Of a stretch of 64,000 bases of DNA, positions 1 through 64,000 are shown one piece after another (position 1 is the first letter of the stretch; every line of letters starts with the position of its first letter). Below the pieces are notes generated by a model that worked only from the letters and a program-made list of their open reading frames with translations, was not told the DNA's origin and made no database searches. Origin of the DNA: Eledone cirrhosa (lineage: Eukaryota); the NCBI GenBank assembly GCA_964016885.1, contig OZ024740.1, positions 1,426,001 to 1,490,000 of the forward strand, given 5' to 3'. The position numbers were made by a program, and so were the translations under genes.

Positions 1-3000
1 CCCAAGTCCTGTCCCCTGTGTCATGTGGCATACAACAGGTGTACCCCTAGTTCTGTCCCCTATATCATGTGACATACAACAGGTGTACCCCTAGTTCTGT
101 CCCCTGTATCATGTGACATACAACAGGTGTACCCCTAGTCCTGTCCTCTGTGTCATGTGACATACAACAGGTGTGCCCCTAGTTCTTTCCCCTATATCAC
201 GTGACATACAACAGGTGTACCCCTAGTTCTGTCCCCTATATCACGTGACATACAACAGGTGTACCCCTAGTTCTGTCCCCTATATCATGTGACATACAAC
301 AGGTGTACCCCTAGTCCTGTCCCCTATATCACGTGACATACAACAGGTGTACCCCTAGTTCTGTCCCCTATATCACGTGACATACAACAGGTGTACCCCT
401 AGTTCTGTCCCCTATATCACGTGACATACAACAGGTGTACCCCTAGTTCTGTCCCCTATATCATGACCTACAACAGGTGTACCCCTAGTTCTGTCCCCTA
501 TATCACGTGACATACAACAGGTGTACCCCTAGTTCTGTCCCCTATATCACGTGACATACAACAGGTGTACCCCTAGTTCTGTCCCCTATATCATGTGACA
601 TACAACAGGTGTACCCCTAGTTCTGTCCCCTGTATCATGTGACATACAACAGGTGTACCCCTAGTTCTGTCCTCTATATCATGTGACATACAACAGGTGT
701 ACCCCTAGTCCTGTCCCCTGTGTCATGTGGCATACAACAGGTGTACCCCTAGTTCTGTCCCCTATATCATGTGACATACAACAGATGTACCTCTAGTCCT
801 GTCCCCTATATCATGTGACATACAACAGGTGTACCCCTATATCATGTGACATACAACATGTGTACCCCTAGTCCTGTCCCCTATATCATGTGACATACAA
901 CAGGTGTACCTCTAGTTCTGTCTCCTATATCATGTGACATACAACAGGTGTACCCCTAGTCCTGTCCCCTATATCATGTGACATACAACATGTGTACCCC
1001 TAGTCCTGTCCCCTGTATCATCTGACATACAACAGGTGTACCCCTAGTCCTGTCCTCTGTGTCATGTGACATACAACAGGTGTACCCCTAGTCCTGTCCC
1101 CTGTATCATGTGACATACAACAGGTGTACCCCTAGACCTGTCCCCTGTATCATGTGACATACAACAGGTGTACCCCTAGTCCTGTCCTCTGTGTCATGTG
1201 ACATACAACAGGTGTACCCCTAGTTCTGTCCCCTATATCATGTGACATACAACAGGTGTACCCCTAGTCCTGTCCCCTGTATCATGTGACATACAACAGG
1301 TGTACCCCTAGTTCTGTCCCCTATATCATGTGACATACAACAGGTGTACCCCTAATCCTGTCCCCTGTATCATGTGATATACAACAGGTGTACCCCTAGT
1401 TCTGTCCCCTATATCATGTGACATACAACAGGTGTACCCCTAGTCCTGTCCCCTGTGTCATGTGACATGCAACAGGTGTACCCCTAGTCCTGTCCCCTGT
1501 ATCATGTGATATACAACAGGTGTACCCCTAGTCTTATCCTCTGTGTCATGTGACATACAACAGGTGTACCCCTAGTCCTGTCCCCTGTGTCATGTGACAT
1601 ACAACAGGTGTACCTCTAGTTCTGTCCCCTATATCATCTGACATACAACAGGTGTACCCCTAGTTCTGTCCTCTGTGTCATGTGAGATACAACAGGTGTA
1701 CCTCTAGTTCTGTCCCCTATATCATGTGACATACAACAGGTGTACCCCTAGTCCTGTCCCCTGTGTCATGTGACATACAACAGGTGTACCTCTAGTTCTG
1801 TCCCCTATATCATGTGACATACAACAGGTGTACCCCTAGTCCTGTCCCCTGTATCATGTGACATACAACAGGTGTACCCCTAGTCCTGTCCCCTGTATCA
1901 TGTGACATACAACAGGTGTACCCCTAGTCCTGTCCTCTGTGTCATGTGACATACAACAGGTGTACCTCTAGTTCTGTCCCCTATATCATGTGACATACAA
2001 CAGGTGTACCCCTAGTCCTGTCCTCTGTGTCATGTGACATACAACAGGTGTACCTCTAGTTCTGTCCCCTATATCATGTGACATACAACAGGTGTACCCC
2101 TAGTTCTGTCCTCTGTGTCATGTGACATACAACAGGTGTACCTCTAGTTCTGTCCCCTATATCATGTGACATACAACAGATGTACCCCTAGTTCTGTCCT
2201 CTGTGTCATGTGACATACAACAGGTGTACTCCTAGTCCTGTCCCCTGTGTCATGTGGCATACAACAGGTGTACCCCTAGTTCTGTCCCCTATATCATGTG
2301 ACATACAACAGATGTACCCCTAGTCCTGTCCCCTATATCATGTGACATACAACAGGTGTACCCCTATATCATGTGACATACAACATGTGTACCCCTAGTC
2401 CTGTCCCCTATATCATGTGACATACAACAGGTGTACCCCTAGTTCTGTCTCCTATATCATGTGACATACAACAGGTGTACCCCTAGTCCTGTCCCCTATA
2501 TCATGTGACATACAACATGTGTACCCCTAGTCCTGTCCCCTGTATCATGTGACATACAACAGGTGTACCCCTAGTCCTGTCCTCTGTGTCATGTGACATA
2601 CAACAGGTGTACCCCTAGTCCTGTCCCCTGTATCATGTGACATACAACAGGTGTACCCCTAGTCCTGTCCCCTGTATCATGTGACATACAACAGGTGTAC
2701 CCCTAGTCCTGTCCTCTGTGTCATGTGACATACAACAGGTGTACCCCTAGTTCTGTCCCCTATATCATGTGACATACAACAGGTGTACCCCTAGTCCTGT
2801 CCCCTGTATCATGTGACATACAACAGGTGTACCCCTAGTTCTGTCCCCTATATCATGTGACATACAACAGGTGTACCCCTAATCCTGTCCCCTGTATCAT
2901 GTGATATACAACAGGTGTACCCCTAGTTCTGTCCCCTATATCATGTGACATACAACAGGTGTACCCCTAGTCATGTCCCCTGTGTCATGTGACATGCAAC

Positions 3001-6000
3001 AGGTGTACCCCTAGTCCTGTCCCCTGTATCATGTGATATACAACAGGTGTACCCCTAGTCCTATCCTATGTGTCATGTGACATACAACAGGTGTACCCCT
3101 AGTCCTGTCCCCTGTGTCATGTGACATACAACAGGTGTACCTCTAGTTCTGTCCCCTATATCATGTGACATACAACAGGTGTACCCCTAGTTCTGTCCCC
3201 TATATCATGTGACATACAACAGGTGTACCCCTAGTTCTGTCCCCTGTATCATGTGACATACAACAGGTGTACCCCTAGTTCTGTCCCCTGTGTCATGTGA
3301 CATACAACAGGTGTACCCCTAGTCCTGTCCCCTGTGTCATGTGACATACAACAGGTGTACCCCTAGTCCTGTCCCCTATATCATGTGACATACAATAGGT
3401 GTACTCCTAGTCCTGTCCCCTATATCATGACATACAACAGGTGTACCCCTAGTCCTGTCCCCTGTATCATGTGACATACAACAGGTGTACCCCTAGTTCT
3501 GTCCTCTATATCATGTGACATACAACAGGTGTACCCCTAGTTCTGTCCCCTGTGTCATGTGACATACAACAGGTGTACCCCAAGTCCTGTCCCCTGTGTC
3601 ATGTGGCATACAACAGGTGTACCCCTAGTTCTGTCCCCTATATCATGTGACATACAACAGGTGTACCCCTAGTTCTGTCCCCTGTATCATGTGACATACA
3701 ACAGGTGTACCCCTAGTCCTGTCCTCTGTGTCATGTGACATACAACAGGTGTACCCCTAGTTCTGTCCCCTATATCACGTGACATACAACAGGTGTACCC
3801 CTAGTTCTGTCCCCTATATCACGTGACATACAACAGGTGTACCCCTAGTTCTGTCCCCTATATCATGTGACATACAACAGGTGTACCCTTAGTTCTGTCC
3901 CCTATATCACGTGACATACAACAGGTGTACCCCTAGTTCTGTCCCCTATATCACGTGACATACAACAGGTGTACCCCTAGTTCTGTCCCCTATATCATGT
4001 GACATACAACAGGTGTACCCCTAGTTCTGTCCCCTGTATCATGTGACATACAACAGGTGTACCCCTAGTTCTGTCCTCTATATCATGTGACATACAACAG
4101 GTGTACCCCTAGTCCTGTCCCCTGTGTCATGTGGCATACAACAGGTGTACCCCTAGTTCTGTCCCCTATATCATGTGACATACAACAGATGTACCCCTAG
4201 TCCTGTCCCCTATATCATGTGACATACAACAGGTGTACCCCTATATCATGTGACATACAACATGTGTACCCCTAGTCCTGTCCCCTATATCATGTGACAT
4301 ACAACAGGTGTACCTCTAGTTCTGTCTCCTATATCATGTGACATACAACAGGTGTACCCCTAGTCCTGTCCCCTATATCATGTGACATACAACATGTGTA
4401 CCCCTAGTCCTGTCCCCTGTATCATGTGACATACAACAGGTGTACCCCTAGTCCTGTCCGCTGTGTCATGTGACATACAACAGGTGTACCCCTAGTCCTG
4501 TCCCCTGTATCATGTGACATACAACAGGTGTACCCTTAGTCCTGTCCTCTGTGTCATGTGACATACAACAGGTGTACCCCTAGTTCTGTCCCCTATATCA
4601 TGTGACATACAACAGGTGTACCCCTAGTCCTGTCCCCTGTATCATGTGACATACAACAGGTGTACCCCTAGTTCTGTCCCCTATATCATGTGACATACAA
4701 CAGGTGTACCCCTAATCCTGTCCCCTGTATCATGTGATATACAACAGGTGTACCCCTAGTTCTGTCCCCTATATCATGTGACATACAACAGGTGTACCCC
4801 TAGTCCTGTCCCCTGTGTCATGTGACATGCAACTGTGTACCCCTAGTCCTGTCCCCTGTATCATGTGATATACAACAGGTGTACCCCTAGTCCTATCCTC
4901 TGTGTCATGTGACATACAACAGGTGTACCCCTAGTCCTGTCCCCTGTGTCATGTGACATACAACAGGTGTACCTCTAGTTCTGTCCCCTATATCATGTGA
5001 CATACAACAGGTGTACCCCTAGTCCTGTCCTCTGTGTCATGTGACATACAACAGGTGTACCTCTAGTTCTGTCCCCTATATCATGTGACATACAACAGGT
5101 GTACCCCTAGTCCTGTCCTCTGTCTCATGTGACATACAACAGGTGTACCTCTAGTTCTGTCCCCTATATCATGTGACATACAACAGGTGTACCCCTAGTT
5201 CTGTCCTCTGTGTCATGTGACATACAACAGGTGTACCTCTAGTTCTGTCCCCTATATCATGTGACATACAACAGATGTACCCCTAGTTCTGTCCCCTATA
5301 TCATGTGACATACAACAGATGTACCCCTAGTCCTGTCCCCTATATCATGTGACATACAACAGGTGTACCCCTATATCATGTGACATACAACATGTGTACC
5401 CCTAGTCCTGTCCCCTATATCATGTGACATACAACAGGTGTACCCCTAGTTCTGTCTCCTATATCATGTGACATACAACAGGTGTACCCCTAGTCCTGTC
5501 CCCTATATCATGTGACATACAACATGTGTACCCCTAGTCCTGTCCCCTGTATCATGTGACATACAACAGGTGTACCCCTAGTCCTGTCCTCTGTGTCATG
5601 TGACATACAACAGGTGTACCCCTAGTCCTGTCCCCTGTATCATGTGACATACAACAGGTGTACCCCTAGTCCTGTCCCCTGTATCATGTGACATACAACA
5701 GGTGTACCCCTAGTCCTGTCCTCTGTGTCATGTGACATACAACAGGTGTACCCCTAGTTCTGTCCCCTATATCATGTGACATACAACAGGTGTACCCCTA
5801 GTCCTGTCCCCTGTATCATGTGACATACAACAGGTGTACCCCTAGTTCTGTCCCCTATATCATGTGACATACAACAGGTGTACCCCTAATCCTGTCCCCT
5901 GTATCATGTGACATACAACAGGTGTACCCCTAGTTCTGTCCCCTATATCATGTGACATACAACAGGTGTACCCCTAGTCATGTCCCCTGTGTCATGTGAC

Positions 6001-9000
6001 ATGCAACAGGTGTACCCCTAGTCCTGTCCCCTGTATCATGTGATATACAACAGGTGTACCCCTAGTCCTATCCTATGTGTCATGTGACATACAACAGGTG
6101 TACCCCTAGTCCTGTCCCCTGTGTCATGTGACATACAACAGGTGTACCTCTAGTTCTGTCCCCTATATCATGTGACATACAACAGGTGTACCCCTAGTTC
6201 TGTCCCCTATATCATGTGACATACAACAGGTGTACCCCTAGTTCTGTCCCCTGTATCATGTGACATACAACAGGTGTACCCCTAGTTCTGTCCCCTGTGT
6301 CATGTGACATACAACAGGTGTACCCCTAGTCCTGTCCCCTGTGTCATGTGACATACAACAGGTGTACCCCTAGTCCTGTCCCCTATATCATGTGACATAC
6401 AATAGGTGTACTCCTAGTCCTGTCCCCTATATCATGACATACAACAGGTGTACCCCTAGTCCTGTCCCCTGTATCATGTGACATACAACAGGTGTACCCC
6501 TAGTTCTGTCCTCTATATCATGTGACATACAACAGGTGTACCCCTAGTTCTGTCCCCTGTGTCATGTGACATACAACAGGTGTACCCCAAGTCCTGTCCC
6601 CTGTGTCATGTGGCATACAACAGGTGTACCCCTAGTTCTGTCCCCTATATCATGTGACATACAACAGGTGTACCCCTAGTTCTGTCCCCTGTATCATGTG
6701 ACATACAACAGGTGTACCCCTAGTCCTGTCCTCTGTGTCATGTGACATACAACAGGTGTACCCCTAGTTCTGTCCCCTATATCACGTGACATACAACAGG
6801 TGTACCCCTAGTTCTGTCCCCTATATCACGTGACATACAACAGGTGTACCCCTAGTTCTGTCCCCTATATCATGTGACATACAACAGGTGTACCCCTAGT
6901 TCTGTCCCCTATATCACGTGACATACAACAGGTGTACCCCTAGTTCTGTCCCCTATATCACGTGACATACAACAGGTGTACCCCTAGTTCTGTCCCCTAT
7001 ATCATGTGACATACAACAGGTGTACCCCTAGTTCTGTCCCCTGTATCATGTGACATACAACAGGTGTACCCCTAGTTCTGTCCTCTATATCATGTGACAT
7101 ACAACAGGTGTACCCATAGTCCTGTCCCCTGTGTCATGTGGCATACAACAGGTGTACCCCTAGTTCTGTCCCCTATATCATGTGACATACAACAGATGTA
7201 CCCCTAGTCCTGTCCCCTATATCATGTGACATACAACAGGTGTACCCCTATATCATGTGACATACAACATGTGTACCCCTAGTCCTGTCCCCTATATCAT
7301 GTGACATACAACAGGTGTACCTCTAGTTCTGTCTCCTATATCATGTGACATACAACAGGTGTACCCCTAGTCCTGTCCCCTATATCATGTGACATACAAC
7401 ATGTGTACCCCTAGTCCTGTCCCCTGTATCATGTGACATACAACAGGTGTACCCCTAGTCCTGTCCTCTGTGTCATGTGACATACAACAGGTGTACCCCT
7501 AGTCCTGTCCCCTGTATCATGTGACATACAACAGGTGTACCCTTAGTCCTGTCCTCTGTGTCATGTGACATACAACAGGTGTACCCCTAGTTCTGTCCCC
7601 TATATCATGTGACATACAACAGGTGTACCCCTAGTCCTGTCCCCTGTATCATGTGACATACAACAGGTGTACCCCTAGTTCTGTCCCCTATATCATGTGA
7701 CATACAACAGGTGTACCCCTAATCCTGTCCCCTGTATCATGTGATATACAACAGGTGTACCCCTAGTTCTGTCCCCTATATCATGTGACATACAACAGGT
7801 GTACCCCTAGTCCTGTCCCCTGTGTCATGTGACATGCAACAGGTGTACCCCTAGTCCTGTCCCCTGTATCATGTGATATACAACAGGTGTACCCCTAGTC
7901 CTATCCTCTGTGTCATGTGACATACAACAGGTGTACCCCTAGTCCTGTCCCCTGTGTCATGTGACATACAACAGGTGTACCTCTAGTTCTGTCCCCTATA
8001 TCATGTGACATACAACAGGTGTACCCCTAATCCTGTCCTCTGTGTCATGTGACATACAACAGGTGTGCCTCTAGTTCTGTCCCCTATATCATGTGACATA
8101 CAACAGGTGTACCCCTAGTCCTGTCCTCTGTCTCATGTGACATACAACAGGTGTACCTCTAGTTCTGTCCCCTATATCATGTGACATACAACAGGTGTAC
8201 CCCTAGTTCTGTCCTCTGTGTCATGTGACATACAACAGGTGTACCTCTAGTTCTGTCCCCTATATCATGTGACATACAACAGATGTAACCCTAGTTCTGT
8301 CCTCTGTGTCATGTGACATACAACAGGTGTACCCCTAGTCCTGTCCCCTGTGTCATGTGGCATACAACAGGTGTACCCCTAGTTCTGTCCCCTATATCAT
8401 GTGACATACAACAGATGTACCCCTAGTCCTGTTCCCTATATCATGTGACATACAACAGGTGTACCCCTATATCATGTGACATAAACATGTGTACCCCTAG
8501 TCCTGTCCCTTATATCATGTGACATACAACAGGTGTACCCCTAGTTCTGTCTCCTATATCATGTGACATACAACAGGTGTACCCCTAGTCCTGTCCCCTA
8601 TATCATGTGACATACAACATGTGTACCCCTAGTCCTGTCCCCTGTATCATGTGACATACAACAGGTGTACCCCTAGTCCTGTCCCCTGTATCATGTGACA
8701 TACAACAGGTGTACCCCTAGTCCTGTCCCCTGTATCATGTGACATACAACAGGTGTACCCCTAGTCCTGTCCTCTGTGTCATGTGACATACAACAGGTGT
8801 ACCCCTAGTTCTGTCCCCTATATCATGTGACATACAACAGGTGTACCCCTAGTCCTGTCCCCTGTATCATGTGACATACAACAGGTGTACCCCTAGTTCT
8901 GTCCCCTATATCATGTGACATACAACAGGTGTCCCCCTAGTTCTGTCCCCTATATCATGTGACATACAACAGGTGTACCCCTAGTCCTGTCCCCTGTGTC

Positions 9001-12000
9001 ATGTGACATGCAACACGTGTACCCCTAGTCCTGTCCCCTGTATCATGTGATATACAACAGGTGTACCCCTAGTCCTATCCTCTGTGTCATGTGACATACA
9101 ACAGGTGTACCCCTAGTCCTGTCCCCTGTGTCATGTGACATACAACAGGTGTACCTCTAGTTCTGTCCCCTATATCATGTGACATACAACAGGTGTACCC
9201 CTAGTTCTGTCCTCTGTGTCATGTGAGATACAACAGGTGTACCTCTAGTTCTGTCCCGTATATCATGTGACATACAACAGGTGTACCCCTAGTCCTGTCC
9301 CCTGTGTCATGTGACATACAACAGGTGTACCTCTAGTTCTGTCCCCTATATCATGTGACATACAACAGGTGTACCCCTAGTCCTGTCCCCTGTATCATGT
9401 GACATACAACAGGTGTACCCCTAGTCCTGTCCCCTGTATCATGTGACATACAACAGGTGTACCCCTAGTCCTGTCCTCTGTGTCATGTGACATACAACAG
9501 GTGTACCTCTAGTTCTGTCCCCTATATCATGTGACATACAACAGGTGTACCCCTAGTCCTGTCCTCTGTGTCATGTGACATACAACAGGTGTACCTCTAG
9601 TTCTGTCCCCTATATCATGTGACATACAACAGGTGTACCCCTAGTTCTGTCCTCTGTGTCATGTGACATACAACAGGTGTACCTCTAGTTCTGTCCCCTA
9701 TATCATGTGACATACAACAGATGTACCCCTAGTTCTGTCCCCTGTGTCATGTGACATACAACAGGTGTACCTCTAGTTCTGTCCCCTATATCATGTGACA
9801 TACAACAGGTGTACCCCTAGTTCTGTCCCCTATATCACGTGACATACAACATGTGTACCCCTAGTCCTGTCCCCTGTGTCATGTGACATACAACAGGTGT
9901 ACCCCTAGTTCTGTCCCCTGTGTCATGTGACATACAACAGGTGTACCCCTAGTTCTGTCCCCTGTGTCATGTGACATACAACAGGTGTACCCCTAGTCCT
10001 GTCCCCTGTGTCATGTGACATACAACAGGTGTACCCCTAGTCCTGTCCCCTATATCATGTGACATACAATAGGTGTACTCCTAGTCCTGTCCCCTATATC
10101 ATGACATACAACAGGTGTACCCCTAGTCCTGTCCCCTGTATCATGTGACATACAACAGGTGTACCCCTAGTTCTGTCCTCTATATCATGTGACATACAAC
10201 AGGTGTACCCCTAGTTCTGTCCCCTGTGTCATGTGACATACAACAGGTGTACCCCAAGTCCTGTCCCCTGTGTCATGTGGCATACAACAGGTGTACCCCT
10301 AGTTCTGTCCCCTATATCATGTGACATACAACAGGTGTACCCCTAGTTCTGTCCCCTGTATCATGTGACATACAACAGGTGTACCCCTAGTCCTGTCCTC
10401 TGTGTCATGTGACATACAACAGGTGTACCCCTAGTTCTGTCCCCTATATCACGTGACATACAACAGGTGTACCCCTAGTTCTGTCCCCTATATCACGTGA
10501 CATACAACAGGTGTACCCCTAGTTCTGTCCCCTATATCATGTGACATACAACAGGTGTACCCCTAGTTCTGTCCCCTATATCACGTGACATACAACAGGT
10601 GTACCCCTAGTTCTGTCCCCTATATCACGTGACATACAACAGGTGTACCCCTAGTTCTGTCCCCTATATCATGTGACATACAACAGGTGTACCCCTAGTT
10701 CTGTCCCCTGTATCATGTGACATACAACAGGTGTACCCCTAGTTCTGTCCTCTATATCATGTGACATACAACAGGTGTACCCCTAGTCCTGTCCCCTGTA
10801 TCATGTGACATACAACAGGTGTACCCCTAGTCCTGTCCCCTGTGTCATGTGGCATACAACAGGTGTACCCCTAGTCCTGTCCCCTGTGTCATGTGGCATA
10901 CAACAGGTGTACCCCTAGTTCTGTCCCCTATATCATGTGACATACAACAGATGTACCCCTAGTCCTGTCCCCTATATCATGTGACATACAACAGGTGTAC
11001 CCCTATATCATGTGACATACAACATGTGTACCCCTAGTCCTGTCCCCTATATCATGTGACATACAACAGGTGTACCTCTAGTTCTGTCTCCTATATCATG
11101 TGACATACAACAGGTGTACCCCTAGTCCTGTCCCCTATATCATGTGACATACAACATGTGTACCCCTAGTCCTGTCCCCTGTATCATGTGACATACAACA
11201 GGTGTACCCCTAGTCCTGTCCTCTGTGTCATGTGACATACAACAGGTGTACCCCTAGTCCTGTCCCCTGTATCATGTGACATACAACAGGTGTACCCTTA
11301 GTCCTGTCCTCTGTGTCATGTGACATACAACAGGTGTACCCCTAGTTCTGTCCCCTATATCATGTGACATACAACAGGTGTACCCCTAGTCCTGTCCCCT
11401 GTATCATGTGACATACAACAGGTGTACCCCTAGTTCTGTCCCCTATATCATGTGACATACAACAGGTGTACCCCTAATCCTGTCCCCTGTATCATGTGAT
11501 ATACAACAGGTGTACCCCTAGTTCTGTCCCCTATATCATGTGACATACAACAGGTGTACCCCTAGTCCTGTCCCCTGTGTCATGTGACATGCAACAGGTG
11601 TACCCCTAGTCCTGTCCCCTGTATCATGTGATATACAACAGGTGTACCCCTAGTCCTATCCTCTGTGTCATGTGACATACAACAGGTGTACCCCTAGTCC
11701 TGTCCCCTGTGTCATGTGACATACAACAGGTGTACCTCTAGTTCTGTCCCCTATATCATGTGACATACAACAGGTGTACCCCTAATCCTGTCCTCTGTGT
11801 CATGTGACATACAACAGGTGTGCCTCTAGTTCTGTCCCCTATATCATGTGACATACAACAGGTGTACCCCTAGTCCTGTCCTCTGTCTCATGTGACATAC
11901 AACAGGTGTACCTCTAGTTCTGTCCCCTATATCATGTGACATACAACAGGTGTACCCCTAGTTCTGTCCTCTGTGTCATGTGACTTACAACAGGTGTACC

Positions 12001-15000
12001 TCTAGTTCTGTCCCCTATATCATGTGACATACAACAGATGTACCCCTAGTTCTGTCCTCTGTGTCATGTGACATACAACAGGTGTACCCCTAGTCCTGTC
12101 CCCTGTGTCATGTGGCATACAACAGGTGTACCCCTAGTTCTGTCCCCTATATCATGTGACATACAACAGATGTACCCCTAGTCCTGTTCCCTATATCATG
12201 TGACATACAACAGGTGTACCCCTATATCATGTGACATAAACATGTGTACCCCTAGTCCTGTCCCTTATATCATGTGACATACAACAGGTGTACCCCTAGT
12301 TCTGTCTCCTATATCATGTGACATACAACAGGTGTACCCCTAGTCCTGTCCCCTATATCATGTGACATACAACGTGTGTACCCCTAGTCCTGTCCCCTGT
12401 ATCATGTGACATACAACAGGTGTACCCCTAGTCCTGTCCCCTGTATCATGTGACATACAACAGGTGTACCCCTAGTCCTGTCCCCTGTATCATGTGACAT
12501 ACAACAGGTGTACCCCTAGTCCTGTCCTCTGTGTCATGTGACATACAACAGGTGTACCCCTAGTTCTGTCCCCTATATCATGTGACATACAACAGGTGTA
12601 CCCCTAGTCCTGTCCCCTGTATCATGTGACATACAACAGGTGTACCCCTAGTTCTGTCCCCTATATCATGTGACATACAACAGGTGTACCCCTAGTTCTG
12701 TCCCCTATATCATGTGACATACAACAGGTGTACCCCTAGTCCTGTCCCCTGTGTCATGTGACATGCAACACGTGTACCCCTAGTCCTGTCCCCTGTATCA
12801 TGTGATATACAACAGGTGTACCCCTAGTCCTATCCTCTGTGTCATGTGACATACAACAGGTGTACCCCTAGTCCTGTCCCCTGTGTCATGTGACATACAA
12901 CAGGTGTACCTCTAGTTCTGTCCCCTATATCATGTGACATACAACAGGTGTACCCCTAGTTCTGTCCTCTGTGTCATGTGAGATACAACAGGTGTACCTC
13001 TAGTTCTGTCCCGTATATCATGTGACATACAACAGGTGTACCCCTAGTCCTGTCCCCTGTGTCATGTGACATACAACAGGTGTACCTCTAGTTCTGTCCC
13101 CTATATCATGTGACATACAACAGGTGTACCCCTAGTCCTGTCCCCTGTATCATGTGACATACAACAGGTGTACCCCTAGTCCTGTCCCCTGTATCATGTG
13201 ACATACAACAGGTGTACCCCTAGTCCTGTCCTCTGTGTCATGTGACATACAACAGGTGTACCTCTAGTTCTGTCCCCTATATCATGTGACATACAACAGG
13301 TGTACCCCTAGTCCTGTCCTCTGTGTCATGTGACATACAACAGGTGTACCTCTAGTTCTGTCCCCTATATCATGTGACATACAACAGATGTACCCCTAGT
13401 TCTGTCCCCTGTGTCATGTGACATACAACAGGTGTACCTCTAGTTCTGTCCCCTGTATCATGTGACATACAACAGGTGTACCCCTAGTTCTGTCCTCTGT
13501 GTCATGTGACATACAACAGGTGTACCTCTAGTTCTGTCCCCTATATCATGTGACATACAACAGATGTACCCCTAGTTCTGTCCCCTGTGTCATGTGACAT
13601 ACAACAGGTGTACCTCTAGTTCTGTCCCCTATATCATGTGACATACAACAGGTGTACCCCTAGTTCTGTCCCCTATATCACGTGACATACAACATGTGTA
13701 CCCCTAGTCCTGTCCCCTGTGTCATGTGACATACAACAGGTGTACCCCTAGTTCTGTCCCCTGTGTCATGTGACATACAACAGGTGTACCCCTAGTTCTG
13801 TCCCCTATATCATGTGACATACAACAGGTGTACCCATAGTCCTGTCCCCTGTGTCATGTGATATACAACAGGTGTACCCCTAGTCCTGTCCACTGTGTCA
13901 TGTGATATACAACAGGTGTACCCCTAGTCCTGTTCCCTGTGTCATGTGACATACAACAGGTGTACCCCTAGTCCTGTCCCGTGTCATGTGACATACAACA
14001 GGTGTACCCCTAGTCCTGTCCCGTGTCATGTGACATACAACAGGTGTACCCCTAGTCCTGTCCCCTGTATCATGTGATATACAACAGGTGTACCCCTAGT
14101 CCTGTCCCCTGTGTCATGTGACATACAACAGGTGTACCCCTAGTCCTGTCCCCTATATCATGTGACATACAACAGGTGTACCCCTAGTCCTGTCCCCTGT
14201 GTCATGTGACATACAACAGGTGTACCCCTAGTCCTGTCCCCTGTGTCATGTGACATACAACAGGTGTACCCCTAGTCCTGTCCCCTATATCATGTGACAT
14301 ACAACAGATGTACCCCTAGTTCTGTCCTCTGTGTCATGTGACATACAACAGGTGTACCCCTAGTTCTGTCCCCTGTGTCATGTGACATACAACAGGTGTA
14401 CCCCTAGTCCTGTCCCCTATATCATGTGACATACAACAGGTGTACCCCTAGTCCTGTCCCCTATATCATGTGACATACAACAGGTGTACCCCTAGTCCTG
14501 TCCCCTATATCATGTGGCATACAACAGGTGTACCCCTAGTCCTGTCCCCTGTGTCATGTGACATACAACAGGTGTACCCCTAGTCCTGTCCCCTATATCA
14601 TGTGACATACAACAGGTGTACCCATAGTCCTGTCCCCTGTGTCATGTGACATACAACAGGTGTTCCTCTAGTCCTGTCCCCTGTATCATGTGATATACAA
14701 CAGGTGTACCCCTAGTCCTGTCCCCTGTGTCATGTGACATACAACAGGTGTACCCCTAGTCCTGTCCCCTGTGTCATGTGGCATACAACAGGTGTACCCC
14801 TAGTCCTGTCCCCTGTATCATGTGATATACAACAGGTGTACCCCTAGTCCTGTCCCCTGTGTCATGTGACATACAACAGGTGTACCCCTAGTCCTGTCCC
14901 CTGTGTCATGTGGCATACAACAGGTGTACCCCTAGTCCTGTCCCCTGTGTCATGTGACATACAACAGGTGTACCCCTAGTCCTGTCCCCTATATCATGTC

Positions 15001-18000
15001 ACATACAACAGGTGTACGCCTAGTCCTGTCCCCTATATCATGTGACATACAACAGGTGTACCCCTAGTCCTGTCCCCTATATCATGTGACATACAACAGG
15101 TGTACCCCTAATTCTGTCCCCTATATCATGTGACATACAACAGGTGTACCCCTAGTTCTGTCCCCTATATCATGTGACATACAACAGGTGTACCCCTAGT
15201 CCTGTCCCCTGTATCATGTGACATACAACAGGTGTAACCTCTAGTTCTGTCCCCTATATCATGTGACATACAACAGGTGTACCCCTAGTTCTGTCCCCTA
15301 TATCATGTGACATACAACAGGTATACCCCTAGTTCTGTCCCCTATATCATGTGACATACAACAGGTGTACCCCTAGTTCAGTCCCCTATATCATGTGGCA
15401 TACAACAGGTGTACCCCTAATTCTGTCACCTGTATCATGTGACATACAACAGGTGTACTCCTAGTCCTGTCCCCTGTATCATGTGACATACAACAGGTGT
15501 ACCCCTAGTTCTGGCCCCTATATCATGTGACATACAACAGGTTTACCCCTAGTCCTGTCCCCTGTGTCATATGGCATACAACAGGTGTACCCCTAGTCCT
15601 GTCCCCTATATCATGTGACATACAACAGGTGTACTCCTAGTCCTGTCCCCTATATCATGTGACATACAACAGGTGTACCCCTAGTCCTGTACCCTATATC
15701 ATGTGACATACAACATGTGTACCCCTAGTCCTGTCCCCTATATCATGTGACATACAACAGGTTTACCCCTAGTTCTGTCCTCTGTGTCATGTGATATACA
15801 ACAGGTGTACCCCTAGTTCTGTCCCCTATATCATGTGACATACAACAGGTGTACCCCTAGTCCTGTCCCCTATATCATGTGACATACAACAGGTGTACCC
15901 CTAGTCCTGTTCCCTGTGTCATGTGACATACAACAGGTGTACCCCTAGTTCTGTCCCCTATATCATGTGACATACAACAGGTGTACCCCTAGTCCTGTCC
16001 CCTGTATCATGTGACATACAACAGGTGTACCCCTAGTTCTGTCCCCTATATCATGTGACATACAACAGGTGTACCCCTAGTTCTGTCCCCAGTATCATGT
16101 GACATGCAACAGGTGTACCCCTAGTCCTGTCCCCTGTGTCATGTGACATACAACAGGTGTACCCCTAGTCCTGTCCCCTATATCATGTGACATACAACAG
16201 GTGTACCCCTAGTCCTGTCCCCTGTATCATGTGACATACAACAGGTGTGCCCCTAGTTCTGTCCCCTGTATCATGTGACATACAACAGGTGTACCCCTAG
16301 TCCTGTCCCCTATATCATGTGACATACAACAGGTGTACCCCTAGTCCTGTTCCCTGTGTCATGTGACATACAACAGGTGTACCCCTAGTTCTGTCCCCTA
16401 TATCATGTGACATACAACAGGTGTACCCCTAGTCCTGTCCCCTGTATCATGTGACATACAACAGGTGTACCCCTAGTTCTGTCCCCTATATCATGTGACA
16501 TAGAACAGGTGTACCCCTAGTTCTGTCCCCAGTATCATGTGACATACAACAGGTGTACCCCTAGTCCTGTCCCCTGTGTCATGTGACATACAACAGGTGT
16601 ACCCCTAGTCCTGTCCCCTATATCATGTGACATACAACAGGTGTACCCCTAGTCCTGTCCCCTGTGTCATGTGACATACAACAGGTGTACCTCTAGTTCT
16701 GTCCCCTATATCATGTGACATACAACAGGTGTACCCCTAGTTCTGTCCCCTATATCACGTGACATACAACATGTGTACCCCTAGTCCTGTCCCCTGTGTC
16801 ATGTGACATACAACAGGTGTACCCCTAGTTCTGTCCCCTGTGTCATGTGACATACAACAGGTGTACCCCTAGTTCTGTCCCCTATATCATGTGACATACA
16901 ACAGGTGTACCCCTAGTCCTGTCCCCTATATCATGTGACATACAACAGGTGTACCCCTAGTCCTGTTCCCTGTGTCATGTGACATACAACAGGTGTACCC
17001 CTAGTCCTGTCCCGTGTCATGTGACATACAACAGGTGTACCCCTAGTCCTGTTCCCTGTATCATGTGATATACAACAGGTGTACCCCTAGTTCTGTCCCC
17101 TGTGTCATGTGACATACAACAGGTGTACCCCTAGTCCTGAACCCTATATCATGTGACATACAACAGGTGTACCCCTAGTTCTGTCCCCTATATCATCTGA
17201 CATACAACAGGTGTACCCCTAGTCCTGTCCCCTGTGTCATGTGACATACAACAGGTGTACCCCTAGTCCTGTCCCCTGTGTCATGTGACATACAACAGGT
17301 GTACCCCTAGTCCTGTCCCCTGTATCATGTGATATACAACAGGTGTACCCCTAGTTCTGTCCCCTGTATCATGTGATATACAACAGGTGTTCCTCTAGTC
17401 CTGTCCCGTGTCATGTGACATACAACAGGTGTACCCCTAGTCCTGTCCCCTGTATCATGTGACATACAACAGGTGTAACCTCTAGTTCTGTCCCCTATAT
17501 CATGTGACATACAACAGGTGTACCCCTAGTTCTGTCCCCTATATCATGTGACATACAACAGGTATACCCCTAGTTCTGTCCCCTATATCATGTGACATAC
17601 AACAGGTGTACCCCTAGTTCAGTCCCCTATATCATGTGGCATACAACAGGTGTACCCCTAATTCTGTCCCCTGTATCATGTGACATACAACAGGTGTACT
17701 CCTAGTCCTGTCCCCTGTATCATGTGACATACAACAGGTGTACCCCTAGTTCTGGCCCCTATATCATGTGACATACAACAGGTTTACCCCTAGTCCTGTC
17801 CCCTGTGTCATATGGCATACAACAGGTGTACCCCTAGTCCTGTCCCCTATATCATGTGACATACAACAGGTGTACTCCTAGTCCTGTCCCCTATATCATG
17901 TGACATACAACAGGTGTACCCCTAGTCCTGTACCCTATATCATGTGACATACAACATGTGTACCCCTAGTCCTGTCCCCTATATCATGTGACATACAACA

Positions 18001-21000
18001 GGTTTACCCCTAGTTCTGTCCTCTGTGTCATGTGATATACAACAGGTGTACCCCTAGTTCTGTCCCCTATATCATGTGACATACAACAGGTGTACCCCTA
18101 GTCCTGTCCCCTATATCATGTGACATACAACAGGTGTACCCCTAGTCCTGTTCCCTGTGTCATGTGACATACAACAGGTGTACCCCTAGTTCTGTCCCCT
18201 ATATCATGTGACATACAACAGGTGTACCCCTAGTCCTGTCCCCTGTATCATGTGACATACAACAGGTGTACCCCTAGTTCTGTCCCCTATATCATGTGAC
18301 ATACAACAGGTGTACCCCTAGTTCTGTCCCCAGTATCATGTGACATGCAACAGGTGTACCCCTAGTCCTGTCCCCTGTGTCATGTGACATACAACAGGTG
18401 TACCCCTAGTCCTGTCCCCTATATCATGTGACATACAACAGGTGTACCCCTAGTCCTGTCCCCTGTATCATGTGACATACAACAGGTGTACCCCTAGTTC
18501 TGTCCCCTGTATCATGTGACATACAACAGGTGTACCCCTAGTCCTGTCCCCTATATCATGTGACATACAACAGGTGTACCCCTAGTCCTGTTCCCTGTGT
18601 CATGTGACATACAACAGGTGTACCCCTAGTTCTGTCCCCTATATCATGTGACATACAACAGGTGTACCCCTAGTCCTGTCCCCTGTATCATGTGACATAC
18701 AACAGGTGTACCCCTAGTTCTGTCCCCTATATCATGTGACATAGAACAGGTGTACCCCTAGTTCTGTCCCCAGTATCATGTGACATACAACAGGTGTACC
18801 CCTAGTCCTGTCCCCTGTGTCATGTGACATACAACAGGTGTACCCCTAGTCCTGTCCCCTATATCATGTGACATACAACAGGTGTACCCCTAGTCCTGTC
18901 CCCTGTATCATGTGACATACAACAGGTGTACCCCTAGTTCTGTCCCCTATATCATGTGACATACAACAGGTGTACCCCTAGTCCTGTCCCCTGTGTCATG
19001 TGACATACAACAGGTGTACCCCTAGTTCTGTCCCCTATATCATGTGACATACAACAGGTGTACCCCTAGTCCTGTTCCCTGTGTCATGTGACATACAACA
19101 GGTGTACCCCTAGTTCTGTCCCCTGTGTCATGTGACATACAACAGGTGTACCCCTAGTTCTGTCCCCTATATCATGTGACATACAACAGGTGTACCCCTA
19201 GTTCTGTCCCCTATATCATGTGACATACAACAGGTGTACCCCTAGTTCTGTCCCCTATATCATGTGACATACAACAGGTGTACCCCTAGTCCTGTCCCCT
19301 ATATCATGTGACATACAACAGGTGTACCCCTAGTCCTGTTCCCTGTGTCATGTGACATACAACAGGTGTACCTCTAGTCCTGTCCCCTGTATCATGTGAC
19401 ATACAACAGGTGTACCCCTAGTCCTGTCCCCTATATCATGTGACATACAACAGGTGTACCCCTAGTCCTGTTCCCTGTTTCATGTGACATACAACAGGTG
19501 TACCCCTAGTCCTGTCCCCTGTGTCATGTGACATACAACAGGTGTACCCCTAGTCCTGTCCCCTGTGTCATGTGACATACAACAGGTGTACCCCTAGTCC
19601 TGTCCCCTGTGTCATGTGACATACAACAGGTGTACCCCTAGTCCTGTCCCCTGTGTCATGTGACATACAACAGGTGTACCCCTAGTCCTGTCCCCTGTGT
19701 CATGTGACATACAACAGGTGTACCCCTAGTCCTGTCCCCTGTGTCATGTGACATACAACAGGTGTACCCCTAGTCCTGTCCCCTGTGTCATGTGACATAC
19801 AACAGGTGTACCCCTAGTCCTGTCCCCTGTGTCATGTGACATACAACAGGTGTACCCCTAGTCCTGTCCCCTGTGTCATGTGACATACAACAGGTGTATC
19901 CCTAGTCCTGTCCCCTGTGTCATGTGACATACAACAGGTGTACCCCTAGTCCTGTCCCCTATATCATGTGACATACAACAGGTGTACCCCTAGTTCTGTC
20001 CCCTATATCATGTGACATACAACAGGTGTACCCCTAGTCCTGTCCCCTGTGTCATGTGGCATACATCAGGTGTACCCCTAGTTCTGTCCCCTATATCATG
20101 TGACATACAACAGGTGTACCCCTAGTTCTGTCCCCTATATCATGTGACATACAACAGGTGTACCCCTAGTTCTGTCCCCTGTATCATGTGACATACAACA
20201 GGTGTACCCCTAGTCCTGTCCCCTGTATCATGTGACATACAACAGGTGTACCCCTAGTCCTGTCCCCTATATCATGTGACATACAACAGGTGTACCCCTA
20301 GTCCTGTCCGCTATATCATGTGACATACAACAGGTGTACCCCTAGTCCTGTCCCCTGTGTCATGTGACATACAACAGGTGTACCCCTAGTCCTGTCCCCT
20401 GTGTCATGTGACATACAACAGGTGTACCCCTAGTCCTGTCCCCTGTGTCATGTGACATACAACAGGTGTACCCCTAGTCCTGTCCCCTATATCATGTGAC
20501 ATACAACAGGTGTACTCCTAGTCTTGTCCCCTATATCATGTGACATACAACAGGTGTACCCCTAGTCCTGTCCCCTATATCATGTGACATACAACAGGTG
20601 TACCCCTAGTCCTGTCCCCTGTGTCATGTGACATACAACAGGTGTACCCCTAGTCCTGTCCCCTATATCATGTGACATACAACAGGTGTACCCCTAGTTC
20701 TGTCCCCTGTATCATGTGACATACAACAGGTGTACCCCTAGTCCTGTCCCCTATATCATGTGACATAAAACAGGTGTACTCCTAGTTCTGTCCCCTGTAT
20801 CATGTGACATACAACAGATGTACCCCTAGTCCTGTTCCCTATATCATGTGACATACAACAGGTGTACCCCTATATCATGTGACATAAACATGTGTACCCC
20901 TAGTCCTGTCCCTTATATCATGTGACATACAACAGGTGTACCCCTAGTTCTGTCTCCTATATCATGTGACATACAACAGGTGTACCCCTAGTCCTGTCCC

Positions 21001-24000
21001 CTATATCATGTGACATACAACGTGTGTACCCCTAGTCCTGTCCCCTGTATCATGTGACATACAACAGGTGTACCCCTAGTCCTGTCCCCTGTATCATGTG
21101 ACATACAACAGGTGTACCCCTAGTCCTGTCCCCTGTATCATGTGACATACAACAGGTGTACCCCTAGTCCTGTCCTCTGTGTCATGTGACATACAACAGG
21201 TGTACCCCTAGTTCTGTCCCCTATATCATGTGACATACAACAGGTGTACCCCTAGTCCTGTCCCCTGTATCATGTGACATACAACAGGTGTACCCCTAGT
21301 TCTGTCCCCTATATCATGTGACATACAACAGGTGTACCCCTAGTTCTGTCCCCTATATCATGTGACATACAACAGGTGTACCCCTAGTCCTGTCCCCTGT
21401 GTCATGTGACATGCAACACGTGTACCCCTAGTCCTGTCCCCTGTATCATGTGATATACAACAGGTGTACCCCTAGTCCTATCCTCTGTGTCATGTGACAT
21501 ACAACAGGTGTACCCCTAGTCCTGTCCCCTGTGTCATGTGACATACAACAGGTGTACCTCTAGTTCTGTCCCCTATATCATGTGACATACAACAGGTGTA
21601 CCCCTAGTTCTGTCCTCTGTGTCATGTGAGATACAACAGGTGTACCTCTAGTTCTGTCCCGTATATCATGTGACATACAACAGGTGTACCCCTAGTCCTG
21701 TCCCCTGTGTCATGTGACATACAACAGGTGTACCTCTAGTTCTGTCCCCTATATCATGTGACATACAACAGGTGTACCCCTAGTCCTGTCCCCTGTATCA
21801 TGTGACATACAACAGGTGTACCCCTAGTCCTGTCCCCTGTATCATGTGACATACAACAGGTGTACCCCTAGTCCTGTCCTCTGTGTCATGGGACATACAA
21901 CAGGTGTACCTCTAGTTCTGTCCCCTATATCATGTGACATACAACAGGTGTACCCCTAGTCCTGTCCTCTGTGTCATGTGACATACAACAGGTGTACCTC
22001 TAGTTCTGTCCCCTATATCATGTGACATACAACAGATGTACCCCTAGTTCTGTCCCCTGTGTCATGTGACATACAACAGGTGTACCTCTAGTTCTGTCCC
22101 CTGTATCATGTGACATACAACAGGTGTACCCCTAGTTCTGTCCTCTGTGTCATGTGACATACAACAGGTGTACCTCTAGTTCTGTCCCCTATATCATGTG
22201 ACATACAACAGATGTACCCCTAGTTCTGTCCCCTGTGTCATGTGACATACAACAGGTGTACCTCTAGTTCTGTCCCCTATATCATGTGACATACAACAGG
22301 TGTACCCCTAGTTCTGTCCCCTATATCACGTGACATACAACATGTGTACCCCTAGTCCTGTCCCCTGTGTCATGTGACATACAACAGGTGTACCCCTAGT
22401 TCTGTCCCCTGTGTCATGTGACATACAACAGGTGTACCCCTAGTTCTGTCCCCTATATCATGTGACATACAACAGGTGTACCCATAGTCCTGTCCCCTGT
22501 GTCATGTGATATACAACAGGTGTACCCCTAGTCCTGTCCACTGTGTCATGTGATATACAACAGGTGTACCCCTAGTCCTGTTCCCTGTGTCATGTGACAT
22601 ACAACAGGTGTACCCCTAGTCCTGTCCCGTGTCATGTGACATACAACAGGTGTACCCCTAGTCCTGTCCCGTGTCATGTGACATACAACAGGTGTACCCC
22701 TAGTCCTGTCCCCTGTATCATGTGATATACAACAGGTGTACCCCTAGTCCTGTCCCCTGTGTCATGTGACATACAACAGGTGTACCCCTAGTCCTGTCCC
22801 CTATATCATGTGACATACAACAGGTGTACCCCTAGTCCTGTCCCCTGTGTCATGTGACATACAACAGGTGTACCCCTAGTCCTGTCCCCTGTGTCATGTG
22901 ACATACAACAGGTGTACCCCTAGTCCTGTCCCCTATATCATGTGACATACAACAGATGTACCCCTAGTTCTGTCCTCTGTGTCATGTGACATACAACAGG
23001 TGTACCCCTAGTTCTGTCCCCTGTGTCATGTGACATACAACAGGTGTACCCCTAGTCCTGTCCCCTATATCATGTGACATACAACAGGTGTACCCCTAGT
23101 CCTGTCCCCTATATCATGTGACATACAACAGGTGTACCCCTAGTCCTGTCCCCTATATCATGTGGCATACAACAGGTGTACCCCTAGTCCTGTCCCCTGT
23201 GTCATGTGACATACAACAGGTGTACCCCTAGTCCTGTCCCCTATATCATGTGACATACAACAGGTGTACCCATAGTCCTGTCCCCTGTGTCATGTGACAT
23301 ACAACAGGTGTTCCTCTAGTCCTGTCCCCTGTATCATGTGATATACAACAGGTGTACCCCTAGTCCTGTCCCCTGTGTCATGTGACATACAACAGGTGTA
23401 CCCCTAGTCCTGTCCCCTGTGTCATGTGGCATACAACAGGTGTACCCCTAGTCCTGTCCCCTGTATCATGTGATATACAACAGGTGTACCCCTAGTCCTG
23501 TCCCCTGTGTCATGTGACATACAACAGGTGTACCCCTAGTCCTGTCCCCTGTGTCATGTGGCATACAACAGGTGTACCCCTAGTCCTGTCCCCTGTGTCA
23601 TGTGACATACAACAGGTGTACCCCTAGTCCTGTCCCCTATATCATGTCACATACAACAGGTGTACGCCTAGTCCTGTCCCCTATATCATGTGACATACAA
23701 CAGGTGTACCCCTAGTCCTGTCCCCTATATCATGTGACATACAACAGGTGTACCCCTAATTCTGTCCCCTATATCATGTGACATACAACAGGTGTACCCC
23801 TAGTTCTGTCCCCTATATCATGTGACATACAACAGGTGTACCCCTAGTCCTGTCCCCTGTATCATGTGACATACAACAGGTGTAACCTCTAGTTCTGTCC
23901 CCTATATCATGTGACATACAACAGGTGTACCCCTAGTTCTGTCCCCTATATCATGTGACATACAACAGGTATACCCCTAGTTCTGTCCCCTATATCATGT

Positions 24001-27000
24001 GACATACAACAGGTGTACCCCTAGTTCAGTCCCCTATATCATGTGGCATACAACAGGTGTACCCCTAATTCTGTCACCTGTATCATGTGACATACAACAG
24101 GTGTACTCCTAGTCCTGTCCCCTGTATCATGTGACATACAACAGGTGTACCCCTAGTTCTGGCCCCTATATCATGTGACATACAACAGGTTTACCCCTAG
24201 TCCTGTCCCCTGTGTCATATGGCATACAACAGGTGTACCCCTAGTCCTGTCCCCTATATCATGTGACATACAACAGGTGTACTCCTAGTCCTGTCCCCTA
24301 TATCATGTGACATACAACAGGTGTACCCCTAGTCCTGTACCCTATATCATGTGACATACAACATGTGTACCCCTAGTCCTGTCCCCTATATCATGTGACA
24401 TACAACAGGTTTACCCCTAGTTCTGTCCTCTGTGTCATGTGATATACAACAGGTGTACCCCTAGTTCTGTCCCCTATATCATGTGACATACAACAGGTGT
24501 ACCCCTAGTCCTGTCCCCTATATCATGTGACATACAACAGGTGTACCCCTAGTCCTGTTCCCTGTGTCATGTGACATACAACAGGTGTACCCCTAGTTCT
24601 GTCCCCTATATCATGTGACATACAACAGGTGTACCCCTAGTCCTGTCCCCTGTATCATGTGACATACAACAGGTGTACCCCTAGTTCTGTCCCCTATATC
24701 ATGTGACATACAACAGGTGTACCCCTAGTTCTGTCCCCAGTATCATGTGACATGCAACAGGTGTACCCCTAGTCCTGTCCCCTGTGTCATGTGACATACA
24801 ACAGGTGTACCCCTAGTCCTGTCCCCTATATCATGTGACATACAACAGGTGTACCCCTAGTCCTGTCCCCTGTATCATGTGACATACAACAGGTGTGCCC
24901 CTAGTTCTGTCCCCTGTATCATGTGACATACAACAGGTGTACCCCTAGTCCTGTCCCCTATATCATGTGACATACAACAGGTGTACCCCTAGTCCTGTTC
25001 CCTGTGTCATGTGACATACAACAGGTGTACCCCTAGTTCTGTCCCCTATATCATGTGACATACAACAGGTGTACCCCTAGTCCTGTCCCCTGTATCATGT
25101 GACATACAACAGGTGTACCCCTAGTTCTGTCCCCTATATCATGTGACATAGAACAGGTGTACCCCTAGTTCTGTCCCCAGTATCATGTGACATACAACAG
25201 GTGTACCCCTAGTCCTGTCCCCTGTGTCATGTGACATACAACAGGTGTACCCCTAGTCCTGTCCCCTATATCATGTGACATACAACAGGTGTACCCCTAG
25301 TCCTGTCCCCTGTGTCATGTGACATACAACAGGTGTACCTCTAGTTCTGTCCCCTATATCATGTGACATACAACAGGTGTACCCCTAGTTCTGTCCCCTA
25401 TATCACGTGACATACAACATGTGTACCCCTAGTCCTGTCCCCTGTGTCATGTGACATACAACAGGTGTACCCCTAGTTCTGTCCCCTGTGTCATGTGACA
25501 TACAACAGGTGTACCCCTAGTTCTGTCCCCTATATCATGTGACATACAACAGGTGTACCCCTAGTCCTGTCCCCTATATCATGTGACATACAACAGGTGT
25601 ACCCCTAGTCCTGTTCCCTGTGTCATGTGACATACAACAGGTGTACCCCTAGTCCTGTCCCGTGTCATGTGACATACAACAGGTGTACCCCTAGTCCTGT
25701 TCCCTGTATCATGTGATATACAACAGGTGTACCCCTAGTTCTGTCCCCTGTGTCATGTGACATACAACAGGTGTACCCCTAGTCCTGAACCCTATATCAT
25801 GTGACATACAACAGGTGTACCCCTAGTTCTGTCCCCTATATCATCTGACATACAACAGGTGTACCCCTAGTCCTGTCCCCTGTGTCATGTGACATACAAC
25901 AGGTGTACCCCTAGTCCTGTCCCCTGTGTCATGTGACATACAACAGGTGTACCCCTAGTCCTGTCCCCTGTATCATGTGATATACAACAGGTGTACCCCT
26001 AGTTCTGTCCCCTGTATCATGTGATATACAACAGGTGTTCCTCTAGTCCTGTCCCGTGTCATGTGACATACAACAGGTGTACCCCTAGTCCTGTCCCCTG
26101 TATCATGTGACATACAACAGGTGTAACCTCTAGTTCTGTCCCCTATATCATGTGACATACAACAGGTGTACCCCTAGTTCTGTCCCCTATATCATGTGAC
26201 ATACAACAGGTATACCCCTAGTTCTGTCCCCTATATCATGTGACATACAACAGGTGTACCCCTAGTTCAGTCCCCTATATCATGTGGCATACAACAGGTG
26301 TACCCCTAATTCTGTCCCCTGTATCATGTGACATACAACAGGTGTACTCCTAGTCCTGTCCCCTGTATCATGTGACATACAACAGGTGTACCCCTAGTTC
26401 TGGCCCCTATATCATGTGACATACAACAGGTTTACCCCTAGTCCTGTCCCCTGTGTCATATGGCATACAACAGGTGTACCCCTAGTCCTGTCCCCTATAT
26501 CATGTGACATACAACAGGTGTACTCCTAGTCCTGTCCCCTATATCATGTGACATACAACAGGTGTACCCCTAGTCCTGTACCCTATATCATGTGACATAC
26601 AACATGTGTACCCCTAGTCCTGTCCCCTATATCATGTGACATACAACAGGTTTACCCCTAGTTCTGTCCTCTGTGTCATGTGATATACAACAGGTGTACC
26701 CCTAGTTCTGTCCCCTATATCATGTGACATACAACAGGTGTACCCCTAGTCCTGTCCCCTATATCATGTGACATACAACAGGTGTACCCCTAGTCCTGTT
26801 CCCTGTGTCATGTGACATACAACAGGTGTACCCCTAGTTCTGTCCCCTATATCATGTGACATACAACAGGTGTACCCCTAGTCCTGTCCCCTGTATCATG
26901 TGACATACAACAGGTGTACCCCTAGTTCTGTCCCCTATATCATGTGACATACAACAGGTGTACCCCTAGTTCTGTCCCCAGTATCATGTGACATGCAACA

Positions 27001-29839
27001 GGTGTACCCCTAGTCCTGTCCCCTGTGTCATGTGACATACAACAGGTGTACCCCTAGTCCTGTCCCCTATATCATGTGACATACAACAGGTGTACCCCTA
27101 GTCCTGTCCCCTGTATCATGTGACATACAACAGGTGTACCCCTAGTTCTGTCCCCTGTATCATGTGACATACAACAGGTGTACCCCTAGTCCTGTCCCCT
27201 ATATCATGTGACATACAACAGGTGTACCCCTAGTCCTGTTCCCTGTGTCATGTGACATACAACAGGTGTACCCCTAGTTCTGTCCCCTATATCATGTGAC
27301 ATACAACAGGTGTACCCCTAGTCCTGTCCCCTGTATCATGTGACATACAACAGGTGTACCCCTAGTTCTGTCCCCTATATCATGTGACATAGAACAGGTG
27401 TACCCCTAGTTCTGTCCCCAGTATCATGTGACATACAACAGGTGTACCCCTAGTCCTGTCCCCTGTGTCATGTGACATACAACAGGTGTACCCCTAGTCC
27501 TGTCCCCTATATCATGTGACATACAACAGGTGTACCCCTAGTCCTGTCCCCTGTATCATGTGACATACAACAGGTGTACCCCTAGTTCTGTCCCCTATAT
27601 CATGTGACATACAACAGGTGTACCCCTAGTCCTGTCCCCTGTGTCATGTGACATACAACAGGTGTACCCCTAGTTCTGTCCCCTATATCATGTGACATAC
27701 AACAGGTGTACCCCTAGTCCTGTTCCCTGTGTCATGTGACATACAACAGGTGTACCCCTAGTTCTGTCCCCTGTGTCATGTGACATACAACAGGTGTACC
27801 CCTAGTTCTGTCCCCTATATCATGTGACATACAACAGGTGTACCCCTAGTTCTGTCCCCTATATCATGTGACATACAACAGGTGTACCCCTAGTTCTGTC
27901 CCCTATATCATGTGACATACAACAGGTGTACCCCTAGTCCTGTCCCCTATATCATGTGACATACAACAGGTGTACCCCTAGTCCTGTTCCCTGTGTCATG
28001 TGACATACAACAGGTGTACCTCTAGTCCTGTCCCCTGTATCATGTGACATACAACAGGTGTACCCCTAGTCCTGTCCCCTATATCATGTGACATACAACA
28101 GGTGTACCCCTAGTCCTGTTCCCTGTTTCATGTGACATACAACAGGTGTACCCCTAGTCCTGTCCCCTGTGTCATGTGACATACAACAGGTGTACCCCTA
28201 GTCCTGTCCCCTGTGTCATGTGACATACAACAGGTGTACCCCTAGTCCTGTCCCCTGTGTCATGTGACATACAACAGGTGTACCCCTAGTCCTGTCCCCT
28301 GTGTCATGTGACATACAACAGGTGTACCCCTAGTCCTGTCCCCTGTGTCATGTGACATACAACAGGTGTACCCCTAGTCCTGTCCCCTGTGTCATGTGAC
28401 ATACAACAGGTGTACCCCTAGTCCTGTCCCCTGTGTCATGTGACATACAACAGGTGTACCCCTAGTCCTGTCCCCTGTGTCATGTGACATACAACAGGTG
28501 TACCCCTAGTCCTGTCCCCTGTGTCATGTGACATACAACAGGTGTACCCCTAGTCCTGTCCCCTGTGTCATGTGACATACAACAGGTGTACCTCTAGTCC
28601 TGTCCCCTATATCATGTGACATACAACAGGTGTACCCCTAGTTCTGTCCCCTATATCATGTGACATACAACAGGTGTACCCCTAGTCCTGTCCCCTGTGT
28701 CATGTGGCATACATCAGGTGTACCCCTAGTTCTGTCCCCTATATCATGTGACATACAACAGGTGTACCCCTAGTTCTGTCCCCTATATCATGTGACATAC
28801 AACAGGTGTACCCCTAGTTCTGTCCCCTGTATCATGTGACATACAACAGGTGTACCCCTAGTCCTGTCCCCTGTATCATGTGACATACAACAGGTGTACC
28901 CCTAGTCCTGTCCCCTATATCATGTGACATACAACAGGTGTACCCCTAGTCCTGTCCGCTATATCATGTGACATACAACAGGTGTACCCCTAGTCCTGTC
29001 CCCTGTGTCATGTGACATACAACAGGTGTACCCCTAGTCCTGTCCCCTGTGTCATGTGACATACAACAGGTGTACCCCTAGTCCTGTCCCCTATATCATG
29101 TGACATACAACAGGTGTACCCCTAGTCCTGTCCCCTGTGTCATGTGACATACAACAGGTGTACCCCTAGTCCTGTCCCCTATATCATGTGACATACAACA
29201 GGTGTACTCCTAGTCTTGTCCCCTATATCATGTGACATACAACAGGTGTACCCCTAGTCCTGTCCCCTATATCATGTGACATACAACAGGTGTACCCCTA
29301 GTCCTGTCCCCTGTGTCATGTGACATACAACAGGTGTACCCCTAGTCCTGTCCCCTATATCATGTGACATACAACAGGTGTACCCCTAGTTCTGTCCCCT
29401 GTATCATGTGACATACAACAGGTGTACCCCTAGTCCTGTCCCCTATATCATGTGACATAAAACAGGTGTACTCCTAGTTCTGTCCCCTGTATCATGTGAC
29501 ATACAACAGGTGTACCCCTAGTCCTGTCCCCTATATCATGTGACATACAACAGGTGTACCCCTAGTTCTGTCCCCTATATCATGTGACATACAATAGGTG
29601 TACCCCTAGTTCTGTCCCCTATATCATGTGACATACAACAGGTGTACCCCTAGTCCTGTCCCCTGTGTCATGTGACATACAACAGGTGTACCCCTAGTCC
29701 TGTCCCCTGTGTCATGTGACATACAACAGGTGTACCCCTATTTCTGTCCCCTATATCATGTGACATACAACAGGTGTACCCCTAGTCCTGTCCCCTGTGT
29801 CATGTGACATACAACAGATGTACCCCTAGTCCTGTCCCC
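1..29839. repeat. 44-bp tandem satellite, about 680 copies, running off the window start
   Basis: Consensus TGACATACAACAGGTGTACCCCTAGT(C/T)CTGTCCCCT(A/G)T(A/G)TCATG repeats with period 44. It ends at ...CCTGTCCCC at 29839. Confidence 0.99.
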
Positions 29840-29882
29840 AAAATGGTATTTTTCTCAAATGTTTTAAACATATTTACTGCAG

Positions 29883-29968
29883 CCTCAGAGAAAAGTGATT
29901 GTCGAAGACTTGTCAATGAATTTATGTCATCTTCACTCCATGGTCAGATTGATGACATCAAGGGAATT
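29883..29968 (+). CDS. OSBPL1A: OSBPL1A/ORP1L-like internal exon (ankyrin region)
   Basis: Acceptor tttactgcag and donor gtaagt. Encodes (A)SEKSDCRRLVNEFMSSSLHGQIDDIKGI. Ends in phase 0, matching the next exon. Confidence 0.8.
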
Positions 29969-30007
29969 GTAAGTTATATACACTTTATTATTATTATTAT
30001 TATGTTT

Positions 30008-30200
30008 GTGGATTGGCAGTATCAGTTGAGTGTTGGACAACATGCTTTGCAGCATAGAGCTACGGCCCTTTACGTCCTGAGTTCAAATCCTGCCAAGGTT
30101 AGCTTTGCCTTTCACATCCTTACGGGATCAATAAAATAAAGTACCAGTAATACACTGGGGTCAATTTAATCGACTTTCCATTTCCCCCAATCAGAAACAT
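30008..30200 (+). mobile_element. SINE, Nin/Deu-domain-like family
   Basis: A-box-like TGGCAGTATCAGT, B-box GAGTTCAAATCC, core GCCTTTCA..GGGATCAATAAAATAAAGTACCAG, followed by (ATT)n. Similar to copies near 45320 and 47322. Confidence 0.7.
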
Positions 30201-30327
30201 TTATTATTATTATTACATTTTGAATTTAGTCAAAAGGCCAAGAAGCGATATTATAAGTACCAGTAATGCACTGGGTTGATATAATCAACTTTGCCGTTCC
30301 CTCAAATTTGCTGGCCTTGTACTTTAA

Positions 30328-30538
30328 CCCTTTAGCATTTAAACCGGCCATATCCGGCCAGAATTCTCTCACCTCTTTCTGTTTAAACCGGCCGTAACTG
30401 GCCGCCTATACTGACATTAAGGTATTATTATCAAAATAGATATCAAAATCTCATACATTTGATATTATGTGAGATAATTATGTAAGATACCACAAAAATA
30501 CAGTAGTATAAATGTAGAGTAATGTAAATAGTAAAGGG
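30328..30538. mobile_element. piggyBac-like MITE (211 bp)
   Basis: TTAA on both flanks. Terminal inverted repeats CCCTTTAGCATTTA / TAAATAGTAAAGGG match at 12 of 14 positions. Confidence 0.75.
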
Positions 30539-30599
30539 TTAATTAAACATTATAAATATCTTATTATTTACATTCTAAAATTCTCTTCCTGTCTTTCAG

Positions 30600-30744
30600 T
30601 TGAACCAAAACAATGCTCCAGACATCAATTCTGTTGATAAGTTTGGCAACACAGCCTTGCACTTGGCTGCACTTCGCAATCACAAGCAAGTTGCTATCCT
30701 TCTTCTTCAGTATGGTATTGATACTTCACTGAAGAATAACAATG
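30600..30744 (+). CDS. OSBPL1A: OSBPL1A/ORP1L-like exon (ankyrin repeat)
   Basis: Acceptor gtctttcag and donor gtttgt. LNQNNAPDINSVDKFGNTALHLAALRNHKQVAILLLQYGIDTSLKNN is a canonical ankyrin repeat resembling ORP1L (recalled as DQLGNTPLHCAAYRAHKQ). Ends in phase 1. Confidence 0.92.
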
Positions 30745-30860
30745 GTTTGTACACCCACACTCTCTTTTGTTGTTTTAACCGTTTTCATACCAAACTCCCT
30801 GGACTGACCCGGGGTCTATGATACAAAACCTTTTATTTTAAGATGTATATATATTTATAT

Positions 30861-30980
30861 GAAGGCACGTTGCTGAGTGGTGAGAGAATTGGATTTGCAA
30901 TTTGGAGGTTGTGAGTTCGATTCCCAGACTGGGCGATGTGTTACGTCATTGAGCAAGACATTTTATTTCATGTTGCTTCT
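30861..30980 (+). mobile_element. tRNA-derived SINE 5' part
   Basis: GCTGAGTGG A-box-like, GAGTTCGATTCCC B-box, then TTGAGCAAGACA. Same family as 31367 and 49604. Confidence 0.7.
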
Positions 30981-31366
30981 TCTGCCTGGACTTGCAACTG
31001 GAAAGTCCAGTGGAAACATTGTTTCCTCACTCCAATTTGATGAGTTCTACTCCTATCATTAACCGAATGAGATCTGAGATCTTCTCCATTCACTGACAAT
31101 ATACTTATTAACAAAAACTCTTTTGTGATAATTGTATGAAACAACTTTTGTTATAACTAACATGCCTCTACTCTGTTATCACGTGGTATAATAATATTTA
31201 TGATATATCAATACTTTCACTCAGATATCATACAATATATATCAGTACTTATGATATAACATACCTTCATTCTGCTATCATATGGTATAACCTTATATAT
31301 GATATATTAATACATTCACTTGGATATCACATGATATAGTATTATCTATGCTGTACTCTACTGTGT

Positions 31367-31617
31367 GAAGGCATGTGGCTTAGTAGTTAGAACATTGAGC
31401 TCACAGTCGTAAGGTTGTGAGTTCAAATCCTAGACTGGGCAGTGCGTTGTTTCACATTGCTCGAGTCCATTCAGCTGTTACGACGTCACTGGACAACATC
31501 GGTGACAGAGAGACTGGTATGCATGGGCAACTGCTGGTCTTCTACAAACACACCTTGCCCAGACTCGTGCCTCAGAGGGGAACTTTCTAGCTGAAAACCC
31601 ATGGTCACTTGTGACCT
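31367..31617 (+). mobile_element. tRNA-derived SINE
   Basis: GAAGGCATGTGGCTTAGTAGTTAGA head followed by GAGTTCAAATCC. Confidence 0.65.
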
Positions 31618-31806
31618 ATTCTACTGTGATATTCTGTAATAACATGTATAGTGTAACATTCTACTACCATATGATATGACCTTGTGTTTGATATAACACT
31701 GTGTTAGGTCATATCGTACAGCAATATTTAAGACTTAAGGAACTCTGACAATGATGATAACATAGTTGATAAAGGGGAGATTTGTTGTAACAATGAATAT
31801 CATATG

Positions 31807-31925
31807 ATACCTCTTGTTATCACATAATACCTGATGTTATCACATGATACCTCTTGTTATCACTTGATACCTGATGTTACCACATGATACCTGATGTTAT
31901 CACATGATACCTGATGTTATCACAC
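31807..31925. repeat. 20-bp minisatellite, about 6 copies
   Basis: Tandem ATACCTGATGTTATCACATG units upstream of the 31997 acceptor. Confidence 0.85.
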
Positions 31926-31996
31926 ATTAACTATTGGTGTTGTTGTCACATCTTACCTGTTGTTGTTGTCACATCTTACCTGTTGCTATGTTCCAG

Positions 31997-32109
31997 GTCA
32001 GCGTGCTGTTGATTTAACCACCTCCCCCCACATGAGACACCTGTTAAATGTGCGCCCAGTACAAGACATTCCAGTGCAATCAGTCAGACAGGAAGGTCCT
32101 ATTCTTAAG
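31997..32109 (+). CDS. OSBPL1A: OSBPL1A/ORP1L-like exon (ankyrin end to PH start)
   Basis: Acceptor ttccag and donor gtgaga. Encodes (G)QRAVDLTTSPHMRHLLNVRPVQDIPVQSVRQEGPILK. EGPILK matches the first PH strand. Phase 1 in, phase 0 out. Confidence 0.9.
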
Positions 32110-32510
32110 GTGAGAATATCATCAGATATCACATGACTATATTTACTGAGATTATTTACTATATTCATCATCATCATCAGCACCACCACCACCATCACCA
32201 TCACCATCAGCATCCACGTCCACAACTCTAACCATGTACAATTCATACCAGACACAGACGGCTGACTCATCAAGAAGGGCAGTAACTCTGACTCATGAAC
32301 AAGGGCAATAACTCTGTATAAGAATTGGACTGACAATGTATCCAATCTAGTTTATAGGGGACAGGGACGTGTGTAATTCTGATGTAGACCCCTAGCTTGT
32401 CAGGACACTTGGTAGAGTGTAGGAACACATGTGGACCCCTAGCTTGGTAGAGTGAACTCTTTTAAACTGATATCAAAAACATTTCTCATATTCTTTTATC
32501 TTCTCCCCAG

Positions 32511-32584
32511 AAAACCAGATTTTTTGGCTTCAAATCCCTCTGGATGGTCTTAGAAAAGGGCATTCTTTCATATTTCAGCAACAG
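32511..32584 (+). CDS. OSBPL1A: OSBPL1A/ORP1L-like exon (PH domain)
   Basis: Polypyrimidine tract with cag acceptor and gtaaga donor. KTRFFGFKSLWMVLEKGILSYFSN(R) resembles ORP1L SSRFFGWRLFWVVLEHGVLSWY. Phase 0 in, phase 2 out. Confidence 0.93.
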
Positions 32585-32650
32585 GTAAGAATTTTATATT
32601 TTCACAAAATATTGGTGCCAGAGAAGGAACTAATAAAACAATACTGAATC

Positions 32651-32838
32651 TATGAGGGTCAACTGAGAAGTTCATGGGCTGACTGTGAAGGAGTGATGCT
32701 AGAGCTGTGAAATCTTGTTTTCCTTAATTCCAACTCTTCTTATTAATGACTGTATTGTTTCTTTCCGGGGACTATGTTGAAAAATAAACCTTATTTGGTC
32801 ATTCCATGAGAGTATCTTGGTCAGCCTATGATACTCTG
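32651..32838. mobile_element. degenerate mariner-like MITE
   Basis: Starts TATGAGGG. GAGAAGTTCATGGGCTGAC is inverted against GTCAGCCTATGATACTCT. Confidence 0.4.
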
Positions 32839-32848
32839 TCTTTCTCTT

Positions 32849-32884
<36 letters not shown>

Positions 32885-33022
32885 AAGAGAGAGAGAGAGA
32901 GATATGTAAAATCCCAACCGCTGCACACAAGCTGAAACCACTTGGCGCTGCGGTCAGGATTTTCTAGTCTGCATCTTCCCATGATTAGTGGTCTCGTCAG
33001 TCTCATCACCGCAGATTCTCTC

Positions 33023-33073
<51 letters not shown>

Positions 33074-33077
33074 ACGT

Positions 33078-33132
<55 letters not shown>

Positions 33133-33299
33133 AGTATGTATACGTACATACATATATTTATACAGACGTACAGTAGTATGTATATATATATACATACTAC
33201 TGTACGTCTGTATACATATATGTATGTACGTATACATACTTATATTTAAGTAACAGCCGTACTGAGAGTGAGAAATGAAATTTTGTTTCATTTTTTCCG

Positions 33300-33388
<89 letters not shown>

Positions 33389-33430
33389 GTATATGGCAGA
33401 TTTATCTACATATATACGTATATATGTATA
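32838..33430. repeat. (CT)n/(TA)n/(GA)n microsatellite cluster
   Basis: Long interrupted (TA)n runs are directly visible. Confidence 0.9.
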
Positions 33431-33431
33431 T

Positions 33432-33769
33432 TTGCCTAAGTGCAAAGCGAAACCTACAGTCAGTAGGCACTTCTTAACCAAAATACACCCCCTTCCCACT
33501 ACCCCCACAACATCCAGTCCTAAATAAATGAGGTCATGTAGGTCTCACGACAAAAAAACACACAGTCCATGCTGTAATGTGGCCGTGTAGGTAACACGGT
33601 AAAAACCTCCAGTCCACACTGTAAACGTGGTTGGTGTTAGGAAGGGCATCCAGCCATAGGAAACCTGCCAGACAGTCCTATACGAGCAAGACAACCAATC
33701 TTGCCTCAAGTGGGAAAATTCCCGTCCAAACCCATGCTAGCGTGGAAGATGGACGTTAAACAATGATGA

Positions 33770-33772
<3 letters not shown>
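33432..33772 (+). mobile_element. RTE LINE 3' UTR fragment
   Basis: Reverse complement of about 53624-54010. Ends in (ATG)n. Confidence 0.85.
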
Positions 33773-33813
<41 letters not shown>

Positions 33814-33814
33814 T

Positions 33815-34090
33815 TCATAAACAAACTAAGTGAGAAATTAGGAATAAGAGGGATCAGATGCAATTTACTTGAGAGGAAATTATGTTGGTATGGACATGTG
33901 ATGTGCATGAAAGACGACAGCTGTATAAAAAAGTGCAGGGCGATCAAAATTGATGGAAGCTACGAAATGGGTAGACCCAGAAGAACCTGGGACGAGGTGA
34001 TAAAAACTGACCTTGCACACTTACACCTCTCTTAAACAATGTCACTGGATTGAGATCTTTGTCGCTATGCAGTAATACAGAAGATCTGCC
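33815..34090 (+). mobile_element. RTE LINE ORF C-terminal fragment
   Basis: KLSEKLGIRGIRCNLLERKLCWYGHVMCMKDD...GRPRRTW, the same family as 54001-54408. Confidence 0.85.
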
Positions 34091-34099
34091 TTCCCTCAC

Positions 34100-35211
34100 A
34101 TCTTTAACAAAGCTATATATAGTGGGCACCTGTACAGTATATTTTCCGTTGTAGGATCAGAAATTACGATTAAAGATTAGAAATGTAAAATTTATGTTTA
34201 GAATAAAATGATGTCATTTAAGATGAGATTAGAAAAGTAAGATTTAGGTTTAAAGTTGGGAGATTTAGTTAAAGAATTTACAGAAGGAGGCGTTTATGAA
34301 AAGGTTAATTGTATTATTGATAGTCACGATAAAGTTTCAGGGTAGAATATAAAGTCAGGACTAAGCCCATGTTTGGCGGTCAGTAACCAGCGAAGTTGTG
34401 GACTCTCAGCCCACCTGGGACCCAATGGCGTGTCAACCATTCCGAGTATTTTTGTCTATCGAAAAAAAGGGAAATTTATTTTTCGAAGCACTCCAGGAAT
34501 GTTAACCTTCCTAGAGTGATCGGAAAAATAAATTTCCCCTTCTTTCGGTAAACGAAAATACTCGGAATGGTTGTTACGCCCTGGGGCCCTGGGTGGGCTT
34601 GGAATCCGCCGTGCCACCGGTTATTGACCGCCAAACAATATTTTTGAATTCTAGGCTTAATCATAACTTTAAAATTTATCATACCTCCTTCTACTAGCCC
34701 TTTAACTAAATCCCCCACCAGTGTGAATAACTAAGAAACGTTTGGTATACATGATGATCAGCCGAACGTGGCAGGCTTCCCGCTAACACCCAGCGCTTGA
34801 GACAGTTAACATTCCCGGAGTGCTTGGAAAAATAAATTTCCCTTTCTTTCGGTAGACAAAAATACTCGGAATGGTTGACACGCCATTGGGTCCCAGGTGG
34901 GCTGAGAGTCCACAACTTCGCTGGTTACTGACCGCCAAACATGGGCTTAGTCCTGACTTTATATTCTACCCTGAAACTTTACCGTGACTATCAATAATAC
35001 AATTAACCTTTTCATAAACGCCTCCTTCTGTAAATTCTTTAACTAAATCTCCCAACTTTAAACCTAAATCTTACTTTTCTAATCTCATCTTAAATGACAT
35101 CATTTTATTCTAAACATAAATTTTACATTTCTAATCTTTAATCGTAATTTCTGATCCTACAACGGAAAATATACTGTACAGGTGCCCACTATATATAGCT
35201 TTGTTAAAGAT
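34100..35211. repeat. foldback: ~407-bp inverted repeat with a ~300-bp spacer
   Basis: 34100-34506 is the near-exact reverse complement of 34805-35211. Confidence 0.95.
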
Positions 35212-35482
35212 ATATATGTTTTTTTTTTAAATATATTTCTTAACACTTTTTAGCACTCCTGACCAACTTCAATGTAACCTGATCCCACCGCTAGCCTCTG
35301 TCCGTGATGGGGTGGTAGTAGTACACTATAAGCTTACGCCCCTTCACCAGAAAGGCATAAGAAGAATTGGTAGTCCTCACTTGAGGGCGGCCGACCAAAC
35401 TAGAAACTACTAAATGTTTGGCCACCTTCTTGTGTTTCTGCCTTTTCAGCCCCATGGATTATATTCCTTTGTTAAATTTTGA

Positions 35483-35540
35483 ATACCTGATGATATCACC
35501 GGATTCATACTGAACCCGGTCATTGAAATGTTCATAGTAT
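35483..35540 (+). ncRNA. minimal type I hammerhead ribozyme motif, possibly degenerate
   Basis: Stem I ATAC/GTAT, core CTGATGA (35487-35493), stem II ACCGGATTCA/TGAACCCGGT, GAAA (35525-35528), short stem III and an AUA cleavage triplet. Confidence 0.6.
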
Positions 35541-35749
35541 AATAAACCTTTAAGGAATTACACCAGTCCAGCCTCCTGTTATTTTATAATAATTACCTCC
35601 ATACTCTCCGTACTCGCACCACCAACAACACAAACGAAGACGGGTGAGTTGCATTACGTCGGGTGCTCTCCCTAATATTACATCCAGGTTGACCATACGG
35701 AATGACCAGTTCTATCCAGTGGTGAACCAACAAACAGAAATAAATATAT

Positions 35750-35995
35750 CATCATCATCATCATTTAACGTCTATCTTCCATGCTAGCATGGGTTAGACA
35801 GGAATTGTCCCACGTGAGGCAAGATTGGTCGTCTCGCTCGTATGGGACTGTTTGGCAGGTTTTCTACGGCTGGATACCCTTCCTAACACCAACCACGTTT
35901 ACAGTGTGGACTCGGAGGTTTTTACCGTGTTACCTACACGGCCACATGACACCTACATGACCTTATTTATTTAGGACTGGATGTTGTGGTACCAA
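35750..35995 (-). mobile_element. RTE LINE 3' UTR fragment
   Basis: (CAT)n followed by TTAACGTCTATCTTCCATGCTAGCATGGG. Matches 53624-53900. Confidence 0.85.
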
Positions 35996-36084
35996 CATAA
36001 CTTTACAATATATATATATACTAAAGAACTACTATTTGATATTAAAGTAATCATGTGTGTGTCTGTTTCTGTATTTATCATCAG

Positions 36085-36148
36085 AGGTGATGCCAGTACA
36101 GGTACTCGCAGGAAAGGTATGAAATATTTGGACCATGCAACTATTGAG
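36085..36148 (+). CDS. OSBPL1A: OSBPL1A/ORP1L-like exon (PH domain)
   Basis: Acceptor atcatcag and donor gtgagt. Encodes GDASTGTRRKGMKYLDHATIE. Phase 2 in, phase 0 out. Confidence 0.88.
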
Positions 36149-36644
36149 GTGAGTTACTGTGGTTTCTGGGGATTACATAAGCCACATCATCATCATCACC
36201 AATATCATCATCATTACTGAAATTATCACCATCATTGCCCAACATCGTCACCACCACCACAATATAATTCTTTTATTGTTTTCCTGTATACAGTCATTGG
36301 AGTGTGGTCACACCTGGGTACACATCTTCTAAATTAGAGTGGAATACATCACATTCCACCCCAACAACACCCTGCATTACCCCCCTTAGTATACAATACT
36401 CCACCCAACAACAACCCACTCCATTCCACGCCACTCACCCCTCTCCACGACACCCTACCCACCCCATTCCATACCCCCCCCCCCCTGATCCCCCCCTCCC
36501 CCCACAGTACCTATCTTATGAATCCCTTGAAAGGATTAAAACTAGAGTTTGACATAGATGGGATTTCATGTGAGAATGTTGAAGGGGTGGAAGGTGACGT
36601 CTAGCATGGTTGACTGGTTCTGGTAGAGCTGTGGTCAGTGATGC

Positions 36645-36915
36645 TGAGAAATGGGGGGGGAGTGAAGAATAGAATGAGAAAGAGAAGGGGGTAGTGAGAT
36701 AGAAAGAGAGAGAGGAGGTGAGGAGAAATAGAAGGGAGGCAGTGAAAAAGAGGGGGGGGGGGGTGATGTGAAAGAGAGAGGGAGGGAGGAGTGTAGTGAG
36801 ATAGAGGGGGAGGGAGGAGTGTAGTGAGAGAGAGAGAGAGGGAGGAGTGAAGTGAGAGAGAGAGGGAGGGGGAGGAGTGTAGTGAGAGAGAGAGAAGGAG
36901 AGAGGAGTGAGAGAA
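36645..36915. repeat. purine-rich low-complexity tract
   Basis: G/A-rich with recurring GGAGTGTAGTGAGA units. Preceded by a C-rich tract at about 36350-36505. Confidence 0.8.
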
Positions 36916-37069
36916 CAAGAAGTACTAGTTTGTGAATAGTAGATACTAGATGTCTTATCACAGTAATGGAGCAAAACTGGAGGAATTTTAGTAAATATTT
37001 TAGTCTGTTATATTTTAACACTGACTAAACTTTCTGGAATACTAAAAGAAAGGAAATGTCAAGGTTAGA

Positions 37070-40000
37070 GTGAGATGTGTGTGTACTGCACCTTACCACT
37101 ACGTGAGATGTGTGTGTACTGCACCTTACCACTACGTGAGATGTGTGTGTACTGCGCCTTACCACTACGTGAGATGTGTGTGTACTGCACCTTACCACTA
37201 CGTGAGATGTGTGTACTGCAGCTTACCACTACGTGAGATGTGTGTGTACTGCACCTAACCACTACGTGAGATGTGTGTACTGCAACTTACCACTACGTGA
37301 GATGTGTGTGTACTGCACCTTACCACTACGTGAGATGTGTGTGTACTGCACCTTACCACTACGTGAGATGTGTGTGTACTGCACCTTACCACTACCTGAG
37401 ATGTGTGTGTACTGCACCTTACCACTACGTGAGATGTGTGTACTGCAGCTTACCACTACGTGAGATGTGTGTGTACTGCACCTTACCACTACGTGAGATG
37501 TGTGTGTACTGCACCTTACCACTACGTGCGATGTGTGTGTACTGCACCTTACCACTACGTGAGATGTGTGTGTACTGCACCTTACCACTACGTGAGATGT
37601 GTGTGTACTGCAGCTTACCACTACGTGAGATGTGTGTGTACTGCACCTTACCACTACGTGAGATGTGTGTGTACTGCACCTTACCACTACGTGAGATGTG
37701 TGTGTACTGCACCTTACCACTACGTGAGATGTGTGTGTACTGCACCTTACCACTACGTGAGATGTGTGTACTGCACCTTACCACTACGTGAGATGTGTGT
37801 GTGGTGCACCTTACCACTACGTGAGATGTGTGTGTACTGCACCTTACCACTACGTGAGATGTGTGTGTACTGCACCTTACCACTACGTGAGATGTGTGTA
37901 CTGCAGCTTGCCACTACGTGAGATGTGTGTGTACTGCACCTTACCACTACGTGAGATGTGTGTGTACTGCACCTTACCACTACGTGAGATATGTGTGTAC
38001 TGCACCTTACCACTACGTGAGATGTGTGTGTACTGCACCTTACCACTACGTGAGATGTGTGTACTGCAGCTTACCACTACGTGAGATGTGTGTGTACTGC
38101 ACCTTACCACTACGTGAGATGTGTGTACTGCACCTTACCACTACGTGAGATGTGTGTGTACTGCACCTTACCACTACGTGAGATGTGTGTGTACTGCACT
38201 TACAACTACGTGACATGTGTGTGTACTGCACCTTACCACTACGTGAGATGTGTGTACTGCACTTACCACTACGTGAGATGTGTGTGTACTGCACCTTACC
38301 ACTATGTGACATGTGTGTGTACTGCACCTTACCACTACGTGAGATGTGTGTGTACTGCACCTTACCACTACGTGAGATGTGTGTGTACTGCACCTTACCA
38401 CTACGTGAGATGTATGTGTACTGCACTTACCACTACGTGAGATGTGTGTGTACTGCACCTTACCACTACGTGAGATGTGTGTGTACTGCACCTTACCACT
38501 ACGTGAGATGTATGTGTACTGCACTTACCACTACGTGAGATGTGTGTGTACTGCACCTTACCACTACGTGAGATGTGTGTGTACTGCACCTTACCACTAC
38601 GTGAGATGTATGTGTACTGCACTTGCCACTACGTGAGATGTGTGTGTACTGCACCTTACCACTACGTGAGATGTGTGTGTACTGCACCTTACCACTACGT
38701 GAGATGTATGTGTACTGCACCTTACCACTACGTGAGATGTATGTGTACTGCACTTACCACTACGTGAGATGTGTGTGTACTGCACCTTACCACTACGTGA
38801 GATGTGTGTGTACTGCACCTTACCACTACGTGAGATGTGTGTACTGCACCTTACCACTACGTGAGATGTGTGTACTGCATCTTACCACTACGTGAGATGT
38901 GTGTGTACTGCACCTTACCACTACGTGAGATGTGTGTACTGCACTTACCACTACGTGAGATGTGTGTGTACTGCACCTTACCACTACGTGAGATGTGTGT
39001 GTACTGCACCTTACCACTACGTGAGATGTGTGTGTACTGCACCTTACCACTACGTGAGATGTGTGTGTACTGCACCTTACCACTACGTGAGATGTATGTG
39101 TACTGCACTTACCACTACGTGAGATGTGTGTGTACTGCACCTTACCACTACGTGAGATGTGTGCGTACTGCACCTTACCACTACGTGAGATGTGTGCGTA
39201 CTGCACCTTACCACTACGTGAGATGTGTGTGTACTGCACCTGACCACTACGTGAGATGTGTGCGTACTGCACCTTACCACTACGTGAGATGAGTGTGTAC
39301 TGCACCTTACCACTACGTGAGATGTATGTGTACTGCACTTACCACTACGTGAGATGTGTGTGTACTGCACCTTACCACTACGTGAGATGTGTGTGTACTT
39401 CACCTTACCACTACGTGAGATGTGTGCGTACTGCACCTTACCACTACGTGAGATGTGTGCGTACTGCACCTTACCACTACGTGAGATGTGTGTGTACTGC
39501 ACCTTACCACTACGTGAGATGTGTGTGTACTGCACCTTACCACTACGTGAGATGTGTGTGTACTGCACCTTACCACTACGTGAGATGTGTGTGTACTGCA
39601 CCTTACCACTACGTGAGATGTGTGTGTACTGCACCTTACCACTACGTGAGATGTGTGTGTACTGCACCTTACCACTATGTGATATGTGTGTGTACTGCAC
39701 CTTACCACTACGTGAGATGTCTGTGTACTGCACCTTACCACTATGTGAGATGTGTGTGTACTGCACCTTACCACTACGTGATATGTGTGTGTACTGCACC
39801 TTACCACTATGTGATATGTGTGTGTACTGCACCTTACCACTACGTGAGATGTGTGTGTACTGCACCTTACCACTACGTGAGATGTGTGTACTGCACCTTA
39901 CCACTACATGAGATGTGTGTGTACTGCACCTTACCACTACGTGAGATGTGTGTAATGCACCTTACCACTACGTGAGATGTATGTGTACTGCACCTTACCA

Positions 40001-43000
40001 CTATGTGAGATGTGTGTACTGCACCTTACCACTACGTGAGATGTGTTTACTGCACCTTACCACTACGTGAGATGTGTGTGTACTGCACCTTACCACTACG
40101 TGAGATGTGTGTGTACTGCACCTTACCACTACGTGAGATGTGTGTACTGCACCTTACAACTACGTGAGATGTGTGTGTACTGCACCTTACCACTACGTGA
40201 GATGTGTGTACTGCACCTTACCACTACGTGAGATGTGTGTACTGCACCTTACAACTACGTGAGATGTGTGTGTACTGCACCTTACCACTATGTGAGATGT
40301 GTGTGTACTGCACCTTACCACTGCGTGAGATGTGTGTACTGCACCTTACAACTACGTGAGATGTGTGTGTACTGCACCTTACCACTACGTGAGATGTGTG
40401 TGTACTGCACCTTACCACTACGTGAGATGTGTGTGTACTGCACCTTACCACTACGTGAGATGTGTGTGTACTGCACCTTACCACTACGTGAGATGTGTGT
40501 ACTGCACCTTACAACTACGTGAGATGTGTGTGTACTGCACCTTACCACTACGTGACATGTGTGTACTGCACCTTACAACTGCGTGAGATGTGTGTGTACT
40601 GCACCTTACGACTACATGAGATGTGTGTGTACTGCACCTTACCACTACGTGAGATGTGTGTACTGCACCTTACCACTACGTGAGATATGTGTATTGCACC
40701 TTCCCACTACATGAGATGTGTGTGTACTGCACCTTACCACTACGTGAGATGTGTTTGTACTGCACCTTACCACTACGTGAGATGTGTGTGTACTGCACCT
40801 TACCACTACGTGAGATGTGTGTACTGCACCTTAACACTACGTGAGATGTGTGTACTGCACCTTGCCACTACGTGAGATGTGTGTATTGCACCTTACCACT
40901 ACATGAGATGTGTGTGTACTGCACCTTACCACTATGTGAGATGTGTGTGTACTGCACCTTACCACTACGTGAGATATATGTATTGCACCTTACCACTACA
41001 TGAGATGTGTGTGTACTGCACCTTACCACTATTTGAGATGTGTGTACTGCACCTTACAACCACGTGAGATGTGTGTGTACTGCACCTTACCACTACGTGA
41101 GATGTGTGTGTACTGCACCTTACCACTACGTGAGATGTGTGTGTACTGTACCTTACCACTACGTGAGATGTGTGTGTACTGCACCTTACCACTACGTGAG
41201 ATATGTTTACTGCACCTTACCACTACGTGAGATGTGTGTACTGCACCTTACCACTACGTGAGATGTGTGTACTGCACCTTACCACTACGAGAGATGTGTG
41301 TGTACTGCACCTTACCACTACGTGAGACGTGTGTACTGCACCTTAACACTATGTGAGACGTGTGTACTGCACCTTACCACTACGTGAGATGTGTGTACTG
41401 CACCTTACCACTACGTGAGATGTGTGTGTACTGCACCTTACCACTACATGAGATGTGTGTGTACTGCACCTTACCACTACGTGAGATGTGTGTGTACTGC
41501 ACCTTACCACTACGTGAGATGTGTGTACTGCACCTTACCACTATGTGAGATGTTTGACTGCACCTTACCACTATGTGAGATGTGTGTGTACTGCACCTTA
41601 CCACTACGTGAGATGTGTGTGTACTGCACCTTACCACTACGTGAGATGTGTGTGTACTGCACTTTACCACTACGTGAGATGTGTGTATTGCACCTTACCA
41701 CTACATGAGATGTGTGTGTTCTGCACCTTCCCACTACGTGAGATGTGTGTGTACTGCACCTTACCACTATGTGAGATGTGTGTACTGCTACTTACAACTA
41801 TGTGAGATGTGTGTGTACTGCACCTTACCACTACGTGAGATGTGTGTGTACTGCAACTTACCACTACGTGAGATGTGTGTGTACTGCACCTTACCACTAC
41901 GTGAGATGTGTGTGTACTGCACCTTACCACTACGTGAGATGTCTGTGTACTGCACCTTACCACTACGTGAGATGTATGTGTACTGCACCTTACCACTACG
42001 TGAGATGTGTGTACTGCACCTTACCACTACGTGAGATGTGTGTACTGCACCTTAACACTACGTGAGATGTGTGTACTGCACCTTACAACTACGTGAGATG
42101 TGTGTGTACTGCACCTTACCACTACGTGAGATGTGTGTGTACTGCACCTTACCACTAAGTGAGATGTGTGTACTACACCTTGCCACTACGTGAGATATGT
42201 TTACTGCACCTTACCACTACGTGAGATGTGTGTACTGCACCTTACCACTACGTGAGATGTGTGTGTACTGCACCTTACAACTACGTGAGATGTGTGTGTA
42301 CTGCACCTTACCACTACGTGAGATGTGTGTGTACTGCACCTTACCACTACGTGAGATGTGTGTGCTGCACCTTACCACTACGTGAGATGTGTGTACTGCA
42401 TCTTACCACTATGTGAGATGTATGTGTACTGCACCTTACCACTACGTGAGATGCGTGTGTACTGCACCTTACCACTACGTGAGATGTGTGTGTACTGCAC
42501 CTTACCACTACATGAGATGTATGTGTACTGCACCTTACCACTACGTGAGATGTATGTGTACTGCACCTTACCACTACGTGAGATGTGTGTGTACTGCACC
42601 TTACCACTACGTGAGATGTATGTACTGCACCTTACCACTACTTGAGATGTATGTGTACTGCACCTTACCGCTACGTGAGATGTGTGTGTACTGCACCTTA
42701 CCACTATGTGAGATGTGTGTGTACTGCACCTTACCACTACGTGAGATGTGTGTACTGCACCTTACCACTACGTAAGATGTGTGTAATGCACCTTACCACT
42801 ACGTGAGATGTGTGTGTACTGCACCTTACCACTACTTGAGATGTGTTTACTGCACCTTACAACTACGTGAGATGTGTGTACTGCATCTTACCACTACGTG
42901 AGATGTGTGTACTGCATCTTACCACTACGTGAGATGTGTGTGTACTGCACCTTACCACTACGTGAGATGTGTTTACTGCACCTTACCACTATGTGAGATG

Positions 43001-44516
43001 TGTGTGTACTGCACCTTACCACTACGTGAGTTGTGTGTGTACTGCACCTTACCACTACGTGAGATGTGTGTGTATTGCACCTACCACTACGTGAGATGTA
43101 TGTGTACTGCACCTTACCACTACTTGAGATGTGTGTACTGCACCTTACCACTACGTGAGATGTTTGTGTACTGCACCTTACCACTACGTGAGATGTGTGT
43201 ACTGCACCTTACCACTACGTGAGATGTGTGTGTACTGCAGCTTACCACTACTTGAGATGTGTGTACTGCACCTTACCACTATGTGAGATGTGTGTGTACT
43301 GCACCTTACCACTATGTGAGATGTGTGTGTACTGCACCTTACCACTACGTGAGATGTGTGTACTGCACCTTACCACTATGTGAGATGTGTGTGTAATGCA
43401 CCTTACCACTACGTGAGATGTGTGTGTACTGCACCTTACCACTACGTGAGATGTGTGTACTGCACCTTACTACTACGTGAGATGTGTGTGTACTGCAACT
43501 TACCACTACGTTAGATGTATGTACTGCACCTTACCACTACGTGAGATGTGTGTGTACTGCACCTTACCACTATGTGAGATGTGTGTGTACTGCACCTTAC
43601 CACTACGTGAGATGTGTGTACTGCACCTTACCACTACGTGAGATGTGTGTGTACTGCACCTTAACACTACGTGAGATGTGTGTGTACTGCACCTTACCAC
43701 TACGTGAGATGTGTGTGCACTGCACCTTACCACTACGTGGTATGTGTGTACTGCACCTTACCACTACATGAGATGTATGTGTACTGCACCTTACCACTAC
43801 GTGAGATGTGTGTGTACTGCACCTTACCACTACGTGAGATGTGTGTACTGCACCTTACCACTACGTGAGATGTGTGTGTACTGCAGCTTACCACTACGTG
43901 AGATGTGTGTGTACTGCACCTTACCACTACGTGAGATGTTTGTGTACTGCACCTTACCACTACGTGAGATGTGTGTACTGCACCTTACCACTACGTGAGA
44001 TGTGTGTGTACTGCACCTTACCACTACGTGAGATGTGTGTACTGCACCTTACCACTACGTGAGATGTGTGTGTTCTGCAGCTTACCACTACATGAGATGT
44101 TTGTGTACTGCACCTTACCACTACGTGAGATGTATGTGTACTGCACTTTACCACTACGTGAGATGTGTGTACTGCAGCTTACCAATACGTGAGATGTTTG
44201 TGTACTGCACCTTACCACTATGTGATATGTGTGTGTACTGCACCTTACCACTACGTGAGATGTGTGTGTACTGCACCTTACAACTACGTGAGATGTGTGT
44301 GTACTGCACCTTACCACTACGTGAGATGTGTGTACTGCACCTTACCACTACATGAGATGTGTGTGTACTGCAACTTACCACTACGTGAGATGTGTGTGTA
44401 CTGCACCTTACCACTACGTGAGATGTGTGTGTACTGCACCTTACCACTACGTGAGATGTGTGTGTACTGCACCTTACCACTACGTGAGATGTGTGTGTAC
44501 TGCACCTTACCACTAC
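37070..44516. repeat. 33-bp tandem minisatellite, about 230 copies with 30-33 bp variants
   Basis: Unit GTGAGATGTGTGTGTACTGCACCTTACCACTAC. Length variants arise mainly from internal (TG)n slippage. Confidence 0.99.
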
Positions 44517-44604
44517 ACACAATCATTTTCATTATTATTTATTTATTTAAAAAATATTTATTTATTTATTTTTAAAATAATTTTCATTATAATTTATTGT
44601 TGTC

Positions 44605-45355
44605 GGTGGATTGGCAGTATAGGTAGAGGGTCTGACACCATGCTAGGTGGTGGACTGGCAGTATAGGTAGGGGGTCTGACACCATGTTAGGTGGTGGATT
44701 GGTAGTATTGGTAGTGGGTCTGACACCATGTTAGGTTGGTGGATTGGCAGTATTGGTAGAGGGTCTGACACCATGTTAGGGTGGTGGATTAGTAGTATTG
44801 GTAGAGGGTCTGACACCATGTTAGGGTGGTGGATTGGTAGTATTGGTAGAGGGTCTGACACCATGTTAGGGTGGTGGATTAGTAGTATTGGTAGAGGGTC
44901 TGACACCATGGTAGGGTGGTGGATTGGCAGTATTGGTAGAGGGTCTGACACCATGCTAGGGTCGTGGATTGGTAGTATTGGTAGAAGGTCTGACACCATG
45001 GTACGTGATGGATTGGTAGTATTGGTAGAGGGTCTGACACCATGGTAGGTGGTGGATTCGTAGTATTGGTAGAGGGTCTGACACCATATTAGGTGGTGGA
45101 TAGGTAGTATTGGTAGAGGGTCTGACGCCATGTTAGGGTGGTGGATTGGCAGTATTGGTAGAGGGTCTGACACCATGGTAGGGTGGTGGATTGGCAGTAT
45201 TGGTAGAGGGTCTGACGCCATGTTAGGTGGTGGATTGGTAGTATAGGTAGAGGGTCTGACACCATGGTAGGGTGGTGGATTGGCAGTATTATTAGAGGGT
45301 CTGACGCCATGTTAGGGTGGTGGATTGGCAGTATCGGTAGAGGGTCAGATGCCAT
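44605..45355. repeat. 44-45-bp minisatellite, about 17 copies, derived from a SINE head
   Basis: Unit GGTGGATTGGCAGTATTGGTAGAGGGTCTGACACCATGTTAGGGT matches the SINE 5' end at 47322. Confidence 0.92.
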
Positions 45356-45500
45356 GCTTTTGCATAGAGTTACGGTCCTTGCTATTCTGAGTTCAAATCC
45401 CGCCGAGGTTTACTTTGCCTTTCATCCTTGCGGGGTCGATAAAATAAAGTACCAGTAATGTACTGGGTGATTGCTGGCCTTGTGCCTAATGTAGAAACAA
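45320..45500 (+). mobile_element. SINE, Nin/Deu-domain-like family
   Basis: GAGTTCAAATCCC B-box and GCCTTTCATCCTTGCGGGGTCGATAAAATAAAGTACCAG core. Confidence 0.75.
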
Positions 45501-45654
45501 TTATAATTTATTGTTGTTTTTATTTTTAACATTGTTAAAATTTGTTTACATGTAAAACCCACCAACACACACGCATGTACACACACTCTATGTTTTCATC
45601 CTGTACTATCATAATGTTTTTCTTGATGTAAACCTTTTGTGGTTAATAAAGAAG

Positions 45655-46372
45655 TCATCATCATCATCGTCATTTTACGTTCGCTTTTCCCTGCTTGCAA
45701 CGGTTGGATCGGTCCTATACAGCAAAGCATCTCTCCACTTGTCACAGTCCTTCGTCATCTCCTCTGTGAGCTTCAGCGATCTGAGGTCTGCTCTCACCAC
45801 CTCTACCCATGTTTTACGTGGTCTACCTCTACTGGGATTTCTTGGCACTTCTTTACCCAGTAGTCATCTGTCCATACCATCTCAGTCTTCTCTCCCCCAC
45901 ACCACAACTTATCCCTCTTATACCCAGTTTCTCTCTCAACTCATCATATGTCCATACCATCTCAATCTTCTCTCCCGCACACCACATCTTATCCCTCTTA
46001 TACCCAGTTTGTTTCTCAACTCATCACATGTCCATACCATCTCAGTCTTCTCTCCCCAACACCACAACTTATCCCTCTTATACCCAGTTTCTTTTTCAAC
46101 TCATCACATGTCCATACCATCTCAGTCTTCTCTCCCCAACACCACAACTTATCCCTCTTATACCCAGTTTCTCTCTCAATTCATCACATGACCATACCAT
46201 CTCAGTCTTCTCTCCCGCACACCAGAACTTATCCCTCTTATACTCAGTTTCTTTCTCAACTCATCACATGACCATACCATCTCAGTCTTCTCTCCTGCAC
46301 ACCACAACTTACTCCTCTTATACCCAGTTTCTCTCTCAACTCGTCTATGCTTCGTCGTTCACGCACATTGAC
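45655..46372 (-). mobile_element. RTE LINE 3' fragment with an internal 80-bp tandem repeat (about 6 copies)
   Basis: Minus strand reads ELREKLGIRGVSCGVQERRLRWYGHV. ATCCCTCTTA recurs at 45911, 45991, 46071, 46151 and 46231. (CAT)n tail at 45655. Confidence 0.85.
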
Positions 46373-46387
46373 ATTATTATTATTATT

Positions 46388-47128
46388 CAGAAGTGCTGTC
46401 AGACGGACCTGCCCGAGATGCGCACAGAGCGATGAAACCGTTCTGCATGCACTCGTCCAGTGTCCGTGCATTACTGACTTGTGGAGTTATGTAGAACAGC
46501 TATTGTCGCGTGTAGAACAGATCCAGCTATCAGCCGAGTCCATAGTGAAGATCGACCCGCCACCTTCCTTTGGTCAGGAAGAGCAGGCAATTTTCCTCTG
46601 TCTGGTGGCAGTAGCAAAAGAGGTTATATGGTGGCCCAGATTAAAAGGACTGAAGACAGACACTTTTCTCTTCGGCCAATCCCTCATCAACTTCTTCAAG
46701 TTTCACCTGGAAAGGAAGGTGAGGGTGGAGAGAGAAGTGCTGCCCCCCAGTACATTTGCTAAAAGGTGGGTGAATGTGGCGAGAATGGCCTGTGTGAATG
46801 GGCCTACTCGGACCATGCGCCTATAGGCTAGCTAATTTGAGGAGGAGAGGGGTGCTATCCCCGGGTGCCCTAGAAGTGCAGGGTGGTTCAGGATTGGTGT
46901 GGTACCTGAATCATCCCTGGGTCGTTCACTCCCTATAGGGGAATTTATTTTGTTATATTTATGCATAGTTTATTTTATATTTTTGATATCTTCATTGTTA
47001 AATTAGTCTTGCCATTGTGCACTTTTGCTCGACCTTATTGTAAACCCCCACTGTCCCTGTCTTTGTATTGTCCCCTACATGTCGGCCCTTGTGGCTAATA
47101 AATGAAATCATTATTATTATTATTATTA
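46388..47128 (+). mobile_element. Tx1/L1-clade LINE 3' fragment
   Basis: CPRCAQSDETVLHALVQCP..W is a zf-RVT-type CCHC motif. Stop at 46826, then 3' UTR, AATAAA and an (ATT)n tail. Confidence 0.8.
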
Positions 47129-47132
47129 TCTT

Positions 47133-47505
47133 CGCAGCATAAAGTTACGGGACTTCACGTTCTGAGTCCAAATCCCACCGAGTTTAACTTTGCCTTTCAT
47201 CTTTACAGGGTCGATAAAATAAAGTACCAGTAATACACTGGGGTCGATTTAATCGACTTTCCCCTCCCCTTCAAATTGTTAGTCTTGTGCCTAAAGTAGA
47301 AACAATTATTATTATTATTAAGGTGGATTGGCAGTATCGGTAGAGGGTTGGACGCCATGCTTTGACGCATAGAGTTACGGCCCTTGCCATTCTGAGTTCA
47401 AATCTCGCCGAGGTTAACTTTGCCTTTCATCCTTACGGGGTCGATAAAATAAAGTACCAGTAATGCACTGGGTAATTGCTGGCTTTGTGCCAAAAGTAGA
47501 AACAA
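47133..47505 (+). mobile_element. two tandem Nin/Deu-like SINE copies
   Basis: Core GCCTTTCATC..GGGGTCGATAAAATAAAGTACCAG occurs twice, each followed by an (ATT)n tail. Confidence 0.75.
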
Positions 47506-47587
47506 TTATTATTATTATTATTATTATTGTTATTTATTTATTTTTGAAAATTCTTCTAACTCAGAAAACAGACAAACAAAACAACAA

Positions 47588-47815
47588 CTGTTTCTACTTT
47601 TGGCACAAGGTCAATAATTTGAAGTGGAAGGGGGAGTCGACCAAATTGACCTCTTTCCCCCAGTGTATTACTGGTACTTTAGTTTATTAACCCCTGTAAG
47701 GATGAAAGGCAATGTTAACCACGGAGGGATGTGAAATCAGAATGTAAAGGGATATAACTCTATGCCGCAAAACATGTCCGATGATCTACTGATTCTTCCA
47801 ATCCACCGCCCTTAC
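47588..47815 (-). mobile_element. Nin/Deu-like SINE, minus strand
   Basis: CTGGTACTTTA...GGATGAAAGGCAA is the reverse complement of the SINE core. Confidence 0.7.
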
Positions 47816-47837
47816 AGCAACAACAACAATAATCTAT

Positions 47838-49100
47838 CTAGGGCGGGTAACATTCCCGAGATCCATGGACGAGTTCTCTCCAGCGGTCTCTGTCCCTCAT
47901 TATCGCTGCCATGTCCTGCGTCTCCAACAGACCAGTGTCTGTCCTTAGGATATCAACATACTTTAACCTCGGTCTTCCTCTTCCAGTGTGTGCATGTAGG
48001 GGCTCCCACAGGAGCACTGAGTGCAATGTCAACTCTGGATGTCGGTGACCATGTCCAGCTAACCTCAGTCTCCTCTGTGTCACTTTTGAGCTGACTTTTG
48101 GGAAGCTCCCATACAGCTCTGAGTTCTTCATCCTCAGTGAATACTGATTAATGTTCAGAGCCATCTTCAGCATTCTCGTGTAGAACCCATCCACCATCTG
48201 AGTGAGTTTCTTGGTCCAAGTCTCAAGCCCATACAGTAGCACAGACTCCACTGTAGCAATGAAGAGATGGGTCATCAGGTCCTTAGGAAGGTCCAACTTC
48301 CACACGAATCTAAAACTGTGGCACACCATCCAGGCTTTGCTCTCCCTCTCAACCAGATCATCCTCTATATTCCCAATCTTTGCTCCCCGATACAGGAAGT
48401 CCTCAACCAACTCTAGCGGCTTCCTGCCTACATTCATAATCTTCTCCGGCTTCTTAATGTTCTTCACCTTCTGCATCAAATCCTCTGCCTCCTTCACTGT
48501 GTTTGTCACCAGAACTATGTTGTTAACAAATTCAGCATCTGATATCTTTTTAGCCTTAACTCTCCTACTCTGAGCCGGTTTTACAGTAAAGCCCAAGTCC
48601 TGGTGTTTCTCCATTACAAGGCACATACAATAGTCCACTGCAATGATAAAAAGGTAGGGAGCCAATGTATCTCCCTGGAGCACTCCAGCCAGCATCTCAA
48701 AGAACTCCATCATCCCATCAGGTGTAATGACTTGGGCTTTGGTCTTGGTGTAGAGCAGTGATATCAGGTCCACTATCCTCTTGGGGATTCCATAAGCCTG
48801 TAAGATCTTCATCAGGCAGTGACAGTCTACAGAATCAAAGGCCCTCCTAAAGTCAATGAAAACCATGACCGCAGGAAGGCTCTTTGCTCTAGCTCCCTCT
48901 AATATCCTCCTCAGGATGTGACTGGTGGTTGATCTTCCCCCTCTGAAGCTATTCTGGTTGTCCCTGAGCTTCTCCATCTCAAGCTGGATCCTGTTAAGAA
49001 TCATCCTGTTGAGGGTCTTTGCCACAAGTGACGTCAGTGAGATCCCCCTGTAGTTGTTGGTGTTAGAGAGATCTCCCTTCTTTGGCACTGGGAGGAGGTT
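47838..49100 (-). mobile_element. 5'-truncated RTE-like LINE with a degenerate reverse transcriptase ORF (416 aa)
   Basis: Motifs PKKGDL..NYRGISL, FIDFRRAFDSV, GVLQGDTLAPYLF and RRLRLAGH..GRPR. The catalytic YADD is replaced by FVNN. Confidence 0.9.
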
Positions 49101-49232
49101 ACTGATCCTCCACTGATTCGGGGCAACTCCTTTCTCCAGTGCCAGTACTCCAGGATATCATGATTGATGACAACAACAATAATAGAAAAATATGGAGGCA
49201 ATATTATATTGCAATATTTCTTTTTAATGTGA

Positions 49233-49270
<38 letters not shown>

Positions 49271-49272
<2 letters not shown>

Positions 49273-49603
49273 TCATCATCATCATCATTTTAGGTCCGCT
49301 TTTCCCTGCTTGCAAGGGTGGGACGAGAACTGATTCTCGCCTGATTTCTACAGCTGGATGCCCTTCCTAACACCAACCTCATTTACAGTGAGTGCTGGGT
49401 GCTTTTTTTGCTGTGGCACCTCCACGACCACTTGCATGATAGGGACCCCAGTCCCTATCATCTCATTTCTACAGCTGAGTAATCTGGAGCAATGTGAAAT
49501 AAAGTGTCTTGCTCAAGGAAACAACACATCACCCGGTCTGAGAATTGAACTCACAACCTTTTGATTGCAAGGCCAATGCTCTAACCACTAAGCCATGTGC
49601 CTC
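49271..49603 (-). mobile_element. tRNA-derived SINE with an RTE-like tail
   Basis: Minus-strand GGCACATGGCTTAGTGGTTAGAGC..GAGTTCAATTC head. Shares GGATGCCCTTCCTAACACCAACC with the RTE 3' UTR and ends in (ATG)n. Confidence 0.8.
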
Positions 49604-49935
49604 GGGCTTAGTGGTTAGAGCATTGACCTTGCAATCGAAAGGTTGTGAGTTCAATTCTCATACTGGGTGATGTGTTGTTTCCTTGAGCAAGACACTTTAT
49701 TTCACATTGCTCCAGTTTACTCAGCTGTAGAAATGATAGGGACTGGGGCCCATATCATTCCACTGCAAAGTGGTCGTGGAGGTGCCATGGCAAAAAAGCA
49801 CCCAGCACTCACTGTAAATGAGGTTGGTGTTAGGAAGGGCATCCAGCTGTAGAAATCAAGCCAGAATCAGTTCCCGTCCCACCCTTGCAAGCAGGGAAAA
49901 GTGGACATAAAATGAAATGATGATGAAATGATGAT
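49604..49935 (+). mobile_element. tRNA-derived SINE with an RTE-like tail, head-to-head with the previous copy
   Basis: Near reverse complement of 49271-49603. Confidence 0.8.
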
Positions 49936-50889
49936 ATATATCCTAAATGGACGGTAGTCCGTTTAGTAATATTGTTGTGGTCGTGTTTTCATTGGCAATC
50001 GTCTGTTTACGACAGTACAGCGCGGCTCTACTTTATTTAACTGAGATAAAACTTATATGAGCATGAACAGTAGAACATTACGCATCTTTTGGCTTAAAAA
50101 TCTAGAAATTTGGTCCAGCGGGAAAAAGTTTATAATCAAAGTTTGCTGATAAATCTTGTGTTCAAGTGAGTGAGTAGTAAGCGTGACGCTAGGGGAGGTA
50201 ATCCAGAAATGACGAATTATTTTCGGCGGAACTCTTGTGATTGTGATTACGTTAGTCAAATGTAGTCAAATCGCCGAATCCCCTCCTCCTAATTGACTAC
50301 GTCATTTCTAACGGCCCTACTTGCGTCAGTGTGAAACATTACTTCACTTTTCACTGCTAAAATGCTTTTTAAATACTTCGTTAAAAATTTATGTTTATTA
50401 TCAAAGCTATTTTTTGTACCAATCTATCAATAGTTTGCGAAAATATAGGTAAACATGTGAATTACATTTTTTTTAATCTCATCGATCGCTTTGTCGCACC
50501 GACTGTGACACTGTCTGCTGTCTGTCTGACTGACACCTTTGTCGGACCGACACCTCTGTTCAAGCGGACAACTTTGTGTCACTGACACCTTTGTTCGTGC
50601 CGGCATCTCTGCAAAACACCGATGACAACAACCAGACCAAAATTTCACTTCATTCTTCATTCTTCTTCAAGACCGATCGCCGACCGATCGTATCGGTTAC
50701 TCTTCATATACCAGGTATTCAACAGATAGTTTGCACTTCTAGTATTATTAAGAGTCGTGCGATTTTTTGTACCGATAGGTGTGAATAGTGCGCTATATTT
50801 TTGTACCGATAGGTGCGAATAGTGCGATAGGTGTGAATGGTGTACAATATTTTCTGAGATTTGCATCCACTAATTTCGCTTAATTAAAA

Positions 50890-51685
50890 ATGATGTTTCG
50901 CGGCTTTTTGATCGGCTTATTCATTTTTTCCATGGCACGGAAATGGAGTATTTCCATTTCGAATCAAAACTTTTCACTAAAATCGAGCAATTGGACTGAT
51001 CAAATTCACATTCATGCCAGTTTTTACAAATCCATAATTAGAAATGTGGCGAAATCGAATGACCAGAAGGTATAAAAATATTAATTCAAATGTATTTACT
51101 TATCATACCAACAAAAATACTTAGATATTTTGTATACCTGGGGCCCGTCAGGGCCAGGTAATGTTAATCGCCAACATTGTTATCTGTTGTCCTTTTGTGA
51201 AAGTATTGGTGGTTCATGTCGGCTCTAATGATCTGAATCCTCGTCGCACCGTTGGCACTACAAAGCTGTGCAAAGTAATACAATAATTTTTGCCCAAGTA
51301 TTTTTTATTAATCATTTATTTGTAAATTAAGGACAAAGTGCCCATTCGAGGCACAAAACCGGAAAAACAGGGGAAGAGTCTCTTTGCAAGGCTACAGAAA
51401 ATAGCGGAAAAGCACCACTGTACACCCATTTTCTACTGTGGTGTCATTCCACGTCCACAAAGTGTAATTGAAAATAAAAATGACTTGGGCAAGAGAAATT
51501 CTCGTTTGGAAAAGTTTAATTACTGCATGAAAGAAATGATTCAAAAATTGAACTTGCCCAATCTTCACAACATTGAAAATTGGTCAAAATTTGACAAATC
51601 TGACTTCAAACCAGATATGATTCATTTGAACAATGTTGGAAATCTTAAATTGACACAAATTTTTGCCAATGTTTTTGCCACCTGA
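50890..51685 (+). CDS. spliced SGNH/GDSL hydrolase-like gene (exons 50890-51069, 51125-51274, 51332-51685; about 227 aa)
   Basis: Two phase-0 GT-AG introns (55 and 57 nt) join SIIRNV (block I-like), IPGA (block II), VVHVGSNDL (block III), GVIPR and PDMIHLNNVG (block V DxxH). AATAAA at about 51723. Confidence 0.75.
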
Positions 51686-51865
51686 TCCTTGTTCTATGGC
51701 TGACTGACTAATTTTGTGACTTAATAAAATGTCATCATACTAGTAATGCACAATGGTCATTTTTAAATTTAAATTTTATTAAATAGTTGTTGCTTGCATT
51801 GCCTTAAAATAGTAACAAGAATGTACACATACTTTTTAAAAATACATCATTATCAGTCAAATCAG

Positions 51866-52225
51866 TCAAATGTCACTAAAAGCCAGGTGGTCGATAACAA
51901 CTTCTATAAGATTAGTTACATGCTCACACATTGGATCACCTCTCATCAATGGCATTGGGTGTCTGAGATAATCGTGGAGATAACTGATGAAATCACAAAT
52001 GAAGTGATGGTCTTCCAGTGTGAACAACTCCCTATATCCATTGATATATGTGATGTCTTCCGATTCATAGGTGCATTTTATGAGGAACTCCATGCATCCG
52101 ATTTTCAGTGATTCAATGGGCATTTTATCAGAGTTGATAAGGTATTTGATGACGTTTTGCTTTGTAAATAAATTGGAGAAAATCACTGCAGTCAAAGTCA
52201 TTTCTTTGCATGGGTTTTTGTCCAT
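51866..52225 (-). CDS. orphan ORF of 119 aa (MDKNPCKEMT...HLAFSDI)
   Basis: Non-repetitive open frame. A 44-nt GTAAGT...TTTTAG intron (52270-52227) ends just before the ATG. Minus-strand AATAAA at about 51775-51780. Confidence 0.5.
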   Translation of the reverse strand: MDKNPCKEMTLTAVIFSNLFTKQNVIKYLINSDKMPIESLKIGCMEFLIKCTYESEDITYINGYRELFTLEDHHFICDFISYLHDYLRHPMPLMRGDPMCEHVTNLIEVVIDHLAFSDI

Positions 52226-52499
52226 TCTAAAAAAGTTAAAATGATAAAGTATTACTACTATATAACTTACATCTATTGTTGTAACACCATTGAAATGCAC
52301 AAGTTTCACCAATTCACTATTATGCACTAATCATCTCAAATGCATTCATGATTTACTAGCTTTGTCATTAAGCCAGTTGCCTCAACTAGATTGCAATTAT
52401 ACTCAAAAGAACTTTAAAATGTCAATCACTTGTCAGTAATTCACTATGATCATTTAATTATTAGATAGTTGTTGCTTGCATTGCCTTAAAAAATAGTAG

Positions 52500-53593
52500 A
52501 CCAGATAGAAAAATGCGTACAGCAAAAAAAAGTAATATTGTTGGAATATAAACCTTTAAAAATACAGGACAAGAAACTAAAATAAAACTTTAAAAGAATA
52601 GGACAAGAAACTAAGATAAAACTTTAAAAGAATAGGACAAGAAACTAAGATAAAACTTTAAAGAATTGGACAAGAAATAAAAAATTTTACAATAATATTA
52701 GTGGCAAAATTTTTTTATTCGTTTCCTGTGCTATACCCCAGTATCTTCTTGATTAGTGCATAATAATTTTCATGCTCTCATTGTGCGTTGCCCCTGAGCG
52801 GTTGGTTCTGGTTGGGGTTGGTTGGCTGATCAGTTCTGCTCCGTCAGAATGACCATTGCAAGAAGAATTGGCCGATGCAGCTGCAGGTCTCCTCCAAGAA
52901 TGCACTTCTGGTCCCGAAACACCAGACGAAGATGGAGAAGACGACCGGGACAAGATGTCGACTCTGACCACCGACTACGGCACCTCCCTCAACCACCGGT
53001 CCTCCCTCCCTCTGTCCCGTCATCCTCCAGTCCTCCTGCTCCCCCTTCCTGTACCAGAAAGCTGTGGCACGCATTCATCTGGACTGCTGGACTTGAACTC
53101 AAGGACAAGATGCAAGGAGAAGATGGACAGGTTGGTCAAGATCAAGGATGAGCGGGACAACAAGACCGTCCGCTGCTGCTCAAGATCTGTGCTCATGGGC
53201 CCATGGGTCCATTCACATTATGCATGACACATGAGGCGTGTCGCCGAATGATGAAATAGGGGTATGGTTATGGCCTAATTGGTGTTCAAACCAAGATCAA
53301 ATGATCCCCCGGTCTGACGACGACCTCTGAATGTGGAACCCAGAGCCTCTGAATGTGGAACTCGATTTTTTACCAATAAAAATTTTGCCACTAATATTAT
53401 TGTAAAATTTTTTTATTTCTTGTCCAATTCTTTAAAGTTTTATCTTAGTTTCTTGTCCTATTCTTTTAAAGTTTTATCTTAGTTTCTTGTCCTATTCTTT
53501 TAAAGTTTTATTTTAGTTTCTTGTCCTGTATTTTTAAAGGTTTATATTCCAACAATATTACTTTTTTTTGCTGTACGCATTTTTCTCTCTGGT
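52500..53593. repeat. 220-bp inverted repeat (52500-52719 / 53375-53593) with internal 34-bp tandem units
   Basis: Arms are near-exact reverse complements. GGACAAGAAACTAAGATAAAACTTTAAAAGAATA occurs about 3.5 times per arm. Confidence 0.95.
52856..53227 (+). CDS. possible ORF in the inverted-repeat spacer
   Basis: 123-codon frame starting at TTG with an acidic stretch PETPDEDGEDDRDK. GC-rich, with AATAAA at 53375. No recognisable domain. Confidence 0.25.
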   Translation: MQEELADAAAGLLQECTSGPETPDEDGEDDRDKMSTLTTDYGTSLNHRSSLPLSRHPPVLLLPLPVPESCGTHSSGLLDLNSRTRCKEKMDRLVKIKDERDNKTVRCCSRSVLMGPWVHSHYA

Positions 53594-53623
53594 ATATATA
53601 TATATATATATATATAAAAAATA

Positions 53624-56600
53624 ATCATCATCATCATTTAACGTCCATCTTCCACGCTAGCATGGGTCTGGATGGGAGTTGTCCCACTTGAGGCAAGATT
53701 GGTTGTCTTGCTCAGGACTGTCTGGCGAGTTTTCTACGGCTGGATGCCCTTCCTAACACCAACCACATTTACAGTGTGGACTGGGGGGTTTTTACCGTGT
53801 TACCAACACGGCCACATTACACCATGGACTGTGTGTTTTTTTGTCGTGACACCTACACGACCACATTTATTTAGGACTGGATGTTGTGGTACCAACATAG
53901 CTTTACATCGAAAGGTGTGGTGTAGATGGCAGTAGGGGTAGTGGGACGGGGGTGTATTTTGGTTAAGAGGTGCCTACTGACTGTAGGTTTCGCTTTGTAC
54001 TTAGGCAAGGCAGGTCTTCTGTACTACTACGTAGCGCCAAAGATCTCGGACTAGTAACATTGTCTTGGAGCGGTGTAAGTGTGTGAGGTCGGATTTTATC
54101 AAGTCGTCCCAGGTTTTTCTGGGTCTGCCTACTCCGTAGCTACCGTCTATTTTGATCGCCCTGCACTTTTTTATATAGTTGTCATCTTTCATGCGCATCA
54201 CGTGACCATACCAACGTAGTCTTCTCTCGAGTAAACAGCATCTGATCCCTCTTATTCCTAATTTCTCACTTAGTTCATTGATTCTTTGCCGTTCACGTAT
54301 ATTACTATTACACATCCAATGGAGCATGCAAGCTTCGTTCTTCTCCAATCGGCATAGATCCTCTGCATACACTGCCATGTAACATTGCTGTTCATATGCA
54401 GGCATCATACAGCCTGCCTTTTATTTTTAGAGAGAACCCTTTAGCGGCCAATAGTGGTATAAGCTCTCTGAACTTTTTCCATCCCATTCTGACTCTAGCT
54501 ACTGTACTTTCGGAGCACCCTCCACCACTGCTGATTTTGTCACCCAGGTAACGGAAGGTGTCCACTATTTCTATAGAACCATCTGGGCAATGGAATGAGC
54601 TAGTATTCTGTGGGCATTTGCTGCTACTTATTGCACCAGAGCACCAGCCACATATAAAATCTATATCTTACTTAGCTTACCTGTGATCCCACTACATCTT
54701 TTATGCACCCATACTTTACATTTGGGACATAAAATGGAGTTTCTGCCTACTTCTTTCCTACACACTGAGCATGGCCATTTCCCAGATGGGACCAGTGCCC
54801 TATTCTCCTTCCTACATATTAGGACTTTAGTCTTAGACAAGTTAACTTTAAGGCCTTTTGATTCTTGGCCATGCTTCCATGTTTGGAATTTCTTCTCTAG
54901 TTCAGCCATTGATTCGGCTATGAGCGTTAGATCATATGCGTATAGAAGTTCCCATGGGCAGCCGGTCATGCACTCCACCGTTATAGCTTGGAGGGAGATA
55001 AGGACGGAGCCCTGATGAACACCAACTTTTACGCTAAACTCTTCACTATATTCGTTGTTAATTCTAACCTTGCTGACTGTTTCTTTATACATGGCTTGTA
55101 TAGCTCTCACAAGCCATTCATCAACACCTAGTTTTCTGAGAGCCCACCAGATAATGGAGCGGAGGACTCTGTCAAAGGCTTTCTCCAGGTCTACAAAAGC
55201 TAAGTAGAGGGGTTTACTTTTAGCTAGGTACTTCTCCTGTAGTTGTCGTACAATGAAAAGAGCATCTGTGGTACTTTTACCTGACACAAACCCGAACTGC
55301 ATTTCATCTAGATCAATTCGCTCTCTGATTAGTTGCGCTATAACTCTTTCTGTGACCTTCATGACCTGGTCGATTAATTTAATGCCTCTATAGTTTCCCC
55401 TATCTATGGCATCTCCTTTACCCTTGTAGCAGTTAAGGAGGATGCTGCTACGCCAGTCCTTTGGTACGACCCCATTCTGTATAACTTGGTTTACTATCTG
55501 GGTGACCATAGTGTGTCCCACCATTCCAGATGCTTTCAGCATTTCAGCAACTATTTCCGAAGGCCCAGCCGCCTTGCCCGTCTTCATATCTTTGATTGTC
55601 TTACTTATTATACTACCTTCAACTTGCACTGCTGGTCTCTCTATTGGGTCGATGTGGGGGAGACTGTCTTTCTCCCATTTATTCTCCTCATTTAGTAGCC
55701 TTTCATAGTGACACTTCCAAGCTACCTTCTTATCAGCATCAGTGATGGTAAGTACACCATCATCATTAAGGACACACTTCTCCCCGACAATATCATGGTT
55801 CTCCTTGACAATTGCCTAGCAATCCTGAACACCTCACGTTTTTGGTCCTCGCGTTGTAGAACATGCTTGAACTTTCTTTCCTCTGCTTCCCTTCTTGCAA
55901 AGTACATTTGTCTCCTTGCTTCCCTCCTGGCCACTTGATAGTCTTCTCTACTTCCCCCATCCCGCCATACTTTCCAAGCCTGCTTTTTGGCCTTGATCGA
56001 CTCCTCCACCTTACTGTTCCACCACCTCCTGCCTATAGGTCTCTCCTCCTGCCTATAGGTCTCTCCTCCTGCCTATAGGTCTGCTCCAGCCACAGATTTC
56101 ATCTGTCGCCTTTAGCAGGTTAGCTTTCAGGAATTCCCACTGTTCCTCTATATTGTACGACTCTAATTGCTCTTCCTTACTGTCAAAAGCATCAAGTAAT
56201 ATGCTTTTAAATTCATTACTGGTTGTGGGGTCCTTTAACTTCCATATTTTTCTCCTGAGGATAGTCCTCTTCTGTTGTCGAGTACGTCTCGTCCTGACTA
56301 TGAGGTCGCTAATTATGAGTCTATGTTGGGAGGTGCATTCTTCATGGGGGAGGGATTTAGTGTTTACAACAGACACTCTATCACGTCTTCTGGTAAGGAT
56401 ATAATCTACCTGGCTGGTATGTTCCCCTGATCTATAGGTGATCAAGTGATTGTCTCGTTTTTTGAAGTTAGTGTTACAGATAGTTAGGTTATTTGCGTCG
56501 CAGAATTCCAGGATTCTGGAGCCTTCCTCATTTCTAGTACCAAACCATAGCCTCCATGGATTCTGTCATAGCCATCACAATGTTGTCCAACGTGACCATT

Positions 56601-56872
56601 TAGGTCGCCAGCAATAATTATATAGTCACTGTCGGTTATTTGGGAGGTTATTTCACGACTCATAGAATCTGTCTTTTATAATGCCAGGCAGTCCGGGTTG
56701 GGGTGGATACGCAGATATTATTGTCACAGTAGTTCTATTGAGGACAAGTCTTATTTTAATTATTCTGTCATTCACTCTATTTACATCAATTACCTTATCT
56801 ACCCATTTTTCTGCTAGCATGATTCCTACTCCACCATTGTCATTTCCCACCCAGAAAAGCTTATAGCATCGT
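53624..56872 (-). mobile_element. 5'-truncated, disrupted RTE-clade LINE (AP endonuclease, RT, Cys/His finger, 3' UTR)
   Basis: EN motifs GVGIML, ISAYPPQ, SQVDYIL and SQHRLII. RT motifs NYRGIKL, FVDLEKAFDRV, GVHQGSVL and LLYAYDL. Also CSVC..CPKC..WVHKRC and RRLRWYGHV. Several stops and frameshifts, with an (ATG)n tail. Confidence 0.95.
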
Positions 56873-57016
56873 TTTTTTACCCACAGACCCACCCCTCCAC
56901 CTGGTCTCTTGGATACAACAAACAACAACCTCCTTACGATGTATATATATATATATATACATACATATATATATATGAATGAAAAATTGGCGTGCTGCGT
57001 TGTTGCGAATATGAAC

Positions 57017-57188
57017 ATATGAATAAAAATAGACCGAGAAACAGGAAAAAGTCTGTCATCAGTAGCCTGCTGATTCTCATTACTATTTCTTCGCATTAAA
57101 GACTAGATACCTAAAATCAGTGTGAGCAATAACTTAATTGAGTTGGTGACGGACTTTTTCCTGTTTCTTGGTCTATTTTTATTCATAT
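57017..57188. repeat. short hairpin or MITE-like inverted repeat (~45-bp arms)
   Basis: ATATGAATAAAAATAGACCGAGAAACAGGAAAAAGTCTGTCA versus TGACGGACTTTTTCCTGTTTCTTGGTCTATTTTTATTCATAT. Confidence 0.8.
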
Positions 57189-57440
57189 CATCATCATCAT
57201 CATTTCATTTTACGTCCACTTTTCCCTGCTTGCAAGGGTGGGACGGAAACTGATTCTAGCTTGATTTCTACAGCTGGATGCCCTTCCTAACACCAACCTC
57301 ATTTACAGTGAGTGCTGGGTGCTTTTTTGCTGTGGCACCTCCACGACCACTTTGCAGTGGAATGATAGGGACCCCAGTCCCTATCATCTCATTTCTACAG
57401 CTGAGTAAACTGGAGCAATGTGAAATAAAGTGTCTTGCTC
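57188..57440 (-). mobile_element. 3' fragment of the RTE-tailed SINE
   Basis: Nearly identical to 49271-49515. Confidence 0.8.
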
Positions 57441-57869
57441 TATATATATGTGTAAGTAAGACTTGCTTTGTAGGTATTAGACTTTGGTAGTGTTATTTTC
57501 TTGTATTTGAAGTAAGTTTTGTGTATGTGTGTATATGTATGTATTCATGCATGTATCTATGTAAGTGTTTATGTATGTATCGATGGATACTTTATTGGAT
57601 GGCCGTTGAGTTCCTCCGCCCTTTGACAGGTTTTGTTTTTCATCCCTCAGGGTCTCCAAATTCTCCCTCCTCACCAAGCAAGCTTGTTGGGGTCGCTAGT
57701 TTAGTTGCTGACAATCTGACCATGCACATGTTCTACTGGGTTAATGTTACCAGTAGCACAGAAGAGCGACCTATCATACATTTACATATATATATATATA
57801 TATAGGCACATACATACATTCAGAATATTGGACATTAAATAATGATAATGATGAAAGTATGATTGTATA

Positions 57870-59736
57870 CCGTATATACTCGCATATAGGTCGCACTTTT
57901 TTAACGATAAATAAGTATAAACTTTTGGGGTGTGACCTATCCGATCGACATCAGACTATCCAATGATGTTTCATAGACTTAATCAACGATTGGTATTTAT
58001 AAAAATAATTTGTTAATATTCTTTTTATTACACCGTGTAACATATTTTTTGTTCCCCGGTTCTAAGTGTCATTTCCTGGTTTGTTATATCCCATTATTAT
58101 TAAAAAAACACTATTATTTAATCAGAAGTTTGGGTTTGTGGTCAGGAGTTTGATATTTCGAAATTTTCATATTTTTCAAGAAAAAAAACATTTTTTAAAA
58201 ATTTATCAGTTCATATAATTAAATCAACAGAGTAAATATTTATTTTATTACACAAGCTTATCAAAAGCAAACAAGTAAAAACAAGGTGAGCGTCCAGCAT
58301 ATGGAATTTAAGCGACATCCTGCATCCCATGGCGCCAAAAGCCTTTATCAGATCCTGCACCAATTGCTGGTAGTTTTCAGCTCTGTAATTTCCCAGGAAG
58401 CCCTTAACAACTGCCTTGAAACAGTTCCATGCTGTTCTCTCAATCCTATTGAGCTTATTGGAGAACTCGGTAGATCAAATGCCTTCTTTATCTGAGGTCC
58501 AACAAAAATTCCACCTGTGATTTTGGCCTCAGATATCTTGGGGAAGAACTCAAGAAGGTACTTAAAAGTGGCTGATTCTTGGTTGAGAGCCTTCACAAAC
58601 TGCTTCATCAACCCCAACTTAATGTGCAGTGGCGGCATGAGCACAATCCTGGGATCAACCAGTGGCTCCCACATGACGTTCCGGGTCCCAACTACAAATT
58701 CTGTTTGCTGCTACCAGTTCTTTCTTTTGTAGTGGTCAGAGGTGGCTCTGTTGTCCCAAAGGCAGAGGAAGCATTGGAATTTGATAAAGCCTCCTTGGAG
58801 TCCAAGAAAGAAAGCCACCATTTTGAAGTCTCCAATGATTTCCCAATTGTACTGGTTGTATTGCAGAGCTTCCAAGAGGACTTTCACACTGTAGTAATCT
58901 TCCTTCAGGCAGACTGAATGAGGTAGGGGCAGTGTCGGGAACTTGTTTCCATTATGGAGGAGGACAGCCTTCAAACTTGTGGTGGAGCTGTCTATAAATA
59001 GCCGCCACTCCTTGGGCACAAACGGCACCCCAATAACGTCAAACAGTCCAGGCTCGTCATGGCAGAAGCAGAGGCCATCCCTAAGAGTGTAAAAGCCTGA
59101 GAAAGGTTTGTGTCGACTTCTCTGACTTGTCACCTGCACTTCCTCCTTGACCAAGTTCCACTGCTTCATCCTGGAGACGAATAGCTCTGCATTGGACTTG
59201 GTCAGATCCATATCCCTGACCAAGCCATTGACTTCTTTTTGGTTTGAGAAGTGAGGAACATTTTCTGGTACCCCAGTATCAATAAATCTCTTTAATCCAC
59301 TTTTTAACAATTTTATACTTTATTGCACTTTTATAATTTTCTTTAGGTATTACTCTTTATTTTATAATTTTAATTTAACCTGAAACATATATAAAAAAAA
59401 TCATTTAACATAAGCAAATTAACCTTACATACAACATAAAATCCAGCATACAAATAATTCAAGTGAATAGCTTAGAATTTTTACAAACCCAAACTTTTAA
59501 CCGTTTAATAGCACTTTTTTTTATTTATTTGGGACCTAAGCAACACAAAAAAAGTTATTACAAGCCAGGAACAGAGAAAAACATTTTTTTGTTATATGGT
59601 GTTATTAGTTTAAATTATCATAAAAAATAGTAGTTTGACGGCCCAAATTTCAGTGCGACCAATCTGTGAGTCAATGGCAAATAACCTATTTGTTAAATGA
59701 AAAGTGGACATGCGACCTATACGCGAGTATATACAG
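57870..59736. mobile_element. non-autonomous Tc1/mariner (pogo/Tc2-like) element
   Basis: 26-bp TIRs CCGTATATACTCGCATATAGGTCGCA / TGCGACCTATACGCGAGTATATACAG, flanked by TA on both sides. Confidence 0.85.
58031..59601 (-). mobile_element. Chapaev3-like DNA transposon with a decayed transposase (58348-59310)
   Basis: Termini CACCGTGTAAC / GTTATATGGTG with TTA on both flanks. Transposase motifs RLFIDSS..SLKAVLLHNGN, GDFKMV..LGLQGG..CFLCLWD and PPLHIKLGLMKQFVKAL, with a stop and a frameshift. Confidence 0.8.
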
Positions 59737-59812
59737 TACATGTTTCTAGGTATGTAGGTATATAAGATGTAGCATAAGCTAGTTATTTCTTGAATGACAT
59801 TATAATATTAGT

Positions 59813-60255
59813 GCCCTGATGGAATCACCTTCTTCCCATTCGAAGGAGGTAGATCTCTCATCTGGGATGTTTCAAGTTGTGATATGTTCTTCGCCTCCAA
59901 CTTAGTTGCTTCGGTCACAAACAAATACTGGGGATTGTCCGGCCGCTACATCTTGGCACCGGTTGCTGACCTCAGGCCTACTCGGACCATGTACTGGCAA
60001 GCTCCTCTGCAAGATCAGAACGTCAGCAGCCCGTCTGAGATGGGGTGTCTGTTGCAGTGGTTGTTGCTGGTCATTTTCTGCAGAAATGCTTTTGCAGCCT
60101 TGCTCGCGGAACACAGCCCCAACACCACCGCACCCTACACACAGAGCCCATCACCCTCCCCCCTCATATTCTTCTGTGACCCTAGAGTCCTTGCCTTTCC
60201 CTTTTTTTTCCATTTTTAAATATTAATAAAGTTTATGTGAAACTGAAAAAAAAAA
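59813..60255 (+). mobile_element. 3' fragment of a CRE-like non-LTR retrotransposon (restriction-like endonuclease)
   Basis: PDGITFFPFEGGRSLIWDVSSCDMFFAS...LVIFCRNAFAAL resembles the RPDG.T..PW..G..L.WD and QRGNA motifs. AATAAA and an A-run follow. AATATTAGT occurs on both sides. Confidence 0.65.
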
Positions 60256-60440
60256 TTACTTTCAATATTAGTTGATAATTATGAAAGTATGAATGTCTAC
60301 ATGTGTTTAGGTATGTCGGTATATATTGTGTAACATAAGAAAGTTATTGCTTCAATAACAGTATATTATTAGTTGGTAGTCTATGAAAGAGAACAGTCTT
60401 GTTCTTTTTATTAATATCTTGAGATGTTTTTATATTGCAG

Positions 60441-60539
60441 ACATTTGAAAATTTGCCTCCTCAGTTCAAAATTAAGTTCTCAGATGGAACATTCCACATA
60501 TTATCTGTCGGTCCTCAAGCAAACAATTTACTGAAACAG
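60441..60539 (+). CDS. OSBPL1A: OSBPL1A/ORP1L-like exon (late PH domain), after a 24.3-kb intron
   Basis: Acceptor tatattgcag and donor gtgagg, 99 nt, phase 0/0. TFENLPPQFKIKFSDGTFHILSVGPQANNLLKQ resembles ORP1L FFIKCFDDTIHGFRV. Confidence 0.85.
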
Positions 60540-61402
60540 GTGAGGTAACATTTTCTCTGTTGGATGACCCTGAAAAGTACAATCATGAAATTCTCTCTCT
60601 GCTATCAAGTTGTGAATATTTTAAATCTTTTAATACCAAAACCACCTGAAGTCATCCCAGCTTCTAATTGAGAAAGCTGTTTGTTATTAATTGTTCATCT
60701 TTATATTTAAACCTGCTATCATAATTTTAAGTATGAAAGTATTGTTAGATTATACCCCAGACATCATCATCATCATCATCATCATCGTCATCACCACCAT
60801 CATCATCACATCACCATTATCACCATCATCATCACCATCATCACAAAAGTAATGAAAATGACTATGTACAGTGCTCAGGTGCACTACAACTCATCAAAGG
60901 TGCATGTATAGTACATAGAATAAAATATAAATATCAGGAAAGTGAACAGTGTATGATATATATACAGATACACACACACATACATCATAACCATCATCAT
61001 CATCATCGTTTAATGTGCATTTTCTGTGCGTCCTTGTTTTAGACAGCTTATCATGTTATGAAACAAGTCTGGTCCAACAGACCACATCTTGATCATACAG
61101 ATCTGTATTTTGGCTTGGTTTCTAATCATCCTAAAACTAAAAACTCCAGCTGAAGGCACCAATAAATTGTTACAGCTTTCGCTAATGGGGACCCCCCCTC
61201 CCCCACACACACACGGCAGGGGGCCAGGGCAAATTGCTCCCTTTGCTCCCCGTTACATTTGGCCCTAGCTGCATGCCATTCCTAACAGCAACCACGTTAC
61301 CCAGCTTAAAATAAACAAAAGTTAATTATTTTCTTAAACCTCACAAAATTCTTGAATATTGTGAAAATAAATTGAAAAACCCTGGTCAGTATATTTCAAT
61401 AA

Positions 61403-64000
61403 AAATATGGAAATAAAAGGGTTAGTCACATTCTTTACCTGTCTAACAGATACATTTACAGAATGTCTGACCTGTAGAAATATGGAAATAAAAGGGTTAG
61501 TCACATTCTTTACCTGTCTAACAGATACATTTACAGAATGTCTGACATGTAGAAATATGGAAATAAAAGGGTTAGTCACATTCTTTACCTATCTAACAGA
61601 TACATTTACAGAATGTCTGACCTGTAGAAATATGGAAATAAAAGGGTTAGTCACATTCTTTACCTGTCTAACAGATACATTTACAGAATGTCTGACCTGT
61701 AGAAATATGGAAATAAAAGGGTTAGTCACATTCTTTACCTGTCTAACAGATACATTTACAGAATGTCTGACATGTAGAAATATGGAAATAAAAGGGTTAG
61801 TCACATTCTTTACATATCTAACAGATACATTTACAGAATGTCTGACCTATAGAAATATGGAAATAAAAGTGTTAGTCACATTCTTTACCTGTCTAACAGA
61901 TACATTTACAGAATGTCTGACCTGTAGAAATATGGAAATAAAAGGGTTAGTCACATTCTTTACCTGTCTTACAGATACATTTACAGAATGTCTGACCTGT
62001 AGAAATATGGAAATAAAAGGGTTAGTCACATTCTTTACCTGTCTAACAGATACATTTACAGAATGTCTGACCTGCAGAAATATGGAAATAAAAGGGTTAG
62101 TCACATTCTTTACCTGTCTAACAGATACATTTACAGAATGTCTGACCTGTAGAAATATGGAAAAAAAAGGGTTAGTGACATTCTTTACCTGTCTAACAGA
62201 TACATTTACAGAATGTCTGACCTGTAGAAATATGGAAATAAAAGGGTTAGTCACATTCTTTACCTGTCTAACAGATACATTTACAGAATGTCTGACATGT
62301 AGAAATATGGAAATAAAAGGGTTAGTCACATTCTTTACCTGTCTTACAGATACATTTACAGAATGTCTGACCTGTAGAAATATGGAAATAAAAGTGTTAG
62401 TCACATTCTTTACCTGTCTAACAGATACATTTACAGAATGTCTGACCTGTAGAAATATGGAAATAAAAGGGTTAGTCACATTCTTTACCAGTCTAACAGA
62501 TACATTTACAGAATGTCTGACCTGTAGAAATATGGAAATAAAAGGGTTAGTCACATTCTTTACCTGTCTAACAGATACATTTACAGAATGTCTGACCTGT
62601 AGAAATATGGAAATAAAAGGGTTAGTCACATTCTTTACCTGTCTAACAGATACATTTACAGAATGTCTGACCTGTAGAAATATGGAAATAAAAGGGTTAG
62701 TCACATTCTTTACCTGTCTAACAGATACATTTACAGAATGTCTGACCTGTAGAAATATGGAAACAAAAGGGTTAGTGACATTCTTTACCTGTCTAACAGA
62801 TACATATACAGAATGTCTGACCTGTAAAAATATGGAAATAAAAGGGTTAGTCACATTCTTTACCTGTCTAACAGATACATTTACAGAATGTCTGACCTGT
62901 AGAAATATGGAAATAAAAGGGTTAGTCACATTCTTTACCTGTCTAACAGATACATTTACAGAATGTCTGACCTGTAGAAATATGGAAACAAAAGGGTTAG
63001 TGACATTCTTTACCTGTCTAACAGATACATATACAGAATGTCTGACCTGTAAAAATATGGAAATAAAAGGGTTAGTCACATTCTTTACCTGTCTAACAGA
63101 TACATTTACAGAATGTCTGACCTGCAGAAATATGGAAATAAAAGGGTTAGTCACATTCTTTACCTGTCTTACAGATACATTTACAGAATGTCTGACCTGT
63201 AGAAATATGGAAATAAAAGGGTTAGTCACATTCTTTACCTGTCTAACAGATACATTTACAGAATGTCTGACCTGTAGAAATATGGAAACAAAAGGGTTAG
63301 TGACATTCTTTACCTGTCTAACAGATACATATACAGAATGTCTGACCTGTAAAGATATGGAAATAAAAGGGTTAGTCACATTCTTTACCTGTCTAACAGA
63401 TACATTTACAGAATGTCTGACCTGTAGAAATATGGAAATAAAAGGGTTAGTCACATTCTTTACCTGTCTAACAGATACATTTACAGAAAGTCTGACATGT
63501 AGAAATATAGAAATAAAAGGGTTAGTCACATTCTTTACCTGTCTTACAGATACATTTACAGAATGTCTGACCTGTAGAAATATGGAAATAAAAGGGTTAG
63601 TCACATTCTTTACCTGTCTAACAGATACATTTACAGAATGTTTGACCTGTAGAAATATGGAAACAAAAGGGTTAGTGACATTCTTTACCTGTCTAACAGA
63701 TACATATACAGAATGTCTGACCTGTAAAAATATGGAAATAAAAGGGTTAGTCACATTCTTTACCTGTCTAACAGATACATTTACAGAATGTCTGACCTGT
63801 AGAAATATGGAAATAAAAGGGTTAGTCACATTCTTTACCTGTCTAACAGATACATTTACAGAATGTCTGACCTGTAGAAATATGGAAATAAAAGGGTTAG
63901 TCACATTCTTTACCTGTCTTACAGATACATTTACAGAATGTCTGACCTGTAGAAATATGGAAATAAAAGGGTTAGTCACATTCTTTACCTGTCTAACAGA
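61403..64000. repeat. 75-bp tandem satellite, about 35 copies, running off the window end
   Basis: Unit AAATATGGAAATAAAAGGGTTAGTCACATTCTTTACCTGTCTAACAGATACATTTACAGAATGTCTGACCTGTAG. Confidence 0.99.

Follow-up and report, generated by a model that had tools for sequence, protein, structure and literature searches.

A shortened HLE2-clade Helitron with Helitron1-type ends and a 215-bp fold-back at its 3' end in Eledone cirrhosa

The 3.65-kb island at 49941-53592 of the window (the whole 64,000-nt stretch of Eledone cirrhosa DNA analysed here) belongs to a several-hundred-copy family of shortened rolling-circle transposons, or Helitrons, in which Helitron1-type ends are paired with an HLE2 enzyme; its unusual part is a 215-bp fold-back at the 3' end. 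We are nearly certain that the island arose by deletion from a 12.6-kb HLE2-clade Helitron and is non-autonomous. The joint account, in which this derivative inserted between A and T (A^T) without duplication, is copied in trans by RepHel and carries a fold-back that likely acts in cis, is probable as a whole. The original prediction had described a new cargo-carrying mobile element; the mobile element is real, but it is a derivative of the known HLE2 Helitrons and not a new class. On the + strand the complete copy reads 5'-TC ... CTGG-3' and lies between a host A and a host T in a TA run. One T at the boundary is ambiguous: placed left it gives 49941-53592, and placed right 49942-53593, the extent first proposed, which is the same apart from this shift by one.

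Searching with the termini revealed a multi-copy family with common ends rather than a single-copy region. The 33-nt left end has 316 exact matches in the genome as compared to 0 for a reversed control, and the ends are thus beyond chance; a looser pattern of the same end has 533 matches. For the left 2555 nt, 40 candidates were scored, of which 36 (the window itself being one) span nearly all of it at 95-100%, and element copies share 95-99% identity. The left hairpin and the right inverted repeat co-occur, both ends being found together in 54 distinct copies, and paralogous empty sites indicate A^T insertion without duplication at five informative insertions (a 1-bp T duplication would look alike). 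A head-to-tail (end-to-end) junction had 0 exact-pattern matches in the assembly and was absent among the listed joints in contigs, and no hammerhead or other RNA family scored near its gathering threshold within the element.

The enzyme of this family is encoded by longer copies whose 5' ends are 96-98% identical to that of the island and which specify DUF6570, Helitron_like_N and the HUH motif. A 12.6-kb master (G000:C28:42936072-42948698, - strand) matches the window over q1-1104 and q1090-3655. Masters bearing the island's ends encode a RepHel (DUF6570, Rep, PIF1, UCH) on the + strand, which makes the hairpin the 5' end of the element; whether RepHel-coding copies share these ends was tested as a possible refutation of the island's identity, and they do. 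In a sister family, Pfam identifies DUF6570 (E 9e-18, above cut-off), Rep, PIF1 and UCH in the protein and no match to the AP endonuclease Exo_endo_phos, and own-family masters align to this protein's last residues. Since no AP endonuclease was found, the label of a Helentron in the strict sense is not supported. The broader proposal of a non-autonomous rolling-circle element on the Helentron/HLE2 side is borne out by the co-occurring ends, the empty sites and these longer RepHel-coding partners.

A quick tree (38 rows, midpoint root, without a named reference HLE2) separates the RepHel from the HLE1 RepHels of the genome, and its motifs read TLSCAE and EYQQRGAPHIH as compared to EFQKRGLPHAH in HLE1. 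An HLE1-clade RepHel without DUF6570 was therefore not what these copies encode: DUF6570 is present and the tree places the protein apart. No intact autonomous copy was found: frameshifts interrupt the own-family masters, and an in-frame TAA sits in the helicase region of both sister masters. An alignment search yielded no longer RepHels in the range 4021-5000 aa, and a genome search with PF14214, in which 150 of 3704 candidates were scored, did not reach the partner; the six candidates examined were HLE1-type.

The termini combine features of both clades. The 5' hairpin (49943-49966, +) has a 10-bp stem with one C>T in the window copy and a GGTA loop, and the sister family shows a compensatory G-C to C-G change. 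Its foot overlaps a 13-nt asymmetric inverted repeat, AGTAATATTGTTG (49965-49977, +), with a reverse complement at 53550-53562 and a further copy at 52531, all at the positions originally given. These 13 nt fall within the 11-18 nt expected of HLE2 terminal inverted repeats. By contrast, the T^T insertion and the stem-loop after the right repeat of canonical HLE2 elements were not found: insertion is at A^T, and the small 3' hairpin (53569-53579) has a 3-bp stem folding at -1.2 kcal/mol. Instead, the element has the 5'-TC, 3'-CTRR and A^T insertion typical of HLE1, and the CTGG versus CTAG difference between own and sister family remains within CTRR. With a 5' stem-loop before the left repeat, an HLE2 RepHel without endonuclease, a CTAG-type end and A^T insertion, it carries the proto-Helentron/HLE2-reverse feature set. 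Parvovirus-like, rolling-hairpin flip-flop of the ends was considered and rejected, the 5' loop being inverted in 6 copies versus 316 without inversion and the spacer of the fold-back in one of 90 rows.

The internal foldback noted earlier is indeed present, as an inverted 215-bp copy of the 3' end around a 663-bp spacer. The terminal arm (53378-53593, +) comprises 34-bp tandem units, the 3' inverted repeat, the weak hairpin and CTGG (53589-53592); the internal arm (52500-52714, -) contains CTGG-T, the 13-nt repeat (52531-52543) and the tandem units, so that the copy at 52531 is not a separate feature. Neither the spacer (52715-53377) nor its ORFs in the window have a Pfam match. The arms align over 192 nt at 98% plus 36 nt at 100%, or at 99% over 215 nt in another comparison, and the predicted folding energy is -311 kcal/mol versus -1.2 kcal/mol for the small 3' hairpin. 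In the accessible literature (Repbase, Dfam and subscription papers lay outside the search) we found no Helitron described as having a long 3' fold-back.

Comparing arms across copies revealed two patterns: firstly, the seven substitutions and the 2-nt indel that distinguish own from sister family occur in both arms (70 and 6 arm pairs); secondly, per-copy changes are 1 shared versus 67 private in 70 pairs, and the arms of a copy often differ in how many 34-bp units they contain. Thus, there is no correction between the arms of individual copies. One master-length copy has its spacer inverted (1 of 90 spacer-bearing rows, some of them duplicates; 0 of 46 among L051-L110), an inversion that could reflect recombination or an assembly error.

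In Helraiser, RepHel starts with a nick in the + strand at the 5' T, then displaces that strand and cleaves after CTRR; the ends are joined as a circle, and the + strand is then transferred to an AT site (PMC5876387). The family's RepHel likely copies the island in trans, and would do so by the same steps, from the nick at the 5' T through displacement, cleavage after CTRR and circle formation to transfer into an AT site. The last 1.1 kb of the displaced strand may then fold as a 215-bp stem that would substitute for the small terminator hairpin, nearly absent in the island, and the fold-back likely helps to end each copying round. Occasional repair or template switching across the stem in active masters could keep the arms alike and invert the spacer now and then. 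That the fold-back is a cis signal at the 3' end may well be correct, a reading we hold tentatively.

It is a distinct possibility that the fold-back of this same HLE2 Helitron is instead a passenger that transposition can do without, left by an ancient self-insertion or duplication of the 3' end in inverted orientation and kept homogeneous by gene conversion now and then between the inverted repeats. Self-insertion with composite ends has been proposed for Fusarium Helitrons (PMC5148889, accessible part), and the internal arm finishes in CTGG followed by T, as an insertion would. The lack of per-copy correction fits as well, as do the copies without an internal arm that have clean 3' ends (L056, L081, L084, L094), in which the arm was lost either before or after insertion. 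Deletions argue the other way. Five recurrent junctions, accounting for 20, 9, 8, 2 and 2 of 60 loci, all retain both arms, whereas each of the five deletions affecting the internal arm occurs only once; every recurrent type keeps 1.24 kb of 3' DNA (52357-53592, +) versus ~270 nt of 5' DNA (within 49941-50215, +; at least 261-274 nt), although five recurrent junctions are a small sample. Moreover, the sister family has its fold-back at the same position with an unrelated spacer that no longer aligns, and a parallel layout occurs in distant relatives. For the sister spacer ORF, PHD is a weak lead (Atlas 0.82, with recognition below threshold), and Pfam shows no PHD.

Those relatives are metagenomic loci with ~33% RepHel identity to our family and OTU-like rather than UCH C-termini. 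A conserved motif lies 3' of RepHel in 11 of 12 motif-bearing loci and upstream in the remaining one; among loci with at least 2.5 kb downstream, 10 of 20 have the motif, and L212 and L196 show the two arms together. Their downstream layout appears similar, as placed relative to RepHel and not to mapped element ends, and the motif profile had no match to our family's arms, so that homology was not detected. A wider cis-signal scenario, in which an inverted 200-300-bp 3' copy replaced the terminator hairpin in an animal HLE2 lineage, was copy-corrected, became required in cis, provided an exchangeable and invertible cargo slot and was conserved at ~33% RepHel identity, is on balance unlikely.

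The original prediction read the element on the minus strand, as a HINE/DINE-1-like Helentron derivative with the hairpin as 3' terminator, a reading that would leave RepHel reversed. The A^T target, being symmetric, is compatible with either strand, no strong short hairpin exists other than that at the left end, and some Helitron2/Helentron families have a reversed RepHel (PMC3627910, PMC4067079, accessible parts). Yet RepHel lies on the + strand, and that strand ends exactly in TC and CTRR (CTGG 51, CTAG 2, CTGA 1; n=54 copies). HINE subterminal repeats are described 2-4 nt from the 5' end with a TT target (PMC4067079, accessible part), versus 30 nt on the minus reading (24 nt, beginning at nt 25, on the plus reading) and AT here. 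With the endonuclease domain absent too, we consider the minus-strand orientation improbable.

Very improbable is that the right 1.1 kb is an independent foldback or MITE-type TIR transposon nested at another element's end. Its 215-bp arms and internal tandem units look TIR-like in isolation, and in annotation it is easily misread as such an element. However, element sequence continues upstream in each of the six arm pairs picked for having no listed 5' end, and none of 16 such loci showed a fold-back standing by itself; the flank to the left of the internal arm does not vary and is orthologous between the two families, there is no target duplication, and the 13-nt repeat is common to the Helitron 5' end and the arms. 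SGNH and 2A-like motifs are also known from retroelements and viruses. A fragment of a large DNA virus or giant retroelement, the alternative first offered and one for which the occurrence of NADAR in both (PMC12477816, accessible part) might speak, has a negligible chance of being correct, because full-length copies encode RepHel between the same ends and the long ORFs and Pfam matches of the examined masters include no RT, integrase, PolB or capsid.

The deletion derivative of an HLE2 Helitron thus has several partial counterparts, given here as far as the accessible text of each source describes them. Helitron1-type ends on an HLE2 enzyme were reported earlier for the proto-Helentron of Phytophthora infestans (PMC4067079; PMC11417382), which shares an HLE2-type RepHel with DUF6570 and no endonuclease, a CTAG-type 3' end, A^T insertion without duplication, and a left inverted repeat of 12-13 nt preceded by a 5' stem-loop. 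It differs in starting with TT rather than TC, in having its repeat 3.6 kb from the hairpin rather than overlapping it, in carrying SET and TIR rather than UCH, NADAR and SGNH, and in its oomycete host (none in 404 other species); a long 3' fold-back is unmentioned in the accessible text. The HLE2-reverse/FoHeli3-5 and FoHeli1-2 elements of Fusarium oxysporum (PMC5148889; PMC11417382) share a 5' hairpin, a weak or absent 3' hairpin, an asymmetric inverted repeat of 13-16 nt placed 20-40 nt in from the 3' end and, with the sister family, several 5' termini in some copies. Their termini (TGCCT...CTCCTGT and TCAG...ATTTT) are unlike the island's, and the accessible text describes no long inverted 3' duplication. 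HLE2 subgroups c/d with UCH, described mostly from lungfish and axolotl, resemble the family in RepHel domains (DUF6570, C-terminal UCH, no endonuclease; PMC11417382).

Helitron2 (Bao and Jurka, PMC3627910, accessible part) shares the 5' T, a 5' hairpin that includes part of the inverted repeat, a 3' repeat ~30 nt from the end and a compensatory hairpin change; its 5' repeat is 0-2 nt in as compared to 24 nt here, it has hairpins at both ends whereas the island's 3' hairpin is almost absent, and its target is TTTT^T/C rather than AT. Canonical Helitron1/HLE1 elements (Helraiser, PMC5876387) share TC...CTRR ends and A^T insertion without duplication; the island differs in the clade of its RepHel, in its inverted repeats and 5' hairpin, and in lacking a strong short 3' hairpin. 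DINE-1/HINE elements likewise derive from HLE2 elements and are non-autonomous, with subterminal inverted repeats of 13 nt and a single terminal stem-loop (PMC4067079, accessible part); strict Helentrons/HINEs have a C-terminal AP endonuclease, unlike this family's RepHel. HLE1-type TC/CTRR/AT ends with an HLE2 enzyme outside Phytophthora bear on the choice between an ancestral and a convergent origin of proto-Helentron ends. Helitron transposition experiments (Helraiser, PMC5876387) concern an HLE1 element, not HLE2 end recognition or the stop of copying, and a young, high-copy family such as this, with its naturally occurring deletion series and nearly open master ORF, allows direct tests of what the fold-back, the 13-nt repeats and the 5' hairpin do.

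The island's coding content is more modest than the two or three compact spliced genes first proposed: one spliced gene, with predicted introns, is supported, and it is a broken chimera. An SGNH/GDSL esterase remnant (51034-51685, +; exons 51034-51069, 51125-51274 and 51332-51685) with GT-AG, phase 0 introns of 55 and 57 nt (51070-51124, 51275-51331) is joined in frame to an N-terminal stub of the RepHel ORF (50890-51033, +), which is cut at the deletion junction 51033/51034; the GDS motif has lost its G-D. The earlier statement that no Rep is visible holds for Rep homology in the window, but this stub is RepHel-derived. No longer homologues of the SGNH exon were found. The chimeric frame is open in 18 of 23 copies with a pN/pS of ~0.86 (19 copies), giving no sign of constraint, and the remnant appears to evolve near neutrally. 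Self-comparison of the window also revealed an eroded duplicate (51776-51860, +) of the sequence just 5' of the internal arm. Masters additionally carry NADAR exons.

The element occupies 49941-53592 on the plus strand, and all of the features named in the original prediction were confirmed where it had placed them. The recurrence of its end motif at 52531 has to be recast: the position stands, but instead of a separate repeat it is part of a 215-bp inverted copy (52500-52714, minus strand) of the terminal sequence at 53378-53593, with a spacer of 663 bp between these two arms and 34-bp tandem units in both. Searching the 3.0-Gb assembly (in which the window is G000:C1:1426001-1490000) with each part of the element revealed a multi-copy family: the left 2555 nt and right 1111 nt have 729 and 646 candidates, respectively (40 scored for each), with near-full matches of 93–100% lying next to each other at shared loci. 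Exact genome matches to the 33-nt left end number 316, as compared to 0 for a reversed control (533 with a looser pattern); a 23-nt 3' motif has 926 matches and, among the first 100 matches listed, lies mostly in inverted pairs ~1.1 kb apart.

Among 54 distinct copies with both ends, T precedes the 5' CCTAAA in all 54 and A lies one position further out in 53; at the 3' side 51 copies end in CTGG, 2 in CTAG and 1 in CTGA, always followed by T (54/54). Taking the element as T-CC...CTRR and joining its flanks, we identified, in the loci examined, 20 copies with paralogues that span the joint. The empty sites that the original prediction had proposed as a check exist as paralogues, and informative copies have no gap at the junction (14/16 paralogue matches at L008, 14/14 at L057, 14/17 at L062, 14/14 at L079 and 12/13 at L103). 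Matches for L009 and L052, insertions in A/T runs, are mostly gapped, and several other insertions, being TA runs, are uninformative. The ungapped junctions indicate that exactly one T belongs to the element, A^[TC...CTGG]T, a form that sequence alone cannot distinguish from AT^[C...CTGGT] or from a 1-bp duplication. The form A^[TC...CTRR]T is the canonical Helitron1 signature (PMC11417382 and PMC5876387).

From the first 100 left ends listed, 60 were retrieved, omitting those already examined, and they form a deletion series of 1.0–6.8 kb. Three of these loci, L097, L106 and L108, carry the 5' part of RepHel on the plus strand with DUF6570, Helitron_like_N and the HUH motif, and following them further led to master-length copies; longer copies with the same ends and a Rep/helicase, suggested as a search target in the original prediction, were recovered as these RepHel masters. 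One 12.6-kb master, G000:C28:42936072-42948698(-), matches positions 1-1104 of the element at 96–98%, continues into RepHel, and resumes the match from position 1090 onward. An 11.2-kb sister family in the same genome (C13:18885150-18896356 and one C10 copy) has a RepHel frame of 1904 aa and 507 aa, divided by a single TAA, with DUF6570, Rep, PIF1 and UCH domains. Own-family masters are without that stop but have frameshifts elsewhere; therefore, no intact autonomous copy was seen among the masters examined. A 2A-like motif, LLIIGCVELNPGP, in which C replaces the usual D, lies near the RepHel N-terminus (L106:1520-1580; the L111 ORF from 1550); protein P0010 has GDVESNPGP, and no E.NPGP motif occurs on the plus frames of 80 metagenomic loci. 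Family copies are nested within copies of their own family at L097, L119 and L142, and 3.6-kb sister-family derivatives at L240, L245, L246 and L248 have 2–3 tandem 5' termini.

The element behaves as a Helitron and is, by its protein, a member of HLE2. In a quick tree of 38 rows, built without named HLE2 references, its RepHels group with DUF6570-bearing proteins and away from six HLE1-type Reps encoded in this genome; section 23 of PMC11417382 gives DUF6570 as an HLE2 marker and UCH as enriched in HLE2 subgroups c and d. The endonuclease domain is absent from the sister-family RepHel protein, and tests for a strict Helentron/HINE, as which the original prediction had read the minus strand, were negative. 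The ends differ from canonical HLE2 ends and the geometry from that of Helitron2; the nearest resemblance is to proto-Helentron and HLE2-reverse (PMC4067079 and PMC5148889). Proto-Helentron occurs in 0 of 404 species outside Phytophthora, according to the HELIANO authors (PMC11417382 section 24). HLE1-type Rep matches recur every 100–190 kb on a single strand in G000:C20:3.5-5.2 Mb and C27:13.0-15.5 Mb, a regularity that suggests a very long tandem unit.

The sister family has an internal arm at the equivalent position, with an upstream flank also common to both families. Over the outer ~94 arm columns, seven substitutions and a 2-nt indel separate the families, and both arms of each family agree at all of these sites (70 and 6 arm pairs); arm identity is 98–99% within a copy and ~89–90% between families, and the two spacers do not align. 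Copy-private arm changes comprise 1 common to both arms versus 28 and 39 private, and homogenisation is therefore rare; it presumably takes place in active masters. Across 60 loci, five recurrent deletion junctions (20, 9, 8, 2 and 2 copies) always keep both arms, and the five deletions into the internal arm are each unique; within 10 kb, both arm motifs occur at 38 loci, the internal only at 11, the terminal only at 5 and neither at 6. Sixteen loci chosen for lacking a listed 5' end contain no free-standing fold-back, and the spacer is inverted in the C28 master (1 of 90 rows). In the literature searched, no Helitron is described with a long 3' fold-back that co-evolves, and PMC6431247 and PMC13282606 hold nothing further on one; the family itself may already have an entry in Repbase or Dfam. 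A 205-aa Cys/His-rich ORF with a weak PHD-finger lead lies in the sister-family spacer (L112:671-1285).

By analogy with Helraiser (PMC5876387), RepHel provided in trans would likely nick at the 5' T, then displace the plus strand, cleave after CTRR and insert at AT. The usual short 3' terminator hairpin is marginal (−1.2 kcal/mol), the final 1.1 kb has a folding energy of −311 kcal/mol, and 13-nt repeats at the 5' and 3' ends are able to pair, inverted-repeat pairing being an end signal proposed by Bao and Jurka (PMC3627910). Our tentative reading is that the 3' signal includes the fold-back; the alternative, a passenger fold-back not needed for transposition, is nearly as likely.

A deletion produced the copy in the window: it joins RepHel at residues ...FYKS to an SGNH gene at ...IIRNV. 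At this point the master reads IVGDSIIRNV and the window copy only ...IIRNV, so the SGNH nucleophile motif is broken in the latter. The SGNH exons are joined across two predicted phase-0 GT-AG introns and contain the motifs PGA, HVGSND and DMIHLN. Exon 3 matches Lipase_GDSL_3 below the cut-off (E 0.004) and GDSL clusters in Atlas at 0.90–0.92; 18 of 23 copies keep the chimeric frame open, but pN/pS is ~0.86. Masters have two NADAR-like exons upstream (profile positions 4–67 and 82–116; E 0.003–0.04, below cut-off). Neither NADAR nor SGNH has a match in the HELIANO supplement, where PHD and UCH both matched; retrotransposons with NADAR are reported in PMC12477816.

The 50214-52357 deletion is shared by contigs from organisms A, B and C; of 30 bins, those of the flanks included, these contigs cover 29, 28 and 16, respectively. 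A metagenome scan, with 80 of 160 loci kept, revealed RepHels 30–42% identical, most with OTU-like C-termini. Inverted repeats lie downstream of RepHel in L212 (211 bp at 100%, spacer 596 nt) and L196 (304 bp at 99%, spacer 542 nt). A ~90-nt motif from their arms is strong in 12 loci, downstream of RepHel in 11, usually in first-arm orientation and often close to a contig end; the same sites went into the profile, which makes its E-values circular, although the sites had come from position-blind BLAST. With one near-duplicate removed, 10 of 11 are downstream as compared to 43% of flank bases (p = 0.0016, relatedness ignored). The motif occurs in only 10 of 20 loci with at least 2.5 kb downstream and has no match to the arms of this Helitron family. 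The putative terminal layout of those elements is a parallel to the fold-back, not proven homology. A ~185-nt hairpin with part of the downstream arm motif at a contig start (L192:1-187) is possibly the 5' end of a metagenomic relative, and a RepHel-UCH protein (P0001, 44% identical), catalogued under a Gammaproteobacteria MAG, likely derives from a misbinned eukaryotic contig.

Within the window, a palindrome of two inverted tRNA-like SINE copies (49290-49930) lies immediately left of the element, and decayed LINE reverse-transcriptase-like sequence, judged by eye, is found on the minus strand at 48500-49150 and 53960-55000. A 44-bp satellite with higher-order units fills ~30 kb (1-29839), and further satellites with units of 33, 45 and 75 bp occupy 37070-44516, 44605-45346 and 61403-64000.
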